Source of the DNA: Minisyncoccia bacterium
GTDB lineage: Bacteria; Patescibacteriota; Minisyncoccia; Phycocordibacterales; SBAW01
Assembly (NCBI GenBank): GCA_049997855.1
Contig: JBEKSG010000006.1
Span: forward strand, 1-58,777
Direction: 5' to 3'
DNA: 58,777 nt
Below are positions 1 to 58,777 of the stretch, one piece after another. The notes beneath the pieces are model-generated. The model worked only from the letters and a program-made list of their open reading frames with translations, ran no database searches and was not told the DNA's origin. Both the position numbers and the translations under genes were made by a program. How positions within the stretch are numbered: position 1 is the first letter of the stretch; every line of letters begins with the position of its first letter.

Positions 1-244
1 GGGGTGTCCCAAATCGCTTGAGCAATATATTCGTACGGACGCCCCGCTTTATGCGGAGCGGATTACTGTGAGGCACATGCTGTAGCGGCAAAGAATCGCG
101 CGAGTTTCACAGAGAGTTCGTAAGATTGTCAGCGAAGCGAATGGAAACGATTACTAAAATAAATGATAGATAAATACACTGCAAAACAAATGATACTGGA
201 ATGACACCTGCCTACGACAGGCAGATGTCTACACAATATCAGGG

Positions 245-274
245 AAAAAGCCGCCCCGCAACGTGCGGGGCGGC
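245..274 (-). terminator. Rho-independent terminator downstream of clpP
   Basis: 10-bp GC stem GCCGCCCCGC/GCGGGGCGGC (250-274), followed on the minus strand by a T-run (complement of 245-249). Confidence 0.7.
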
Positions 275-290
275 TTCGTATACAAGGTCC

Positions 291-932
291 CTATTTTTTA
301 AGATTTGTGATGCCTTTTTGGGCAAAAATCTCATCAATCAGGCCGTATTTTTTAGCCTCTTCGGCGGACATAAAGTAGTCGCGCTCGACATCCTTTTCTA
401 TCTTTTTGAGATCCTGGCCGGTTACTTTAGCAAGGATTTTGTTGAGCCGGTCACGGGTGGCAAGGATATGTTTGGCGGTTATCTCGATGTCGGTGGCTTG
501 GCCTTGCGCGCCGCCCCACGGCTGGTGGATCATCACCTCGGCGTTGGGCAACGCAAAACGCTTACCTTTTTGCCCCGCTGCCAAAATAATAGCCGCCGCC
601 GACGCTGCAATGCCGACGCACACCGTGGCCACGTCGGGCTTGATATGATTCATCGTGTCAAGCATGGCGAGGCCCGCGGTTACCGAGCCGCCCGGGGAGT
701 TAATGTATAGATAAATGTCTTTTTTAGGGTCTTCGGACTCCAAAAAGAGGAGCTGGGCAATTACGAGGTTGGCGGTATAGTCCTCAATCTGCCCGCTCAA
801 AAAAATGATGCGCTCTTTGAGCAGGCGCGAGTAAATGTCAAAAGCGCGCTCGCCGAGAGGCGACTTTTCGATAACCATAGGCACGAGCTGGCCCTCTGCG
901 TCAGCGCGCGGGTGTTGTTTGTTGTGTTGCAT
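291..932 (-). CDS. clpP: ATP-dependent Clp protease proteolytic subunit
   Basis: 213-aa ORF with ClpP blocks [38 protein letters not shown]. Confidence 0.95.
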
Positions 933-963
933 GCACGTACTTTACGCCTTTTTTAAGTTCTTT

Positions 964-1881
964 TCAAGTTTTGCCTTCGAGGATTTTGAGGGCTTTCTCG
1001 TTCCTCAGGACTGTTTCTATATGGATTCTCAAGAGCTCTTGGTTAGCTTTGGGAAAGTGCTCTACCGCGTGCTTCATCTCCTTGTCTACCACGTTTTTAT
1101 CGGCGTCGATTTTTTCGTCAGCGGCAAGTTTGTTTAACACGAGTTGAAGTTTTGCGCGCTTTGTTGCCTGATCTTTAAATTCATTGCGAATCGCATCTTC
1201 GCTTTTATTTATTTGTTTAAGATAAATCTCAAACGTCATGCCAAAGCGCGCGACATCTTCGCGCATCTGGCTCATGATTTTATCGAGCTCGCTCTCGACA
1301 AAAATCTTTGGCACTGCCACTTGCGTCTTTTCGAGCAATGCGTCGATTATTTTGCCGCGGCGGATGTCTCGTGCCATATAGTCTCGCGCTTTTTGCTCCT
1401 CTTCCGGCGATGGCGGCGGTTCCGTTTTTGGCAATTCGCCAGTATAAGGTTCAAGCGGAATTTTGCTTGCGATATCCTTCCAATTGTTTGGGATCATCAC
1501 GGTAGGATACACGGCCGTGCGCACGGTAAGCCCTACCGGCTGGCCCGAGGCAAGCTTGGTAATGCGGATATCGGGGCGGCCCACGGCGTCTGTGGCGTGC
1601 TCGGTGATGAGTGCCGGATACAGGTCGCGCATGAGCATCTCCACCGACTCCTCAAGCGCCGCTATCTCGCCAACTTTTTTAAGTGCAATGTCGGCGGGTA
1701 CATGACCTTTACGAAAGCCTGGCAACTCAAGCTCGCTTGCGATGTGCGCGAGCGCTTCGTCTTTGTAGAGCGCCACAACACGGCCGGGAATCTCTCCTAT
1801 AAACTCAACTTCCGACTCGGGGAGCTCTTTGCGCGCAAATGTTTTGCTTATGTCCGGCCAGTTGATCTCCTTTTTTGTCAT
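964..1881 (-). CDS. tig: Trigger factor, short form without the central FKBP/PPIase domain
   Basis: 305-aa ORF. The N-domain ribosome-binding signature GFRKGHVP is followed directly by a helical C-domain. The start overlaps the ppa stop by 1 nt. Confidence 0.8.
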   Translation of the reverse strand: MTKKEINWPDISKTFARKELPESEVEFIGEIPGRVVALYKDEALAHIASELELPGFRKGHVPADIALKKVGEIAALEESVEMLMRDLYPALITEHATDAVGRPDIRITKLASGQPVGLTVRTAVYPTVMIPNNWKDIASKIPLEPYTGELPKTEPPPSPEEEQKARDYMARDIRRGKIIDALLEKTQVAVPKIFVESELDKIMSQMREDVARFGMTFEIYLKQINKSEDAIRNEFKDQATKRAKLQLVLNKLAADEKIDADKNVVDKEMKHAVEHFPKANQELLRIHIETVLRNEKALKILEGKT

Positions 1882-2468
1882 TACTCTGCCAATTGAGGTT
1901 TGTAGTCTTTTGCGTAACGTTCCATGCTCTCGCTCACAATCTTAAGCGCATCTCCCGCACTCACAAACTCGCCGACAACGCCGGTGCCCGGCTTTTTAAG
2001 CGCTTTGTAGTTTTCCCAATAGTACTTGGTTTCTTTTACAAAATACTCGCCCAAGTCCTCAACCGACTTGATATGGTCGACGCGCTTGTCGCTTGCGAGT
2101 ACGCCAATTATTTTATCGTCCACCTCGCCGCCGTCGACAAACTTCATCGCGCCGATGATGCGCACCTCGGCAACCGAGCCCGGAACCAGCGGTTCCGTTA
2201 CTCCCGTGATCATGATGTCGAGCGGATCATTATCGAGATCCCAAGTTTGCGGTATCGCGCCGTAGGTAAACGGATAGGCGAGTGATGAGTAGCCCACGCG
2301 GTCGAGCTTGAGCTGGCCCGACTCGGTGATAAGCTCATATTTATTAATCGAGCCTGCCGAAACTTCCACAATGGTATTAACCACCCCTTTTGCTTCATCC
2401 TCGAACGGCGGGAGCACGTGCAGGAGGTTGAGCATGTATCGACTTGGTTTTTGATTGATGTTTGCCAT
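1881..2468 (-). CDS. ppa: Family I inorganic pyrophosphatase
   Basis: 195-aa ORF; YPFTYGAIPQTW and DNDPLDIMI motifs. Confidence 0.9.
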   Translation of the reverse strand: MANINQKPSRYMLNLLHVLPPFEDEAKGVVNTIVEVSAGSINKYELITESGQLKLDRVGYSSLAYPFTYGAIPQTWDLDNDPLDIMITGVTEPLVPGSVAEVRIIGAMKFVDGGEVDDKIIGVLASDKRVDHIKSVEDLGEYFVKETKYYWENYKALKKPGTGVVGEFVSAGDALKIVSESMERYAKDYKPQLAE

Positions 2469-2500
2469 ACAAGATAGACTACCACAATTATTTTTAATGT

Positions 2501-3628
2501 TTACTCGGCAATCTCTGCTGACTCGGCGACCTTTGCGCCGCCTATCGACTGGATGTCGATGCGCCAGCCGGTAAGTTTGGCGGCGAGGCGCACGTTTTGT
2601 CCGCCGCGGCCGATAGCAAGGCTTTGTTGGTCCTCGGCAACCTTGATATTTGCTTTATGCTCGGCCAGGTCGAGCTCAATTGAGGCGATGCGCGCGGGAG
2701 AAAGCGCCTCCTCGATAAACGACTTGGGGTCGTCACTCCACTCGATGATGTCGATTTTTTCACCGCCGAGTTCGCTCGTGACGGTGGAGACGCGCACGCC
2801 GCGCTGGCCCACCAAAGAGCCGACCGGATCGACGTGCGGGTCGCTCGAAGCAACCGCCACTTTGGAGCGGCTGCCTGCCTCGCGCGCGATTGCCTTAAAA
2901 GTAACCGTGCCATGCGCGACTTCGGGCACTTCCATTTCAAAAAGTTTTGCCAAAAATTGCGGATTGGCGCGCGAGAGGCGCAGATAAATGCCCCGCGGCG
3001 ATTCTTCCACTTGATAGAGAAGTCCGCGGATGCGCTCGCCCTGGCGATAGTGCTCGCCCGGTATTTGCTCGTCGTACGGCAAGATGCCGGTGGCGCGGCC
3101 GAGGTCGATGTACATATTGCCGCGCTCCATGCGCTGTACGGTGCCGCTCACAATCTCGCCCTGGCGTTTGCCAAACTCGGCAACCACCGAGACCTTCTCG
3201 GCTTCGCGGATTTTTTGGATGATCACTTGCTTGGCGGTTTGTGCGGCGATGCGGCCGTAATCCTCTTTAACTTCAAGCGGGAAGACCAGCTCATCGCCCA
3301 CTTTGGCATCGCGCTTGATAAGCTTGGCGTCGGCAAGCACAATGTGCTGCTCGGGATTAAAGCGCGGCAGCTCTCCCTCCTCGGCTTCATCATCTTCGTC
3401 GGCAAAACGCACGGAACTTTCGTCGACCACCTCTTTGATTTGTTGAAACTCGGTGGTGCCGGTGTTGAGGTCGACATGCGCGCGGATAATTTGTCCGCGC
3501 TTGGCGTACTCTTTTTTATAAGCGGTGGCAAGCGCGGCTTCGATGGCCTCGACTACTTTCTCGCGCGGGATGCCGCGCTCCTCCTCGAGTTCGCCGAGTA
3601 CGCTGTTCATTACTTTTAGGTCAAACAT
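2501..3628 (-). CDS. nusA: Transcription termination/antitermination factor NusA
   Basis: 375-aa ORF; N-terminal domain, S1 domain (GEIVSGTVQRMERGNMYIDLG) and two KH domains (GQRGVRV, GRGGQNVRLA). Confidence 0.92.
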   Translation of the reverse strand: MFDLKVMNSVLGELEEERGIPREKVVEAIEAALATAYKKEYAKRGQIIRAHVDLNTGTTEFQQIKEVVDESSVRFADEDDEAEEGELPRFNPEQHIVLADAKLIKRDAKVGDELVFPLEVKEDYGRIAAQTAKQVIIQKIREAEKVSVVAEFGKRQGEIVSGTVQRMERGNMYIDLGRATGILPYDEQIPGEHYRQGERIRGLLYQVEESPRGIYLRLSRANPQFLAKLFEMEVPEVAHGTVTFKAIAREAGSRSKVAVASSDPHVDPVGSLVGQRGVRVSTVTSELGGEKIDIIEWSDDPKSFIEEALSPARIASIELDLAEHKANIKVAEDQQSLAIGRGGQNVRLAAKLTGWRIDIQSIGGAKVAESAEIAE

Positions 3629-3814
3629 GTGTTTGTGTTAAGGCGATTCCTTAGCTTTGGAAGGTTTCGCCTTTGATTTAATTAGTAGTATTTTCGGAAT
3701 ATCCGGTTTATTAACAAAAAACTACCCACGCGGGGCAGTTACCAGATGCTCAAAAGGTACTCTTATAAACCCCAAAAGTCAAGAAAATACAGTTTTGTCA
3801 TATATAATAGAAGG

Positions 3815-5356
3815 ATGCAGAAGGCGGTGGGGTGGTTGGAGACGGAGTTTTTGAGCGATGACGAGATGCGCCGCGCCCGCGCTAAGGCGGCGGGCGTCCC
3901 CTTTGTTGTGCTCCTGCGCGATGACATCGTGCCTGAGGCGCTCATGCTTATCCCCGAGCCGCTCTCGCGCACGCACGGCGTGGTGGCCTATCGCAATCAC
4001 GATGGCACCGTGGAGGTTGCTATGCTCGACATCGCCGCGCTCGAACATCTTGCCTTTTTGCAATCACATATAAAAATACGGCCGCGCCTGACCGATCAAG
4101 CCTCTATCACGCGAGCCTTGCAAATGTATCAAAAGCATTTGAAGGAAAAATTTGGCGGTGAGCTCCAAGCGGGGAGCGCCGAGGCGCTCGTGCTCCACGC
4201 GGCTCTAAGCCGCGCATCCGATGTGCACCTTGATGTTTCGCCCAAGGGCACGCGCGTGCGCTATCGCATACAAGGTGCGCTCCACGAGGCGATGCACCTT
4301 GGTGCCGAGGCAGGTACCGCCCTGGTACAGAGTATTAAATCGGCTGCAAAACTTTTCCCCATAGCTGTTGCTCAGGAGGGCAAATATAAAATCGCACCAT
4401 CAGAACAAGAGGGCGAGACCGTGCTGGTGAGTGTTGCCAATGTTCCGGGAGTCGATGGAGAAAAACTCATATTGCGGCTCTCGAATGAGTATGCCGGACA
4501 GCGCGGGTTTACACTCTCGGCACTCGGCCTCCATGGGGCGGAGCTTGAGCGTGTGCACCGGATGCTCCACGCGCGCTCGGGGCTCGTGCTTATTGCGGGC
4601 AAAAGCGGAAGCGGCAAAACTACGTGCGCTTACACGTTACTTGACCAACTTGAAGAGAGCCGCACATCAATCGTAACAATCGAAGAGGAAATAGAGCATC
4701 GTCTGCCGTATGCGACGCAAACGCGCACGCGCCCCGAGACAGGGTTCACCATGCAAGCGGGTGTGCGCGCGGCACTCCGCACCGACTCGGATGTTGTGAT
4801 GATTAGCGGTATCGACTCGGCCGAGGTTGCACAGTTGGCGCTTGAGGCGGCCAACCGCGGCATGTTGGTGTTTGCGGCAATCGATGCAAAAAATGCTTCG
4901 TATGCGATAGAAACATTATTGTCATTTGATATATCACCGCGGCTCATTGCTGCTAACTTACTTGGTGTTGTGGGCGTGCAGATTGCTCACAAGCTCGGCG
5001 AGGGCAAAGAACCGGGAGAAAAACTTTCGCGCGAGGATGGCGCGCGGCTCGAGCAAAAGGCCGACTTTGGCCGCGTACTCGCCGCGCTTAAAGAGGAGAG
5101 CCAAGTGCACGAGCATTCCGCATGGAAAGACATTGTTTTTTACAAATCGGAAAATGGTAAGGGATACGTTGGTATACAAGAGGTACTCGCCGTGACACCC
5201 GTGCTTAAAGAAATGATTTTACAAAAGGCGGGAGCGGAGGATATAGAGGCTACCGCTCGGGAAGAGGGCATGCTCACCTTTGCCGAAGAAGCCCTATTTA
5301 AAGCCGCACAAGGCTCGATATCTCTCGAAGAAGCCGTCAATCTCGCCAGCGAATGA
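3815..5356 (+). CDS. Type II/IV secretion-system ATPase (GspE/PilB family)
   Basis: T2SSE N-domain and Walker A GKSGSGKTT. The ORF opens at 3746; I prefer the ATG at 3815 (MQKAVGW...). Confidence 0.8.
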   Translation: MQKAVGWLETEFLSDDEMRRARAKAAGVPFVVLLRDDIVPEALMLIPEPLSRTHGVVAYRNHDGTVEVAMLDIAALEHLAFLQSHIKIRPRLTDQASITRALQMYQKHLKEKFGGELQAGSAEALVLHAALSRASDVHLDVSPKGTRVRYRIQGALHEAMHLGAEAGTALVQSIKSAAKLFPIAVAQEGKYKIAPSEQEGETVLVSVANVPGVDGEKLILRLSNEYAGQRGFTLSALGLHGAELERVHRMLHARSGLVLIAGKSGSGKTTCAYTLLDQLEESRTSIVTIEEEIEHRLPYATQTRTRPETGFTMQAGVRAALRTDSDVVMISGIDSAEVAQLALEAANRGMLVFAAIDAKNASYAIETLLSFDISPRLIAANLLGVVGVQIAHKLGEGKEPGEKLSREDGARLEQKADFGRVLAALKEESQVHEHSAWKDIVFYKSENGKGYVGIQEVLAVTPVLKEMILQKAGAEDIEATAREEGMLTFAEEALFKAAQGSISLEEAVNLASE

Positions 5357-5400
5357 CGGGGGATGATATAATTTTAAAATGAGCTTTTTTATTTGCGCTT

Positions 5401-6183
5401 ATGAATAAGCGCCGCCTCATAGTCGCCAACTGGAAGATGTATATCAGCACTCCCGAGGAGGCAAAAAAGTTTGCCACCGCTTTGCGGCGCAAGGCGCGCG
5501 TGTTTGCCGGTGTCGACGCCGTACTCGCACCCTCGTTTACCCTTTTGCCGCTCGTGTCTCTCGCACTTAAAGATTCGTCGATAAAAACGAGCGCGCAGAG
5601 CATCTCGGTGTTTGAAACCGGCGCGCACACCGGCGAGGTTGGCGCAAAGATGGTTAAAAATTTTGGCGCAAGCTACAGCATTGTTGGCCACTCCGAGCGT
5701 CGCGCGCAGGGCGAAACCGACACAATGGTGTGCGCGCAGCTTGGTCATGCGGCAGTGGCAGGCATTACTCCTATTTTGTGCATCGGCGAGAGCGAGCGCG
5801 ATGCCGCAGGCGCCTACTTGGGTGTGGTGGCAGGACAGTTGCGCGAGGCGCTTAAAAGTTTTCCTGCCAGTAAAACAGGGGCTAAAACATCTGCGGTACC
5901 GAAACTGGTTATTGCCTACGAACCGGTGTGGACTATAGGCAAAAGCGCCAATGAGGCAATGAAGCCATCCGACGTACGCGAGATGAGCATTTTTATCAAA
6001 AAAACATTGGCCGAGCATTTTGAGCGCACGGCGGCCCTGCGCGTGCCGATACTCTATGGCGGCTCGGTGGAGCCGAGCAATGTGGCCGCGCTTATTGAAG
6101 AGGGCGACATCAACGGATTTTTGGTCGGGCACGCGAGCATTACCGTCGATTCGTTCGTAGAGATATTACAAGCATGCAAGTGA
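5401..6183 (+). CDS. tpiA: Triosephosphate isomerase
   Basis: 260-aa ORF; VANWKM, IVGHSERR, AYEPVWTIG, YGGSV motifs. Confidence 0.93.
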   Translation: MNKRRLIVANWKMYISTPEEAKKFATALRRKARVFAGVDAVLAPSFTLLPLVSLALKDSSIKTSAQSISVFETGAHTGEVGAKMVKNFGASYSIVGHSERRAQGETDTMVCAQLGHAAVAGITPILCIGESERDAAGAYLGVVAGQLREALKSFPASKTGAKTSAVPKLVIAYEPVWTIGKSANEAMKPSDVREMSIFIKKTLAEHFERTAALRVPILYGGSVEPSNVAALIEEGDINGFLVGHASITVDSFVEILQACK

Positions 6184-7145
6184 AAGGCGTACAAGATGCG
6201 GAGGTGGCAGGCAAACGCGTACTGCTACGTGTCGACTACAACGTGCCGATCGAAAACAGCGTCATCACGAATGACTCGCGCATGCGCGCAACGCTGCCCA
6301 CTATCAACCTTTTGCGCGACAAAGGCGTAGCAAAAATTATGTTGGCGACGCACCTGGGTCGCCCCGGTAGCAAAGTGGTCGAGGAGTTGCGCACGGCGCC
6401 GCTTTTTGCACACTTGCGGACGTTGACCGACACTGCCAACATCGATATGCTCGAAAATCTGCGTTTTAATCCCGGTGAGGAAAGCAATGACCCCGCGTTT
6501 GCGGCAGAGCTTGCCTCCAAAGCGGATATATTTGTCAACGACGCGTTTGCCGCGTCGCACCGGGCACATGCCTCGATAGTCGGCGTTGCAAAATTGTTGC
6601 CCGCATATGCCGGTTTGCTTATGGAGCGGGAAATAGAAAAACTCTCCGCGGCGCTTGCGCCGCAAAAACCCTCGCTTGCCATTGTGAGCGGCGTCAAACT
6701 CGAAACAAAATTGCCGCTTATCGAAGTATTGGCAAAGATATACGACAAACTATTAGTGGGCGGCGCTTTAGCTGATGAGTACAAAGGCGGAGCGGTAAAT
6801 GTGTTGTTACCGGAAGATGGCATTCCCGAACGCGAACATATGTTTGATATCGGACCAAAGACGCGCGCAGTGTGGGCGGCAGAGATACAAAAAGCTGCGT
6901 TTGTATTATGGAATGGTCCTGTAGGTATGTACGAAAAAAGTGAGTACAGTGGTGGCACTAATGCTTTAGCGGCGGCACTCGCAAGCTCCGGAGCGCACGC
7001 AGTAATTGGCGGCGGAGATACTGATGAAGCGCTCGCGAAAGTACATTTCGACCCGGAAAAAGTTTTTATCTCAACCGGCGGGGGCGCCACGCTCGAGTTT
7101 GTAGCGAATGGCACGTTGCCGGGCATTGAAGTGCTCAAAGTCTAA
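6174..7145 (+). CDS. pgk: Phosphoglycerate kinase (short, 323 aa)
   Basis: RVDYNVP, ATHLGRP, NDAFAASHRAH, GGGDT, STGGGA motifs. Overlaps the tpiA end by 10 nt. Confidence 0.88.
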   Translation: MQVKGVQDAEVAGKRVLLRVDYNVPIENSVITNDSRMRATLPTINLLRDKGVAKIMLATHLGRPGSKVVEELRTAPLFAHLRTLTDTANIDMLENLRFNPGEESNDPAFAAELASKADIFVNDAFAASHRAHASIVGVAKLLPAYAGLLMEREIEKLSAALAPQKPSLAIVSGVKLETKLPLIEVLAKIYDKLLVGGALADEYKGGAVNVLLPEDGIPEREHMFDIGPKTRAVWAAEIQKAAFVLWNGPVGMYEKSEYSGGTNALAAALASSGAHAVIGGGDTDEALAKVHFDPEKVFISTGGGATLEFVANGTLPGIEVLKV

Positions 7146-7484
7146 CTATATTTCTTGCCCGTGATCGTTGAGTGTACGCGGAATGAGATGTACGTGCACG
7201 TGCGGCACGTCCTTGCCGACAATCGAGAGATGTATGTAATCGGCGTCGTACTCCTGTTTTAATTGCGGTACCATCTCTTTGACGATAGTGAATAGTTCGT
7301 GATAGAGATCATTAGGCAAATCCTGGAACCACGTGTAGTGTGCCTTTGGAATAAGCACCGTATGTCCGGGAGATTTTGGATGTATGTCCAAAAATGCCAA
7401 AAAACGCTCGTTTCTAAACTTTATCTCCTCGGGTTTTTTTGGTATTTTGCCAGAGGCTATGTTACAAAAAATGCAGTTTTCCAT
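7146..7484 (-). CDS. HIT-family nucleotide hydrolase/transferase
   Basis: 112-aa ORF; CIFC N-terminus and histidine triad HVHVHLIP. Confidence 0.88.
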   Translation of the reverse strand: MENCIFCNIASGKIPKKPEEIKFRNERFLAFLDIHPKSPGHTVLIPKAHYTWFQDLPNDLYHELFTIVKEMVPQLKQEYDADYIHLSIVGKDVPHVHVHLIPRTLNDHGQEI

Positions 7485-7507
7485 ATCTCTCTAGTATACT
7501 GATTTTT

Positions 7508-9238
7508 ATGAAGAAAACGTACCGTCTGCGTAAGCGAGCGCACGAGGATCTACTCCAAGACCTTTTGCTGGAACGCGGCGTTACGAGCATTGAGGCTGCG
7601 GAGCAGTTTTTGTCGCCTGAGTATGAAGGCGGCTCGCATGACCCATTTTTGTTGCCCGACATGGCGCGCGCGGTAGAGCGAATACTTACCGCTCAAAAAA
7701 ACGCCGAGCGCGTGGCGGTGTGGAGCGACTACGACTGCGACGGCATACCGGGCGGTGTCATGCTTGCCGATTTTTTGCGCATACTCGGGCTTGTCGTGAC
7801 GCATTACATACCGCATCGGCATCGCGAGGGTTACGGATTAAACCAAGAGGGTATCGACGAGCTTGAGGAGCAGGGTGTCACACTTGTTATTACCATCGAC
7901 CTCGGTACCACCGAGCACGAACATATTTTATATGCCAAAACAAAAGGTATCGACGTGATTGTTACAGATCATCACATTGTGACAGTTGAAGAATTTTCCG
8001 CGCAAAAGTCCTCGGGTCGCCTACAAGAGCTCAACCAGACTTTTGCACAAAAAATTCTTCATCCTGCGTACGCGTTGATCAATCCAAAACGCCCGGACTC
8101 GCAGTATCCTTTTGATGGCTTGTGCGGTGCGGGTGTTGCCTGGAAGCTCGTGCAAGCTATTCTTTTGAAGAATCGTCCCGAGGGTTTTGCCGAGGGACGT
8201 GAAAAATGGTATTTGGATTTGGTTGGCATAGCAACGCTGTGCGACATGGTGCCTTTGGTAGGAGAAAATCGTATGCTCGCGCACTTTGGTTTGCGTGTCA
8301 TGCGTAAAGGTCGGCGACCCGGCCTCGCGGCGTTGCTCAAACTGCTCCGCATCAAACAAGAGACGCTCACGGAGGACGACATCGGTTTTATGATTGGTCC
8401 GCGCATCAACGCCGCGTCGCGCATGGACAGCCCCGACATAGCGGCGCGCTTGCTTGCCGCGACCGATGCCGAGGAGGCGGGAAAATTGGCATACTCACTC
8501 AACAAAATAAACGACGAGCGCAAAGGAGCGGTTGCTGTCATCATTAAAGAGATCAACAAACGTTTGCTTGGCAGCGACTTGAGCAAGAGCCCGCTTATTG
8601 TGATGGGCAATCCCAACTGGCGCCCGGGCATTTTGGGCCTTGTGGCGAGCTCGCTTGCGGATACGCACGGCAAGGCGGTGTTTTTGTGGGGCAGGGAAGG
8701 CGGCGAGATAATCCGCGGCTCGTGCCGCTCCGACGGCACAATCAACGTGGTCTCGCTCATGCAAACCGCGGGCGATGTTTTTGATCATTTTGGCGGGCAC
8801 TTTGCCTCGGGCGGATTTTCGGTCAGCGAGGAACGCGTACACGAACTTGCCGCGCGCCTCAACGGTGCGTACGCAAGCTGTGAGCGTGCGGATGATGCGG
8901 CAGAAGAAGTTGTAGTAGACAGACAATCGGAATTGGCCGAGCTGCCCTTTGCGCTCAAAAGTTTGGAGCGGCTCGCGCCGTTTGGCGTCGGCAACGAGAA
9001 GCCGCTTTTTATCTTTCAAAACATATCCATTACCAACATACGTGCGTTTGGCAAAGGGAACGACCATCTCGAGCTCTCGCTTGAGCAAAACGGCGCGCAT
9101 AGCGGAGCTATAGCCTTTTTTGCAACACCGGCATCGTTTCAAAAAACATTTTCAACGGGCGACCGCGTTGACACGGTCGGTCACATCGAGCGCGACTGGC
9201 ATGGGCAGCCCCGCATCCGCATCGTCGATATTGTATAA
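7508..9238 (+). CDS. recJ: Single-stranded-DNA-specific exonuclease RecJ
   Basis: DHH motifs (SDYDCDGI, VTDHH) and DHHA1 GGH...GG. The start is moved to the ATG at 7508 because the upstream ORF part overlaps the HIT gene. Confidence 0.88.
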   Translation: MKKTYRLRKRAHEDLLQDLLLERGVTSIEAAEQFLSPEYEGGSHDPFLLPDMARAVERILTAQKNAERVAVWSDYDCDGIPGGVMLADFLRILGLVVTHYIPHRHREGYGLNQEGIDELEEQGVTLVITIDLGTTEHEHILYAKTKGIDVIVTDHHIVTVEEFSAQKSSGRLQELNQTFAQKILHPAYALINPKRPDSQYPFDGLCGAGVAWKLVQAILLKNRPEGFAEGREKWYLDLVGIATLCDMVPLVGENRMLAHFGLRVMRKGRRPGLAALLKLLRIKQETLTEDDIGFMIGPRINAASRMDSPDIAARLLAATDAEEAGKLAYSLNKINDERKGAVAVIIKEINKRLLGSDLSKSPLIVMGNPNWRPGILGLVASSLADTHGKAVFLWGREGGEIIRGSCRSDGTINVVSLMQTAGDVFDHFGGHFASGGFSVSEERVHELAARLNGAYASCERADDAAEEVVVDRQSELAELPFALKSLERLAPFGVGNEKPLFIFQNISITNIRAFGKGNDHLELSLEQNGAHSGAIAFFATPASFQKTFSTGDRVDTVGHIERDWHGQPRIRIVDIV

Positions 9239-9246
9239 CTATATCT

Positions 9247-9972
9247 ATGGGAAAAGATACTGATACGATAATTATTTTTTGTGACGGAGCTGCCAAGGGC
9301 AATCCGGGCCCCGGCGGATGGGGCGCTTTGGTTGCCACGCATGCGCGTGTGCAAGAGCTCGGCGGCAAAGTTGCGCATACCACCAACAATCGCATGGAGC
9401 TCACGGCGGCGGCCGAGGCTCTTACCTATGCGGGCAAATTCTCCGGCAAACAGATTGTGATGCACACCGATTCCTCTTATGTAATCAACGGCATTACCAA
9501 GTGGGTACAGGGATGGAAAAAAAACGGCTGGAAAACAAAAGATAAAAGAGAAGTGTTAAACAAAAATTTGTGGATGCAGCTTAATGCCACCGTGCAAAAC
9601 ATTGCTGGTAGCATCACATGGCGTTATGTCGGCGGGCACGTGGGTGTTCTCGGCAACGAGCGCGTCGACGCTATTGCCTCCGATTTTGCGGAGGGTAAAA
9701 AAGTTAAACTCTATAACGGTCCACGCAGCAAGTATACAATCGACATAACAAACCTCGGGCGCGACGAGAGTTTACATAAAGAAAAATCGGCATCGCGAGA
9801 GCGTTCCAAGGCAAAAGCCTACTCCTATGTAAGTAAAGTCGGCGGGAAAATCGCCACGCACAAAACATGGGGCCAGTGCGAGGCGTGCGTCAAAGGCAAA
9901 GTGGCTCGCTATAAAAAGGCTCTCTCGTCGGAGGACGAAGCGTCCATCATTAAAGAGTTTTCTTCACGCTGA
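9247..9972 (+). CDS. rnhA: Ribonuclease HI with a C-terminal hybrid-binding-like domain
   Basis: RNase H core (FCDGAAKGNPGPGGWG, TNNRMEL, DSSYV, GNERVDAIA). The C-terminal about 50 aa (YSYVSKVGGKIATHKTWGQCEACVKG..ARYKKALSSEDEA) resemble an RNase H1-type HBD. Confidence 0.85.
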   Translation: MGKDTDTIIIFCDGAAKGNPGPGGWGALVATHARVQELGGKVAHTTNNRMELTAAAEALTYAGKFSGKQIVMHTDSSYVINGITKWVQGWKKNGWKTKDKREVLNKNLWMQLNATVQNIAGSITWRYVGGHVGVLGNERVDAIASDFAEGKKVKLYNGPRSKYTIDITNLGRDESLHKEKSASRERSKAKAYSYVSKVGGKIATHKTWGQCEACVKGKVARYKKALSSEDEASIIKEFSSR

Positions 9973-10006
9973 TAGACAAGTAACTTAATTTTGGTACAAC
10001 TGCCGC

Positions 10007-11482
10007 GTGAAAGTTGAGTACTCAGGCGGCGCTTTTTTGTACGTGTTGGCCGCCAGCTTGGCAGGTGGCGTTGCCTGTGCGCTCATTGTTACTATACCCA
10101 CCACCCTGCTTTTGGTGTGCGTAACGATTGCGCTTGCTCTCATGGTAGCAGGAGCTTTTGCGCGCACACGCGTGCTTTTGCTTATCGCAATCGCGCTTGT
10201 GGCATTCATGCTCGGTGTCGTGCGTGGAGATTTGTTTTTATATAAAGAGTCGCAAGAAAATGTTTCTGCATTTTTGGGCAAGGCAACGGTCGTTGGTACG
10301 ATTGTGAGCGACCCGGTGCAAAGTGGCGCGCACGTGCAAGCCGATGTGGCGGTGTCGTCGGTAAACGGCACTCCCGCACGCGGTACGCTCCTCGCATTTT
10401 TGTCGCCGTATGTAACTGCGGCTTACGGGCAGGAGGTGACGCTTGGCGGCACGCTCGAGGCTCCTGCGAGTTTTATCGGCGACAATGGCAACACGTTTGA
10501 TTACCCCAATTATTTGCGCGTACAGGGCGTCTCGATGTTGCTCATGCAAGCTCTGCTTGAGCAGGTCGCACCTGCAAAACTTTCGTTATATGGCGTGTTG
10601 TTTACCATCAAACACGTGTTTGAGGCATCAATTGCACGCACGCTGAGTGCGCCCACAGCGTCGCTCCTTGAAGGTGTTTTGCTTGGCGAACGCCGCGGGT
10701 TGCCGCAAGATATGACCGACGCGTTTGTCGCGGCGGGGCTCATACACATCGTGATACTCTCCGGCTACAGCATGTCGGTAGTGTCGGAGGGGATTTTACG
10801 AGGGCTCGGATTTTTGCCGCGCCGCTTTCAAATGCTGTGTGCCGCGCTTTGCATGATGCTGTTTGTGATCATGACCGGCGCCGCTCCCACCACCGTGCGC
10901 GCGTGCATGATGGCGCTCGTAGCGCTCGTGGCGCGCTATCTGCATCGCACCGCGCTTGCCCTCCGGAGCCTTGCTGCCGTCGCGGTGGCGATGGTGCTGT
11001 GGAATCCGCCGCTCATCCTCGGCGACGCATCATTTTTTACCAGCGTGCTCGCAACGTTTGGGCTCATCGTGTTTGCGCCGAGTATTGAAAAAATGTTGCG
11101 ATTGATACCGCAACGTTTTGAGATGCGCTCAATTATCACTTCTACCATTGCGGTGCAGATTTTTGCACTGCCCGCGCTTTTGTACTTTACGGGCAATCTC
11201 TCGTATCTCTCGGTACCGGCCAATCTTTTGGTGTTGCCGCTTTTGCCGTTAGTAATGATTGCCGGATTTGTGACCGGCATCTGCAGTTTTATCAACACGG
11301 CGCTCGCGTTTGTGCCTGCGCTCATTGTCACTTTGCTGTTGCAATGGATAGTGCTCGTCGCGCATACCGTGCAAACGTTGCCGTTTGGGTTTGCAACATT
11401 TGCCGCGTTCCCGCTCTGGCTTGCGTTGCTAATGTACGTGCCACTAACGGCATCTGCTGTGTATTTGTTAAAGCAGAAATAA
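10007..11482 (+). CDS. comEC: ComEC/Rec2-family competence membrane protein (no MBL domain)
   Basis: 491-aa polytopic ORF; GLIHIVILSGYSMSVV and MTGAAPTTVRA blocks typical of the Competence domain. Confidence 0.8.
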   Translation: MKVEYSGGAFLYVLAASLAGGVACALIVTIPTTLLLVCVTIALALMVAGAFARTRVLLLIAIALVAFMLGVVRGDLFLYKESQENVSAFLGKATVVGTIVSDPVQSGAHVQADVAVSSVNGTPARGTLLAFLSPYVTAAYGQEVTLGGTLEAPASFIGDNGNTFDYPNYLRVQGVSMLLMQALLEQVAPAKLSLYGVLFTIKHVFEASIARTLSAPTASLLEGVLLGERRGLPQDMTDAFVAAGLIHIVILSGYSMSVVSEGILRGLGFLPRRFQMLCAALCMMLFVIMTGAAPTTVRACMMALVALVARYLHRTALALRSLAAVAVAMVLWNPPLILGDASFFTSVLATFGLIVFAPSIEKMLRLIPQRFEMRSIITSTIAVQIFALPALLYFTGNLSYLSVPANLLVLPLLPLVMIAGFVTGICSFINTALAFVPALIVTLLLQWIVLVAHTVQTLPFGFATFAAFPLWLALLMYVPLTASAVYLLKQK

Positions 11483-11565
11483 AAAATAGTTTCTCCGGGT
11501 ACTCAATTTTCTTGCTAGAAAATTGCTCAGTCCTCGCGCCGTCGCGCTGCGGAGCCCCTGCAAAA

Positions 11566-12177
11566 CTATTTCTTTATTTCTGCAAAACGTTGTTCGATAA
11601 CGCCCCAATTAATATTTTTGAAAAACGCGTCGATATATTTGCCTTTGCCCTGGGCGCCGTAGTCGAGTAAAAATGCATGTTCCCACACGTCAAGCGCTAC
11701 AATAATCGGCAGCGTAGCAAAGTGTCCCTGGTGTTGCTCGCCGACAAACCCCATGTGGAACGCGTGCATCTCGGGATTGTAATAAAGGATTGACCACCCC
11801 GGCCCGCGCATCATGCCGGTTTGTCGCATGCGCGCTATTGCCGCATCGGCACTGCCCCAATGTTTTGTGAGTGCCGTTGCGAGCGGGCCGCTTGCGGTGA
11901 TCGGAGTCGAACCATCCTCAAATTGCGAAAAATAAAGTTCATGGAGCTTCATCCCGTCAAACTCAAACGAGTGTCGGCGGCGGAGCTCCGCTATCGCAAG
12001 TGCATTTTTCTCTGCATTCTTTAAAAGATCCTCAATAGCCGCACTAACGGCATTAAAGTTTTTTACATAGCCCTCATACAGGCCGATATGTTGCGTGACG
12101 CTCTCTTTGGAAATGCCGGCGAGCTCCGGCAACTCAAACTTTTTGATTTCGTAATCCATATGCGGTAAGTATAGCAA
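11566..12177 (-). CDS. sodA: Fe/Mn superoxide dismutase
   Basis: FELPEL N-terminus and DVWEHAFLLDY metal-binding motif. The start may be the internal ATG at 12159. Confidence 0.92.
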   Translation of the reverse strand: MLYLPHMDYEIKKFELPELAGISKESVTQHIGLYEGYVKNFNAVSAAIEDLLKNAEKNALAIAELRRRHSFEFDGMKLHELYFSQFEDGSTPITASGPLATALTKHWGSADAAIARMRQTGMMRGPGWSILYYNPEMHAFHMGFVGEQHQGHFATLPIIVALDVWEHAFLLDYGAQGKGKYIDAFFKNINWGVIEQRFAEIKK

Positions 12178-12220
12178 AAAGGCCTATTTTAAGGCTTATC
12201 CACAGTTCTCAAATAACCAC

Positions 12221-12248
12221 TTGACAAGTGTTTGGCTCATGTTATCAT
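12221..12248 (+). promoter_or_regulatory. Sigma-70-like promoter (TTGACA-N16-TATCAT)
   Basis: Consensus -35 hexamer at 12221-12226 and -10 hexamer at 12243-12248, upstream of the 12305 ORF. Confidence 0.45.
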
Positions 12249-12304
12249 TCTTGACAGAAGTATAGCCCAATGGTGGGCTGACCAAAACCCCAAAGGAGGG
12301 GAAG

Positions 12305-12559
12305 ATGAATCTGGGTCGTGCATGTTTCCGGACTGGCGCTGCCACCTTGGCGGTGCTTGCGTTTTTCGGGGCGAACGTGTTGGTTAACACGTTCGCAAAC
12401 GGGACGCTCGTGTGGGGCACCCCGCTGCCGCCCCCGCCGGTGGTGTCGCCTTACGGCGGCCTCGTCGAGTTCAACGTCGACGAACATGCCAGCAACCCGC
12501 TGGCCGATGCTCTCCGGCAAAAGTTCATCAGTCACCTGAGTTTTTTCGCCGCCCTTTGA
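12305..12559 (+). CDS. Small secreted/membrane hypothetical protein
   Basis: 84-aa ORF with a strong SD (AAAGGAGGGG, 5 nt before the ATG), an N-terminal hydrophobic signal-like segment, and a terminator downstream. Confidence 0.6.
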   Translation: MNLGRACFRTGAATLAVLAFFGANVLVNTFANGTLVWGTPLPPPPVVSPYGGLVEFNVDEHASNPLADALRQKFISHLSFFAAL

Positions 12560-12586
12560 TGGGCATGGCGAAACGAAGTATGCAAA

Positions 12587-12626
12587 GGGCGCGGCAGTCA
12601 AACTGTCCGCGCCCTTTTTCTTTTTT
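12587..12626 (+). terminator. Rho-independent terminator
   Basis: GGGCGCGG...CCGCGCCC stem followed by TTTTTCTTTTTT. Confidence 0.7.
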
Positions 12627-12638
12627 ATACATTAAAAA

Positions 12639-12881
12639 TTAAATCAGCCCGGCTTTTTTGAGCGTTTTGTATGCGCCGTTTTTTGCAAGCGTGCGCAATC
12701 CTGCCGTTGAGACAGTGAGTGTTATGGTTTTATTGATTTCCGGCACGAAAATGCGCTTTTTTTGGAGGTTAAGCTGCTTGCGCACCTTGCCCGTGGGGTT
12801 AAATTTGGTCGCGCGGATGCGGTTGCTATATCCGCCGGCAACTTTTGAGCCCTTTCCTGTTATGTCGCAAACTTTAACCAT
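12639..12881 (-). CDS. rpmB: 50S ribosomal protein L28
   Basis: 80-aa ORF; CDITGKG...GYSNRIRATKFNP...N pattern. Confidence 0.9.
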   Translation of the reverse strand: MVKVCDITGKGSKVAGGYSNRIRATKFNPTGKVRKQLNLQKKRIFVPEINKTITLTVSTAGLRTLAKNGAYKTLKKAGLI

Positions 12882-12934
12882 ATCGTTTTTTAGTGCTCGC
12901 CTATGGTACCATACTTTGTAAGCTTCGCAACCAT

Positions 12935-13573
12935 ATGCTGATACTCTCGCTCGTCATCCTTATTGTATCGATTATCCTCCATGAGGTGGCTCACGGTTAC
13001 ATGGCCAACTATCTTGGCGACCCAACCGCACGCCTCGCAGGCAGGCTTACGCTCAACCCGCTCGTGCACATCGACCCTGTCGGCTCGATACTTTTGCCGG
13101 GCTTCCTTCTTTTGACACAGAGCTTTACACACTTTCCATTGCTCATCGGCTACGCCAAGCCGGTGCCTATCAATCCGCACTACCTCACCGGCAAGTACGA
13201 CGAAGCACTCACTGCTTTTGCGGGGCCGGGCGCCAACATCCTCCTCGCACTTGTCTTTGGCCTCGCCATACGCTTTATCGGCGGCCCGGAGACTCCTTTA
13301 ATAGATGCGTTTGCGATGATCGTCTACATCAACATGCTGCTCGCACTCTTTAACCTGATACCGATACCGCCGCTCGACGGCTCACGTGTGCTTGCGGCGC
13401 TGTTGCCGGGCTCCGCAGGGAGGAGTTATGACACTCTGCGCATGGGCATGGAGCGCATGGGCGTGCTCACCAACACGCTCCTTATTATGATTGTGTTTTA
13501 TTATGTGCTTGCACCTTTGTTTAGCGTCATCCTCGGCGCTCTCTTTACACTTTTGACAGGCATGGCTCTATAG
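12935..13573 (+). CDS. Site-2 protease (peptidase M50) family membrane protein
   Basis: HEVAHG zinc motif, LTLNPLVHIDP, LIPIPPLDGS. The ORF opens at 12893 but that lies only 11 nt from the divergent rpmB start. Confidence 0.8.
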   Translation: MLILSLVILIVSIILHEVAHGYMANYLGDPTARLAGRLTLNPLVHIDPVGSILLPGFLLLTQSFTHFPLLIGYAKPVPINPHYLTGKYDEALTAFAGPGANILLALVFGLAIRFIGGPETPLIDAFAMIVYINMLLALFNLIPIPPLDGSRVLAALLPGSAGRSYDTLRMGMERMGVLTNTLLIMIVFYYVLAPLFSVILGALFTLLTGMAL

Positions 13574-13611
13574 CCCCGACGATTAGTCGGAGTCCCGACC
13601 AAAGCATCGGG
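13574..13611 (+). repeat. Double-hairpin CCCGAC repeat, copy 1 (intergenic)
   Basis: CCCCGACgattaGTCGGag TCCCGAccaaagcaTCGGGA; the same architecture occurs at 24579, 34169 and 44269. Confidence 0.8.
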
Positions 13612-13681
13612 AAGATAGTTGCACCATCTTTCTATATGTAGTAGATTACTAGCACTCCCGCGTAGCGGGTTTTTAGTTGAC

Positions 13682-14113
13682 ATGGCACGCATATCACAGC
13701 TCGTCCGCAAAGGACGCACTCAAATGAAGAGCAAAACAAAATCGCCGGCGCTTGCCCGCGGTTTTAACCTGCTCAAAAATCACCCGGTGTTTTATCCGTC
13801 GCCCTTTAAGCGCGGCGTGTGCACCAAAGTGACCACCAAAACGCCCCGCAAACCAAACTCCGCTATCCGCAAAATTGCCCGCGTGCGCCTTACCAACGGA
13901 ATGGAAATTACCGCCTACATCCCCGGCGAGGGTCACAACCTCCAGGAACACTCGGTGGTCTTGGTGCGTGCGGGTCGCGTAAAAGATATCAACGTGCGCT
14001 ACCAGATAGTGCGCGGCAAGCTCGATGCCACGGGGGTGGAGAAGCGCAATGTGTCGCGCAGCCGCTACGGTGTTAAATCCAGCTCCGGTGCCGCAGCCGC
14101 CAAGAAAATATAA
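13682..14113 (+). CDS. rpsL: 30S ribosomal protein S12 (with C-terminal extension)
   Basis: [12 protein letters not shown]..., PKKPNSA-like [11 protein letters not shown], and [10 protein letters not shown] motifs. Confidence 0.95.
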
Positions 14114-14119
14114 CATTGT

Positions 14120-14590
14120 ATGCGTCGACCAGTTAAAAATCGCAATATCCCCGGTGCAGACCTCAAATACAACTCTCTTCGCGTGGAGAAGTTTATTAAC
14201 TCGGTTATGTGGGACGGCAAAAAAAGCACTGCGCGCAAGGTGGTGTACGACGCGTTTGACCTCATTAAAGAAAAAACAAAAACCGAAAATCCGGTTGAGC
14301 TTTTTGAAACAGCCGTCCGCAACGTAGGGCCGGTGATGGAAATCCGCTCGCGCCGCGTGGGCGGCGCCAACTACCAGGTGCCGCGCGAGGTGCGCCCCGA
14401 GCGCAAGCAAGCATTGGCGTTTCGCTGGATACTCGGCGCCGCTCGCGGCGCCAAAGGCAAGCCGATGGCCGAGAAGCTCGCGGCCGAGCTCATTGCCGCA
14501 TCCAACAACGAGGGTCCTGCTATAAAAAAGCGCGACGATACGCTCAAGATGGCCGAGGCCAACAAAGCCTTTGCCCACTTCGCGTGGTAA
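14120..14590 (+). CDS. rpsG: 30S ribosomal protein S7
   Basis: 156-aa ORF; VGGANYQVP and [15 protein letters not shown]-terminus. Confidence 0.95.
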
Positions 14591-14596
14591 AAATGT

Positions 14597-14626
14597 TTGC
14601 ATCTTCGCTTTTCATTTTTATATAAG
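14597..14626 (+). promoter_or_regulatory. Sigma-70-like promoter (TTGCAT-N17/18-ATATAA/TATAAG)
   Basis: Lies immediately after the rpsG stop and upstream of the island gene at 14688. A GTGTGG/CCACAC hairpin sits in the leader. Confidence 0.45.
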
Positions 14627-14687
14627 TGTTCTATAGTCAAGCGCGTGTGGCGTGGAATCCTCCACACACCGAGCCGAGGAGGGCTCA

Positions 14688-15050
14688 ATGAAGAAAGTTC
14701 TTTGTCTTGGTATCGTCGCTATTGCGGCTACGATGATGCTCGCCTCGCCGGCGTTGGCGTGGGGGCAGCGTGGCGGGTTTATCATCCGCCCACCGATGCA
14801 GTTCCACCCGGGCTTGGCTCCGCAGTTCCACCCGCAGTTCCACCCGGGCTTTGCTCCGCGCTTCGACGGCCCTCATTGGGGCGGCGGCTTCTACGGTGGA
14901 GGTGGTGTGATTATCCAGCAGCAGTGGTCTTGCACCAGCTCGTACACCGGCGCCTTGCTCCACGATGGTCCTTGCGACGGTTCCGAACTCGCTTGCTTCG
15001 GTCCCGACGGTGGTTTCCTCTACGATGGTCCTTGCGTGGGCTCCGAATAG
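14688..15050 (+). CDS. Secreted Gly/Pro/His-repeat, Cys-containing small protein
   Basis: Strong SD GAGGAGGG; signal peptide MKKVLCLGIVAIAATMMLASPALA; FHP(G/Q) repeats and a duplicated DGPC(D/V)GSE motif. Confidence 0.65.
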   Translation: MKKVLCLGIVAIAATMMLASPALAWGQRGGFIIRPPMQFHPGLAPQFHPQFHPGFAPRFDGPHWGGGFYGGGGVIIQQQWSCTSSYTGALLHDGPCDGSELACFGPDGGFLYDGPCVGSE

Positions 15051-15102
15051 GTCCAATCGCCGGACAGCGGCGACTGGACGAAACGAGAGTGCTGGTATAT
15101 GT

Positions 15103-15131
15103 ACCGGTCGCCACAAGCGGCCGGTTTTTTT
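15103..15131 (+). terminator. Rho-independent terminator
   Basis: 9-bp stem ACCGGTCGC/GCGGCCGGT followed by a T7 run. Confidence 0.75.
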
Positions 15132-15208
15132 ATTATTGCACCTTATAAGTTGGTGTGGTATATCTTCTGCGGACGTACGCCGAAACTTCTCAATCGAAGG
15201 AGTCTGCC

Positions 15209-15898
15209 ATGTTAACAGCCAAGCGTGTTATAAGTCTTGCTGCAGTCGGAATCGTGTTGGCCCTGATGCCGCTATCGGCACGGGCGGATACCTTTATGCA
15301 GCTACAATCTGCGAGTTTCCGCAAGATTGCCGCAGCGGACGAGTTTACCAGAGCAGCCTGTGATCGTATACCGCCGCCGCAAATCATTGCGTGCAGAGCC
15401 TTATATCAAGATCTCTCTGATGTTGCGACCCAAGTCGCAGTAGCGCTCGACGAGTGGCAAGATGCCTATGTCGTGAACGACAAACCCAAAACGTGGGACT
15501 CGAAACGTCGCTACGCGCAGCTCTTTCTCAAGTTTCGCGAGCTTACCAAAGCTTCTTGGGATACAAACTATTTTCCAAGTGACGTTTGGTCCGTTGCGCG
15601 CAGCGGACCTGTTTCGAGCTTCTTGGTTGGCTATACGGGCGAGCTGACTAATGCGCTCGCCGTACGCAACAACTTCTGCAGCACCCTGCTCGGCGACGCG
15701 TATACCACTTGTAAAAAGGACTGGGACGAATATGCGGACGCCATCAGAGACTTGCTCGCGGTAAGCGAGCAAGTCAACCAAGCTCGGCAAAACAACGACC
15801 GAGATGCATATCTCAGCGCGTTCGTCAAAGAAGCTGAGCTGAGGGTCAAAGTCGTCGACATTGAAGCGGTGATTAAGCCGAAATATCTCGGCCAGTAA
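15209..15898 (+). CDS. Secreted hypothetical protein (helical)
   Basis: SD AAGGAG; signal peptide MLTAKRVISLAAVGIVLALMPLSARA; no recognisable catalytic motif. Confidence 0.6.
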   Translation: MLTAKRVISLAAVGIVLALMPLSARADTFMQLQSASFRKIAAADEFTRAACDRIPPPQIIACRALYQDLSDVATQVAVALDEWQDAYVVNDKPKTWDSKRRYAQLFLKFRELTKASWDTNYFPSDVWSVARSGPVSSFLVGYTGELTNALAVRNNFCSTLLGDAYTTCKKDWDEYADAIRDLLAVSEQVNQARQNNDRDAYLSAFVKEAELRVKVVDIEAVIKPKYLGQ

Positions 15899-15915
15899 CG
15901 CACAGCAAACCGTAC

Positions 15916-15942
15916 ACGCGGCCCTCCGGGCCACGTTTTTTT
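15916..15942 (+). terminator. Rho-independent terminator
   Basis: GGCCC-tcc-GGGCC core stem with flanking pairs, followed by a T7 run. Confidence 0.65.
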
Positions 15943-16009
15943 ATTGGCTACTATTTTTGTCCGAGTGGTGTTATATATACCGGCAAACACGTTCTTTGGG
16001 AGGTAAAAA

Positions 16010-16219
16010 ATGTTGGATAAGAGCCGGATTTGGCCTTACTCATTTGAGGCCACGCCGAGCAACCTACGGCACCGTTATTTCGACGAAAAAGGAAATCCGA
16101 TTTCTGAAGATGAGCTTCTTCGTGTTGAAAATGCTTGGAGAAACTCGACGGCCCACGTTGGAGCTGTGGACTTCCGAAAGTCGCTCGAGCCAAAACCTCG
16201 AGCAAGAGAAGAATTCTAG
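16010..16219 (+). CDS. Small hypothetical protein
   Basis: 69-aa ORF preceded by GGGAGG, 6 nt from the ATG. Confidence 0.45.
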   Translation: MLDKSRIWPYSFEATPSNLRHRYFDEKGNPISEDELLRVENAWRNSTAHVGAVDFRKSLEPKPRAREEF

Positions 16220-16276
16220 ACAACTATACGAATGTCTGTATTATGTAAGAGGAAATCAGTTTAGGAGGGATTTGTC

Positions 16277-16534
16277 ATGATACTGGCTTCTACTATATAC
16301 ATAGCCCGTGAAGAAGTGCGGCGCGATGTACAAATGTTGAATGAGTTGCGTTGGCAGAGTGGGCTATGCATCCGCCAAGATCCGTACATGACGCAGCTTT
16401 GCGATAAGATTCGCGAGGGGCTGTTGCGTCTCAAGACAATCGACACCAACTATGCCCCCATGTATGAAAAGGCAATAGGAATCATCACCGATTATCCAAA
16501 GGCGGAAAAGCCTCGTCTGCACCTTGTCGCCTAA
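16277..16534 (+). CDS. Small hypothetical protein
   Basis: 85-aa ORF preceded by AGGAGGG, 7 nt from the ATG. Confidence 0.45.
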   Translation: MILASTIYIAREEVRRDVQMLNELRWQSGLCIRQDPYMTQLCDKIREGLLRLKTIDTNYAPMYEKAIGIITDYPKAEKPRLHLVA

Positions 16535-16550
16535 TCTATGTCGTACGCAT

Positions 16551-16583
16551 CATCCCTGTCGACTACTTCGGCAGGGCTTTTCT
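16551..16583 (+). terminator. Rho-independent terminator closing the rpsG-fusA island
   Basis: 9-bp stem CCCTGTCGA.../...TCGGCAGGG followed by CTTTTCTTTT. Confidence 0.65.
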
Positions 16584-16637
16584 TTTGCCTCGCTATCTTA
16601 TATAGTGTGGGGCAACGCCTGGGCGCGTTTTTAATTT

Positions 16638-18791
16638 ATGCCAACAAAACGGGATTATCCCTTGGAAAAGGTGCGAAACTTCGGCATCATTGCGCACATC
16701 GATGCGGGCAAAACCACTGTCTCCGAGCGTATTTTGTATTACACCGGCAGCCAGCACAAAATCGGCGAGGTGCACGAGGGCGATACCACCACCGACTGGA
16801 TGGAGCAGGAGCGCGAGCGCGGCATCACGATTACCGCCGCAGCCGTCACCTGTTTTTGGAGCAAGACAAACGAGCCCGATAAAAAAGACGCTTCCAAAAA
16901 ATATCGCTTTAATATTATCGACACTCCCGGACACATCGACTTTACCGTGGAGGTTAAACGCTCGATGCGCGTGCTCGACGGCGCGGTGGTGGTGTTCGAC
17001 GGCGTCGCCGGCGTCGAGCCGCAGTCCGAAACTAATTGGCGTTACGCCGACGAGGCTGCTGTGCCACGCGTGTGCTTTATCAACAAGCTCGACCGCACGG
17101 GTGCCTCCTTTGAAAAATCGTACCAATCCATTTTAGACCGCCTCACCAAATATGCCGTGCGCATGCAGATACCAGTCGGCATCGAGGATAAGTTTGAGGG
17201 CGTTGTCGATCTTCTCACTTTGAAGGCTTACAAATTTGAGGGCGACATGGGCGACCGTGTGGTCGAATACGACGTTCCGGCGGGGCTTGTGGAAGAGGCG
17301 CAAAAATATCGCGCCGAACTGATCGAAAAGATTGTTGAGCATGACGAGGCGTTGATGACCGAATATCTCGACGGCAAAGAACCAAGCCTCGAGCAATTGC
17401 AAGTCACGCTCCGCAAGGCGGTCATCGACAATAAAGTTTTTCCCGTCTATTGCGGTTCCGCGCTCAAAAACAAAGGCGTACAGCTAATCCTTGATGCGGT
17501 TGTCGACTATCTGCCGTCGCCGCTCGATATGCCGCCGGTCAAAGGCATCAATCCTAAAACAGGCGAGGAGGTGGTACGCCACGCCTCTGATGAGGAGCCG
17601 TTTTGTGCGCTCGCGTTTAAACTCCAAGCCGACCCGTTTGTAGGACAGCTCACCTTCTTCCGCGTCTACTCCGGCACCATCGAGGCGGGCTCGTATCTGT
17701 ACAACTCAACCACTGGCTCCAAAGAGCGCCTCGGCCGCATCGTGCGGCTCCAAGCAAACGAGCGCGAGGAGGTTAAAAAAGTGTTTGCCGGCGAAATCGC
17801 CGCGGCGGTAGGGCTTAAAGACACGCGCACCTCGCACACGCTCTGCGATGAGGCACATCCGATACAGCTTGAGCAGATTAAATTCCCCGAGCCGGTTATC
17901 CAGTTGCGCATCGAGCCAAAGACAAAAGCCGACCAGGAAAAAATGGGCATGGCGATGAAAAAGCTTGCAGACGAGGACCCAACCTTTAAGGTTTCCACCG
18001 ATGCCGAAACCATGGAGACACTCATCTCCGGCATGGGGGAGCTTCACCTCGAGATTTTAGTCGACCGCATGAAGCGCGAGTTTGGCGTCGAGGCAAACGT
18101 CGGCAAGCCGCAGGTGGCGTACCGCGAGACTATCACGCAAGCGGCCGAGGCCGAGGGCAAATACATCAAACAAACCGGCGGCAGAGGTCAGTACGGCCAC
18201 GTCAAACTGCGCATTAAGCCGCTCCCGCCGCTCGTTCCCGAAAAGAAAATTGCTAAAAACGTTACCCGCGAAGACCACTTTGAGTTTATCAACAACATCA
18301 AGGGCGGCGTAGTGCCGCAGGAGTTTATCGGGCCTGTTGAAAAAGGAGTGCGCGAAGCTATGGAGCGGGGAATTGTTGCCGGCTTTAGAATGGTCGACAT
18401 CTCATGCGAGCTGTACGACGGTTCCTACCACGATGTGGACTCCTCGGAAATTGCCTTTAAAATAGCTGCATCGATGGCTTTCCAAGAAGCGGCTAAGGCG
18501 GCGCGCCCAGTGCTGCTTGAGCCGATTATGCGCGTCGAAGTAGTGGTGCCCGAGCAATTCATGGGCGAGATTACCGGCAGCCTCTCCGGCAAGCGCGGGC
18601 AAATTGAGGGTACGGAAGAACGCGGCCTCGCGCGCGCCATCAAAGCCAAAGTGCCGCTTTCGGAGATGTTTGGCTACACCACAGCGCTCCGCTCCATGAC
18701 CGAAGGCCGCGCAAGCTTTACTATGGAGTTTGACCACTACGAGGTGGTTCCGCCTAACGTGGCAACAGCTATCATTGCCGCTCGGAAGTAA
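16638..18791 (+). CDS. fusA: Elongation factor G
   Basis: 717-aa ORF; G1 [22 protein letters not shown]. Confidence 0.97.
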
Positions 18792-18904
18792 CAGGAATCC
18801 TGCTCGGGGTTGCGCTTTTACGCGTACTCCTATATATTTCTAGGTAACGCAATAGGGGGTGTTTTCCTATGCTCAATTAATTATTAGTTTAGAAAATCAT
18901 TATC

Positions 18905-20104
18905 ATGGCAAACTTTGATAGGCAGAAGCCGCACCTTAACGTAGGCACCATCGGCCACGTTGACCACGGCAAAACGACGCTTACCGCGGCGATACTCCAT
19001 ACGCTCGACATGGCGAAGGCGCAAGGATACAGCGCCCGCGTCGAGAACGTCGACAAAATCGACAGCGCTCCCGAGGAAAAAGCGCGCGGCATTACCATCG
19101 CGCTCCACCACTCGGAGTACGAAACTCCCAACCGCCACTACGCGCACATCGATGCGCCGGGCCACGCTGATTACATCAAAAACATGATTACCGGCGCCGC
19201 TCAAATGGACGGCGCAATTCTCGTGGTTGCTGCAACCGACGGCGTGATGCCGCAAACCCGCGAGCACATCCTTCTTGCCAGGCAAGTGGGCGTGCCAAAA
19301 GTCATCGTCTTTCTCAACAAGTGCGATATGGTAGACGACAAAGACCTCATCGACCTCGTCGAGGAGGAGGTGCGAGAGCTTCTTACCAAGCAGGGTTTTG
19401 ACGGTGCAAACGCGCCGGTTATCCGCGGCTCGGGCCTCAAAGCGCTCGAGAGCAATGACTTGAGCAACGAGTGGTCGCAAAAAGTACTTGAGCTCGTCAA
19501 CACGCTCGACACCTACATCCCCGAGCCCAAGCGCGAGCTCGACAAACCGTTCCTCATGCCTATTGAAGACATCTTCTCCATCGAAGGCCGCGGCACCGTG
19601 GTGACCGGCCGCATCGAGCGCGGCGTAGTAAAGATAGGCGACGAGGTTGAAATTGTCGGTCTCGAGCCTACCACCAAGACCACCGTTACCGGTATCGAAA
19701 TGTTTAACAAACAGCTCGAGAGCGGCCAAGCGGGCGATAACGCAGGCGTACTCTTACGCGGCACTAAAAAGGAGGATGTCCATCGCGGCCAGGTGCTTGC
19801 CAAGCCGGGTTCGGTAACGCCGCACACCGACTTCGAGGGCGAGGTATACATCCTTACCAAAGAGGAGGGCGGCCGCCATACGCCGTTCTTTAGCGGATAC
19901 AAACCGCAGTTTTATGTCCGCACGACCGATGTGACCGGCGAGGTAACGCTTGCCGCGGGCACCGAGATGGTCATGCCGGGCGACACCGTCACCTTTAAAG
20001 TTAAACTTGTAGCCCCGGTAGCTATGGAGGTCCAAACCCGCTTCGCAGTCCGCGAGGGCGGCAAGACAGTGGGTGCAGGCGTTGTCACCAAAATAATTGC
20101 GTAA
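18905..20104 (+). CDS. tuf: Elongation factor Tu
   Basis: 399-aa ORF; [22 protein letters not shown]. Confidence 0.98.
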
Positions 20105-20184
20105 ACACTCCCTAATTATTAGAGCGTAAGCTAATCGGAGATAGATGGCATCCTGACGGAGGGTGGGAACTAGCTCCAAACAGT

Positions 20185-20595
20185 ATGGCTACCAACAAAA
20201 AAGAAACAACTAAAAAAGCTCTCTCCTCCGCTAAACCTGCCCGTCCGGCAGGCAGGTCGCGCGCCAAAAAGGCCGCGGCTCCTGTCATGGTGCAGCGCCT
20301 GCGCATCAAGGTAAAAGCTTACGAGCACAAGGTGCTCGATGCGAGCGTTAAGCAAATACTCGATACCGCGCTCCGCTACGACGCCACTATCGCGGGGCCG
20401 ATACCGCTTCCGACAGAAATAAAAAAATATACGGTTAACCGCTCAACGTTTATCTACAAAGACGCGCGCGAGCAGTTTGAGATGCGCGTACACAAACGCG
20501 TTATCGACATCCTCGACCCGTCTCCAAAAGTGATCGAAGCGCTCACCAATCTCTCGCTCCCTTCAGGAGTTACCATTGACGTAAAGATGGCGTAA
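20185..20595 (+). CDS. rpsJ: 30S ribosomal protein S10 with a Lys/Ala-rich N-terminal extension of about 34 aa
   Basis: The core [14 protein letters not shown]...HKRVIDI follows the extension. The extension contains a CCTGCC-N5-GGCAGG hairpin (20236-20252). Confidence 0.93.
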
Positions 20596-20602
20596 ATAAA
20601 AA

Positions 20603-20630
20603 ACCCCGCCATGCATGACGGGGTTTTTTT
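20603..20630 (+). terminator. Rho-independent terminator between rpsJ and rplC
   Basis: CCCCG...CGGGG stem followed by a T7 run. Confidence 0.65.
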
Positions 20631-20644
20631 ATATTCGCATAAAG

Positions 20645-20673
20645 TTGCATAAAAATTGGGCTTGATGTATATT
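20645..20673 (+). promoter_or_regulatory. Sigma-70-like promoter (TTGCAT-N17-TATATT) upstream of rplC
   Basis: Hexamers at 20645-20650 and 20668-20673. An 85-nt leader follows, with CTCGAC/GTCGAG and GTTCC-TTCG-GGAAC hairpins. Confidence 0.5.
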
Positions 20674-20761
20674 GCCTGGGACGTTAGAAATCCGCCTTGG
20701 CTCGACGCCGAGTCGAGACAGGTAGCGTTGATCCATGTTCCTTCGGGAACCAATAGACAAC

Positions 20762-21445
20762 ATGAAATTTATCCTTGGCACAAAAGGGAAGATGACCACC
20801 GTATTTACGGAAGACGGCCGCGCTTATGCAGCGACCGTCATTAATGCTACCCCTGCCGTGGTGACTCAAATCAAAACTAAAGAAAAGGAGGGTTACAACG
20901 CGGTGCAGATTGGCGCCATCAATAAAAAAGAGAGCCACACCAACAAAGCTCAGCTTGGTCATGCCAAGGGCAAAGCGTTTGCGCATTTTAAAGAATATAA
21001 GGAGCGCGGCGGTGCATTGCCAGCAGGCGTTGAGGTTGGTGCCACTATCGACGTCACCGCTTTTGTCGAAGGCGAAAAGGTGCAGGTCTCGGCAATCTCC
21101 AAAGGCCGCGGCTTCCAAGGCGTGGTCAAGCGCCACGGCTTCCACGGCGGTCCGCGCTCGCATGGTCAAAAGCACTCCGAGCGTTCGCCGGGTTCTATCG
21201 GCGGCTCGGGCGGCCGTGCGGGGGGTCGCGTTGCAAAGGGTATGCGCATGGCCGGCCGCATGGGTCAGGACCGCGTCACGGTGCGCAACCTTTCGGTGCT
21301 CCAGGTTTTGCCTGCCACTGGCGAGATTGTTATTGCGGGCGCAGTGCCGGGCCGCCGCGGCACGGTGGTTGAGATTCGCGGAAATTCTCAAAGTTCGAAT
21401 CAAGGTTCAACCTTGACTCAAGGCTCTTCAAGGTCGAACCTTTAA
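20762..21445 (+). CDS. rplC: 50S ribosomal protein L3 (C-terminal extension)
   Basis: [12 protein letters not shown]..., [13 protein letters not shown], and GAVPG motifs. The last about 14 codons are encoded by a repeat element. Confidence 0.95.
21402..21442 (+). repeat. AAGGTTNAACCTT repeat element, copy 1 (forms the 3' end of rplC)
   Basis: aaggttcaaccttgactcaaggctcttcaaggtcgaacctt aligns with 25638-25678. Confidence 0.7.
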
Positions 21446-21450
21446 ACACT

Positions 21451-22176
21451 ATGGAAACAAAAATTACCAAAACCAAAAAAGCTTCTGTCGCTAAGCCAAG
21501 CGCGGCTAACCGCATGGAGGCAACGCTTTTTAACGCGCAAGGCGAGCAGGCTGGCACCTTTGTATTGCCGGAAAATCTCTTTGGTTTGCCGTGGAACGCC
21601 GACCTCGTGCATCAGGTGGTGCAAGGCATGCAAGCCAACGCACGCGGAGGCAATGCACACACCAAAGACCGCGGCGAGGTGCGCGGCGGTGGTCGCAAGC
21701 CGTGGCAGCAAAAGGGCACCGGCCGCGCGCGCCAAGGCTCTATCCGCTCGCCCCTTTGGAAGGGAGGCGGCGTGACGCACGGTCCTCGCAACGAAAAGGA
21801 CTACAGCCAAAAAATCAACCGCCAGGCGCGCCAAAAGGCGTTGCTCGTGGTGCTCTCGCGCAAACTCAAAGATGGCGAGGTTATTTTGATAGACAAACTT
21901 AACTTTGCCGAGCCTAAGGCCAAAGAGGCAAAGCGCGTGATAGACGCCTTTGGTAAAATCGGCATGCGCGCATTAAAAAAGAAGAACGCCGCTTTGATGG
22001 CACTCCCTGCAATGCACGCTCCGACCTTTAAGAGCTTTGGCAATTTTGGCAACGTCGAAATGGTTGAGGCACGCAACTTAAACCCGCTTTCGGTGCTCTC
22101 GAGCAAATACCTCGTGTTGGTAGATCCGGCGGCGGTTATCGAGACGCTCTCAAAAAAGCGCGTGGTTAAAAAATAA
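21451..22176 (+). CDS. rplD: 50S ribosomal protein L4
   Basis: 241-aa ORF; RGGGRKPWQQKGTGRARQGSIRSPLW. Confidence 0.95.
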   Translation: METKITKTKKASVAKPSAANRMEATLFNAQGEQAGTFVLPENLFGLPWNADLVHQVVQGMQANARGGNAHTKDRGEVRGGGRKPWQQKGTGRARQGSIRSPLWKGGGVTHGPRNEKDYSQKINRQARQKALLVVLSRKLKDGEVILIDKLNFAEPKAKEAKRVIDAFGKIGMRALKKKNAALMALPAMHAPTFKSFGNFGNVEMVEARNLNPLSVLSSKYLVLVDPAAVIETLSKKRVVKK

Positions 22177-22185
22177 TAATTTTTT

Positions 22186-22473
22186 ATGGAAAAGCATACC
22201 GGAAAAATTTTACACTCGCCACGCATCACCGAAAAAGGCGCATACCTCTCAGGACATGGAGCCTATGTATTTAACGTAGCAAAGAGTGTAAGCAAAAAAG
22301 AGATAGCCAATGCCGTGCAAGCGCTCTACAAAGTGACGCCGCGCAAAATTGCCGTGCTCGCGGTGCCTTCGAGCCGGGTTAAAACGCGCAACACCAACCG
22401 CACGGGTGCCACCGCCAAGGGTCGCAAGGCGTATGTGTATCTTAAAAAGGGCGAAACCATCGAACTCGTATAA
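22186..22473 (+). CDS. rplW: 50S ribosomal protein L23
   Basis: 95-aa ORF; typical L23 pattern and operon position. Confidence 0.9.
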   Translation: MEKHTGKILHSPRITEKGAYLSGHGAYVFNVAKSVSKKEIANAVQALYKVTPRKIAVLAVPSSRVKTRNTNRTGATAKGRKAYVYLKKGETIELV

Positions 22474-22494
22474 TCCTTCGACTACGCTCAGGAT
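22473..22494 (+). repeat. CCTTCGAC-N-GCTCAGG motif, copy 1
   Basis: atCCTTCGACtacGCTCAGGat; related copies at 28723 (+) and 35026 (-). Confidence 0.6.
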
Positions 22495-22512
22495 AAAAAA
22501 TAAGAATTTTTT

Positions 22513-23361
22513 ATGAAACAATATAAACCATACACCAAATCGCGCCGCCACATGACCTCAATCTCCTTTCGCAAGGTGTTGACCGCGGGAGAGCCACACA
22601 AAGCACTCACGTGGGGCGGGAAGCGCGGATTTGGCCGCAACAACGCGGGCCGCATCACCATGCGCCACCAAGGCGGCGGCCACAAACGTCTCCTTCGCGA
22701 TGTCGACTTTGGCTACAAAAAACAGGTGCCTGCCCGCATCGAGACTGTTGAGTACGATCCAAACCGCTCGGGCTTTATCGGTCTTTTGATATATAAAGAC
22801 GGCGAGCGCCGCTATGCGCTTTTGCCCAAGAGCGCCAAGGTGGGCGACACCATCGAGACCTCTGCCACTGCAGCTGTTATGCCGGGTAACCGCATGCCGC
22901 TTGCCAAAGTGCCGGTTGGCGCCTTTGTTTACAATGTTGAAATCAAGCCGGGCAACGGCGGCAAACTTGGCCGCTCTGCCGGCACGCATATCGAGGTTGT
23001 TGCACAGGACAACGGCTACACCGACCTCAAAATGCCTTCAAGCGAGGTGCGCAAAGTGCTCGACACCTGCTGGGCAACTTTGGGCGAGGTCTCCAATGAC
23101 GAGCATCACCTGGTGGTGATAGGCAAGGCAGGCCGCTCGCGCTGGATGGGTATCCGCCCAACGGTGCGCGGTACGGCAATGAATCCGGTTGACCATCCGC
23201 ACGGCGGCGGCGAGGGCAGGCAAGGCCGCGGTTTGCGCCGCGCAAAGAGCGCGTGGGGCAAACCAACAGGCAAAGGCCAAAAAACCCGCACGCCTAAAAA
23301 GTATTCCAACCACCTCATCGTGTCTCGCCGCAAAGTAGGCAAGCGCGGAACACAACAGTAG
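22513..23361 (+). CDS. rplB: 50S ribosomal protein L2
   Basis: 282-aa ORF; GGGHKR and NPVDHPHGGGEG. Confidence 0.97.
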   Translation: MKQYKPYTKSRRHMTSISFRKVLTAGEPHKALTWGGKRGFGRNNAGRITMRHQGGGHKRLLRDVDFGYKKQVPARIETVEYDPNRSGFIGLLIYKDGERRYALLPKSAKVGDTIETSATAAVMPGNRMPLAKVPVGAFVYNVEIKPGNGGKLGRSAGTHIEVVAQDNGYTDLKMPSSEVRKVLDTCWATLGEVSNDEHHLVVIGKAGRSRWMGIRPTVRGTAMNPVDHPHGGGEGRQGRGLRRAKSAWGKPTGKGQKTRTPKKYSNHLIVSRRKVGKRGTQQ

Positions 23362-23374
23362 GTTGGCAAAAAGT

Positions 23375-23403
23375 TTGACTCCAAAGAGGGTTTCCTGTAG
23401 TAT
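23375..23403 (+). promoter_or_regulatory. Sigma-70-like promoter (TTGACT-N17-TAGTAT) between rplB and rpsS
   Basis: Hexamers at 23375-23380 and 23398-23403. Confidence 0.45.
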
Positions 23404-23438
23404 CGTGTCAACTCTGGCTGTTTCCGATCAGGCACCCG

Positions 23439-23462
23439 CCTGCCGGTAGGCAGGGGTTTTTG
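23439..23462 (+). terminator. CCTGCC-GGTA-GGCAGG hairpin plus T-run (terminator/attenuator-like)
   Basis: 6-bp GC stem, followed by GGTTTTTG. Confidence 0.45.
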
Positions 23463-23494
23463 TTTGGACTTCGGTTTGGACTTGGGGCTCGCAG

Positions 23495-23514
23495 GCCTGC
23501 CTGCGCAGGCAGGC
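23495..23514. repeat. Perfect 20-nt palindrome GCCTGCCTGCGCAGGCAGGC (CCTGCC family)
   Basis: Self-complementary, 12 nt upstream of the rpsS ATG. The same core CCTGCCTGCGCAGGCAGG occurs at 30444-30461. Confidence 0.85.
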
Positions 23515-23525
23515 AGAAACACATA

Positions 23526-23882
23526 ATGGCACGATCGCTTAAAAAAGGTCCGTACGTGGACGAGAAGCTCCTCAAGAGGATTGAGGGCAAGAAACCTCAG
23601 ACCACTGAGCCTATTAAAACGTGGGCGCGCCGCTCGCAGATTGCGCCCGAGATGGTCGGCTTTACCTTTGGCGTCCACAACGGCAAGACGCACGTTGCAG
23701 TATTGGTGAGCGAGGACATGGTCGGGCACCGCCTGGGCGAGTTTTCTCCAACCAAAAAGTTCCAGCGCCACGGCGGCAAGATGCAAAAGGAGATGGAGCA
23801 AAAGGCAAAGGAAAGCGAGATTGCATCTGCACAGGCCGCTAAAGCCGCCGCCGATGTCAAGGCTACTGCCGAAAAAAAATAG
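23526..23882 (+). CDS. rpsS: 30S ribosomal protein S19 (C-terminal extension)
   Basis: [12 protein letters not shown]...GHRLGEF core plus a Lys/Ala/Glu-rich tail. Confidence 0.95.
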
Positions 23883-23895
23883 TGTGATGCCAATA

Positions 23896-23922
23896 TACGA
23901 ATGTATGCGAATGATACGAATA
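23896..23922 (+). repeat. Array of three (T/G)(A/G)CGAAT(G/A) boxes with about 10-nt period
   Basis: tacgaatg / tgcgaatg / tacgaata in the rpsS-rplV spacer. Confidence 0.6.
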
Positions 23923-23928
23923 TAAAAA

Positions 23929-24285
23929 ATGACAGATGCAAGCGCAAAACTCAAAAACTATCGCCAGTCGCCCCGCAAGGTGCGCCTCGTTGCCGATTTA
24001 GTCCGCGGCAAAACCGCCGAGCACGCACTCGCGCTCCTCAATACGCTCCCTAAACGCGCGTCCGGGGCGATGATAAAGCTCATACAATCAGCCGTGGCAA
24101 ACGCCAAGCTCCCAGCTAAAGAGCTGAACATCTCCACCATCCAGGTTAACAACGGTATTATATTTAAGCGTGCTATGCCTCGCGCGCGCGGCCGCTCGGC
24201 GCCCATCCGCAAAAAAACGAGCGTCATCACTCTCGGCCTCAGCCGCAGGCTGATAAATAAAAAAGACGCGCCGTCTTTAAAATAA
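23929..24285 (+). CDS. rplV: 50S ribosomal protein L22
   Basis: 118-aa ORF; SPRKVRLVADLVRGK. Confidence 0.95.
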   Translation: MTDASAKLKNYRQSPRKVRLVADLVRGKTAEHALALLNTLPKRASGAMIKLIQSAVANAKLPAKELNISTIQVNNGIIFKRAMPRARGRSAPIRKKTSVITLGLSRRLINKKDAPSLK

Positions 24286-24289
24286 TTTT

Positions 24290-24997
24290 ATGTCTAAAGT
24301 CGTACACCCATTTGCACACCGCATCGGCATCCTCCGCGATTGGAGGCATCGTTGGTTTGCCGTCGGTGCGCAGTATCAGGCTTATCTCAAGGCAGACATT
24401 CTTTTGCGCGAATATTTGCAAAAAGAGATGCGCGGCATGTATGTGGGCGGCATCGACATCGAGCGCGGCGCGGGTACCTTGCGCGTTATCATTAAGACCT
24501 CGCGTCCGGGCGTTATCATCGGCCGCAGCGGCGAGGGCTCAATCAAACTCAAAAATAAAATTGCCGCTTTTCTTCAATCCCGACGCATAGTCGGGACCCC
24601 GACCAAAGCGTCGGGGAACAATCCAGTAGTAATGCCGGAGATAAAACTCGACATCGAAGAAATCCGCTCACCCGAGAGCAATGCGGCTATTGTGGCCTAC
24701 ATGGTCGCCGAGAGTTTGGAAAAGCGCCTGGCGTTTCGCCGCGTGCTCAAGCAAACGATAGAGAAGGTGATGGCCAACCGCGACGTGCTTGGCGTGCGCA
24801 TTCAAATCAGCGGCATGCTCGGCGGCGGTACCATGTCGCGCACCGAGCAGCTCAAAAAAGGCCGCATCCCGCTCCAAACCTTCCGCTCCGACATCGACTT
24901 TGCGCGCGAGAGGGCCAACCTTCCGCTTGGGGTCATCGGCATCAAGGTGTGGATATACAAAGGCGAAATCTTTTCCATTAGTGGAAAAGATAAGTAA
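24290..24997 (+). CDS. rpsC: 30S ribosomal protein S3 (with internal repeat-derived insertion)
   Basis: KVHPFAHRIGI, KH domain (RPGVIIGRSGEG), and C-domain (RTEQLKKGRIPLQTFRSDIDF). Confidence 0.96.
   Translation: MSKVVHPFAHRIGILRDWRHRWFAVGAQYQAYLKADILLREYLQKEMRGMYVGGIDIERGAGTLRVIIKTSRPGVIIGRSGEGSIKLKNKIAAFLQSRRIVGTPTKASGNNPVVMPEIKLDIEEIRSPESNAAIVAYMVAESLEKRLAFRRVLKQTIEKVMANRDVLGVRIQISGMLGGGTMSRTEQLKKGRIPLQTFRSDIDFARERANLPLGVIGIKVWIYKGEIFSISGKDK
24579..24616 (+). repeat. Double-hairpin CCCGAC repeat, copy 2 (in frame inside rpsC)
   Basis: CCCGACgcataGTCGGGa CCCCGACcaaagcGTCGGGG, translated as RRIVGTPTKASG. Confidence 0.8.
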
Positions 24998-25023
24998 AGT
25001 AGATTGCCGCGTAACATAAATGT

Positions 25024-25446
25024 ATGTTGACTCCTAAAAAAGTAAAATATCGCAAGTGGCACACAATGCGCCGTAATGCCAAAAAGGGCAAGGTGGAAAC
25101 GCGCGGCGTGACCGTGGCCTTTGGCTCGCACGGCCTTAAAGCAACCACGCACGCGCGCATACGCTCCAACCAACTCGAGAGCGCCCGTAAAGTGGTGGTG
25201 CGCAGTTTGGGTAAAACGGGCAAAATGTGGACGCGCGTATTTCCCGACAAGCCGTTTACGCAAAAGCCGCCGGAGGTAAAACTCGGCAAGGGCAAGGGCG
25301 ACCCGGTAGGCTACGAAGTTGATGTATGGCCCGGTCGCATCATCTTTGAGGTAGACGGCGTCACCGACCTGCTTGCGATTAAAGCACTCGCCAATGCCGC
25401 CAAAAAACTCCCGCTGCAGGCAAGGGTGGTAGCGCGCCATCAGTAA
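25024..25446 (+). CDS. rplP: 50S ribosomal protein L16
   Basis: 140-aa ORF; MLTPKKVKYRK and typical L16 blocks. Confidence 0.96.
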   Translation: MLTPKKVKYRKWHTMRRNAKKGKVETRGVTVAFGSHGLKATTHARIRSNQLESARKVVVRSLGKTGKMWTRVFPDKPFTQKPPEVKLGKGKGDPVGYEVDVWPGRIIFEVDGVTDLLAIKALANAAKKLPLQARVVARHQ

Positions 25447-25455
25447 AAAAGATAT

Positions 25456-25674
25456 ATGGCAAAGAAAACCAATTTACATAATCACACCGAAGAGGAGCTT
25501 AACACGCTTATTGCCGACAAACGCGAGGAGTTGCGCGTCTTGCGTTTTACCGCTTCCGGGAGTAAAAACAAAAACGTAAAGCTCGGGGCAACGCTCCGCA
25601 AAACAATAGCGCGCGCGCTTACCGCCAAGAACGCCCTAAGGTTAAACCTTAACACCAGGGCTCCAAAGGTTTAA
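25456..25674 (+). CDS. rpmC: 50S ribosomal protein L29 (C-terminal extension)
   Basis: 72-aa ORF; ELRVLRF pattern and operon position. Confidence 0.88.
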   Translation: MAKKTNLHNHTEEELNTLIADKREELRVLRFTASGSKNKNVKLGATLRKTIARALTAKNALRLNLNTRAPKV

Positions 25675-25678
25675 CCTT
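25638..25678 (+). repeat. AAGGTTNAACCTT repeat element, copy 2 (forms the 3' end of rpmC)
   Basis: aaggttaaaccttaacaccagggctccaaaggtttaacctt. The stop codon lies inside the last arm, in a different register from copy 1. Confidence 0.7.
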
Positions 25679-25687
25679 AAAAATTAT

Positions 25688-25951
25688 ATGGGACCGAAAA
25701 ACGCATCCAAAGAAATACATCGCAAGATACTCCGCGGCACGGTGGTGTCCGATAAAATGCAAGAGACTGCAGTGGTGGCTGTCTCGCGCTATGTTAAGCA
25801 CCCCAAGTACAAAAAGTACATGAAGATAACCAAAAAATACCATGCGCACAACCCGGGCAACAAAGCCAAGGAAGGCGAAATAGTAAGCATCCGCTCATGC
25901 CGTCCGCTTTCGAGGACCAAGTCGTTCGAGATACTGTTTGACGTCGCATAA
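25688..25951 (+). CDS. rpsQ: 30S ribosomal protein S17
   Basis: 87-aa ORF; GTVVSDKMQETAVV...HPKYKKY. Confidence 0.93.
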   Translation: MGPKNASKEIHRKILRGTVVSDKMQETAVVAVSRYVKHPKYKKYMKITKKYHAHNPGNKAKEGEIVSIRSCRPLSRTKSFEILFDVA

Positions 25952-25955
25952 TTAT

Positions 25956-26336
25956 ATGATCCAAGATCGCTCACTTGTTGTCATAGCAGATAACTCCGGC
26001 GCAAAAATCGGACGCATCTTTAAAATACCCGGCTCCTCGCGCAAACGCTACGCCGAGATAGGCGAGATGGTGGTGCTCTCGGTGCAAACCGCCGAGCCGC
26101 GCAAGGCCGTTAAGAAAAAAGATGTGCTCAAGGCTGTGGTCGTGCGCCAGCGCAAACCGTTTCGTCGCAAAGACGGCTCATATATCCGCTTTGACGAAAA
26201 CGCTGTGGTCATACTCGACGCCGGCGGCAAAGACAAAAAAGAGCCGAAGGCGGGACGCATCTTTGGTCCGATACCGCGCGAGCTCCAGGAGCTCGGCTAT
26301 CAAACCATCATCTCGCGCGCGCCTGAGGTCGTGTAA
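25956..26336 (+). CDS. rplN: 50S ribosomal protein L14
   Basis: MIQDRSLVVIADNSGAK start and typical L14 blocks. Confidence 0.96.
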   Translation: MIQDRSLVVIADNSGAKIGRIFKIPGSSRKRYAEIGEMVVLSVQTAEPRKAVKKKDVLKAVVVRQRKPFRRKDGSYIRFDENAVVILDAGGKDKKEPKAGRIFGPIPRELQELGYQTIISRAPEVV

Positions 26337-26344
26337 ATAATTTT

Positions 26345-26599
26345 ATGAACACATTGCATATAAAAAAAGGAGACAGCGTTACGGTGCTCTCCGGTAACGA
26401 AAAAGGGAAGAGCGGTAAAGTGCTCAAGGTGTTCCCTAAGCTCAGTATGGTGCTCGTGGAAGGTGTCGGCATGCGCAAAAAGCATCAGCGGGGCCGCCGC
26501 GAGGGCCAAAGGGGCCAAATCATCGACAAGCTTTTTCCTATCCACGCGAGCAATGTTGTCCTCGCGCAAGCGAAGAAACCGAGTAAAAAGAAAAATTAA
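26345..26599 (+). CDS. rplX: 50S ribosomal protein L24
   Basis: 84-aa ORF; KKGDSVTVLSGNEKGKSGKV (KOW motif). Confidence 0.93.
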   Translation: MNTLHIKKGDSVTVLSGNEKGKSGKVLKVFPKLSMVLVEGVGMRKKHQRGRREGQRGQIIDKLFPIHASNVVLAQAKKPSKKKN

Positions 26600-26609
26600 T
26601 AGAAAGAAA

Positions 26610-26654
26610 GCCGCGCCAAAAGGACGATTGCACGGCATGATTTCGACAAAATCA
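26610..26654 (+). repeat. 45-nt two-hairpin leader element, copy 1 (upstream of rplE)
   Basis: gccgcgccaaaaggacgattgcacggcatgatttcgacaaaatca; near-identical copies at 33358 (+) and 37713 (-). Confidence 0.9.
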
Positions 26655-26660
26655 ACTACT

Positions 26661-27215
26661 ATGCCTAAATTAATTCAAGAACAACAGCAAACCGCGTTTG
26701 ACGCGCTCAAGGAACAGTTTAGGTGGACTAACCGCATGCAGGTGCCCAAGCTCCAAAAGGTGGTTATCTCCGTGGGCGTGGGCAAAATGGCCAAAGACAA
26801 AAACAAAGTCGAGTTGGTAGCCGACCGTTTGGCAAAAATCACCGGCCAAAAGCCGGCCGAGCGCGGCGCTAAAAAATCTATCGCTACCTACAAAACGCGC
26901 ATCGGCGACAGGGTGGGCTATCAAATTACGCTCCGCGGTAAGCGCATGCAAGATTTCCTCAATCGTTTGATACACATTGCTCTGCCTCGCACCAAAGATT
27001 TTAAGGGCATCTCACAGAGCGGCATCGATGCGATGGGCAACTACACGCTCGGTATTAAAGAGCACATCGTCTTCCCCGAGACAGCCGACGAGGACATCAA
27101 AGACGTCTTTGGCATGGCCGCAACGGTTGTCACATCAGCCAAAAACCCCAAAGAAGCAAAAGCATATCTAACTCACCTAGGCTTTCCGTTTAAGAAGGAC
27201 GTTTCGCAAAAATAA
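26661..27215 (+). CDS. rplE: 50S ribosomal protein L5
   Basis: The MPKLIQEQ... start is chosen by comparison with typical L5 N-termini; MQVPKLQKVVISVGVG block. The ORF is open from 26463. Confidence 0.93.
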   Translation: MPKLIQEQQQTAFDALKEQFRWTNRMQVPKLQKVVISVGVGKMAKDKNKVELVADRLAKITGQKPAERGAKKSIATYKTRIGDRVGYQITLRGKRMQDFLNRLIHIALPRTKDFKGISQSGIDAMGNYTLGIKEHIVFPETADEDIKDVFGMAATVVTSAKNPKEAKAYLTHLGFPFKKDVSQK

Positions 27216-27252
27216 CGTTATAGATTGGTATATAAGGACATTATTTCTTCCG

Positions 27253-27280
27253 TTGATTTTTTACATAGCGGGTATATCAT
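27253..27280 (+). promoter_or_regulatory. Sigma-70-like promoter (TTGATT-N16-TATCAT)
   Basis: Hexamers at 27253-27258 and 27275-27280, directly after the rplE stop. Confidence 0.45.
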
Positions 27281-27474
27281 AGCTAGGTACACCCGGAAAG
27301 GTTCGGAGAAGCTGCGCTCTTCCTGCAGTTTCTTTTGTAAGTCGCGGGAAAGGAAGGGGCAGTCGGGTCCGTGACTGCATCTGGCGTATTGAGCCTACTC
27401 TGTTACGGGTGTACCTCGGCTGTCCCTTCCTTTCTTACAAACTGGACCCGATAGGACCGGCATAGCGTACACCT
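27281..27474 (+). ncRNA. Highly structured leader/ncRNA of about 190 nt, unclassified (riboswitch-like)
   Basis: Long-range pairings: 27286-27295 with 27406-27415; 27333-27362 with 27420-27441; hairpins at 27307-27333 and 27359-27378. The 7-mer GTACACC recurs at 27467-27473, next to the ATG. Confidence 0.5.
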
Positions 27475-27843
27475 ATGTCTGCACCCCTTGAAACACCCCA
27501 ACGTAAATTAGTTTTTATAGCCCATCCCATCAGAGGGGATGTGGCTGGAAATATGACAAAAGTGTTTGCTATTTGCGAGCAGGTACACAAAGAAGGACAC
27601 ACCCCCATAGCACCCTACCTTATAGTACCTACGCATTCGAATGCCGGAGTAATTGAAAACCGGGAACTTGGAGTGTGGGCGAACCTTACTACTTTTGAGC
27701 GTGGCTATGTTGACGAACTTTGGCTCTATGGCGACGGAATTTCAGAAGGAATGAAAATAGAGGTGACTCTAGCGAAGAAATTAGGAATCCCCGTAGTTGC
27801 AAAATCGGAAGGGACAAAGAGGGACCTCGTAACATTAATCTAA
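27475..27843 (+). CDS. Small protein resembling the DUF4406 / nucleoside 2-deoxyribosyltransferase-like fold
   Basis: 122-aa ORF with the pattern VFIAHPIRGD...DELWLYGDGISEGMKIEVTLAKKLGIPV. Assigned from memory of the family pattern only. Confidence 0.45.
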   Translation: MSAPLETPQRKLVFIAHPIRGDVAGNMTKVFAICEQVHKEGHTPIAPYLIVPTHSNAGVIENRELGVWANLTTFERGYVDELWLYGDGISEGMKIEVTLAKKLGIPVVAKSEGTKRDLVTLI

Positions 27844-27896
27844 TTTTCAGCCACAATATTTATAATCGGTTTTAGATTGTAGAGGAGGAAACTTCG

Positions 27897-28103
27897 ATGC
27901 CCCTAGTTGTTGTTGCACAGAGCGCCCTTGCGGCCCTTATCGCAATGCTTAGTGTCAGGTCCTCGGTTCGAGCGACGGCGAGCCGCTATCTTGACCTGTT
28001 GTACGAAGAACCGCCCGCGGCGGACCCTGCATTCCTCAGAGAGGAATGCAGGAGGCAAGCCAGAGAGCACGCGAAAGAAAGAATGTGGTCACATATCATC
28101 TGA
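27897..28103 (+). CDS. Small hypothetical protein with hydrophobic N-terminus
   Basis: 68-aa ORF preceded by GAGGAGGA, 8 nt from the ATG, and followed by a terminator. Confidence 0.5.
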   Translation: MPLVVVAQSALAALIAMLSVRSSVRATASRYLDLLYEEPPAADPAFLREECRRQAREHAKERMWSHII

Positions 28104-28116
28104 CGCCCCACATTAT

Positions 28117-28150
28117 CCCGACTTTGCAAGTCGGGCTTTTCTTTTTCTTT
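28117..28150 (+). terminator. Rho-independent terminator
   Basis: 8-bp stem CCCGACTT/AAGTCGGG followed by CTTTTCTTTTTC. Confidence 0.7.
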
Positions 28151-28253
28151 CCTCCACTTTGCCGCCACTTCCTCAATTAAAGCCACGCAAACATTGCCCC
28201 GGGTTCGGAGCAGACAAAAAAATGAGGCAGTTGTTACTACCCCGCTCTCGTGT

Positions 28254-28529
28254 TTATAGCCGACAAGGCTGAATGGTGGTGAGGCTTATTCCGCCTCCCA
28301 TAGGCTCACTGCCCAGGTCCCGAACAGCATTTGCCCGAAGATTCTGGTGCAGCACCCGCTCCCTCATCTTCGCGTGCGCCTCACGACGCATCTGGTAAGA
28401 TCCTTCAAAGTGCAAAAATATAATTGAAGGTCCGACAGGCTCGCCTTCATCTTGTCCAACCCATGAGAAGTTCATGGGGCCTTTCCTCTGGTAGATGAGC
28501 AGAAGAAAAATCTTCATTAATCCAACCAT
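28254..28529 (-). CDS. Small hypothetical protein
   Basis: 91-aa ORF preceded on the minus strand by AAGGGAGGA, 8 nt from the ATG. Confidence 0.5.
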   Translation of the reverse strand: MVGLMKIFLLLIYQRKGPMNFSWVGQDEGEPVGPSIIFLHFEGSYQMRREAHAKMRERVLHQNLRANAVRDLGSEPMGGGISLTTIQPCRL

Positions 28530-28722
28530 TAAAGTGTCCTCCCTTACAGACCAACTTCCTATAGAAGTATGTGTCTGAAAGAGAGCCTTGTCAAGAAAAT
28601 GTAATGGTCGTACAGAGGTTTGACTTCTATGGACTAATCGCTTATATTGCTCCTAGCCCCACAGGGCTCCTTTTTTCTGAACGGTGCCGCTTAGTCGCAA
28701 GGCGAGGCATACCATCGGAATC

Positions 28723-28743
28723 ACCCTTCGACAGGCTCAGGGT
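28723..28743 (+). repeat. CCTTCGAC-N-GCTCAGG motif, copy 2
   Basis: aCCCTTCGACagGCTCAGGGt, 50 nt upstream of rpsN. Confidence 0.6.
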
Positions 28744-28793
28744 AAATAACCCGGCTTGATTGGAGGAAAAGGCTATACATCTCTATTCTATCT

Positions 28794-28979
28794 ATGGCAA
28801 AAAAGTCAACAGTTGCACGCTCAAATCGCGCACCCAAGTTTAAATCTCGGGTAGTTAATCGTTGCTTCCGCTGCGGGCGCAAGCGCGCCTTTATGCGCGA
28901 CTTCGGCATGTGCCGCGCCTGCTTTAGGGAGGCGGCCAACGAAGGATTGATTCCCGGTGTGAGAAAGTCCTCTTGGTAA
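28794..28979 (+). CDS. rpsN: 30S ribosomal protein S14, type Z (zinc-binding)
   Basis: 61-aa ORF; CxxC...CxxC (CFRCGR...CRAC), ending in KSSW. Confidence 0.95.
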
Positions 28980-29020
28980 TTCACTAATCCCTACAACCTG
29001 AAACCTAAACCATTATTTAT

Positions 29021-29407
29021 ATGATAACTGACCCTATTGCAGACATGCTGGTACGCATCCAAAACGCCTCGATGGCGGGGAAGGATCGTGTCTCCATGCC
29101 GCGCTCGCAAATGAAGCTCGCCATCGCCGAGATACTCAAGCGCGAGGGCTACGTGAGCGAGATAGATAAAAAATCAAAAAACAACGACCTCTCGCTGGCA
29201 CTTGCCTACAAAAACGGCCGCCCGGCGTTTGGCGGATTTAAGCGTGTCAGCAAACTCTCGCGCCGCATGTACATGGGTGTGCGCGACATCAAACCGATTA
29301 AGCGTGGCCGCGGCCTCTTGGTGCTCTCGACTCCGGCGGGGATACTCACCAGCAAAGAAGCAAGGCAGAAGCGCGTTGGCGGCGAGGTTTTGTTTGAAAT
29401 CTGGTAA
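29021..29407 (+). CDS. rpsH: 30S ribosomal protein S8
   Basis: MITDPIADMLVRIQNA start; 128 aa. Confidence 0.96.
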   Translation: MITDPIADMLVRIQNASMAGKDRVSMPRSQMKLAIAEILKREGYVSEIDKKSKNNDLSLALAYKNGRPAFGGFKRVSKLSRRMYMGVRDIKPIKRGRGLLVLSTPAGILTSKEARQKRVGGEVLFEIW

Positions 29408-29455
29408 CGAATCCTACGAATCTTACGAGTAAATACGAATAGAATAACTGCGAAT
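29406..29455 (+). repeat. Array of five (A/T)(A/G)CGA(A/G)T boxes
   Basis: aacgaat, tacgaat, tacgagt, tacgaat, tgcgaat at 9-15-nt spacing in the rpsH-rplF spacer. Confidence 0.6.
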
Positions 29456-29470
29456 TTAAACAAATTATAT

Positions 29471-30004
29471 ATGTCACAACTTGCTAAACGACCTATTGCA
29501 CTGCCTCCTAAAACTGAGCTGACGTTCAAAGCTAACGAGCTCTCCGTAAAAGGTCCCAAAGGTATGCTCACCAAAGCGGGGCATCGCCTCATTGGTATCG
29601 AGACCGTGCCGGAGGGTGTGCAAGTGTCGACCAAATCCGACACCCTTGAGGCGCGCGCGCTTGTCGGCACCTATGCAAGCCATGTGCGTAACATGCTCGA
29701 GGGCGTTACCAAGGGCTTTGCCAAAAAACTTTTAATCGAAGGCGTGGGCTACAGATGGGAAGTGCAGGGCAAGACGCTCAACCTCGCGCTCGGATTTTCT
29801 CACCCGGTAAAAATAAACATCCCCGACGGGCTCACGGTCAAAGCGGACAAAAACATGCTTACGATAGAGGGATTCGACAAAGAGCTCGTAGGACAATTTA
29901 CCGCCAACGTGCGCGCGTTAAAAAAGCCGGAGCCGTACAAAGGCAAAGGCATCCGTTACGAGGGCGAAGTTATCCGTCGCAAGCAGGGCAAAAAAGCCGC
30001 GTAA
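29471..30004 (+). CDS. rplF: 50S ribosomal protein L6
   Basis: 177-aa ORF; EGVGYRW and KKPEPYKGKGIRYEGE. Confidence 0.96.
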   Translation: MSQLAKRPIALPPKTELTFKANELSVKGPKGMLTKAGHRLIGIETVPEGVQVSTKSDTLEARALVGTYASHVRNMLEGVTKGFAKKLLIEGVGYRWEVQGKTLNLALGFSHPVKINIPDGLTVKADKNMLTIEGFDKELVGQFTANVRALKKPEPYKGKGIRYEGEVIRRKQGKKAA

Positions 30005-30043
30005 AGAGCAATTTCGAGCTTGCGAGAAAGACTATAAAAAGAT

Positions 30044-30406
30044 ATGAAAAAAAGTATTACAAACCAAATAAACCGCGAGCGCCGCCATGCGCGCATCCGT
30101 GCCAAGATTATAGGCACCAGCGAGCGTCCGCGCCTTGCCGTGTATAAATCAAACCGTTATTTGCACGCGCAGATAATCGACGATACGCTGGGCAAGACGC
30201 TCATCTCCGGCAGTACCAAAGAGGTGGGTGCTGCAAAAAAGGGCGTCAAAAAAGTGGATACAGCCAAACTACTCGGTCTCGATTTGGCAAAACGCGCCAA
30301 AGCGGCAGGCATCGAGCAAGTGGTATTTGATCGGGGTGGTTTTCGTTACACCGGGCGCATTACTACATTGGCCGACGCCGCGCGAGAGGGCGGACTCAAA
30401 TTTTAA
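30044..30406 (+). CDS. rplR: 50S ribosomal protein L18
   Basis: 120-aa ORF; RPRLAVYKSNRYLHAQIIDD and FDRGGFRYTGRI. Confidence 0.95.
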   Translation: MKKSITNQINRERRHARIRAKIIGTSERPRLAVYKSNRYLHAQIIDDTLGKTLISGSTKEVGAAKKGVKKVDTAKLLGLDLAKRAKAAGIEQVVFDRGGFRYTGRITTLADAAREGGLKF

Positions 30407-30408
30407 GT

Positions 30409-31047
30409 ATGGATGATATTGAACAAAAAGACGTTATAGCAGACCTGCCTGCGCAGGCAGGGGAGATGCCGGAGGTTGTTGCCGATGTGGTTCTTCCTAT
30501 TATCGACGAAGTAGCGCCGGCTCTCGCCGATGCGCGCCGCACGCGTCCAGACAGGCGCGGTGGTAAGCAAGGTGAGCGTAGTGGCCGCCGCCCCTCAACT
30601 CGCCGCCCCGAGCGCAAGAGCGAGTTTGACCAGCGTATCATCACAATACGCCGCGTGGCCCGCGTGGTCGCCGGCGGCCGCCGCTTCTCGTTTTCTGTTG
30701 CAATCATCATCGGCAATAAAAAAGGCAAAGTGGGCGTAGGTCTCGGCAAAGCAGGGGACACAACGCTCGCCATCGACAAAGCCGTGCGCGACGCAAAGAA
30801 AAACATGATCGCCGTGCCCTTAACTCGCAGTTTCTCGATCACGCATGATGTGTCGGCAAAATACTGCGCATCAATTGTTGTTCTCACGCCGGCGCGCGGT
30901 CGCGGCTTGGTGGCCGGTTCGTCGGTACGTCCGGTGCTTGAGCTTGCCGGTGTTAACGACATCGTCGCCAAGATACACTCGGGCAGTAAAAATGGCCTCA
31001 ACAATGCGCGTGCGGCGATAGAGGCTCTCAAAACCCTTAAGGCGTAA
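30409..31047 (+). CDS. rpsE: 30S ribosomal protein S5 with an N-terminal extension of about 70 aa
   Basis: Core IRRVARVVAGGRRFSFSVAIIIGN. The extension contains the CCTGCCTGCGCAGGCAGG palindrome (30444-30461). Confidence 0.94.
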   Translation: MDDIEQKDVIADLPAQAGEMPEVVADVVLPIIDEVAPALADARRTRPDRRGGKQGERSGRRPSTRRPERKSEFDQRIITIRRVARVVAGGRRFSFSVAIIIGNKKGKVGVGLGKAGDTTLAIDKAVRDAKKNMIAVPLTRSFSITHDVSAKYCASIVVLTPARGRGLVAGSSVRPVLELAGVNDIVAKIHSGSKNGLNNARAAIEALKTLKA

Positions 31048-31056
31048 AAAATTTAT

Positions 31057-31503
31057 ATGCAACTCCACGATCTAAAACGCAAAACCGAAAACAAAGCGCT
31101 TAAGCGCGTCGGTCGCGGCGGCGGTCGCGGTAAGACCTCGGGTCGCGGTACCAAGGGTCAAAAGGCGCGCGCGGGCCATTCACTAATGCCTGCTATCCGC
31201 GAGCAGCTCAAGAAGCTCCCCAAACTGCGCGGTCGCGGCGTGGGCGGGCTCATCACCATCCAAAGCAAGCCATTGGTGGTCAACCTCTCAAGCCTTGAAA
31301 CGGCATTTCTCGCAGGTGATGCAGTTAATCCCCGGACCCTCCTTGAGCGCGGCCTTATCCGCACGCGCAAAGACGCTTCAAAAATTCCGCAGGTTAAAAT
31401 CCTCGGCGGAGGCGAGCTTACCAAAAAGATTACCGTGAGCGGATGTAATGTGTCGGCAAGTGCCAAAGCAAAGATAGAGCAAGCGGGCGGTTCGGTAGCA
31501 TAA
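31057..31503 (+). CDS. rplO: 50S ribosomal protein L15
   Basis: 148-aa ORF; KRVGRGGGRGKTSGRGTKGQKAR. It follows rpsE directly, with no rpmD between them. Confidence 0.95.
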   Translation: MQLHDLKRKTENKALKRVGRGGGRGKTSGRGTKGQKARAGHSLMPAIREQLKKLPKLRGRGVGGLITIQSKPLVVNLSSLETAFLAGDAVNPRTLLERGLIRTRKDASKIPQVKILGGGELTKKITVSGCNVSASAKAKIEQAGGSVA

Positions 31504-31509
31504 CATTGT

Positions 31510-32784
31510 ATGATAAACACCTTTTTCCAAAAATTTGCGTTACTCGTCCGTGACGCGCAATTGCGCAACCGCCTCCTTTTTGTGCTTGGCGCGCTTGCCG
31601 TGTTTCGCGTGCTTGCGGCCATCCCGATTCCTGGCGTCAACGCCGCGCAACTCCAAGTATTTTTTGCTAACAATCAATTTTTCGGCCTGCTCAACCTCTT
31701 TTCCGGCGGCGGTCTTTCGAGCCTCTCGTTGGTGCTCCTTGGCGTCGGCCCCTACATCACCGCCTCGATTATCATGCAACTCCTTACCATCATGGTGCCG
31801 AGCCTCAAACAGCTGTATCAAGAGGAGGGCGAGCTTGGTCGCCAAAAGTTTAGCCAATACTCGCGCCTCATCACGCTTCCAATCGCCGCGCTCCAAGGTT
31901 TTAGCTTTATTTTGATACTCGAGCGCCAGGGCGTTATTGCTTCGCTCTCTCCCTTCCAGCTCGGGGTCAACATCCTCGTGGTGGTTACGGGCTCCATGCT
32001 CCTCATGTGGATAGGCGAGCTCATCTCCGAGTTTGGCCTCGGCAACGGTGTATCTCTTGTCATCTTTGCGGGCATCGTGGCGCGCATTCCGCGCACGGCA
32101 AGCCAGGCGCTCTTTTCATTTAACACTTCGCAGTTGCCGATGTACGTCGCCTTTGCGGTTGCCGCGTGTGCCATCGTGGCGGCCGTGGTGGTGGTCAACG
32201 AAGCCGAACGCCCCGTGCCGGTAACCTACGCCAAGCGTATCAGGGGGATGAAGACCTATGGCGGCCAGTCAACCTATCTGCCATTGCGCCTCAACCAAGC
32301 GGGCGTTATTCCGATTATCTTTGCGCTTTCATTCCTCCTTATCCCGCAAATGTTCGCGACATTCTTCCAGGCTTCCAGCCACGCCTGGCTCGCAGCGGTC
32401 TCCGACTTTATGCTCTCGTGGCTCCAAAATCTCGGATTTTACGGTAGCGTCTATTTTGTACTCGTCATATTGTTTACCTATTTTTACACGGCTGTCACAT
32501 TTGATCCGCATGCCATCGCCGAAAATTTGCAAAAGAACGGCGCGTTTATCCCCGGTGTGCGCCCCGGCGGCTCCACGCAAGAGTACTTGGGCAAAGTGAT
32601 CACCCGCATTACGCTCGTGGGCGCGATATTCCTCGGCGTCATTGCCGTGTTGCCGATTATCATGCAGTCGTTGAGCGGCATCCAGAGTCTCACCATTGGC
32701 GGCACCGCGCTTCTCATTGTCGTTTCGGTCATTCTCGACCTTGCGCGCCGTGTTGACGCGCAAATATCTATACGCGAGTATTAA
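31510..32784 (+). CDS. secY: Preprotein translocase subunit SecY
   Basis: 424-aa polytopic ORF with typical SecY blocks (GVGPYITASIIMQLL, GNGVSL). Confidence 0.96.
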   Translation: MINTFFQKFALLVRDAQLRNRLLFVLGALAVFRVLAAIPIPGVNAAQLQVFFANNQFFGLLNLFSGGGLSSLSLVLLGVGPYITASIIMQLLTIMVPSLKQLYQEEGELGRQKFSQYSRLITLPIAALQGFSFILILERQGVIASLSPFQLGVNILVVVTGSMLLMWIGELISEFGLGNGVSLVIFAGIVARIPRTASQALFSFNTSQLPMYVAFAVAACAIVAAVVVVNEAERPVPVTYAKRIRGMKTYGGQSTYLPLRLNQAGVIPIIFALSFLLIPQMFATFFQASSHAWLAAVSDFMLSWLQNLGFYGSVYFVLVILFTYFYTAVTFDPHAIAENLQKNGAFIPGVRPGGSTQEYLGKVITRITLVGAIFLGVIAVLPIIMQSLSGIQSLTIGGTALLIVVSVILDLARRVDAQISIREY

Positions 32785-32788
32785 GCAC

Positions 32789-33358
32789 ATGGACACGCGC
32801 ACGTTTTTGATGATGGGGCGGCCTGGGTCGGGGAAAGGTACTCAAGCCAAGCTCTTGGCCGACACTATAGACGGCATTGTGTATTCCTCCGGCGCGCGCT
32901 TGCGCGAGATGGCGGCAAGCGGCAGCTACTTTGGCAGCCGCGCAAAAAAAGTCATGGATGCGGGAGATTTGATGCCGACATGGGTGTCGGAATATTTATT
33001 TGAGGAAGCTTTGCTCAAACTCGCGCCGACGGACACTATCGTATTTGAAGGCGCTTGCCGCATTTTGGATGAGACAAAACGCTTTCACGAAGTAGCCGCT
33101 TGGCTGGAGCGTCCCTACCTAGCCATATATCTTGATGCGCCGGAGGCAGCGCTCCGCGAGCGTCTCTTAAAGCGCACGAGCCTCGAGCAGCGCACCGACG
33201 ACAACGCGGCGATATTGCAGGAGCGATTTGATAAATTTACCGAACTCACCACAAAATCACTTGAATATTTTAAAAACGAAGGCACGTTGCTGAACATTAA
33301 CGGCAATCAGAGCGTCGAGCAGGTGCATGCCGATATTGTAAAAATGCTCAAATTATAG
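32789..33358 (+). CDS. adk: Adenylate kinase
   Basis: P-loop GRPGSGKGTQ. The start is set to the ATG at 32789, just after the secY stop. Confidence 0.92.
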   Translation: MDTRTFLMMGRPGSGKGTQAKLLADTIDGIVYSSGARLREMAASGSYFGSRAKKVMDAGDLMPTWVSEYLFEEALLKLAPTDTIVFEGACRILDETKRFHEVAAWLERPYLAIYLDAPEAALRERLLKRTSLEQRTDDNAAILQERFDKFTELTTKSLEYFKNEGTLLNINGNQSVEQVHADIVKMLKL

Positions 33359-33403
33359 CCGCGCCTTAAAGGACGATTGCGCGGCATGATTTCGGCAAAA
33401 TCA
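33358..33403 (+). repeat. 45-nt two-hairpin leader element, copy 2 (upstream of map)
   Basis: gccgcgccttaaaggacgattgcgcggcatgatttcggcaaaatca, ending 1 nt before the map ATG. Confidence 0.9.
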
Positions 33404-33404
33404 C

Positions 33405-34166
33405 ATGATTGCAAAAACCGAACAGGAAATAAACAATTTGCGCCTGGGAGGCAAGCTTCTCTCCCATGCGCTGCGCGAACTTTCTGCACGGGCGGTGCCG
33501 GGCGTTACTACCGCCTCGCTTGATGTTGCTGCGGAGAAAATTATTCGCGAGGGTGGGGGAATGCCGGCATTTTTAAACTATCTGCCCGACGGCGCGGCGT
33601 ATCCTTTCCCCGCAACCCTGTGCGTGTCGATCAACGAGGAAGTGGTGCACGGCATCCCTTCGGCAGAGCGCGTGCTCAAAGGAGGCGACATGGTCTCGCT
33701 CGACCTTGGGCTCTCGTACAACGGCTATTTTGTCGACTCGGCTGTCACCGTGTGCGTGGGCGTGTGCGATGAGGTTGCGTACAAACTTATCAAAGCGACC
33801 AAAGAGGCAATGACGGCTGGCATCAAAGCTGCGCGCATGGGCGCACGCATAGGCGACATCAGTGCGGCCATAGAAGCTGTGGCTCAAAAATATAATTTTG
33901 CAGTGGTAAAAGATCTGGGCGGGCATGCGGTAGGCAAAGCCGTGCACGAAAAACCGTACATCCCCAACGAGGGTACCGCTGGCACGGGCCAGAAGCTGCC
34001 GGAGGGTTTGGTGATAGCAATCGAACCGATGTTCGCCGAAGGCAACGGCGCCATCACACTTATGAAAGACGAGTGGACCTATTGCATGCGCGACAAAAAA
34101 CGCTGTGCACACGTTGAGCATACCATCATTATCACCAACAAAGGTCCTGAGATTTTAACCGAATAG
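33405..34166 (+). CDS. map: Type I methionine aminopeptidase
   Basis: 253-aa ORF; VHGIP, D..D metal ligands, GHAVG, EPM, and HVEHTI motifs. Confidence 0.95.
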   Translation: MIAKTEQEINNLRLGGKLLSHALRELSARAVPGVTTASLDVAAEKIIREGGGMPAFLNYLPDGAAYPFPATLCVSINEEVVHGIPSAERVLKGGDMVSLDLGLSYNGYFVDSAVTVCVGVCDEVAYKLIKATKEAMTAGIKAARMGARIGDISAAIEAVAQKYNFAVVKDLGGHAVGKAVHEKPYIPNEGTAGTGQKLPEGLVIAIEPMFAEGNGAITLMKDEWTYCMRDKKRCAHVEHTIIITNKGPEILTE

Positions 34167-34168
34167 TG

Positions 34169-34207
34169 CCCCGACGCTCTGGTCGGGGAGCCGACCAACG
34201 CGTCGGC
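34169..34207 (+). repeat. Double-hairpin CCCGAC repeat, copy 3 (intergenic)
   Basis: CCCCGACgctctgGTCGGGGa GCCGACcaacgcGTCGGC. Confidence 0.75.
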
Positions 34208-34243
34208 TTTGCAGTATAAGACTTTTTAATGTAGAGTGCGATC

Positions 34244-34828
34244 ATGATAAAACCGAAAGAGGAGATCACCTATGTGATGATAAAACCCGACGGCGTGCGC
34301 AAGGGCCTTATCGGCGAAATTATCAAGCGTATGGAACAACGCGATCTCAAAATAATCGCACTTGAGATGTTCCAGCCTACCCACAAGGAGATGGATAATC
34401 ACTACCCTAAGAGTGAAGCTTGGATCCGTCGTCTTGGCGAAAAGACGATTGCGACCTATCAAAAATACGGCTATGACATTAAGCGCGATTTTGGCACTAC
34501 CGACCTTCTTACCATAGGCAAAGAAGTGCGCGGCTGGGTGATCACCTACATGATTTCGGCGCCGCTTGTCAAAATGGTGGTGCAGGGCGTTCACGCGGTA
34601 GACATGGTGCGTAAGATTGCAGGCCCCACGATGCCGTCTCTCGCCGAGATGGGTACTATCCGGGGCGATTATTCTGTCGATTCAGCAATCAGTGCCAATA
34701 TGGAGCATCGCGCAGTCATGAACCTCGTGCACGCGAGCGAGACGCAGGAGGAGGCCACGCACGAAATCAAACACTGGTTTGGTAAAAAAGGCGTATTTAA
34801 ATACAAAAGGTTTGGGGTTGACGAATAG
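34244..34828 (+). CDS. ndk: Nucleoside diphosphate kinase (long form)
   Basis: MIKPDGV..., GTIRGD, and NLVHASE (active-site His) motifs. Confidence 0.88.
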   Translation: MIKPKEEITYVMIKPDGVRKGLIGEIIKRMEQRDLKIIALEMFQPTHKEMDNHYPKSEAWIRRLGEKTIATYQKYGYDIKRDFGTTDLLTIGKEVRGWVITYMISAPLVKMVVQGVHAVDMVRKIAGPTMPSLAEMGTIRGDYSVDSAISANMEHRAVMNLVHASETQEEATHEIKHWFGKKGVFKYKRFGVDE

Positions 34829-34843
34829 CATCTGCCAGCAGAT

Positions 34844-34870
34844 TTGCAATTTTTTTAGAGAGAGTATAAT
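34844..34870 (+). promoter_or_regulatory. Sigma-70-like promoter (TTGCAA-N15-TATAAT)
   Basis: Perfect -10 hexamer at 34865-34870; the spacer is short. Confidence 0.45.
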
Positions 34871-34876
34871 AGTTGT

Positions 34877-35025
34877 AGGACTGCGGAGGCAAAGTCCTTA
34901 AATATACAATCGGGAGCTTGACGTTGTGCGGCCGTAAAGGCCTCACACAGGGCACCCACCTGGTACTAACTAGGACAAGCTTTCGGAGTCCAAACAAAAA
35001 TCCCTCTTCGGAGGGATTTTTGTTT
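34877..35025 (+). ncRNA. Candidate small RNA of about 150 nt, unclassified
   Basis: Bracketed by the promoter above and a strong terminator AAAAATCCCTC-TTCG-GAGGGATTTTT (34996-35021). Internal stems: GGACT/AGTCC, TCGGGAGCTTG/CAAGCTTTCGG, GGCC-GTAAA-GGCC. Confidence 0.45.
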
Positions 35026-35047
35026 GCCCTGAGCAAAGTCGAAGGGC
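35026..35047 (-). repeat. CCTTCGAC-N-GCTCAGG motif, copy 3 (reverse orientation)
   Basis: The reverse complement reads gCCCTTCGACtttGCTCAGGGc. Confidence 0.6.
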
Positions 35048-35061
35048 TTTTGTTACAATAA

Positions 35062-35146
35062 GAAAGTGCAAATAATACTTTTTTAAAGCGCGCTCCGGGC
35101 CGCTAGGCCAAGTCTAACCCTTTAAAAAAGTATTATTTGCACTTTC
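35062..35146. repeat. Perfect 27-bp inverted repeat with 31-nt spacer, directly upstream of the beta-CASP gene
   Basis: GAAAGTGCAAATAATACTTTTTTAAAG (35062-35088) is the exact reverse complement of 35120-35146. The right arm ends 5 nt before the ATG at 35152. Confidence 0.9.
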
Positions 35147-35151
35147 CCACT

Positions 35152-36519
35152 ATGCAATCAACTGTCTACTTCTATGGCGCGGCGGGCTCGGTAACGGGCT
35201 CTAATTTTTTACTCGATACAGGCGCGAGCAAGATACTCATCGATTGCGGACTCTTCCAAGGCAAAAACGCAGGTGAGGAAAACAATTGGGCTAAGTTCCC
35301 GTTTGATGCTAAAGCAATACCGGTGTTGATAAACACGCACGCGCACATCGACCACATTGGCCGCATCCCACTTTTGGTAAAACGCGGCTTTAAGGGTCGC
35401 ATCATCTCCACCGAGGCAACGCGCGCGATAGCTTTGCCGCTTCTTCTCGACTGCATGAGCCTTCTCAAACACGATGCCGAGATATATGGCAAAGAGCCGC
35501 TGTATGACGAGCGTGACATCGACGCGGCCATGGCGCTGTGGGAGGGCATCCCGTATCATCAAAAAATCGATTTAGATGATAGCGTGCAGGTAGAGTTGTT
35601 AAACTCGGGACACATTTTAGGCTCGGCGATGGCAAAGTTTACTCGGGGGAGTAGCAATCTTGTTTTTACCGGCGATTTGGGTGGCGGCAACTCGCCGCTC
35701 CTGCCCCCGATAGATGATCTGACCGACGCCAACTATCTCGTGATGGAGAGTGTCTACGGCAACACAGTGCGGCCCGAGGAAGAGCAAAAGCACACGCGCG
35801 ACATGCTCGAAAATGTTATTGAAGAGAGCGTTGCGCGCTGCGGCACGCTACTTATACCCGCCTTTTCAACCGAGCGCACACAGGATTTGCTATTTGAAAT
35901 ACGCACCTTAATGGTGGAGCGGCGCGTGCCTTCGGTGCCGGTATACATCGACTCGCCCCTGGCAAAGCAAATGACCGAAGCATTTTTAGCGTACCCACAG
36001 TACTTTAGTGACGAGCTGCAACAACGCATCAAAAACGGCGAAAAAATTTTTGTTTTCCCCGAGATGCACATTGTAGAAGACGAGGATGAGTCGCGGCATC
36101 TGGGGAAAGAGCCCGGCCCTAACATCATTCTTGCCGGCTCGGGTATGAGCAATGGCGGCCGCGTTATAGGCCACGAGCGTCGTATTTTGTCCGACAAAAA
36201 ATCAACGCTCCTTATCGTGGGCTACCAGGCGGCAGGGAGCCTCGGCCGCAGGCTTGTTGAGGGTGCATCGCAGGTGGAAATTCATAAACAAAAAGTGCCC
36301 GTACACTGCCGCGTAGAGGCTATCTACGGCTACTCGGCGCACATGGATGGCGAGCAGCTGGTGGAGTTTGTAAACAAAACGAGGAGCACACTCAAAGAAG
36401 TGTTTGTGGTAATGGGCGAGCCTGTTGCTTCCGCAACACTGGTACAACATCTCCGCGACTACTTGAGCGTTAAAGCCATTGCGCCCGAAGCAGGAGAGAG
36501 CGCCACAATTGAGCTATAA
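35152..36519 (+). CDS. MBL-fold beta-CASP ribonuclease (RNase J/CPSF-like)
   Basis: YFYGAAGSVTGSN and HAHIDHIGRIP (HxHxDH) motifs plus beta-CASP and RNA-specificity regions. Confidence 0.85.
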   Translation: MQSTVYFYGAAGSVTGSNFLLDTGASKILIDCGLFQGKNAGEENNWAKFPFDAKAIPVLINTHAHIDHIGRIPLLVKRGFKGRIISTEATRAIALPLLLDCMSLLKHDAEIYGKEPLYDERDIDAAMALWEGIPYHQKIDLDDSVQVELLNSGHILGSAMAKFTRGSSNLVFTGDLGGGNSPLLPPIDDLTDANYLVMESVYGNTVRPEEEQKHTRDMLENVIEESVARCGTLLIPAFSTERTQDLLFEIRTLMVERRVPSVPVYIDSPLAKQMTEAFLAYPQYFSDELQQRIKNGEKIFVFPEMHIVEDEDESRHLGKEPGPNIILAGSGMSNGGRVIGHERRILSDKKSTLLIVGYQAAGSLGRRLVEGASQVEIHKQKVPVHCRVEAIYGYSAHMDGEQLVEFVNKTRSTLKEVFVVMGEPVASATLVQHLRDYLSVKAIAPEAGESATIEL

Positions 36520-36528
36520 TACATAAAC

Positions 36529-37158
36529 ATGGATCCGATAAATAAAACTTCTACGGTTGACCCAAAAAATCTGCATCTCCACATCAAACTCGGCGTATCC
36601 GGCGCCGCCGAGACCGGCCACTGTGGCGTCGACGCATACGACAAAGGCATCGCGCTTGGCCGAGAGATTGCCGAGCACGGCGCCGTGTGCGTCACCGGCG
36701 CGACTACCGGCTTCCCGCTGTGGGTGGCAATGGGCGCCAAAACGGCAGGCGGATTTGTCATTGGATTTTCTCCCGCAAGTTCCGAAAAAGAGCATATCGA
36801 GCAGTACAATCTGCCGGTGGAGTATCACGACCTTATCGTGTACACCGGCTTTGGCTATCCGGGGCGCGACCTGATTTTTACGCGCTCGGTCGACGGCATG
36901 TTTTTTGGCTGCGGGCGCATCGGCACGATACACGAGTTTACGGTTGCCTTTGAGGACGCCAAGCCGATCGGCGTGTACGAGGGCGGATGGCCCACCGCCG
37001 ATGAAATAAAAAATATTTTAGCCAACGGTCACCGGCCCAATGACCACATACGCTTTGGTGCCGACCCAAAAGTGCTGGTGGAAGAGATACTCGCGCTGGT
37101 AAAAAAAGACCAAATAAATAGAGCCTCGTTTAGATTCGAAAACCCCGCAGAGACTTAA
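36529..37158 (+). CDS. TIGR00725/LOG-like (SLOG Rossmann) family protein
   Basis: 209-aa ORF; GVSGAA and VTGATTGFPLWVAMGAKTAGG..IGFSP pattern. Confidence 0.6.
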   Translation: MDPINKTSTVDPKNLHLHIKLGVSGAAETGHCGVDAYDKGIALGREIAEHGAVCVTGATTGFPLWVAMGAKTAGGFVIGFSPASSEKEHIEQYNLPVEYHDLIVYTGFGYPGRDLIFTRSVDGMFFGCGRIGTIHEFTVAFEDAKPIGVYEGGWPTADEIKNILANGHRPNDHIRFGADPKVLVEEILALVKKDQINRASFRFENPAET

Positions 37159-37508
37159 GAAACTTTGGAGACTACTCTCGCAAAGGTTTCGGGAGATTTT
37201 TGGGCGAGCTCGGCAAGCATTTTGCGATTCAGCAAGACGCCTTTTTTCTTGAGGGCGTCGATAAACTTGCTGTAGGAGAGTGTACCCTCGCCGACATTAT
37301 CGAGGCCGGCATTGATGCGGACGTTCCACAGCTTGCGAAAGTCGTTTTTCTTGTCGCGGCGGTGTGCAAAAGCCGACTTGCCGGCATGAAAGATCGCCTC
37401 TTTTGCGGCGCGCTCCTTTTTGCTGCGCGCAAAGCGATAGCCTTTGACCGTTTTAAGGACATTGTGGCGGCGCTTTAACGAATTAACTCCTCCTTTTACT
37501 CTGGACAT
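37155..37508 (-). CDS. rplT: 50S ribosomal protein L20
   Basis: MSRVKGGVNSLKRRHNVLK... start; 117 aa. Confidence 0.95.
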   Translation of the reverse strand: MSRVKGGVNSLKRRHNVLKTVKGYRFARSKKERAAKEAIFHAGKSAFAHRRDKKNDFRKLWNVRINAGLDNVGEGTLSYSKFIDALKKKGVLLNRKMLAELAQKSPETFARVVSKVS

Positions 37509-37511
37509 AGA

Positions 37512-37712
37512 TTAATTCTTTGACTTTGCAGCCGTTTTAATAAAGCGCTGGGATACTTTGGGTGTCACCGAGTAGCTTTGTGTGCGGTTGGTACCCATTT
37601 GGGTGCGGCGGCTCTCCTTGGCGTTAAAATGGTTTTGGCCGGGATGGCGTGCGGTAAGCTTGCCATTTTTGCTGATTTTGAGGCGCTTGGTAAATGATTT
37701 GTTGGTTTTCAT
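37512..37712 (-). CDS. rpmI: 50S ribosomal protein L35
   Basis: 66-aa basic ORF in the canonical infC-rpmI-rplT order. Confidence 0.9.
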   Translation of the reverse strand: MKTNKSFTKRLKISKNGKLTARHPGQNHFNAKESRRTQMGTNRTQSYSVTPKVSQRFIKTAAKSKN

Positions 37713-37758
37713 GCGATTTTGTCGAAATCGTGCCGCGCAATCGTCCTTTTGGCGCGGC
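37713..37758 (-). repeat. 45-nt two-hairpin leader element, copy 3 (upstream of rpmI)
   Basis: The minus strand reads gccgcgccaaaaggacgattgcgcggcacgatttcgacaaaatcgc, immediately followed by the rpmI ATG. Confidence 0.9.
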
Positions 37759-37767
37759 CTATTAATC

Positions 37768-38289
37768 TTACAATACTTTCTTTCCTGTTTTTTCTATCAC
37801 TGTGCTCAAGCCCTTGGGGCTCTTGCCGATAGGCTCGGCGAGTTTAAACTCCGCCGGGATAAGCTTGAGAAACCGCTCGAGCCGCTCCTTTAAAAAGGCA
37901 AACTCCATGTACTTGTAGCGCCCCCACAAAAAGAGATCTACTTTAACACGATGTCCCTCGACGAGCCATTCCGCGGCCCGCTTTGCCTTAAGCGCCATAT
38001 CGTTGTCGCCGGTGCCTATTTTTACCTGGACGGACTTCGTTTCGGTGGCGTGCGATTTAGCCTTTATTTCACGGCGTTTTTTCTCTTGCTCGTAAGAGAA
38101 TTTACCATATTCCATTATTTTTGCAACCGGCGGAGTAGCATTAGGCGATATCTCAATAAGATCGAGGCCCAGCTCCTCGGCGTGGGCGAGGGCATCAGAG
38201 AGGCTGATGACGCCTATATTTTCCCCCTCGGGGCCTATAACGCGCACCTCGGCGGCGCGTATTTGATGATTGATGCGAGTAGTATCCAA
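37768..38289 (-). CDS. infC: Translation initiation factor IF-3
   Basis: 173-aa ORF; INHQIRAAEVRVIGPEGENIGV, and N- and C-domains recognisable. Confidence 0.93.
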   Translation of the reverse strand: MDTTRINHQIRAAEVRVIGPEGENIGVISLSDALAHAEELGLDLIEISPNATPPVAKIMEYGKFSYEQEKKRREIKAKSHATETKSVQVKIGTGDNDMALKAKRAAEWLVEGHRVKVDLFLWGRYKYMEFAFLKERLERFLKLIPAEFKLAEPIGKSPKGLSTVIEKTGKKVL

Positions 38290-38393
38290 AGCGTGTATGG
38301 ACTTTAGTATAGCACCATTTGGGTTTTTGGGTAAGGTGCCATAAACAAAAATCCGCGCATGATGCGCGGATTTTTGTGCGCCTATTGCGCGCT

Positions 38394-38957
38394 CTATTTT
38401 ATGTTAAGCCCTTGCACGATCGTCTGAATGTCGGCGCGCGCGGCGTTTGCGTATCTTTGAGCCACTTTGAGCTGGTTAAACGACGCCGTAATGGTGGCGC
38501 TGGTTAAGGAAGTTGTGACGTTTTTGGAAGCGGCGCTCGCTTGCGAGGTCATGTTTGAGACCTGCGTCGCGAGATCCTTAAGAGCTGCTTGCAACCCGGC
38601 TACCGATGAGCCTGCGGTTTGCGCGTTGGTGATGCGCGGCCTGAGTTCAACCGCGAGCTTGTTAAAGGTAACTGCCGCCGCGCTTATGTTTGCGGCAATC
38701 GTACCGATTTGCTGCTTCGAAGGCGCGGTACTTGCCGCAATGCCGCTCCCGATAGCTGCAATCTGCATGTCCAGAGTCGCCACGTCCGTTTTGATTATTG
38801 AATCCTGTCCAGCCATGCTGTTTACACTCGTCGTTACCGCCGCCGGCTGTGTTGTCGCCGGTGCCGGTGTGAGAGAACTAAAGACACCGCTGTACCACAA
38901 GGCAAGCAGTATAATAATGATAATGATTATCGCCCAGACCCATTGTTTTGTCGACAT
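38394..38957 (-). CDS. Membrane-anchored Ala/Thr/Ser-rich hypothetical protein
   Basis: 187-aa ORF with one N-terminal TM segment (WAIIIIIIILLALW) and a low-complexity helical ectodomain. Confidence 0.55.
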   Translation of the reverse strand: MSTKQWVWAIIIIIIILLALWYSGVFSSLTPAPATTQPAAVTTSVNSMAGQDSIIKTDVATLDMQIAAIGSGIAASTAPSKQQIGTIAANISAAAVTFNKLAVELRPRITNAQTAGSSVAGLQAALKDLATQVSNMTSQASAASKNVTTSLTSATITASFNQLKVAQRYANAARADIQTIVQGLNIK

Positions 38958-38986
38958 ATGAAATATTTACCTATAATGATAATTAA

Positions 38987-40636
38987 ATGAACCGCACACC
39001 TAGTATACCTCAGATGCACCGAGCGCACCTGGGGGTTGGGGATTACGGGGCGGCGCTCCTCCTTGCAGGAATTTTGGTATTGTGGCTTATAGTTGCTATT
39101 GCCCCTATGGCAGCCGGTGCTCGCACCACAGCGCCCGCTCTCGCACCTCTGCCGGTGGGCCAAGCGTCGTTTGATTACAACCCCTTAACCTCGCTCAAAG
39201 CAAACCCCACCATAACCGGCAGTGCCTCGTCCTCGGTACCGCTCAGCTTTATAGTTACCGACGCAAAGGGAGCCGTGATGTATAACGACCAGAGCCTGTG
39301 GGTCTCGGGCGGCCTCTTTAGCGAGACTATTTATCCACCTATTGCAAACGGTACCTATCTCCTTGGCATACATATGGGCAGCACCACGCTTGCCACCAGT
39401 ACGCTTACAATAGGCTTGCGGACCGAGCCCTCTGTTTCGCTCGACGGCTCACTCCCCTCGTATGACGTAGCCGACGGGCATCTCATGCGCTTTACGATAC
39501 AGGCGCGCGGCACGAGCGGGGTGGGGGTTGGACAGCTTTCTTTTGCTATCGTGCCAAACGCCGCCGCCGTTCAAGATATTTCGCTCTATGGGTATACCGA
39601 CCCAAATTTTACAATCCCAATTATTGCCAGTAGCACGGGCCTTCTTAACAGCACCTCTACCGAGATAAGCGCAACCTCGTCGGTGATTACTATTGTCCCC
39701 GACATACCCATAGAGATACCAGCGGACGATACGTACTACTTTGATTTGGTTGGCACGGTGACGCCGCTCGATGCTGTGTACGATGTTGAGACCACGCTCC
39801 TTAACGACACCAACCCGCACTTTGGCGTGTATAGCGACATTGCTTCGACAAGCAACTTGGTGTGGTCGCCCAATACCTACGGCGTGTCTTCGCCCGACAT
39901 GCATGATTGGATCAACGGCGCCCTTGTGAACGGAGTACCACAGAATGGCTTGATAGAAGTGCGCACCAATCCGCCGCCGACCAATGCGCCCACGTGTACG
40001 CTGGGGGCAAGCACAAGCACCGCCCCGCAAGGTACGCCGGTGACGCTCACGTGGAGTACGACCGATGCAACCAGCGTTGTGTGGGACACGGGCGCGCGGG
40101 ATGCTCTCTTCGGCACTAAAACCTACATGCTCGGCTCAACCACGCATACCTATATTTTGAACGTGTCCGGTCCATACGGACAGAGCAATTGTTTTACCAC
40201 CGTGGTGGTGCCGAGCACAGTGGTTGTAGCAACCACCACCGCCGATGGATTTACCGCATCGCCTACAACAGGCAGTATTCCGCTCTCGGTTACCTTTGCG
40301 GGCTCGGTTAACAACGCCAAGTCGTGCGCGGCGCAAACATTTTCTCTCGGATATGGCGACGGCGCCACGAGCACTATCGCCGTCTCCGCAAACTCGTGCA
40401 AAGCGCAAGCGTTTACTTTTACGCACAGCTACACCAAAGTGGGCACTACCACCGCGGGGTTGTATAAAGGCACGGGCACCTCGACCGCGCAACGCATCCA
40501 AACGCAGGTGATAGTGGCAAAAGCAAAAGTTGCTTTGTTTGGAGGGGGCGTCTCCAATTTAGCCAACGTACTCTTTGCGATAAGTTCCAACATGGTGCAG
40601 ATAATAGAACGATTCTTCGGCATATTTTGGCGATAG
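38987..40636 (+). CDS. Large surface protein with Ig/PKD-like domains
   Basis: 549-aa ORF with an N-terminal TM/signal segment, Thr/Ser-rich beta-type repeats, a PKD-like block (IPLSVTFAGS...FTHSYTKVG) and a hydrophobic C-terminus. Confidence 0.6.
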   Translation: MNRTPSIPQMHRAHLGVGDYGAALLLAGILVLWLIVAIAPMAAGARTTAPALAPLPVGQASFDYNPLTSLKANPTITGSASSSVPLSFIVTDAKGAVMYNDQSLWVSGGLFSETIYPPIANGTYLLGIHMGSTTLATSTLTIGLRTEPSVSLDGSLPSYDVADGHLMRFTIQARGTSGVGVGQLSFAIVPNAAAVQDISLYGYTDPNFTIPIIASSTGLLNSTSTEISATSSVITIVPDIPIEIPADDTYYFDLVGTVTPLDAVYDVETTLLNDTNPHFGVYSDIASTSNLVWSPNTYGVSSPDMHDWINGALVNGVPQNGLIEVRTNPPPTNAPTCTLGASTSTAPQGTPVTLTWSTTDATSVVWDTGARDALFGTKTYMLGSTTHTYILNVSGPYGQSNCFTTVVVPSTVVVATTTADGFTASPTTGSIPLSVTFAGSVNNAKSCAAQTFSLGYGDGATSTIAVSANSCKAQAFTFTHSYTKVGTTTAGLYKGTGTSTAQRIQTQVIVAKAKVALFGGGVSNLANVLFAISSNMVQIIERFFGIFWR

Positions 40637-40655
40637 GAGATAAAGCGATAGACAG

Positions 40656-40901
40656 TTAAAACAAAGAGGGAAGGCCAAACGACAGCAGTATCGTGATAAA
40701 CATAAAAAATAAAAACGTAAGCGCGCCTGTTTGAAAGGCCTGTATAAGTGGCTTTCTCTTTTCCGCATAGTGGCGCGACATCTCCATATAATTAATAAGA
40801 AACGCAACCAACCCCGCGAGGATAGAAAACACCGAGCCCCAGACCAAGAGGAAAGAGAAGAGCATGCCTTTAGTATGGCACACATTGCATGATTTTTTCA
40901 T
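40656..40901 (-). CDS. Small membrane protein with an N-terminal CxxCH motif
   Basis: 81-aa ORF; MKKSCNVCH followed by 2-3 hydrophobic segments. Confidence 0.45.
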   Translation of the reverse strand: MKKSCNVCHTKGMLFSFLLVWGSVFSILAGLVAFLINYMEMSRHYAEKRKPLIQAFQTGALTFLFFMFITILLSFGLPSLF

Positions 40902-40972
40902 GTAATGCTGGTTAAGTTTGCGCTATACTATAAAGGTAAAAATAAGTTCGCATTATTTATTAGGTATAAAAA

Positions 40973-41287
40973 ATGGCAAAAGATATGGACAAAGAGCATG
41001 GCGAGGGGTGCGGGTGTCACGGGGGAGTGTGCGGAAGCATGTGGGGTCATCATCACTGGGGCCACATGCTTATCAAACTGTTTATTGTGTTGTTTATATT
41101 TTGGGCGGGCATGCAGTTTGGCGAACTTAAAGCAACGGTAGACAACATGACAGGCGGCATGGGGCTATATGGGCACACATACTACATGATGAATTCGGGA
41201 GGAAGTATGATGGGCGGCGGATATACCGCTCCAGCGGGCGTTAGCGTACAAATGATGCGCGTCGCCACGGGCACTCCTCGTCAATAA
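40973..41287 (+). CDS. Cys/His-rich, Met/Gly-rich single-pass membrane protein (possible metal binding)
   Basis: 104-aa ORF; HGEGCGCHGGVCGSMWGHHHWGH, one TM segment, then a Met/Gly-rich tail. Confidence 0.5.
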   Translation: MAKDMDKEHGEGCGCHGGVCGSMWGHHHWGHMLIKLFIVLFIFWAGMQFGELKATVDNMTGGMGLYGHTYYMMNSGGSMMGGGYTAPAGVSVQMMRVATGTPRQ

Positions 41288-41307
41288 TTAATTTCGTATA
41301 GTAAAAC

Positions 41308-41339
41308 AAAAAACACCCTTGAGGGGTGTTTTTTGTTTT
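41308..41339 (+). terminator. Rho-independent terminator
   Basis: AAAAAACACCC-ttgag-GGGTGTTTTTT. Confidence 0.75.
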
Positions 41340-41401
41340 GTGCGGCGCCAAAATAAAAATTTCGGCATCCTACAAAATTATAGTCGCTTCGCTTCTTAAT
41401 T

Positions 41402-41776
41402 TGGTGGAGATGGCGCGAGTTGAACGCGCGTGCAATGAAGTGTCGCAGAGAGCTTCTACCAGGTGTAGGACATTTTAATTTTCTTAGGCTCTTATGTTTA
41501 AAATGAGCAAAATCATTTTGAGCCGCAGATTGCAAGTTTCGGCAAATGGTCGAATCAACCCCACTCGCTATATCCTGTTTTATAACATCCTACATCCGCG
41601 ATCAGGCCACGCGGAGAAGATGCGAAGTCCTTAGGCTAATGCGTAAGAGACCTCGTTCGCCGAGAAATACGGCGATGCAACTGACTTTGCAGTTATGGTT
41701 ACCGGATTTTTAAGAAGGTCCGGACTTCTACCTCGCACTCGGTGCAAAGGCTTCATTGTCTAGGCCCGGCATCCCC
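41402..41776 (-). ncRNA. ssrA: Transfer-messenger RNA (tmRNA)
   Basis: The 5' GGGGAUG pairs with the 3' CAUCUCC-ACCA (G3:U pair). T-arm GCGCG-UUCAACU-CGCGC. Tag reading frame GCA AAG UCA GUU GCA UCG CCG UAU UUC UCG GCG AAC GAG GUC UCU UAC GCA UUA GCC UAA (..SYALA*). Lies 4 nt downstream of smpB. Confidence 0.9.
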
Positions 41777-41780
41777 ATAG

Positions 41781-42242
41781 TTATTGATTTTTCAACGTGC
41801 GTTGTATGTCGCGCTTGGCACTGCGCTCTTTTAAGACGGAGCGCTTGTCGTACTTTTTACGACCTTTGGCTATCGCCACGCGCATCTTTACCTTTGAATT
41901 TTTATTGTACACCGTCAAAGGCACTATTGTCAATCCTTTTTGTCCTTCGGCGTCGGCAAGTTTTACCAATTCTTTTTTGGTGAGGAGCAACTTACGCGAG
42001 CGGCTGGAGTCGTACTCCTTTGGCGTGTTTGCCGGCTGGTAGGGAGGGATGTCCATGCCCACAATGTAGGCTTCGAGGCCGCCGCGCCGCCCGCTCGGGC
42101 GCACTATGATATGTGCGCCCTCAAGCTTGCCGTGGCGCGCCCTCAGCGATTTTACCTCATGACCAAGCAGCTCGATACCCGCCTCAAACTCTTCGAGGGT
42201 CTCGTAGTCAAAATGCGCCTTTTTATGCTCAAGCAAATTCAC
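41781..42242 (-). CDS. smpB: SsrA-binding protein SmpB
   Basis: 153-aa ORF; KKAHFDYE, GIELLGHEVKSLR, and RKLLL motifs. Confidence 0.94.
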   Translation of the reverse strand: MNLLEHKKAHFDYETLEEFEAGIELLGHEVKSLRARHGKLEGAHIIVRPSGRRGGLEAYIVGMDIPPYQPANTPKEYDSSRSRKLLLTKKELVKLADAEGQKGLTIVPLTVYNKNSKVKMRVAIAKGRKKYDKRSVLKERSAKRDIQRTLKNQ

Positions 42243-42309
42243 GTACTGACTATATCACTTTTTTATGTTCCTTTGCCAAAACACGTAAAAATGTTATTAT
42301 GCGGTATTC

Positions 42310-44268
42310 ATGCCAAATCCTAACGCTAAACCAGGCAAACCGGGGAAGGGAGGCAAGGGCTCTAAGATGCCGCCGATGCCAAACGGCGACTCCTTTTGGA
42401 TAAACCTCGCCACCTCGGTTGTTCTGCTCCTCCTTTTGGCGGGGGCCTATGCCTACTTCGAAACGAGCAATAAGCCTGCACCCGCCACCATCTCTATCTC
42501 ACAAGTGGCGCAGGATATCGAAGCGGGCAAAGTGTCCGGCATCAGCGTCAACGGCGATGATCTCAATGTGCTCTACAACGATGCGTCTTCGACGCAAAAA
42601 GTTTCCAAAAAAGAGCCCGACACCGCGCTCACGCAAACGCTTTTTAATTACGGCGTTACGGGCGCCGAGCTCAACAAGGTAACCATTACTATCGCAAGCC
42701 AAAGCGGCTGGGAGTTTTGGTTCCAGATGCTCGCGCCGTTTGCCGCACCGCTCCTCCTCATTGCATTTTTTGTCTGGTATCTCTCACGGCAGGTGCGCGG
42801 CGCGGGGATGCAAGCGTTTTCGTTCGGGCAAAGCAAGCCGCGATTGATTGATCCCAACGATGTTGCGTCGCGAGTTACCTTTAAAGATGTGGCGGGCGCC
42901 AAGGAGGCCAAAGAGGAATTGCTCGAAATTGTCGACTTCTTAAAAAATCCCAAAAAGTTCTTGGACATCGGTGCGCGCATACCCAAAGGCATCTTGCTTA
43001 TGGGTGCGCCCGGCACCGGCAAAACTTTACTCGCGCGCGCGGTGGCGGGCGAGGCGGGCGTGCCGTTTTTTAGCATCTCCGGCTCGGAGTTTGTCGAGAT
43101 GTTTGTCGGCGTCGGCGCCAGCCGCGTGCGCGATCTTTTCCTCACCGCTAAAAAAGCCGCACCGGCGATTATTTTTGTCGACGAAATAGACGCGGTGGGT
43201 CGCGTGCGCGGCACCGGCGTCGGCGGCGGCAACGACGAGCGCGAGCAGACCCTCAATCAAATCTTGGTGGAGATGGATGGCTTTGAGCCGAATGAAAAGG
43301 TGATTGTCATGGCGGCCACCAACCGCCCCGACGTTTTGGACCCTGCCTTATTGCGCCCGGGGCGTTTTGACCGGCGCGTAGTGATAGAGCTTCCGGACCG
43401 GGCCGATCGTTTGGAAATTTTAAAAATACACTCGCGCAAAAAGCCGTTTGCCGAGGATGTAAACCTCGAGGTGGTGGCCGAGCGCACGCCGGGCTTCTCC
43501 GGCGCCGATCTCTTTAGCCTTATGAACGAGGGCGCAATCTTGGCCGCGCGCGAAAATCGCAAAACGGTCGCGCAATATGATTTAATCCGCAGCATCGAAA
43601 AGGTCATGCTCGGTCCGGAGCGCAAGAGCCATGTGCTCAACAAAAAAGAAAAAGAGATAACCGCCTACCACGAGGCGGGGCATGCACTCGTAGCATCGCT
43701 TTTGCCGCACGCCGACCCGGTGCACAAGATATCTATCATCAGCCGCGGTCGCGCCGCGGGCTACACGCTCAAATTACCGTTTGAGGATAGGCGTATGCAG
43801 GGCAAAAAAGAATTTTTGGACGACATTGCCATGAGCCTTGGCGGTTATGTGGCCGAAAGAGAGGTGTTTGGCGACGTCACCACCGGCCCGAGCAGCGATT
43901 TGCAAATGCTGACCGCGCTTGCGCGCAACATGGTAACGCGCTGGGGCATGAGCGATAAGATGGGTACCGTTGCGCTCGAAGGCGAGGGCGGTCACGCACT
44001 TTTTGGCGCTGGCGTTGAAGGCAGCCCGTATTCCGAAAAGATTTCCGGCGAGATAGATGGTGAGGTAAAGCGCATCGTCGACGAGGCATACAAAAAAGCA
44101 CTGGACATCATCACGATGCATCGCAAAGCGCTCGACGCGATTGCCAAGCGCCTCATCGCGGTGGAGACACTCGAGCGCGAGGAGTTTGAGCAAATTCTTG
44201 TCGTGCACGGCATAGCGCCAAAAAAGAGACAGGAGATAATAGAAGAGCCTCTCAATGTCAACTTTTAG
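42310..44268 (+). CDS. ftsH: ATP-dependent zinc metalloprotease FtsH
   Basis: 652-aa ORF; two TM segments, Walker A GAPGTGKT, second region of homology, and HEAGHA zinc site. Confidence 0.97.
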
Positions 44269-44288
44269 TCCCGACCAAAGCGTCGGGA
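44269..44288 (+). repeat. CCCGAC hairpin repeat, copy 4
   Basis: TCCCGACcaaagcGTCGGGA, immediately after the ftsH stop. A degenerate second hairpin follows. Confidence 0.7.
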
Positions 44289-44334
44289 TTTTTAAAATAA
44301 AAATCCCCGGCCTTATGGTCGGAGATGCTTTTTG

Positions 44335-45378
44335 TCACGCCACTTTTCGTGCAACAGATATAAACGCCGGCCCTTGATATACGAGCGCGGTAAAGATTTG
44401 TACCAGATCGGCGCCCTCATCAAACACCTCTTTAGTCCGCTTTACGCTGTCGATGCCGCCGACAAACATAAGCGGCAGTTTGGTGCGTTTGCGTGCCTGG
44501 CGGAACTTTGCCAGAGTCAAAGGGTAAAGCGGATTGCCGCTTAAGCCCCCTGCTTCTTTTGCAATCGGCGAATATGAATCCTTGAGCGGTCGGCAAAGCG
44601 TAGTATTGCCGATGATGAAACCGCTTGCACCAGCACTCTCGCACGCACCCATGGTGTCCTCGATCTCGCCTTCGGTGAGGTCCGGCGCGAGCTTGATAAA
44701 CATCGGTTTTTGCTGTTCGCCCGCTTGTTTGGCAAAGCCACGTTCTACTCCAACAATCTCTTGCACAAAGTGTTCGATATACCTTGTGCCTTGGAGCTCC
44801 CGCAGACCCGGCGTGTTAGGCGAACTCACGTTAGCAACTCCATAGACACCGTATGTACGCAGGCACTCCCACACGTGGATATAGTCGCGCGCGGCATCTT
44901 CGTTTAAAGTTTCTCTCATTTTGCCGAGAGATATGCCCATAGGAATCGTGATGCCGCGGTAATGTTGCTCGAGATTGTGAGCGACGGCATCTGCGCCCTT
45001 GCTGTTAAAACCCATCCGGTTGATGATTGCCTGCTCGCTCGGTATCCGAAAGAGGCGCGGGCGCTCGTTGCCTTTTTGAGCCCACGGCAATACAGTCCCC
45101 ACTTCGATAAAGCCAAAGCCGAGCGCTTGCAAGAACGGCAGAATCTCGGCTTCTTTGTCAAAACCGGCGGCAAGCCCGATGCGGTTGGGGAAGATAATAC
45201 CGGCTACCGTTGCGGGTCGGGGGTTATGATGTGCTTGAAACCACCATGCGATAAATCGCAATACACGTGGCTCTCCTTGGGCAAGTTTTGCAGCAAGCAC
45301 CGTAAGGATATGAGCCTTTTCCGCATCGCCTCGTGACAGAGCAAAGAGGATCGGTCGAACGATTCTTTCATACAACAT
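44335..45378 (-). CDS. pyrD: Dihydroorotate dehydrogenase, class 2 (quinone-type)
   Basis: N-terminal MLYERIVRPILF...AEKAH helix; GLAAGFDK, GFIEVGT, and NVSSPNTPGLR motifs. The ORF is open to 45423. Confidence 0.85.
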   Translation of the reverse strand: MLYERIVRPILFALSRGDAEKAHILTVLAAKLAQGEPRVLRFIAWWFQAHHNPRPATVAGIIFPNRIGLAAGFDKEAEILPFLQALGFGFIEVGTVLPWAQKGNERPRLFRIPSEQAIINRMGFNSKGADAVAHNLEQHYRGITIPMGISLGKMRETLNEDAARDYIHVWECLRTYGVYGVANVSSPNTPGLRELQGTRYIEHFVQEIVGVERGFAKQAGEQQKPMFIKLAPDLTEGEIEDTMGACESAGASGFIIGNTTLCRPLKDSYSPIAKEAGGLSGNPLYPLTLAKFRQARKRTKLPLMFVGGIDSVKRTKEVFDEGADLVQIFTALVYQGPAFISVARKVA

Positions 45379-45495
45379 AATGCGCGCCTTTCGTAGTTGC
45401 GACTTACAAAGAAGTTCCGCCAATACCTTACCTTATATTTCTCAGAAAGAAAAACCCGTCCTTGGAAGGGCGGGGGAATGTATGTGGCACTCACG

Positions 45496-46638
45496 TTAGC
45501 GAGTGAATCTTGCCCATGGATTAGGAAGCCCGAAGGCGTCGTAGTCACGGGCGAGATTCTGCGCAACACTGGCACGATCGCTATCGTCAAGTGGCTGCCG
45601 ACGTGCCAGCTTCCACAACACGTTTGTGTCGTAGAAGCGGATGAGCGAGGCGAGCATTTCCAGCTCTCGCACCAGGAGCGGAAGCTTTGGCAACGGCATC
45701 AAGAGGTCATTGGTATTGTCAGTACCAATCCCCACTGGTACACCTGCAACCATGCATTCGCGCACGGGCGCAACGGGCGGATGGAGCGGGTCGCGGTGAT
45801 TCCGCATCTGCCGCATTGAAGCGGCAGCGTGAGGGCAGCACACCACCTCCATTTTGAGCTCTTTAAGATGGCTCACTATTTCCACGCGCTCCGCGTCCTC
45901 TTTGCCGTCAATAAGCATATGCACTGCCGACACGGTCGGCCGCTCTTCGGGCGGCACACGCATAGAGAGCGCGCGTACCACATTGATGAGCCGCTCTGTA
46001 CCGCACTCCTTTGATGTGTTGGTTTGGTCGACATGCACGTGGAGCGGCAAGTGATGTTTGATGGCCAGTTCATATAGCAATGCAGCGTGGCCCTCAAAGC
46101 CGACCAGGTGGTCGCCTCTCTCGTCGCGCTCGGGGAGCGCTACGATAAACTGTGCTTTCGGAGCAAGTTCTTGCAGATGCAACCAGCGAGGTTCTTGCCA
46201 TGTTTTGATTCCGAAAATTGCGTATGCTCCGACGTTGATTGTAATCCTGCTCTTATATTTTTCTCGAAGTTTGAGCGCCGCATAAAACGCCCTTCCATCA
46301 ATGTCGTCGGAGCAGTCAACAACGAAGTACGCCCCCTTCTCTCGAGCGGCTATCTTGAGTTGAGTGACGAACTCCATCCGTTTTGTCAGCTCATCGCTCA
46401 AATAGGCTGGGCCGCGATGAAGCACGCCAATGGCATTTTGCTTTACCCATAGGGGCGCATCAATATAGATATTGAGTCCGCCGCCTTGCTCAAAATTGCC
46501 TTCGACAAAAGTCAAGCCGCGGTCGGGGTGCAGGTGATTATCAACAACACCGTCGGCGTGCATGACCTGTGACCAACGTCTAGCAAACTCGAGTAGCTCG
46601 CGTTTGCTTCCGTGTTTTTGTAAAAGAGCATTTCTCAT
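45496..46638 (-). CDS. Amidohydrolase-superfamily protein (cytosine deaminase/dihydroorotase-like)
   Basis: HLHPD metal motif, HVHVDQ, and GTDN motifs. The start at 46638 is preceded by GAGGAGG, 8 nt upstream; the ORF is open to 46692. Confidence 0.65.
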   Translation of the reverse strand: MRNALLQKHGSKRELLEFARRWSQVMHADGVVDNHLHPDRGLTFVEGNFEQGGGLNIYIDAPLWVKQNAIGVLHRGPAYLSDELTKRMEFVTQLKIAAREKGAYFVVDCSDDIDGRAFYAALKLREKYKSRITINVGAYAIFGIKTWQEPRWLHLQELAPKAQFIVALPERDERGDHLVGFEGHAALLYELAIKHHLPLHVHVDQTNTSKECGTERLINVVRALSMRVPPEERPTVSAVHMLIDGKEDAERVEIVSHLKELKMEVVCCPHAAASMRQMRNHRDPLHPPVAPVRECMVAGVPVGIGTDNTNDLLMPLPKLPLLVRELEMLASLIRFYDTNVLWKLARRQPLDDSDRASVAQNLARDYDAFGLPNPWARFTR

Positions 46639-46724
46639 CCCCGTTTCCTCCTCATGAGTGTGGATGAAGGTAAACTTACGGAAGGGTAGCACGAAGGCGT
46701 TTTTTTGGATAGAGTGATGCAGAC

Positions 46725-46796
46725 GGGCGCGTAGCTCAGCGGTAGAGCAGCCGTCTTATACACGGCCGGTCCCTGGTTCGAGCCCAGGCGCGCCCA
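46725..46796 (+). tRNA. tRNA-Ile with anticodon UAU
   Basis: Perfect cloverleaf: acceptor GGGCGCG/CGCGCCC, D stem GCTC/GAGC, anticodon stem GCCGT/ACGGC with loop CTTATAC, T arm CCTGG-TTCGAGC-CCAGG. No encoded CCA. Confidence 0.85.
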
Positions 46797-46804
46797 CAAA
46801 ACAA

Positions 46805-49012
46805 CTACTCGAAATGCGTTTGGTTGGCTCTGGCAAAAAGTTCGTGCTGGAGCAGGGGATAGTTCAGCAGATTTTCGTCTTTTTGTATCAAGACAAGCGC
46901 TTCTTTGCGCGCGGCCTCCACGAGCTTGAGATTTTTGAGCGCCTCCATACCGATGTCGCTGATGCCCCATTGTTTGCGGCCGGTAAGTTCGCCCGCGCCG
47001 CGCTGGAGTAAGTCTTGCTCGGCGAGCTCAAACCCGTTTTTAGCAGTGACCAATGCCTTAAGCCGCGCCAACGTATGTTCGCCGCGGCTTTCGGGACAGA
47101 CAAAACAATAGGCTTGATGGTTGCTCCGCACCACGCGCCCGCGCAGTTGGTGGAGTTGTGCGAGGCCGAAGCGCTCCGCACCTTCGATAAAAATCATCGT
47201 GGCGTTTGGCACATTGACGCCCACCTCCACGACCGAGGTGGCCACTAATATATCTATCTCATGATTCAAAAACTGCGCCATCGTTTTGTCTTTTTCTTTT
47301 GGCGTCATCTTGCTGTGAAGTATGGCTATTCTCTGGTCGGGAAAAATATCTTTTTTGAGGCGCTTTGCCTCTTCGGTTACCGACTTGGCCATGATGGCAA
47401 ACGCTTTGTCTGGGTCGGGCTCGTCGATACGCGGACAAATCACGTATGCCTGACGGCCTTCGGCCAATTGCTCGCGCATTTTTGCGTACGCCTTCGCGCG
47501 CTCAGCGGGTTTTACGATTTCGGTAATGATAGGTTTGCGACCGGCGGGCATTTGATCGAGCAGCGTTAAGTCGAGGTCACCGTAGACGGTAAGCGCGAGC
47601 GTGCGCGGGATAGGCGTGGCCGTCATCGAGAGCAGATGCGGGACGCGTGCCTCTTTTTTGGCAAGCTTTTTTCGTTGGTTGATGCCAAAACGATGCTGCT
47701 CGTCGATGATAACGAGTGCGAGATGTTTAAACTGTACCGATTTTTCTATCAGCGCATGCGTGCCTATTACCACCGGTATCTCGCCGTTGGCAACCCACTT
47801 TAAAAGTTGCGCGCGCGAGATAGCAGTTGCTTTGCCACGCGCAACTTTGGATGGAAATTTGCAGCAGCCCGAGCCAGTGATGAGCCCAATGTTGATAGGA
47901 AAGTGTTCGAAATATTGTATAAAAGATTCAAAATGCTGTTTGGCTAAGATTTCGGTCGGCGCCATGTAGGCAACCTGTAAAGCGCCAGAAGTTTGCCCTT
48001 CGGGTCGCGTGCGCACGGCGGCAAACGCAGCCGTTGCTGCTACGGCTGTTTTACCGCTGCCCACATCGCCCTCAAGCAGGCGCGACATGGGGTGGCCGCC
48101 TCGCATGTCTTGCAAAATTGCTTCGATTGCGCGATTTTGCGCCGCGGTGGGCATAAAAGGAAAGTGGCTGACAAATTCGGCAACCTCTTGTTGCGGCGCA
48201 TCAACGGTAAAACTCTTTTCGCGCAATTGTTTGTGACGTTCCTGTCCGCGCTCGAGCTGTATCATAAACACCTCCTCAAACGCAAAGCGCTTGCGCGCGG
48301 CCACCGAGTCGGCAAGCTTGTGCGGCGCATGCATCCACACGAGCGCGGTGGCGAGGCTCGGCAAATGATAACGCTTGATAATATCCTGCGGTATCGGGTC
48401 TTCAACATTCTCGAGCGCACCCTCTTTGATTATTTTTGCAACGGCATGTCTAAACCAAAGCGAGGTAACTCCGCGGCTCTCGGGATAGAGGGCGAAGAGC
48501 AGGGGAGCGGAAATTTCCTGCCGTTCACCTTGGCCGCTCGCAGCGTGACCGTCATGAAATTTCCGCTCTCCTTTCTGCCCACCGGCAAACAAACTTTCTT
48601 CAGCGATAGAAACTTTTTGAAGTTGCGGGTTAGCCAAATACAATTTGCCGAGGCTACCGCCCACTTTGCCAACCGCGCGTACACGCGTGCCGTCGATATA
48701 CATCTTTGCGATGTAAGGCTGATTAAACCACCGGCATTTGATGCGGCCGCTCTGGTCGCGCAGGTATCCCTCACTCACGGGGACGCGGCTCTTCCAGCTT
48801 TTTTTGGTCTCCATTTTTTCCAAAACACCAATGATGCTCGCCTCCATGCCGGCGATTAAACCTGCCACGGCAGCCTCGCCTCCCGCCTGCTCGTAGCGGA
48901 AAGGAAAGTGGTAAAGCAAATCGCGCACGGTTTTAATCCCGAGCTTGGAAAGAGCGCTTTTTTGCGCATCCGCGAGGCGAAAACTCGTGGAAAGAGGATC
49001 GGTGATTTGCAT
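46805..49012 (-). CDS. recG: ATP-dependent DNA helicase RecG
   Basis: Wedge domain, Walker A GDVGSGKT, DEQHRFG, and helicase C motifs. The ORF is open to 49042. Confidence 0.93.
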   Translation of the reverse strand: MQITDPLSTSFRLADAQKSALSKLGIKTVRDLLYHFPFRYEQAGGEAAVAGLIAGMEASIIGVLEKMETKKSWKSRVPVSEGYLRDQSGRIKCRWFNQPYIAKMYIDGTRVRAVGKVGGSLGKLYLANPQLQKVSIAEESLFAGGQKGERKFHDGHAASGQGERQEISAPLLFALYPESRGVTSLWFRHAVAKIIKEGALENVEDPIPQDIIKRYHLPSLATALVWMHAPHKLADSVAARKRFAFEEVFMIQLERGQERHKQLREKSFTVDAPQQEVAEFVSHFPFMPTAAQNRAIEAILQDMRGGHPMSRLLEGDVGSGKTAVAATAAFAAVRTRPEGQTSGALQVAYMAPTEILAKQHFESFIQYFEHFPINIGLITGSGCCKFPSKVARGKATAISRAQLLKWVANGEIPVVIGTHALIEKSVQFKHLALVIIDEQHRFGINQRKKLAKKEARVPHLLSMTATPIPRTLALTVYGDLDLTLLDQMPAGRKPIITEIVKPAERAKAYAKMREQLAEGRQAYVICPRIDEPDPDKAFAIMAKSVTEEAKRLKKDIFPDQRIAILHSKMTPKEKDKTMAQFLNHEIDILVATSVVEVGVNVPNATMIFIEGAERFGLAQLHQLRGRVVRSNHQAYCFVCPESRGEHTLARLKALVTAKNGFELAEQDLLQRGAGELTGRKQWGISDIGMEALKNLKLVEAARKEALVLIQKDENLLNYPLLQHELFARANQTHFE

Positions 49013-49060
49013 ACACGCATTATACCTACTTGCCGCTAGCAAAGCGTTGCTTTGCTAGAT

Positions 49061-50170
49061 TTAAAACGTATCGGTCTGCGGAGAACCTAAGCCGGTGACG
49101 TAATCGTAATGCGTACGCGCATCGCAAAAGTATCCGCAGGAGCCGTTGGAGCCGCTTGTAATATCGCGGAAGTATTTGGCGTGCTCGCCGGTGGATTTGT
49201 CGGCATAGAGTTGTGCGTTGGTAATGCCGCTGCCGAGCGCCGCAATAGCAGCCCATTGCGGCGCGCCTGCCGAGGTGCCCCCCACCGTGTGCCACGAGCC
49301 TCTTACATAAATAGGGAAGCCCGTAGCGGGGTTGGCATCGTAGGCTACGTCAGGTATCGCGCGCATACCGCCCGCCTTGGGAATACTATAATTTTTTTGG
49401 AAGGCAGGTTCTTTTTCGTACGCGCTGACGCCGCCTCCACTGCCGCTCCATGCGCTCTCGCTTGCGACTGTACCGCTATTGGTGAGTGCAAGCGTCGTGC
49501 CGCCGACACCAATGACGTTGGGCGATGAGGCGGGCCACGATGCGCCCATGCCGTTGTCGCCGGATGAGGCAAAAAACGGCGCGCCGCTTTTGCTGACAAA
49601 ATGTGAATCCATCGACACCTCCTCGGGAAACTCGGCGCCACCCCAGCTCATCGAGATTGCGGAGGCGCTTTTTACACTTGCGGCATAGTCGACCGCTTTA
49701 AGCAAGTTGGCGCCGCTTGGCGTCGTGGCCTCCACCAGTAAAATATTTGCTTGCGGTGCGATAGCATGCGCCCATTCCACATCGAGCGATGTCTCCATCG
49801 CCCAGCCGCTGTTACTTGCGATGCCGCTACTCATCGCGTGTTTGGTAAAACAGCCGTTCCCGGTTGTGCACGCGGGCAGGTTAAATGTTTTATCAAATGT
49901 GGCAAGGTCGGTCTCAAGAGTCGCATCGTTGTACGCACCGACAATAACAAGCGTGCCGTGGCCGCCGCTCAAGGGCAGGTTGTACGCTTTTTTAATTTGA
50001 CTCGGCGTCATGCCAACGGGCGTTTTGCTGGCGCCGCCAAGCGTATGTATCGGCGGCACGCCTTTGTAGTTGCTAAAATGATACGAAGCGTCTGCGGTGT
50101 TGTAAAAAAGAGCCTCTCCCGCAAACAAACACATGATAAAAAATAGACCCAAGTTTGTTAAATACTTCAT
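49061..50170 (-). CDS. Secreted S53 (sedolisin/kumamolisin-like) serine peptidase
   Basis: Signal peptide, ETSLDVEW, SSGDNG, and GGTSAGAPQWAA motifs. Confidence 0.8.
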   Translation of the reverse strand: MKYLTNLGLFFIMCLFAGEALFYNTADASYHFSNYKGVPPIHTLGGASKTPVGMTPSQIKKAYNLPLSGGHGTLVIVGAYNDATLETDLATFDKTFNLPACTTGNGCFTKHAMSSGIASNSGWAMETSLDVEWAHAIAPQANILLVEATTPSGANLLKAVDYAASVKSASAISMSWGGAEFPEEVSMDSHFVSKSGAPFFASSGDNGMGASWPASSPNVIGVGGTTLALTNSGTVASESAWSGSGGGVSAYEKEPAFQKNYSIPKAGGMRAIPDVAYDANPATGFPIYVRGSWHTVGGTSAGAPQWAAIAALGSGITNAQLYADKSTGEHAKYFRDITSGSNGSCGYFCDARTHYDYVTGLGSPQTDTF

Positions 50171-50293
50171 GCGCGCGAGCTTACCATCTGCCGTGCTATA
50201 TGCAAGACGTTGAACTACGGAGGTTTAACCTTCGTAAGAGCTGTGGTTTTTGGGATAGCGTGCACGGAGATAAAAAGTAGTGTAAGGTAAGCT

Positions 50294-51898
50294 CTAACGG
50301 AGAGGTGCCAGAGCGGTCGAATGGAGCAACCTGCTAAGTTGTTGTCCGGGAAACTGGACCGAGGGTTCGAATCCCTCCCTCTCCGCAATAGGTAGGACAG
50401 GACTAGATATATCAAAATTATTTTGGGCTTCACGCAGTGAAGCCCATTGTGGTTGAGCCACGCCGCGCGCTTCGCGCGTATGTAAGGAAAGGTTGGAGCC
50501 GAAGATTTTTTGGAGGGAGAGTTTTTTGGAGGGGAGGTCGTTCGATTTTTCCGTTTCATTAAGTAATGAAGCGTCCTTTATGAAATCTCGCAGAGGTTGG
50601 AGCCAAAGCGTAGCGTCATGCTCCAGTCGGACGATCTGCTCCTCGGCCGACTTGCGCTCAGACATGAGCGCACGCCTCCGCTCAAGATAGGTGTCGCGGT
50701 CTATGTCCTGCTCGGAATAGAGGTCAACGAAGCGGCTCATCTTGCCGTCCAGTTGAGCAATTTTGGTTCGCAAGTCTTGCACGGCAGTCATAGCAACGGA
50801 TTCGGCTTTCTGCTCGTCTTCGTTAGCCAAACGATATAACTCTTGCGTCCAGTCCGTAGGCATAACGTAGAGCGAAAGCAGGTCGGAGAGTTGAGCACTC
50901 AATACCTCCTCGCGGATATAGGACTGCGAACAGACACCGCGTTTCTTGGTACAGCGATAGTAGACGTAGCGGTGGACGTTCCCGTTCTTCTGATGCTTCG
51001 TGATAACTTCTCCGGTTATCATCCCGCCGCACTCGCCGCAACGCATGATGCCGCACAAGGGCTGCGGCTCGTTCTTGGGCTTATGGCGTTGTCTGCCGCG
51101 CAACTCTAAAACGTCCTGCACTCTGTCGAAAACAGCTTTTGAAATGAGCGGAGTATGCACGCCTTTGTATATCTCTCCGGCATACTCAAAATGGCCGTAG
51201 TAGAAGGAGTTGGTGAGCATCTTCTTGATGCTGTCTTTCTTTAGGGACTTGTCGCCACTGCTGCCGGACTTCTTGATCTGCTTGGTTCTGATACCACGCT
51301 CGTACAGAAAAGCCGATACATCTTCAAAACGGGATTTGTTCTCGGCGTACAGCTCGAAGGCTGCTCGTATAGCCGGAGCTTTGCGGCGATCAACTTCAAC
51401 ACGCTTGGTACGCGGATTATTTATGTAGCCCAACGGAGCAAGCCCCGGATACTCTCCGCGTCTCGCTTTCTCGCGTTGTCCTCGTTTCGTGTTCGCGCTC
51501 AAATCGCGGATGTACTGGTTCGCCATACCTAACTCAACAGACATCATCAATACGTTATCGGCAGGCAGAAAACTGCGGTCGTGGGTTTGTATGTGCTGAA
51601 TGACGCTCTGCTGCAAAAGCCAGCTTATCTGTCCACCGTCTACGGGATTGCGTGCGAGGCGGTCTATCTTCCAACACACAATGCCCTGCGCCTCTCCCGC
51701 GATGATGTGCCGGATCATTTCGTTGAAAACGGGACGGCCCGGCTTCTTGGCTGACTGTTTCTCCACGAACTCGGATACGATCTCCAAACCCTCGCGCTTG
51801 GCGAGGGAGCGCAACTCGGAAAGCTGCGCGTCTATCGAGAGGACTTGCTTGTCCTCGACATCGGTAGATTTGCGGGCGTAGAGGAAGTAGGTAGACAT
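50294..51898 (-). CDS. Large serine recombinase (resolvase/invertase N-domain, recombinase domain, zinc ribbon with coiled coil)
   Basis: YARKSTDVED (catalytic Ser), DRLARN, and CGECGG...YYRC motifs. The last about 80 codons run through IR1-L and then antisense through tRNA-Ser, so the true C-terminus is uncertain. Confidence 0.88.
   Translation of the reverse strand: MSTYFLYARKSTDVEDKQVLSIDAQLSELRSLAKREGLEIVSEFVEKQSAKKPGRPVFNEMIRHIIAGEAQGIVCWKIDRLARNPVDGGQISWLLQQSVIQHIQTHDRSFLPADNVLMMSVELGMANQYIRDLSANTKRGQREKARRGEYPGLAPLGYINNPRTKRVEVDRRKAPAIRAAFELYAENKSRFEDVSAFLYERGIRTKQIKKSGSSGDKSLKKDSIKKMLTNSFYYGHFEYAGEIYKGVHTPLISKAVFDRVQDVLELRGRQRHKPKNEPQPLCGIMRCGECGGMITGEVITKHQKNGNVHRYVYYRCTKKRGVCSQSYIREEVLSAQLSDLLSLYVMPTDWTQELYRLANEDEQKAESVAMTAVQDLRTKIAQLDGKMSRFVDLYSEQDIDRDTYLERRRALMSERKSAEEQIVRLEHDATLWLQPLRDFIKDASLLNETEKSNDLPSKKLSLQKIFGSNLSLHTREARGVAQPQWASLREAQNNFDISSPVLPIAEREGFEPSVQFPGQQLSRLLHSTALAPLR
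50299..50385 (+). tRNA. tRNA-Ser with anticodon GCU
   Basis: Type II tRNA: acceptor GGAGAGG/CCTCTCC, D arm CCA-GAGCGGTCGAA-TGG, anticodon loop CTGCTAA, long variable arm GTCC..GGAC, T arm GAGGG-TTCGAAT-CCCTC. Confidence 0.9.
50384..50540 (+). repeat. Inverted repeat IR1, left copy
   Basis: 157/157 match to the reverse complement of 54456-54612. Contains GGGCTTCAC-gca-GTGAAGCCC and CGCGCG-ctt-CGCGCG hairpins. Confidence 0.95.
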
Positions 51899-51956
51899 AC
51901 GTCTATTATACCATAATAGGTAGTGTATAACAGAATGGCGAGCTATAATGTTTATA

Positions 51957-52163
51957 ATGAAAAGTGAAGCTCAAAAGCTAGGAGAAAACCTTAAACGCAT
52001 TAGGACGGAAAAGGGTATGTCACAAGGCGATATTGTACGAGAACTGGGTATGCCGAGGAGTTTCGTGAGTAGCATAGAAAATGGGCGGACTAATCCGACG
52101 CTTGCGACAATAGCAAAATTAGCAAAAGCGATAGGTGTATCAACTGATGAGTTGTTGAAATAA
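51957..52163 (+). CDS. XRE-family HTH protein (probable R-M controller, C protein)
   Basis: LKRIRTEKGMSQGDIVRELGMPRSFVSSIENGRTNPTLATIAKLAKAIG. Lies immediately upstream of the methyltransferase; an alternative ATG is at 51948. Confidence 0.8.
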   Translation: MKSEAQKLGENLKRIRTEKGMSQGDIVRELGMPRSFVSSIENGRTNPTLATIAKLAKAIGVSTDELLK

Positions 52164-52164
52164 T

Positions 52165-53253
52165 ATGAAAGATATTGATTTAGTCATGCCGCCAAAAGCA
52201 CTGCAAACAAATCTATTTGGAGACAAGATCAAGTCCCACAAGCTTCCAAAGACACAGTATTTGGGGAGTAAGGAGCGTTTAGTAAATTGGATATATGACA
52301 ATGCCCCTAAAGATATTGAGACCGTCTTAGATGCTTTTAGCGGCACATCCGTTGTCGGTTATATTTTTAAGTCGAAAGGCAAAAAAGTTATTGGGAACGA
52401 TTTTCTAAAATTCAATTTCCACATTGGTAAGGCAGTGATTGAAAACAACAATCAGACTCTTGATGAGGATGATCTATCAACTCTCTTTAGGAAAAATAAA
52501 CAAGCGCAGACTTTGATTGAAGATGTTTTTACTGGAGTATTTTTTGAACGTGAACAGGCACAATTTCTAGATAATTTTCGAGCAAATGTGAATTTGCTCC
52601 GAAATGAAATTAAGCAGTCTCTCGCTTTAGCAGTTATGAGCCGCGCACTGACTCGCAAAATTCTGCTAGGTCACTTCGCACATCTAAGTGCATTGAGATA
52701 TAGCAAAGACCCGTTGAGGATAAAAAGAAATCCAACAATTGCTCGACCCTTACAGGATTTATTCTTGGAATTGGTTGGTGAATACAACAATGCTGTTTTC
52801 GACAACGGCAAAAATAACAAATTTTATTGTGAGGACACAATACAACTTGTCTCAAAGCTGAAAGGGATTGATCTGGTATACTTCGATCCACCCTATTGTG
52901 GCTGCCATCCTGATTATCAGGCGTTCTATCACTTCTTGGAGACCTTCGTCGAATATTGGAAAGATAAAGAATTTATCAACGGCACAAAACAATATTTCCC
53001 TAAAAAAGAAAGTGGTTTTGTGCAAAAAACGGAGATTATTGACTCATTTGCAAAATTGTTCGAGGCCAGTGATCATATACCGTATTGGCTAATTTCATAT
53101 AACAGTAAAAGTTATCCGGAAAAGGATACAATGATTGAACTTATAAAAAAACATAAGCAGGTAAAAGTATATGAATACGAATATGAAAATCATTATGGTG
53201 GCAAGGGTTCGAGGAAAGGGACAAAAGAGTATCTTTTCTACTGTTTTAATTAA
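52165..53253 (+). CDS. N6-adenine DNA methyltransferase (D12/Dam-like class)
   Basis: YLGSK N-terminal motif, FSGTS AdoMet motif, and catalytic DPPY. Confidence 0.85.
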   Translation: MKDIDLVMPPKALQTNLFGDKIKSHKLPKTQYLGSKERLVNWIYDNAPKDIETVLDAFSGTSVVGYIFKSKGKKVIGNDFLKFNFHIGKAVIENNNQTLDEDDLSTLFRKNKQAQTLIEDVFTGVFFEREQAQFLDNFRANVNLLRNEIKQSLALAVMSRALTRKILLGHFAHLSALRYSKDPLRIKRNPTIARPLQDLFLELVGEYNNAVFDNGKNNKFYCEDTIQLVSKLKGIDLVYFDPPYCGCHPDYQAFYHFLETFVEYWKDKEFINGTKQYFPKKESGFVQKTEIIDSFAKLFEASDHIPYWLISYNSKSYPEKDTMIELIKKHKQVKVYEYEYENHYGGKGSRKGTKEYLFYCFN

Positions 53254-53259
53254 AAAATT

Positions 53260-54357
53260 ATGAATAAGTTCAAGCAACTGAAACAACTTTATCAAGACAA
53301 TAAATTTGATGTCTTGCTGAAAGACCCTGAGAGTGTCTATTGGCTCAAACTACGCTCAATCTCTCGAAAGGAATTGATGGTTGATTTTTGTATGGAGAAC
53401 GGAATTAGTTGTACAGGGATAAGAGGCGCGGCACTCTTTGAACATATCTACGATTCTAAGCCTGACGAGAAAGTTGTCGATAAGTTCATAGCACAAAAAT
53501 ATTCTGTTGAACGAGCAGCAAGAAAAGCGAATGAGACCAAACTTATCTCGGAGTTGTATAAAATGAAAGTGCTCGATTGGGGAGGACTTTACCAAAACAA
53601 TCTTGAGAGAACGATTGTCGATAATTACATAAAGAAAATTACTGATTTCGACCTTCTCAACGAAAAAATTGAAAAAGAAATCCACGCGAGCATGCGTGGA
53701 TACGTCCAGTCGTCGTGGTTTAATCACTGGACATCAATTTTGATAGAGGATATTGTCAAGGACAACAAAAAAGTCATTCCTACTGTTGGCTTGATTAAGA
53801 AAGTGGACTTCTTCATCTCAAACGTCCCCTTTGATCTGAAAGTCACATATTTCCCAGAAGGTTATATGTTGGCAAGACGTAAAACCTTAGGCCTGCCTAC
53901 TGAAATCAAACTCCTAAAAAGATTTTCGAAAGCTAAGGGTATCCGGTACGACAAAACTCAAAAGGACAAAGCTCTGATGTCGGAATTACTTACGCGTATC
54001 TCGGAAAGAACCGACATAGAATCCAAGAGATTTATTGAGGAATTTAAAGCGGCTAGGTGGAAAATAGTTGAAGATACCATTAAAGATAAGAAATCTCTCA
54101 TCCGGTGGCTTTACGAGGAACAGGGTGAACGTAGATTTGATGCCGCAAATCGACTTTTCTTAGTACTGATCGATAAGGAGAACATGGAGGATAGTTGGAA
54201 AATGAAAAGAAATATCGAGTTGTTGGGCGATGAAGTAAATGCTTATCTCGATAAATTCAATCCTAAGGACACATCGACCCTCGACATTGAATTTGATTGG
54301 ATGGATGGCAAAAAATATAATACTGTTTCTGACGCGATATTTATCGTCAAAAAATAA
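53260..54357 (+). CDS. Probable type II restriction endonuclease
   Basis: 365-aa ORF directly after the methyltransferase. Carries a PD-(D/E)XK-like signature VDFF...FDLKV. No other recognisable domain. Confidence 0.55.
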   Translation: MNKFKQLKQLYQDNKFDVLLKDPESVYWLKLRSISRKELMVDFCMENGISCTGIRGAALFEHIYDSKPDEKVVDKFIAQKYSVERAARKANETKLISELYKMKVLDWGGLYQNNLERTIVDNYIKKITDFDLLNEKIEKEIHASMRGYVQSSWFNHWTSILIEDIVKDNKKVIPTVGLIKKVDFFISNVPFDLKVTYFPEGYMLARRKTLGLPTEIKLLKRFSKAKGIRYDKTQKDKALMSELLTRISERTDIESKRFIEEFKAARWKIVEDTIKDKKSLIRWLYEEQGERRFDAANRLFLVLIDKENMEDSWKMKRNIELLGDEVNAYLDKFNPKDTSTLDIEFDWMDGKKYNTVSDAIFIVKK

Positions 54358-54455
54358 TCTGCATGGGAGTTTCGCCGATCTTCACGGCGAAAAAACAGAC
54401 TGCCTATAACACGCGCACGGGTGGTGTGGGGCAAGTGTTATATCAAAAACGTATT

Positions 54456-54612
54456 CGACCTCCCCTCCAAAAAACTCTCCCTCCAAAAAATCTTCGGCTC
54501 CAACCTTTCCTTACATACGCGCGAAGCGCGCGGCGTGGCTCAACCACAATGGGCTTCACTGCGTGAAGCCCAAAATAATTTTGATATATCTAGTCCTGTC
54601 CTACCTATTGCG
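54456..54612 (-). repeat. Inverted repeat IR1, right copy (duplicates the 3' end of the recombinase gene)
   Basis: Exact reverse complement of 50384-50540. This explains the track ORF 54421..54654. Confidence 0.95.
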
Positions 54613-54775
54613 CAGCTCTACTGCGTTCTTAGAACCCATTTTAGCAGAAAATGAGACTTCTAGGGTAGTCATTCGGGCGTGATCTACCCCTTCATTCACC
54701 CCTTCATTCGACCTACACCGGAATGAAGGGGTAGCTCCTCTCGATATTGGCTTCAACACTCGCTCTTTGCCATAT

Positions 54776-54934
54776 CCTCGCGAAAAAACTCAACCCCTAC
54801 TTCACTCCGCAACACCCCGTGTGTTGCTCCGTGAAGGACGGCCACGGAGTACCGTGTCCGTCCGCCCCCGTTCGAGTCCGGTGGCTCGGCCTTCTCCTTC
54901 CGTCCTGCTGTCTCTTTTTGCTCGTGTGGGGGGG
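54776..54934 (+). repeat. Inverted repeat IR2, left copy
   Basis: Matches the reverse complement of 58618-58777, with 2 substitutions and a G7/C8 homopolymer difference at the inner edge. Contains three consecutive hairpins and a GTTCGAGTCC T-loop-like motif. Confidence 0.9.
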
Positions 54935-55004
54935 TAGAACTGCGAAAAAGGATAGGACGGGAAGGAAGAAGGCCTCGTTCGAGGGGGTCTAAAACAGGTA
55001 TACT

Positions 55005-55880
55005 TTGGATGTGTCTAGTGAACCAAAACCACGTCGTCAAAAGTTCGTTCGAGGTGAAGCCGACCCCCTCAGATTGACGTCCCGCGACACCGCAATTCTT
55101 TCCGATGTGGCCGAGTACCGCTTTTTGAATACGGAACAACTTCTGTCTTTGCACGAAGGGAGCCGCCGCAACATCGTTGAGCGATTGAGCCTTCTCTACC
55201 ATCACCACTTTCTTGATAGGCCAAAGGTGCAAAAAGCGGCAAACCTAGCGTCTGCCCATGTCGTCTATTCTCTCGACCGAAAAGGCGTTGATGTATTAGC
55301 CAAGGACGCGCAGGAGCGGCAAGGAATTTTGCGCCGCGTGCAGGAGGTTAAACACACGTCGCCCCTCATCGCTCACGCTTTGATGATCTCACAATTCCGC
55401 GTTTGCCTTACGCTCGCGCTCAAAAGTCGTCCGAGTGTAAAGCTCATACGCTGGACGCAGGGCAACGATCTAAAAACTCTGTTGCGGCATCGCGGCGAAA
55501 ATCCCGAACTCGTGCCGGATGCCTTTTTCATTCTAGATACGTCCGAGTTTAAGTACCCGTGTTTTCTCGAAGCGGATCGCGGGACGATGACGGAGGAGAG
55601 GTTTGTAAATAAGCTCCGGCTATACTGGCGGCACTACCGCGAGGATCGTTTCAACAAGACGCTCGGCATTTCCCATTTCCGCGTCCTCACCATTACCCCG
55701 AACGAAGCGCGGAGCGCGAACTTGTGCCGCGCCGCCAAAGAAGCCGACGACCGCAAGCAAGGCAGTGGCATGTTTCTATTTATGTCCGAGACAGCATACG
55801 GGACGACGAGGCCGGACGAGCTGTTGAAGGAGGCCTGGAAATGTCCGAAATTCGATACGATGCAGGGTATCATTCATTGA
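55005..55880 (+). CDS. Replication-relaxation family protein (wHTH plus PD-(D/E)XK-like core)
   Basis: 291-aa ORF; LTSRDTAILSDVAEYRFLNTEQL, PDAFFILD, and FLEADRGTM motifs. Confidence 0.65.
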   Translation: MDVSSEPKPRRQKFVRGEADPLRLTSRDTAILSDVAEYRFLNTEQLLSLHEGSRRNIVERLSLLYHHHFLDRPKVQKAANLASAHVVYSLDRKGVDVLAKDAQERQGILRRVQEVKHTSPLIAHALMISQFRVCLTLALKSRPSVKLIRWTQGNDLKTLLRHRGENPELVPDAFFILDTSEFKYPCFLEADRGTMTEERFVNKLRLYWRHYREDRFNKTLGISHFRVLTITPNEARSANLCRAAKEADDRKQGSGMFLFMSETAYGTTRPDELLKEAWKCPKFDTMQGIIH

Positions 55881-56022
55881 CGGCCGACTGGGGCACGAGA
55901 GAAGCCCTGAAAACTCGCTATCGCTCGCGTTCAGAACTAGGACAGTTCTGAAAAACATAAATATAGTCTATGTTTTTACTCGCATCCTTGGAACTGTAAA
56001 ACTACTAGCCTATACTGCGATT

Positions 56023-56871
56023 ATGAGTCATCTTGGAGATATACAGTATGCAGGCGTGGCCGGGATATCGAGAGATTGCGAAGACGCCGTTCTACGGTTC
56101 CTGCAATACGGGGATCGGATAACGAAGGTGCGAATCCTTTCCGCAAACGCAACTCATTGTTTGCTGCTTACCACTAATTCGGGCGATCTTGTTGCGATCA
56201 AAACTGGCTTCGCGTCCGGCTATAACGGCGAGGGGCCGCGGCGCTTTTCGTATGTGCTCGCGATTCTCGATGCCTATGAGATTGAGATAGAGGAGTACGA
56301 CGTGAAAGGGTCGCTCCTAACACGCGTTGATAATTCCGCACTAGAAAAGTCAGATCTTGATGTAATCAAGAATACGCGTCCGGTACGGGGTGCCCGTTGG
56401 CGCGATTACGTTTACCTTGAACACGAAGATCCAAAACAGTGGGATGCACTATGGCAAGAGTTTCCTCCTGCAATTCCGTTCGGTATCATCGACAGCAGGA
56501 TCATTGATCTCGCAATCTCGTTCTGGGAGAATCCAGACGATAAGATTTTTACAGGATACCGCCGTCTTGAAGATATCGTTCGAGAAAGGATTGGTAGCAA
56601 AGAACACGGCGCAGAATTGTTCTCTCGCGCTTTTTTAGGATCGCCCCCTCAGCTTGGATGGAAAGACATTCATAACGGGAGTGAACAGGCGGGTAGAGCG
56701 AATCTATTTAAAGATGCGTATCTTGCATACCGTAATCCTCGTGGGCATAGGGAGCCGAAGCAAGGCCATCAAGCCCGACAAAATCTTAGAGAATTTCTCC
56801 TTCTGAATCATCTCTATACTCTCGAAAAGGAGGCTATTCCGATGGAGGTTGCCGAAAGTAAAACTCTATAA
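56023..56871 (+). CDS. Two-domain protein with a C-terminal TIGR02391/Ymh-type domain
   Basis: The C-terminal pattern LFSRAF...GRANLFKDAYLAYRNPRGHRE...REFLLLNHLY matches my memory of the Ymh family. The N-domain is unknown. Confidence 0.55.
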   Translation: MSHLGDIQYAGVAGISRDCEDAVLRFLQYGDRITKVRILSANATHCLLLTTNSGDLVAIKTGFASGYNGEGPRRFSYVLAILDAYEIEIEEYDVKGSLLTRVDNSALEKSDLDVIKNTRPVRGARWRDYVYLEHEDPKQWDALWQEFPPAIPFGIIDSRIIDLAISFWENPDDKIFTGYRRLEDIVRERIGSKEHGAELFSRAFLGSPPQLGWKDIHNGSEQAGRANLFKDAYLAYRNPRGHREPKQGHQARQNLREFLLLNHLYTLEKEAIPMEVAESKTL

Positions 56872-56916
56872 GTTATCTGCTCTTCAACTTTTGCGAGAAA
56901 GGACTAAAGTGGTAAA

Positions 56917-57111
56917 ATGGCTAATATGAAACAGCAATCTAAGAAAACGAAGACGGCAAAAAAGCTTATAGACCTGTATGAGCAGTATCAGGTATTCAGA
57001 CGTGTTTCTGAAATGGCACCAAAAAGGAAACTACTCCCTTTTACGCTCGATCAGGAAATAGAGAGCATAAATCCCTACTATGTACGAAATGAAAACGTGA
57101 ACTATGGCTAA
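56917..57111 (+). CDS. Small basic hypothetical protein
   Basis: 64-aa ORF overlapping the next gene's start by 8 nt (translational coupling). Confidence 0.45.
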   Translation: MANMKQQSKKTKTAKKLIDLYEQYQVFRRVSEMAPKRKLLPFTLDQEIESINPYYVRNENVNYG

Positions 57112-58138
57112 GAATGAAGACGAAGTGAGAGAGCCGGAGGTCTTGCCTCTACCAGATTCGCAACAGCAACCCAAACAGGTGAGTACATTCGAGGAACCAT
57201 ACTTTATGAGTCTCGAAAGAGACAAGCAGCAAAGTAAAAGGGCTTTTGAAGACAGTAGAAAAAACGCGCGAGTAGAAAGAATAAAGGCGATACAGAATAT
57301 TAGGGGCGGATCTAAGATCGTCGTTTATTATTCGATTGGTACTTTGACCGCAAACGACGCAGAAATTCTTTTCGACCTCCTTCAGAGTGTTGGTAAACAG
57401 AAAAAACTTGATCTGTTTTTACTAAGCCCCGGTGGTTATGTTGACCCCGCTTTTAAAATGGCGAAGATGTGCCGTGACTTCGCTGAAGAAAAATTTGGAA
57501 TAATAATTCCGCACTACGCGAAAAGTGCGGCCACTCTCCTTTCTCTCGGAGGCGACGAACTGGTGATGGGATCTGCATCGGAAATCGGGCCGATAGATCC
57601 ACAAATTGAGATAATGGATGAATATGGTAGAAAATTTAATGTTTCAGCGAACTCTGTCGAGGATGCTCTAGAAGTCATCGAGGAGCACTCGGCTGGCGAT
57701 CCCATAAAGTCTTTGAAGTACATGCCGTTGATAGAAAAAATCAACTTGAACACTCTTGGCCAATATCGAAGGGCGTTGGATAGCTCTAAGCAATATGCGA
57801 AAGATTTATTAAAGACGGGGAAACTTCTCAAGAAGAGAGACGCGAAAACAATAGAATCAGTTGCGAATAAATTAGCAACTTATTATTTTTCGCATGCTTA
57901 TCCAATCAAAACCGATGTTGCGGCAAGGGAACTACATTTTAACGTCGTAGATGCAAGCGCGAATAAACCACTCTGGCAAGCTATGTGGCAGCTCCATAAG
58001 CTTTATGATGCGATGATAAAAGAATCACGCACCGACAAAACGATGATAACTACAATTTTTGAAGCGGAAGAGTTCAGCGTATCAATGACGAAATCTCTAG
58101 TACAAGAGCAAGAACAATATGAGCAAAGAAGAAAATAA
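57104..58138 (+). CDS. SDH-family ClpP-fold serine proteinase
   Basis: LDLFLLSPGGYVDPAFKM, YAKSAATLLSLGGDE, and IGPIDPQ motifs. Confidence 0.7.
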   Translation: MAKNEDEVREPEVLPLPDSQQQPKQVSTFEEPYFMSLERDKQQSKRAFEDSRKNARVERIKAIQNIRGGSKIVVYYSIGTLTANDAEILFDLLQSVGKQKKLDLFLLSPGGYVDPAFKMAKMCRDFAEEKFGIIIPHYAKSAATLLSLGGDELVMGSASEIGPIDPQIEIMDEYGRKFNVSANSVEDALEVIEEHSAGDPIKSLKYMPLIEKINLNTLGQYRRALDSSKQYAKDLLKTGKLLKKRDAKTIESVANKLATYYFSHAYPIKTDVAARELHFNVVDASANKPLWQAMWQLHKLYDAMIKESRTDKTMITTIFEAEEFSVSMTKSLVQEQEQYEQRRK

Positions 58139-58520
58139 AACTGAGCGGCCAATATTGCAGTTCTCTGTCCTATGCGATGGAATCGCCACTCCGAAGGAAA
58201 TGGGGAATAAGCCCGTTTTCATTGGCGTATTCAGTAGTTTATTAAGGCCGATGGCACTGCCTCAGTTTTTTATTGTTAATAGATGGATAAGTGGCCTCGG
58301 CGAGCATACGCAGATAATCAAAATACTTGATCCGGATTTGAAAGAAATAGCAAAAACCCAAGCCCAAAAGTTGGTTCTAACATCAAAGGTGGGTTCTGCC
58401 GATGTAGTTAATGCGTTTGTAAATCTAAATTTCCCTAAGGCGGGAGTATATTGGATAAAAATCGAACTTGATGAAAAAACCGCGATGTCGTATCCGCTTC
58501 CGGTTTTTGAAATGAAGTAA
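58119..58520 (+). CDS. Small hypothetical protein, translationally coupled to the protease gene
   Basis: 133-aa ORF overlapping the preceding gene by 20 nt. Beta-rich composition with no catalytic motif recognised. Confidence 0.5.
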   Translation: MSKEENKTERPILQFSVLCDGIATPKEMGNKPVFIGVFSSLLRPMALPQFFIVNRWISGLGEHTQIIKILDPDLKEIAKTQAQKLVLTSKVGSADVVNAFVNLNFPKAGVYWIKIELDEKTAMSYPLPVFEMK

Positions 58521-58538
58521 GCGCATTAAATTAGTTTC

Positions 58539-58571
58539 GCTCACGGCCATGCGGCCGTGAGCTTTTATTTT
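58539..58571 (+). terminator. Rho-independent terminator
   Basis: 10-bp stem GCTCACGGCC/GGCCGTGAGC followed by TTTTATTTT. Confidence 0.8.
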
Positions 58572-58617
58572 CTTAGCGGTTTGAAAAATATTTCATATTT
58601 TTCAATTTCTATTTATT

Positions 58618-58777
58618 CCCCCCCCACACGAGCAAAAAGAGACAGTAGGACGGAAGGAGAAGGCCGAGCCACCGGACGCGAACGGGGGCGGACGGACACG
58701 GTACTCCGTGGCCGTCCTTCACGGAGCAACACACGGGGTGTTGCGGAGTGAAGTAGGGGTTGAGTTTTTTCGCGAGG
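58618..58777 (-). repeat. Inverted repeat IR2, right copy (truncated by the window end)
   Basis: Its reverse complement aligns base for base with 54776-54934, apart from 2 substitutions. Confidence 0.9.

Follow-up and report, generated by a model that had tools for sequence, protein, structure and literature searches.

Several described systems resemble parts of the locus that is reported here. ImmR/ImmA, found in integrative elements and phages, consists of an XRE HTH repressor and a zinc metalloprotease (ImmA/IrrE). Type II toxin-antitoxin systems have two genes, with a small upstream gene that overlaps its partner, and are found on mobile DNA. IetS is a subtilisin-like protease and not a ClpP-fold protease. 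Its partner is an AAA ATPase. The system to which it belongs, IetAS of pTiC58, is described as a plasmid-stability toxin-antitoxin system with a serine protease and is also listed as active against phage (PMC13069673, citing Yamamoto et al., 2009). HEPN genes of the PrrC, RloC and Ymh types occur in restriction-modification (R-M) loci; for the Ymh family the pattern is given as 'Solos and fusions... In operon with R-M', and the idea of a suicide module that is tied to restriction as a back-up comes from the same work (Anantharaman et al., 2013, PMC3710099). The Patescibacteria account for much of the diversity of bacteria, and few of their defence systems beyond R-M have been described (PMC12366544). 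They include the Patescibacteria-restricted defence genes ldgA and ddgA ('Dallas'), which were obtained by functional selection and work in E. coli. According to the preprint supplement ddgA is a single-gene system, whereas the journal version places Dallas among more complex systems (PMC12366544).

The stretch of DNA analysed here, 58,777 nucleotides in its full length and called the window below, carries genes for a small protein, an SDH-type ClpP-fold serine protease and a DUF6941 protein. On the evidence of sequence comparison, these three form a conserved cassette that has not been described before. Like IetAS, to the extent that the source above summarises that system, the cassette is a small module on mobile DNA with a serine protease as the presumed toxic or effector part. 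There is however no sequence relationship between the two: the unit contains no ATPase, a small tail protein and DUF6941 take the place of that partner, and the protease has the ClpP fold. With type II toxin-antitoxin systems the cassette shares the small, upstream, overlapping gene and the setting in mobile DNA, and its small tail protein occurs with or without an XRE HTH domain; it differs in having three genes, of which the presumed toxin would, by analogy, be the protease. One sub-clade of the cassette pairs an XRE HTH protein with the protease in DNA rich in mobile elements and in this recalls ImmR/ImmA, but the protease is a serine enzyme, the small protein of the window has no HTH domain, and DUF6941 has no counterpart in ImmR/ImmA. 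The likeness to the PrrC, RloC and Ymh genes of R-M loci covers only a neighbouring gene of the window, which is likewise a Ymh-family HEPN gene near R-M genes; the cassette itself lacks a HEPN domain and is tied to R-M only by where it lies. Finally, ldgA and ddgA are described as coding sequences of unassigned function with no protease mentioned, and it is by this description only that they are set apart from the cassette (PMC12366544).

The original prediction was of a module of four genes, a candidate defence or abortive-infection system, starting with the Ymh gene, with the last three genes apparently coupled in translation, closed by a strong terminator and lying in AT-rich mobile DNA beside an R-M system. 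The coordinates of the open reading frames, their spacing, the protease motifs, the terminator and the low-GC setting near R-M genes were all found again as first described (Table 1). The Ymh gene and the small gene are separated by 45 nt; the small gene and the protease gene share 8 nt, and the protease gene and the DUF6941 gene share 20 nt. The terminator hairpin (58539-58562) has a 10-bp stem with 8 G-C pairs and a loop of 4, followed by TTTTATTTT; the T-rich tail behind the stem reads TTTTATTTTC. The GC content is 0.37-0.47 at 52-58 kb, compared with 0.47-0.59 for the remaining window. Since homologues of each are many, the four open reading frames are real genes and not chance ones.

Table 1. 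Features of the window around the cassette. Positions are numbered from the first nucleotide of the window.
Feature	Position	Strand	Remarks
D12 methyltransferase and putative restriction enzyme	52165-54357		
Inverted repeat, left arm	54756..54934	.	179-nt inverted repeat
Replic_Relax (replication/relaxase-type) gene	55005..55880	+	PF13814, E = 3e-24; context only
Ymh/HEPN gene	56023..56871	+	282 aa; PF09509
Small basic protein gene, first of the cassette	56917..57111	+	64 aa
SDH-type ClpP-fold serine protease gene, second of the cassette	57104..58138	+	344 aa; PF01972
DUF6941 gene, third of the cassette	58119..58520	+	133 aa; PF22091
Intrinsic-terminator-like hairpin and T run, end of the cassette unit	58539..58571	+	
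Inverted repeat, right arm	58619..58777	.	98.9% complementary to left arm

The island adjoins a tRNA-Ser and encodes a large serine recombinase as well as the Replic_Relax protein, which also matches phrog_9381 ('replication initiation by nicking'). The Replic_Relax gene is at the head of a segment flanked by the inverted repeat, within which lie the Ymh gene and the cassette. All 179 nt of the left arm are present in an independent JGI contig (L001); the right arm overruns the end of the window, and 20 nt more of it are found in the same contig. The repeats have no match in any other locus, and the idea that they generally accompany the cassette was rejected. A promoter-like site at 56891-56918, 5' of the small gene, overlaps the start codon of that gene, and promoter-like sites in this region are no more frequent than in shuffled sequence. 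A separate promoter for the cassette in the window is thus unsupported, and the three genes are probably co-transcribed with the Ymh gene.

The conserved module comprises three genes and not four, because homologues of the Ymh protein fail to co-occur with the other three. Searches with the Ymh and Replic_Relax proteins (phmmer and HMM, against the open reading frames of 166 loci) matched nothing but copies of the window itself, and the cassette was not found in the contexts of Ymh homologues elsewhere. The picture for the remaining genes is quite different. Where the DUF6941 protein is at least 49% identical, an SDH protease is encoded directly upstream in all 45 of 45 metagenome loci, and the same order recurs on 8 distinct genome contigs (L007-L014). 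An overlap between the small gene and the protease gene is present in 30/30 distinct complete loci. Pairwise identities across the proteins correlate with r = 0.93-0.95, a value matched by none of 2000 Mantel permutations; the three proteins co-evolve. Co-occurrence in other genomes, which had been named in advance as the test of the four-gene module, is thus seen for the translationally coupled trio with its intact protease and not for the Ymh gene.

The clade is a small one: billions of proteins yielded about 100-130 sequence clusters. It is nearly confined to Patescibacteria, with a patchy taxonomic spread, and the homologues are mostly on short contigs. None of the three proteins has a match in PADLOC-DB v2 at E ≤ 0.1, in agreement with the earlier remark that this gene combination is not recognised as a named defence system.

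The Ymh gene is, to judge from its homologues, a member of a widespread stand-alone family separate from the cassette. The protein matches PF09509 (Hypoth_Ymh; Pfam) over residues 172-264 with 42.3 bits against a gathering score of 25, and so lies above the cut-off of this family, while its TIGR02391 score of 25.7 is below the cut-off of 39.45. Its HEPN R-x4-6-H motif is R237-N-P-R-G-H242, of which R237, N238 and H242 do not vary among 28 homologues. The N-terminal domain had at first not been recognised. In fact it is a conserved alpha/beta domain, and over 500 full-length homologues (53-61% identity) from bacteria and archaea have it along with the C-terminal HEPN domain. PADLOC gives weak matches to the HEPN proteins Aga_HEPN and PD-Lambda-3_B (about 2e-4), the only fold match of the structural model is the hypothetical protein 1wn9, and a sequence search of the PDB gave no match. 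We regard the region as perhaps two independent conflict-type units, both carried by a small mobile island in a genome of Patescibacteria (Paceibacterota-like), a view that we rate as evenly poised between right and wrong. The first unit would be the Ymh/HEPN protein alone, predicted to be an RNase of the abortive-infection type from a family that is commonly near R-M systems.

The second unit is the cassette. Its first gene encodes a protein of 59-67 residues with an invariant NPxY core (NPYY in most members). Within this tail Y24, N52, P53, Y55 and Y63 are invariant, and Y21, L44 and Y54 are conserved in at least 90% of the sequences. No match was found in Pfam, NCBIfam, PHROGs or PADLOC. 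In one sister sub-clade the tail is fused to an XRE HTH domain (HTH_3) in proteins of 128-144 residues, encoded directly upstream of the protease; the HMM of the short form matches the C-terminal ~60 residues of these proteins, with weak bit scores (10-22) to which synteny can be added. The small size and upstream position of the gene, its overlap with the protease gene, and the homology of the tail to the C-terminus of the XRE-HTH proteins suggest that the first gene is antitoxin-like. SDH proteases outside the clade also have small upstream open reading frames. A homology of these to the small protein is unsupported (hhalign probability 0.4%), and they are analogous to the small gene in position only.

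The XRE HTH fusion also bears on a different reading, in which the first gene is an XRE-type repressor, or a tail-only derivative of one, that is cut by the protease in the manner of ImmR/ImmA, with no killing. Such a switch would control the expression of genes of the mobile element or of the R-M system. It would fit with a genuine HTH domain directly upstream of the protease in that sub-clade, and with the location of the cassette, which is found on mobile elements or close to them, these elements having a large serine recombinase, Replic_Relax or an integrase fragment. However, most members, including that of the window, lack a DNA-binding domain, which means that the core function cannot lie in binding DNA. 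In addition, most loci are flanked only by R-M and housekeeping genes, with no genes for the life cycle of an element, and ImmA-type proteases are zinc metallopeptidases of another fold. We therefore regard a purely regulatory role as unlikely.

The second gene encodes the protease. The original assignment to the SDH-type serine proteases of ClpP fold is borne out by a match to PF01972 (SDH_protease) over residues 44-308, with 65.1 bits against a gathering score of 31.3 (E = 7e-18), and by a match to phrog_11747 (E = 1e-39), a PHROG of unknown function. The motifs YAKSAATLLSLGGDE and IGPIDPQ are both present. Residues S141, D165 and H264, in the Ser-Asp-His order of the family, are invariant in an alignment of 19 sequences with identities down to 24%, as are S108, G110 and G111 in the SPGG stretch, the proposed oxyanion-hole turn. 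By its residues, the enzyme is catalytically intact. No membrane segment is evident by eye, and the protease is presumably cytoplasmic. The score against NCBIfam NF047768 (Clp_like_SDH) is 75.5 bits, below the equivalog cut-off of 250, which places the protein in the same superfamily but outside the named equivalog. Proteases of the SDH type are widespread across many phyla, often behind an unrelated small open reading frame. We know of no biological role described for them, and full-text literature searches for SDH_protease or PF01972 returned nothing relevant to a role.

The ClpP/crotonase-type fold is shared with the NfeD/SppA membrane proteases and with ClpP-related phage prohead proteases, and weak profile matches to ClpP-related head-maturation proteases are found (NCBIfam NF045542, E = 2e-6; PHROG, E = 5e-5 and weaker). 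The cassette might thus be the remnant of a prophage head-maturation module, with a prohead protease and scaffold or decoration proteins; the closest structural match of the DUF6941 protein is indeed an uncharacterised phage protein. We consider this reading very improbable. The protease matches the non-structural SDH family, and the PHROG of unknown function noted above, more strongly. Unlike the prohead and NfeD/SppA proteases, it has Ser-Asp-His in the SDH order and neither a structural-gene nor a stomatin neighbourhood: no portal, capsid or terminase gene is near the cassette in the roughly 55 loci that were read. Scans of IMG/VR with the DUF6941 and protease profiles gave no cassette; DUF6941 and the small protein are absent and only distant proteases are found. 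A tblastn search of GenBank phages with a divergent DUF6941 copy returned nothing useful. Distant SDH proteases of phages occupy accessory positions, and one of them adjoins HicAB.

The third protein, like the N-terminal domain of the Ymh protein, had at first not been recognised. It matches PF22091 (DUF6941) over nearly its full length, with 59.7 bits against a gathering score of 27 (E = 5e-16), and therefore belongs to a catalogued family of uncharacterised function; no papers on DUF6941 were found in full-text searches. AlphaFold2 predicts an all-beta sandwich (mean pLDDT 87). Matches in the PDB are at the level of the fold only (TM about 0.45-0.5), the fold resembling sandwiches of the PDE6delta/UNC119 kind and, weakly, the intracellular proteinase inhibitor of B. 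subtilis (3isy, TM about 0.45). The similarity is too weak for these matches to give a function. The top viral structural match is the uncharacterised protein of Anoxybacillus phage A403 (TM 0.73).

More distant relatives of DUF6941, at 32-38% identity, are never accompanied by the protease, and many are encoded between trpB and trpA or beside argJ. For this reason DUF6941 was rejected as a marker for the module, and it is not inherently a conflict domain. Conversely, no DUF6941 was found beside SDH proteases of 37% identity or less, even at E = 10. The trp and arg settings of these relatives, together with the broad distribution of SDH proteases behind unrelated small open reading frames, speak for a reading in which the protease is an ordinary cellular enzyme for processing or quality control, with two partners, that variable regions carry by chance and that is unrelated to conflict with phages or plasmids. 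Such a role seems doubtful to us in view of the patchy occurrence of the cassette among related genomes, its place in a low-GC mobile island and tight against R-M genes, and the small size of the clade.

The genomic neighbourhood was then considered. In about 22 of 31 readable loci the cassette follows a gene on the same strand at a distance of 3-121 nt, and in about nine of ten readable loci the close upstream gene is an R-M component or a nuclease. These genes are of very different kinds: HEPN, MutH-like, TdeIII, Eco57I methylase, N6_N4 methylase, GmrSD with HNH, HsdS, HNH and PBECR2. In a raw tally of 81 neighbour clusters, the commonest Pfam and PADLOC families are DNA methylases, HNH, HsdS, GmrSD and Ymh. 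The gene that precedes another copy of the cassette (L109) by 3 nt is a homologue (E = 3e-25) of the putative restriction enzyme of the window. It should be noted that R-M genes dominate the defence islands of Patescibacteria in any case.

This arrangement can be read in a way that keeps the original four-gene idea in its nearest surviving form, the first gene being an effector that can be exchanged. The cassette would be an accessory module that controls a variable upstream nuclease or R-M system by proteolysis, here the Ymh HEPN RNase. As a portable controller it could dock behind unrelated type I, II and IV R-M, HNH, HEPN and PBECR2 systems and, through cleavage, turn either those systems or the cell on or off once restriction has been subverted. 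The close upstream genes argue for such control, as does the lack of a convincing promoter of its own before the small gene in the window. However, several of the partners belong, as methylases or specificity subunits, to R-M systems that are complete and self-sufficient, five loci (L004, L103, L105, L113 and L117) have no upstream partner on the same strand, and the Ymh family is widespread without the cassette. The clustering of independent systems in defence islands accounts for the adjacency equally well, and we hold the idea of a controller to be rather improbable. If true, it would represent a protease-based second line of defence, with interchangeable effectors, that is specific to the reduced genomes of Patescibacteria.

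On the basis of these observations, we hypothesise that the cassette is a protease-based toxin-antitoxin-like or abortive-infection system, an interpretation of function and mechanism to which we give an even chance. The model starts from what was observed, namely a conserved unit of three genes, a protease with intact catalytic residues and the setting in the genome, and proposes from this the interactions, trigger, targets and phenotype. The three proteins would be produced in coupled amounts and assemble as a complex. The small protein would act like a type II antitoxin, its tail binding the protease as an inhibitor or as a sacrificial substrate, and the optional HTH domain would provide autoregulation. 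DUF6941 may be the specificity or sensor subunit. Inhibition would be lifted by phage infection, by failure of the neighbouring restriction system or by loss of the element. The freed protease would then cut host or phage proteins and halt growth or phage development, the outcome being abortive infection or post-segregational killing. The defence function in this model is inferred from context, and the cassette may equally be described as a protease-based defence or plasmid-addiction module.

These results correct the unit that should be cloned, which is three genes and not four. Because ldgA and ddgA work in E. coli, a heterologous test of the cassette is realistic. If functional, the cassette would be a new protease-based conflict module. 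It would also provide the first functional handle on DUF6941 and on the family of small tail proteins, and the SDH-type proteases would gain a biological role.

All four open reading frames at the end of the window are confirmed in position and on the plus strand, with a 45-nt gap after the first and overlaps of 8 and 20 nt between the others, and a hairpin with a T run does lie downstream of the fourth. Homologues are numerous for all four, and they are therefore genuine genes. The original prediction joined them in one four-gene module, but only three are conserved together: a 64-aa small protein, an SDH-type ClpP-fold protease and a DUF6941 protein (the trio). The position occupied here by the Ymh gene varies among loci. 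The best-supported reading separates a HEPN module consisting of one gene from a protease cassette of three genes, each an independent unit.

Features of the window discussed in the text
Feature	Position	Strand	Description
~45-nt motif, first copy	26610-26653	+
~45-nt motif, second copy	33360-33408	+
~45-nt motif, third copy	37709-37758	-
tRNA-Ile	46725-46797		anticodon TAT
Large serine recombinase ORF	50294-51898	-	534 aa
tRNA-Ser	50299-50386
First inverted-repeat pair	50381-50540 / 54456-54615		arms
Second inverted-repeat pair	54756-54934 / 58619-58797		arms; 58619-58777 in window, rest from an independent JGI contig (L001)
Ymh gene	56023-56871	+	282 aa; Pfam Hypoth_Ymh at residues 172-264, above gathering score
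Small-protein gene	56917-57111	+	64 aa; without family match
Protease gene	57104-58138	+	344 aa; Pfam SDH_protease, above gathering score
DUF6941 gene	58119-58520	+	133 aa; Pfam DUF6941, above gathering score
Terminator-like hairpin	58539-58571		stem and tail; 10 pairs (8 G-C), T run after

Protease homologues of at least 38% identity fall into about 100 sequence clusters, most of them located on short contigs. Loci were taken from genomes, from contigs reached by exact protein look-up, and from a set of 80 metagenome loci with DUF6941 at their centre. Where the DUF6941 protein is at least 49% identical, an SDH protease is encoded immediately 5' of it (45 of 45 loci). In all 30 distinct complete loci, using crude ORF starts, the end of the small gene runs 8-32 nt into the protease gene, and in these loci the DUF6941 gene overlaps the protease gene or starts at most 9 nt after it. 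Pairwise identities of the protease across loci correlate with those of DUF6941 (r = 0.93) and of the small-protein tail (r = 0.95), values matched by none of 2000 permutations in a Mantel test. Given the fixed gene order, the overlaps and the correlated identities, the trio is inherited as a single unit.

The small protein has no match in Pfam, NCBIfam, PHROGs or PADLOC. Its N-terminus is Lys-rich, and in its tail Y24, N52, P53, Y55 and Y63 are invariant, and at least 90% of sequences keep Y21, L44 and Y54. The equivalent gene is longer in a sister sub-clade (Roizmanbacteria, WWE3, Peregrinibacteria and relatives): it encodes 128-144 aa, with a genuine XRE HTH_3 domain placed before the same tail. 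The profile scores linking the two tails are weak (10-22 bits), yet the match is collinear along the whole model and is supported by gene position. An alternative reading of the trio is a repressor-cleaving switch.

In the protease, S141, D165 and H264, the Ser-Asp-His order that gives the family its name, are invariant in an alignment extending down to 24% identity. So are three residues of the SPGG stretch (S108, G110 and G111), proposed to form an oxyanion-hole turn. The nearest solved structures are NfeD (PH1510) and ClpP, at marginal E-values, and none is close; no membrane segment or signal peptide is apparent by eye. Six actinobacterial loci (L030, L031, L033, L035, L046 and L047, around position 8000), one of them a Streptomyces plasmid, carry the SDH protease after a protein of 110-116 aa that bears paired Cys/His motifs (FDCPCxxGH ... 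GRCHY) and is usually preceded by a protein of ~490-550 aa (354 aa in L031, a crude ORF call). All these genes overlap, giving the SDH protease family another conserved three-gene arrangement, distinct from the trio.

DUF6941 is a small family: in a set of 1.84 billion proteins it has 520 representatives at 50% identity. It is modelled with confidence (pLDDT 87) as an all-beta sandwich that matches PDB entries at fold level only; among viral proteins, the top match (TM 0.73) is to an uncharacterised Anoxybacillus phage A403 protein. Among the loci examined, no distant member (32-38% identity) is accompanied by a protease. Many of these members lie between trpB and trpA with translational coupling, and others adjoin argJ, a housekeeping association; conflict is therefore not an inherent role of the domain. 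The order trpC-trpF-trpB-DUF6941-trpA is seen in L135, L138, L140, L144, L145, L153, L158, L160, L161, L164 and L166, with DUF6941 at about position 7000 in long loci and in many cases sharing a few bases with trpB or trpA; the argJ-adjacent loci are L139, L154, L157 and L162.

The gene in first position is Ymh in the window; a Saccharibacteria MAG, the closest relative among genomes (protease identity 82%), has HNH there; a Paceibacteria MAG has no same-strand gene upstream of the trio. Elsewhere it is MutH-like, TdeIII, an Eco57I-type or N6_N4 methylase, GmrSD with HNH, type I HsdS or PBECR2. About nine in ten readable same-strand upstream genes within ~120 nt are R-M components or nucleases, and an alternative is that the trio acts as a plug-in unit controlling the nuclease encoded upstream. 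The commonest Pfam families in 81 neighbour clusters within three positions of the trio are N6_N4_Mtase, N6_Mtase, HNH, Methylase_S, GmrSD_N, Hypoth_Ymh and Eco57I, with recombinases and one transposase also present, and PADLOC agrees with this picture. The enrichment is an uncontrolled, descriptive one, as R-M genes dominate the variable regions of these genomes. The putative restriction enzyme of the window is homologous (E = 3e-25) to a gene 3 nt 5' of the trio in another locus, L109. Neither the window's Ymh family nor its Replic_Relax occurs beside the trio in any other fetched locus. In a MAG labelled Planctomycetia (L009), a second, divergent DUF6941 gene (1041-1445) lies 121 nt 5' of the small gene; the usual DUF6941 follows the protease, with HNH farther upstream and a zeta-toxin-like kinase downstream.

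The Ymh protein has more than 500 homologues at 53-61% identity, covering ~85-100% of its length, in Acidobacteria, Thermoplasmata, Nitrososphaera and others. Its N-terminal domain, for which the original prediction recognised no match, therefore belongs to a widespread protein in which both domains are conserved. R237-N-x3-H242, the HEPN motif, is invariant. AlphaFold2 gives a confident model (pLDDT 88), whose sole significant fold match is the hypothetical protein 1wn9. Three homologues whose contexts were checked stand alone, near housekeeping genes or near other defence genes (a HEPN gene with an AAA_13 ATPase; a Qat system with ParE), and none has the trio beside it. This agrees with the published family description, 'Solos and fusions... 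In operon with R-M' (PMC3710099).

The window belongs to the chromosome of a Patescibacteria-type organism; at 90% identity or more, the FtsH encoded in it shares a cluster with a Candidatus Paceibacterota protein. Gene content shifts from ~50.3 kb onward, in the order tRNA-Ser, large serine recombinase, XRE HTH gene, D12 methylase, 365-aa putative restriction enzyme, Replic_Relax gene and the four genes. The predicted location beside an R-M system in a low-GC island holds (GC 0.37-0.47, against 0.47-0.59 in the remaining window). Next to the tRNA-Ser, each island half is enclosed by its own near-perfect inverted-repeat pair of 160-179 nt; the repeats match no other fetched locus. The adjacent bracketed segments are ~3.7-3.9 kb each, the first with the recombinase and R-M system, the second with Replic_Relax, Ymh and the trio. 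The second half is a separate 3.8-4.2 kb contig in two independent assemblies, and a JGI 258-kb chromosomal contig stops at position 54733, sharing 127 nt with that contig; independent assemblies break at the repeats. Inversion, excision or an integrated small plasmid may explain the segments. Integration at the tRNA may have produced or changed the C-terminus of the recombinase, since the recombinase ORF crosses the first repeat arm and the entire tRNA-Ser gene before its stop codon and profile matches end near residue 430.

Elsewhere in the window, a ~45-nt motif (GCCGCGCC-AAAAGGACGATT-GCGCGGCA-GATTTCG-CAAAATC) lies a few to ~10 bases 5' of three start codons, of an L35-like, a methionine aminopeptidase-like and a third gene. 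It can fold as a hairpin with AAGGA in the loop, matches no Rfam family at gathering threshold, and may serve these genes as a common leader or regulatory element. The tRNA-Ile with a TAT anticodon is unusual in bacteria, most of which read AUA with a lysidine-modified CAU tRNA.

Prophage head-maturation genes had been named as a competing explanation. Profile scans of IMG/VR detected neither DUF6941 nor the small protein, only proteases of at most 36% identity over most of their length and two short partial matches, and a remnant of a head-maturation module is effectively excluded. Distant SDH proteases of GenBank phages occupy accessory positions, after minor tail genes in Gordonia phage BeeGee and directly 3' of HicAB in Porphyromonas gingivalis phages, where the protease has its own small upstream ORF. 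In Porphyromonas phage phage027a_F0568 (L210, 2762-4789) this ORF is 112 aa, and in the P. gingivalis phages the HicA/HicB pair and protease are inserted among head and neck genes, which suggests that SDH proteases are accessory cargo in phages as well.

As anticipated, no named defence system is recognised: none of the three trio proteins matches a PADLOC model. DUF6941 is not mentioned in the literature searched, and SDH_protease / PF01972 gave few matches, none relevant. The nearest Patescibacteria-specific defences in the literature, ldgA and ddgA, are described as coding sequences whose function is unknown, and the descriptions name no protease (PMC12366544). An ordinary cellular protease is a further alternative; the trio is missing from housekeeping operons. 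This absence, the small, overlapping first gene with its optional DNA-binding domain, the intact catalytic residues, the joining to R-M loci and the patchy, mobile distribution are features of mobile toxin-antitoxin or abortive-infection modules. A serine protease in a role of this kind has a precedent in IetAS (PMC13069673). What is shown is the gene organisation, the conservation and the catalytic residues, and we infer each further step: the small protein would hold the protease in check, DUF6941 would provide specificity or sensing, and release of the protease would lead to cleavage of cellular or phage proteins. The trio is a candidate protease-based conflict cassette.
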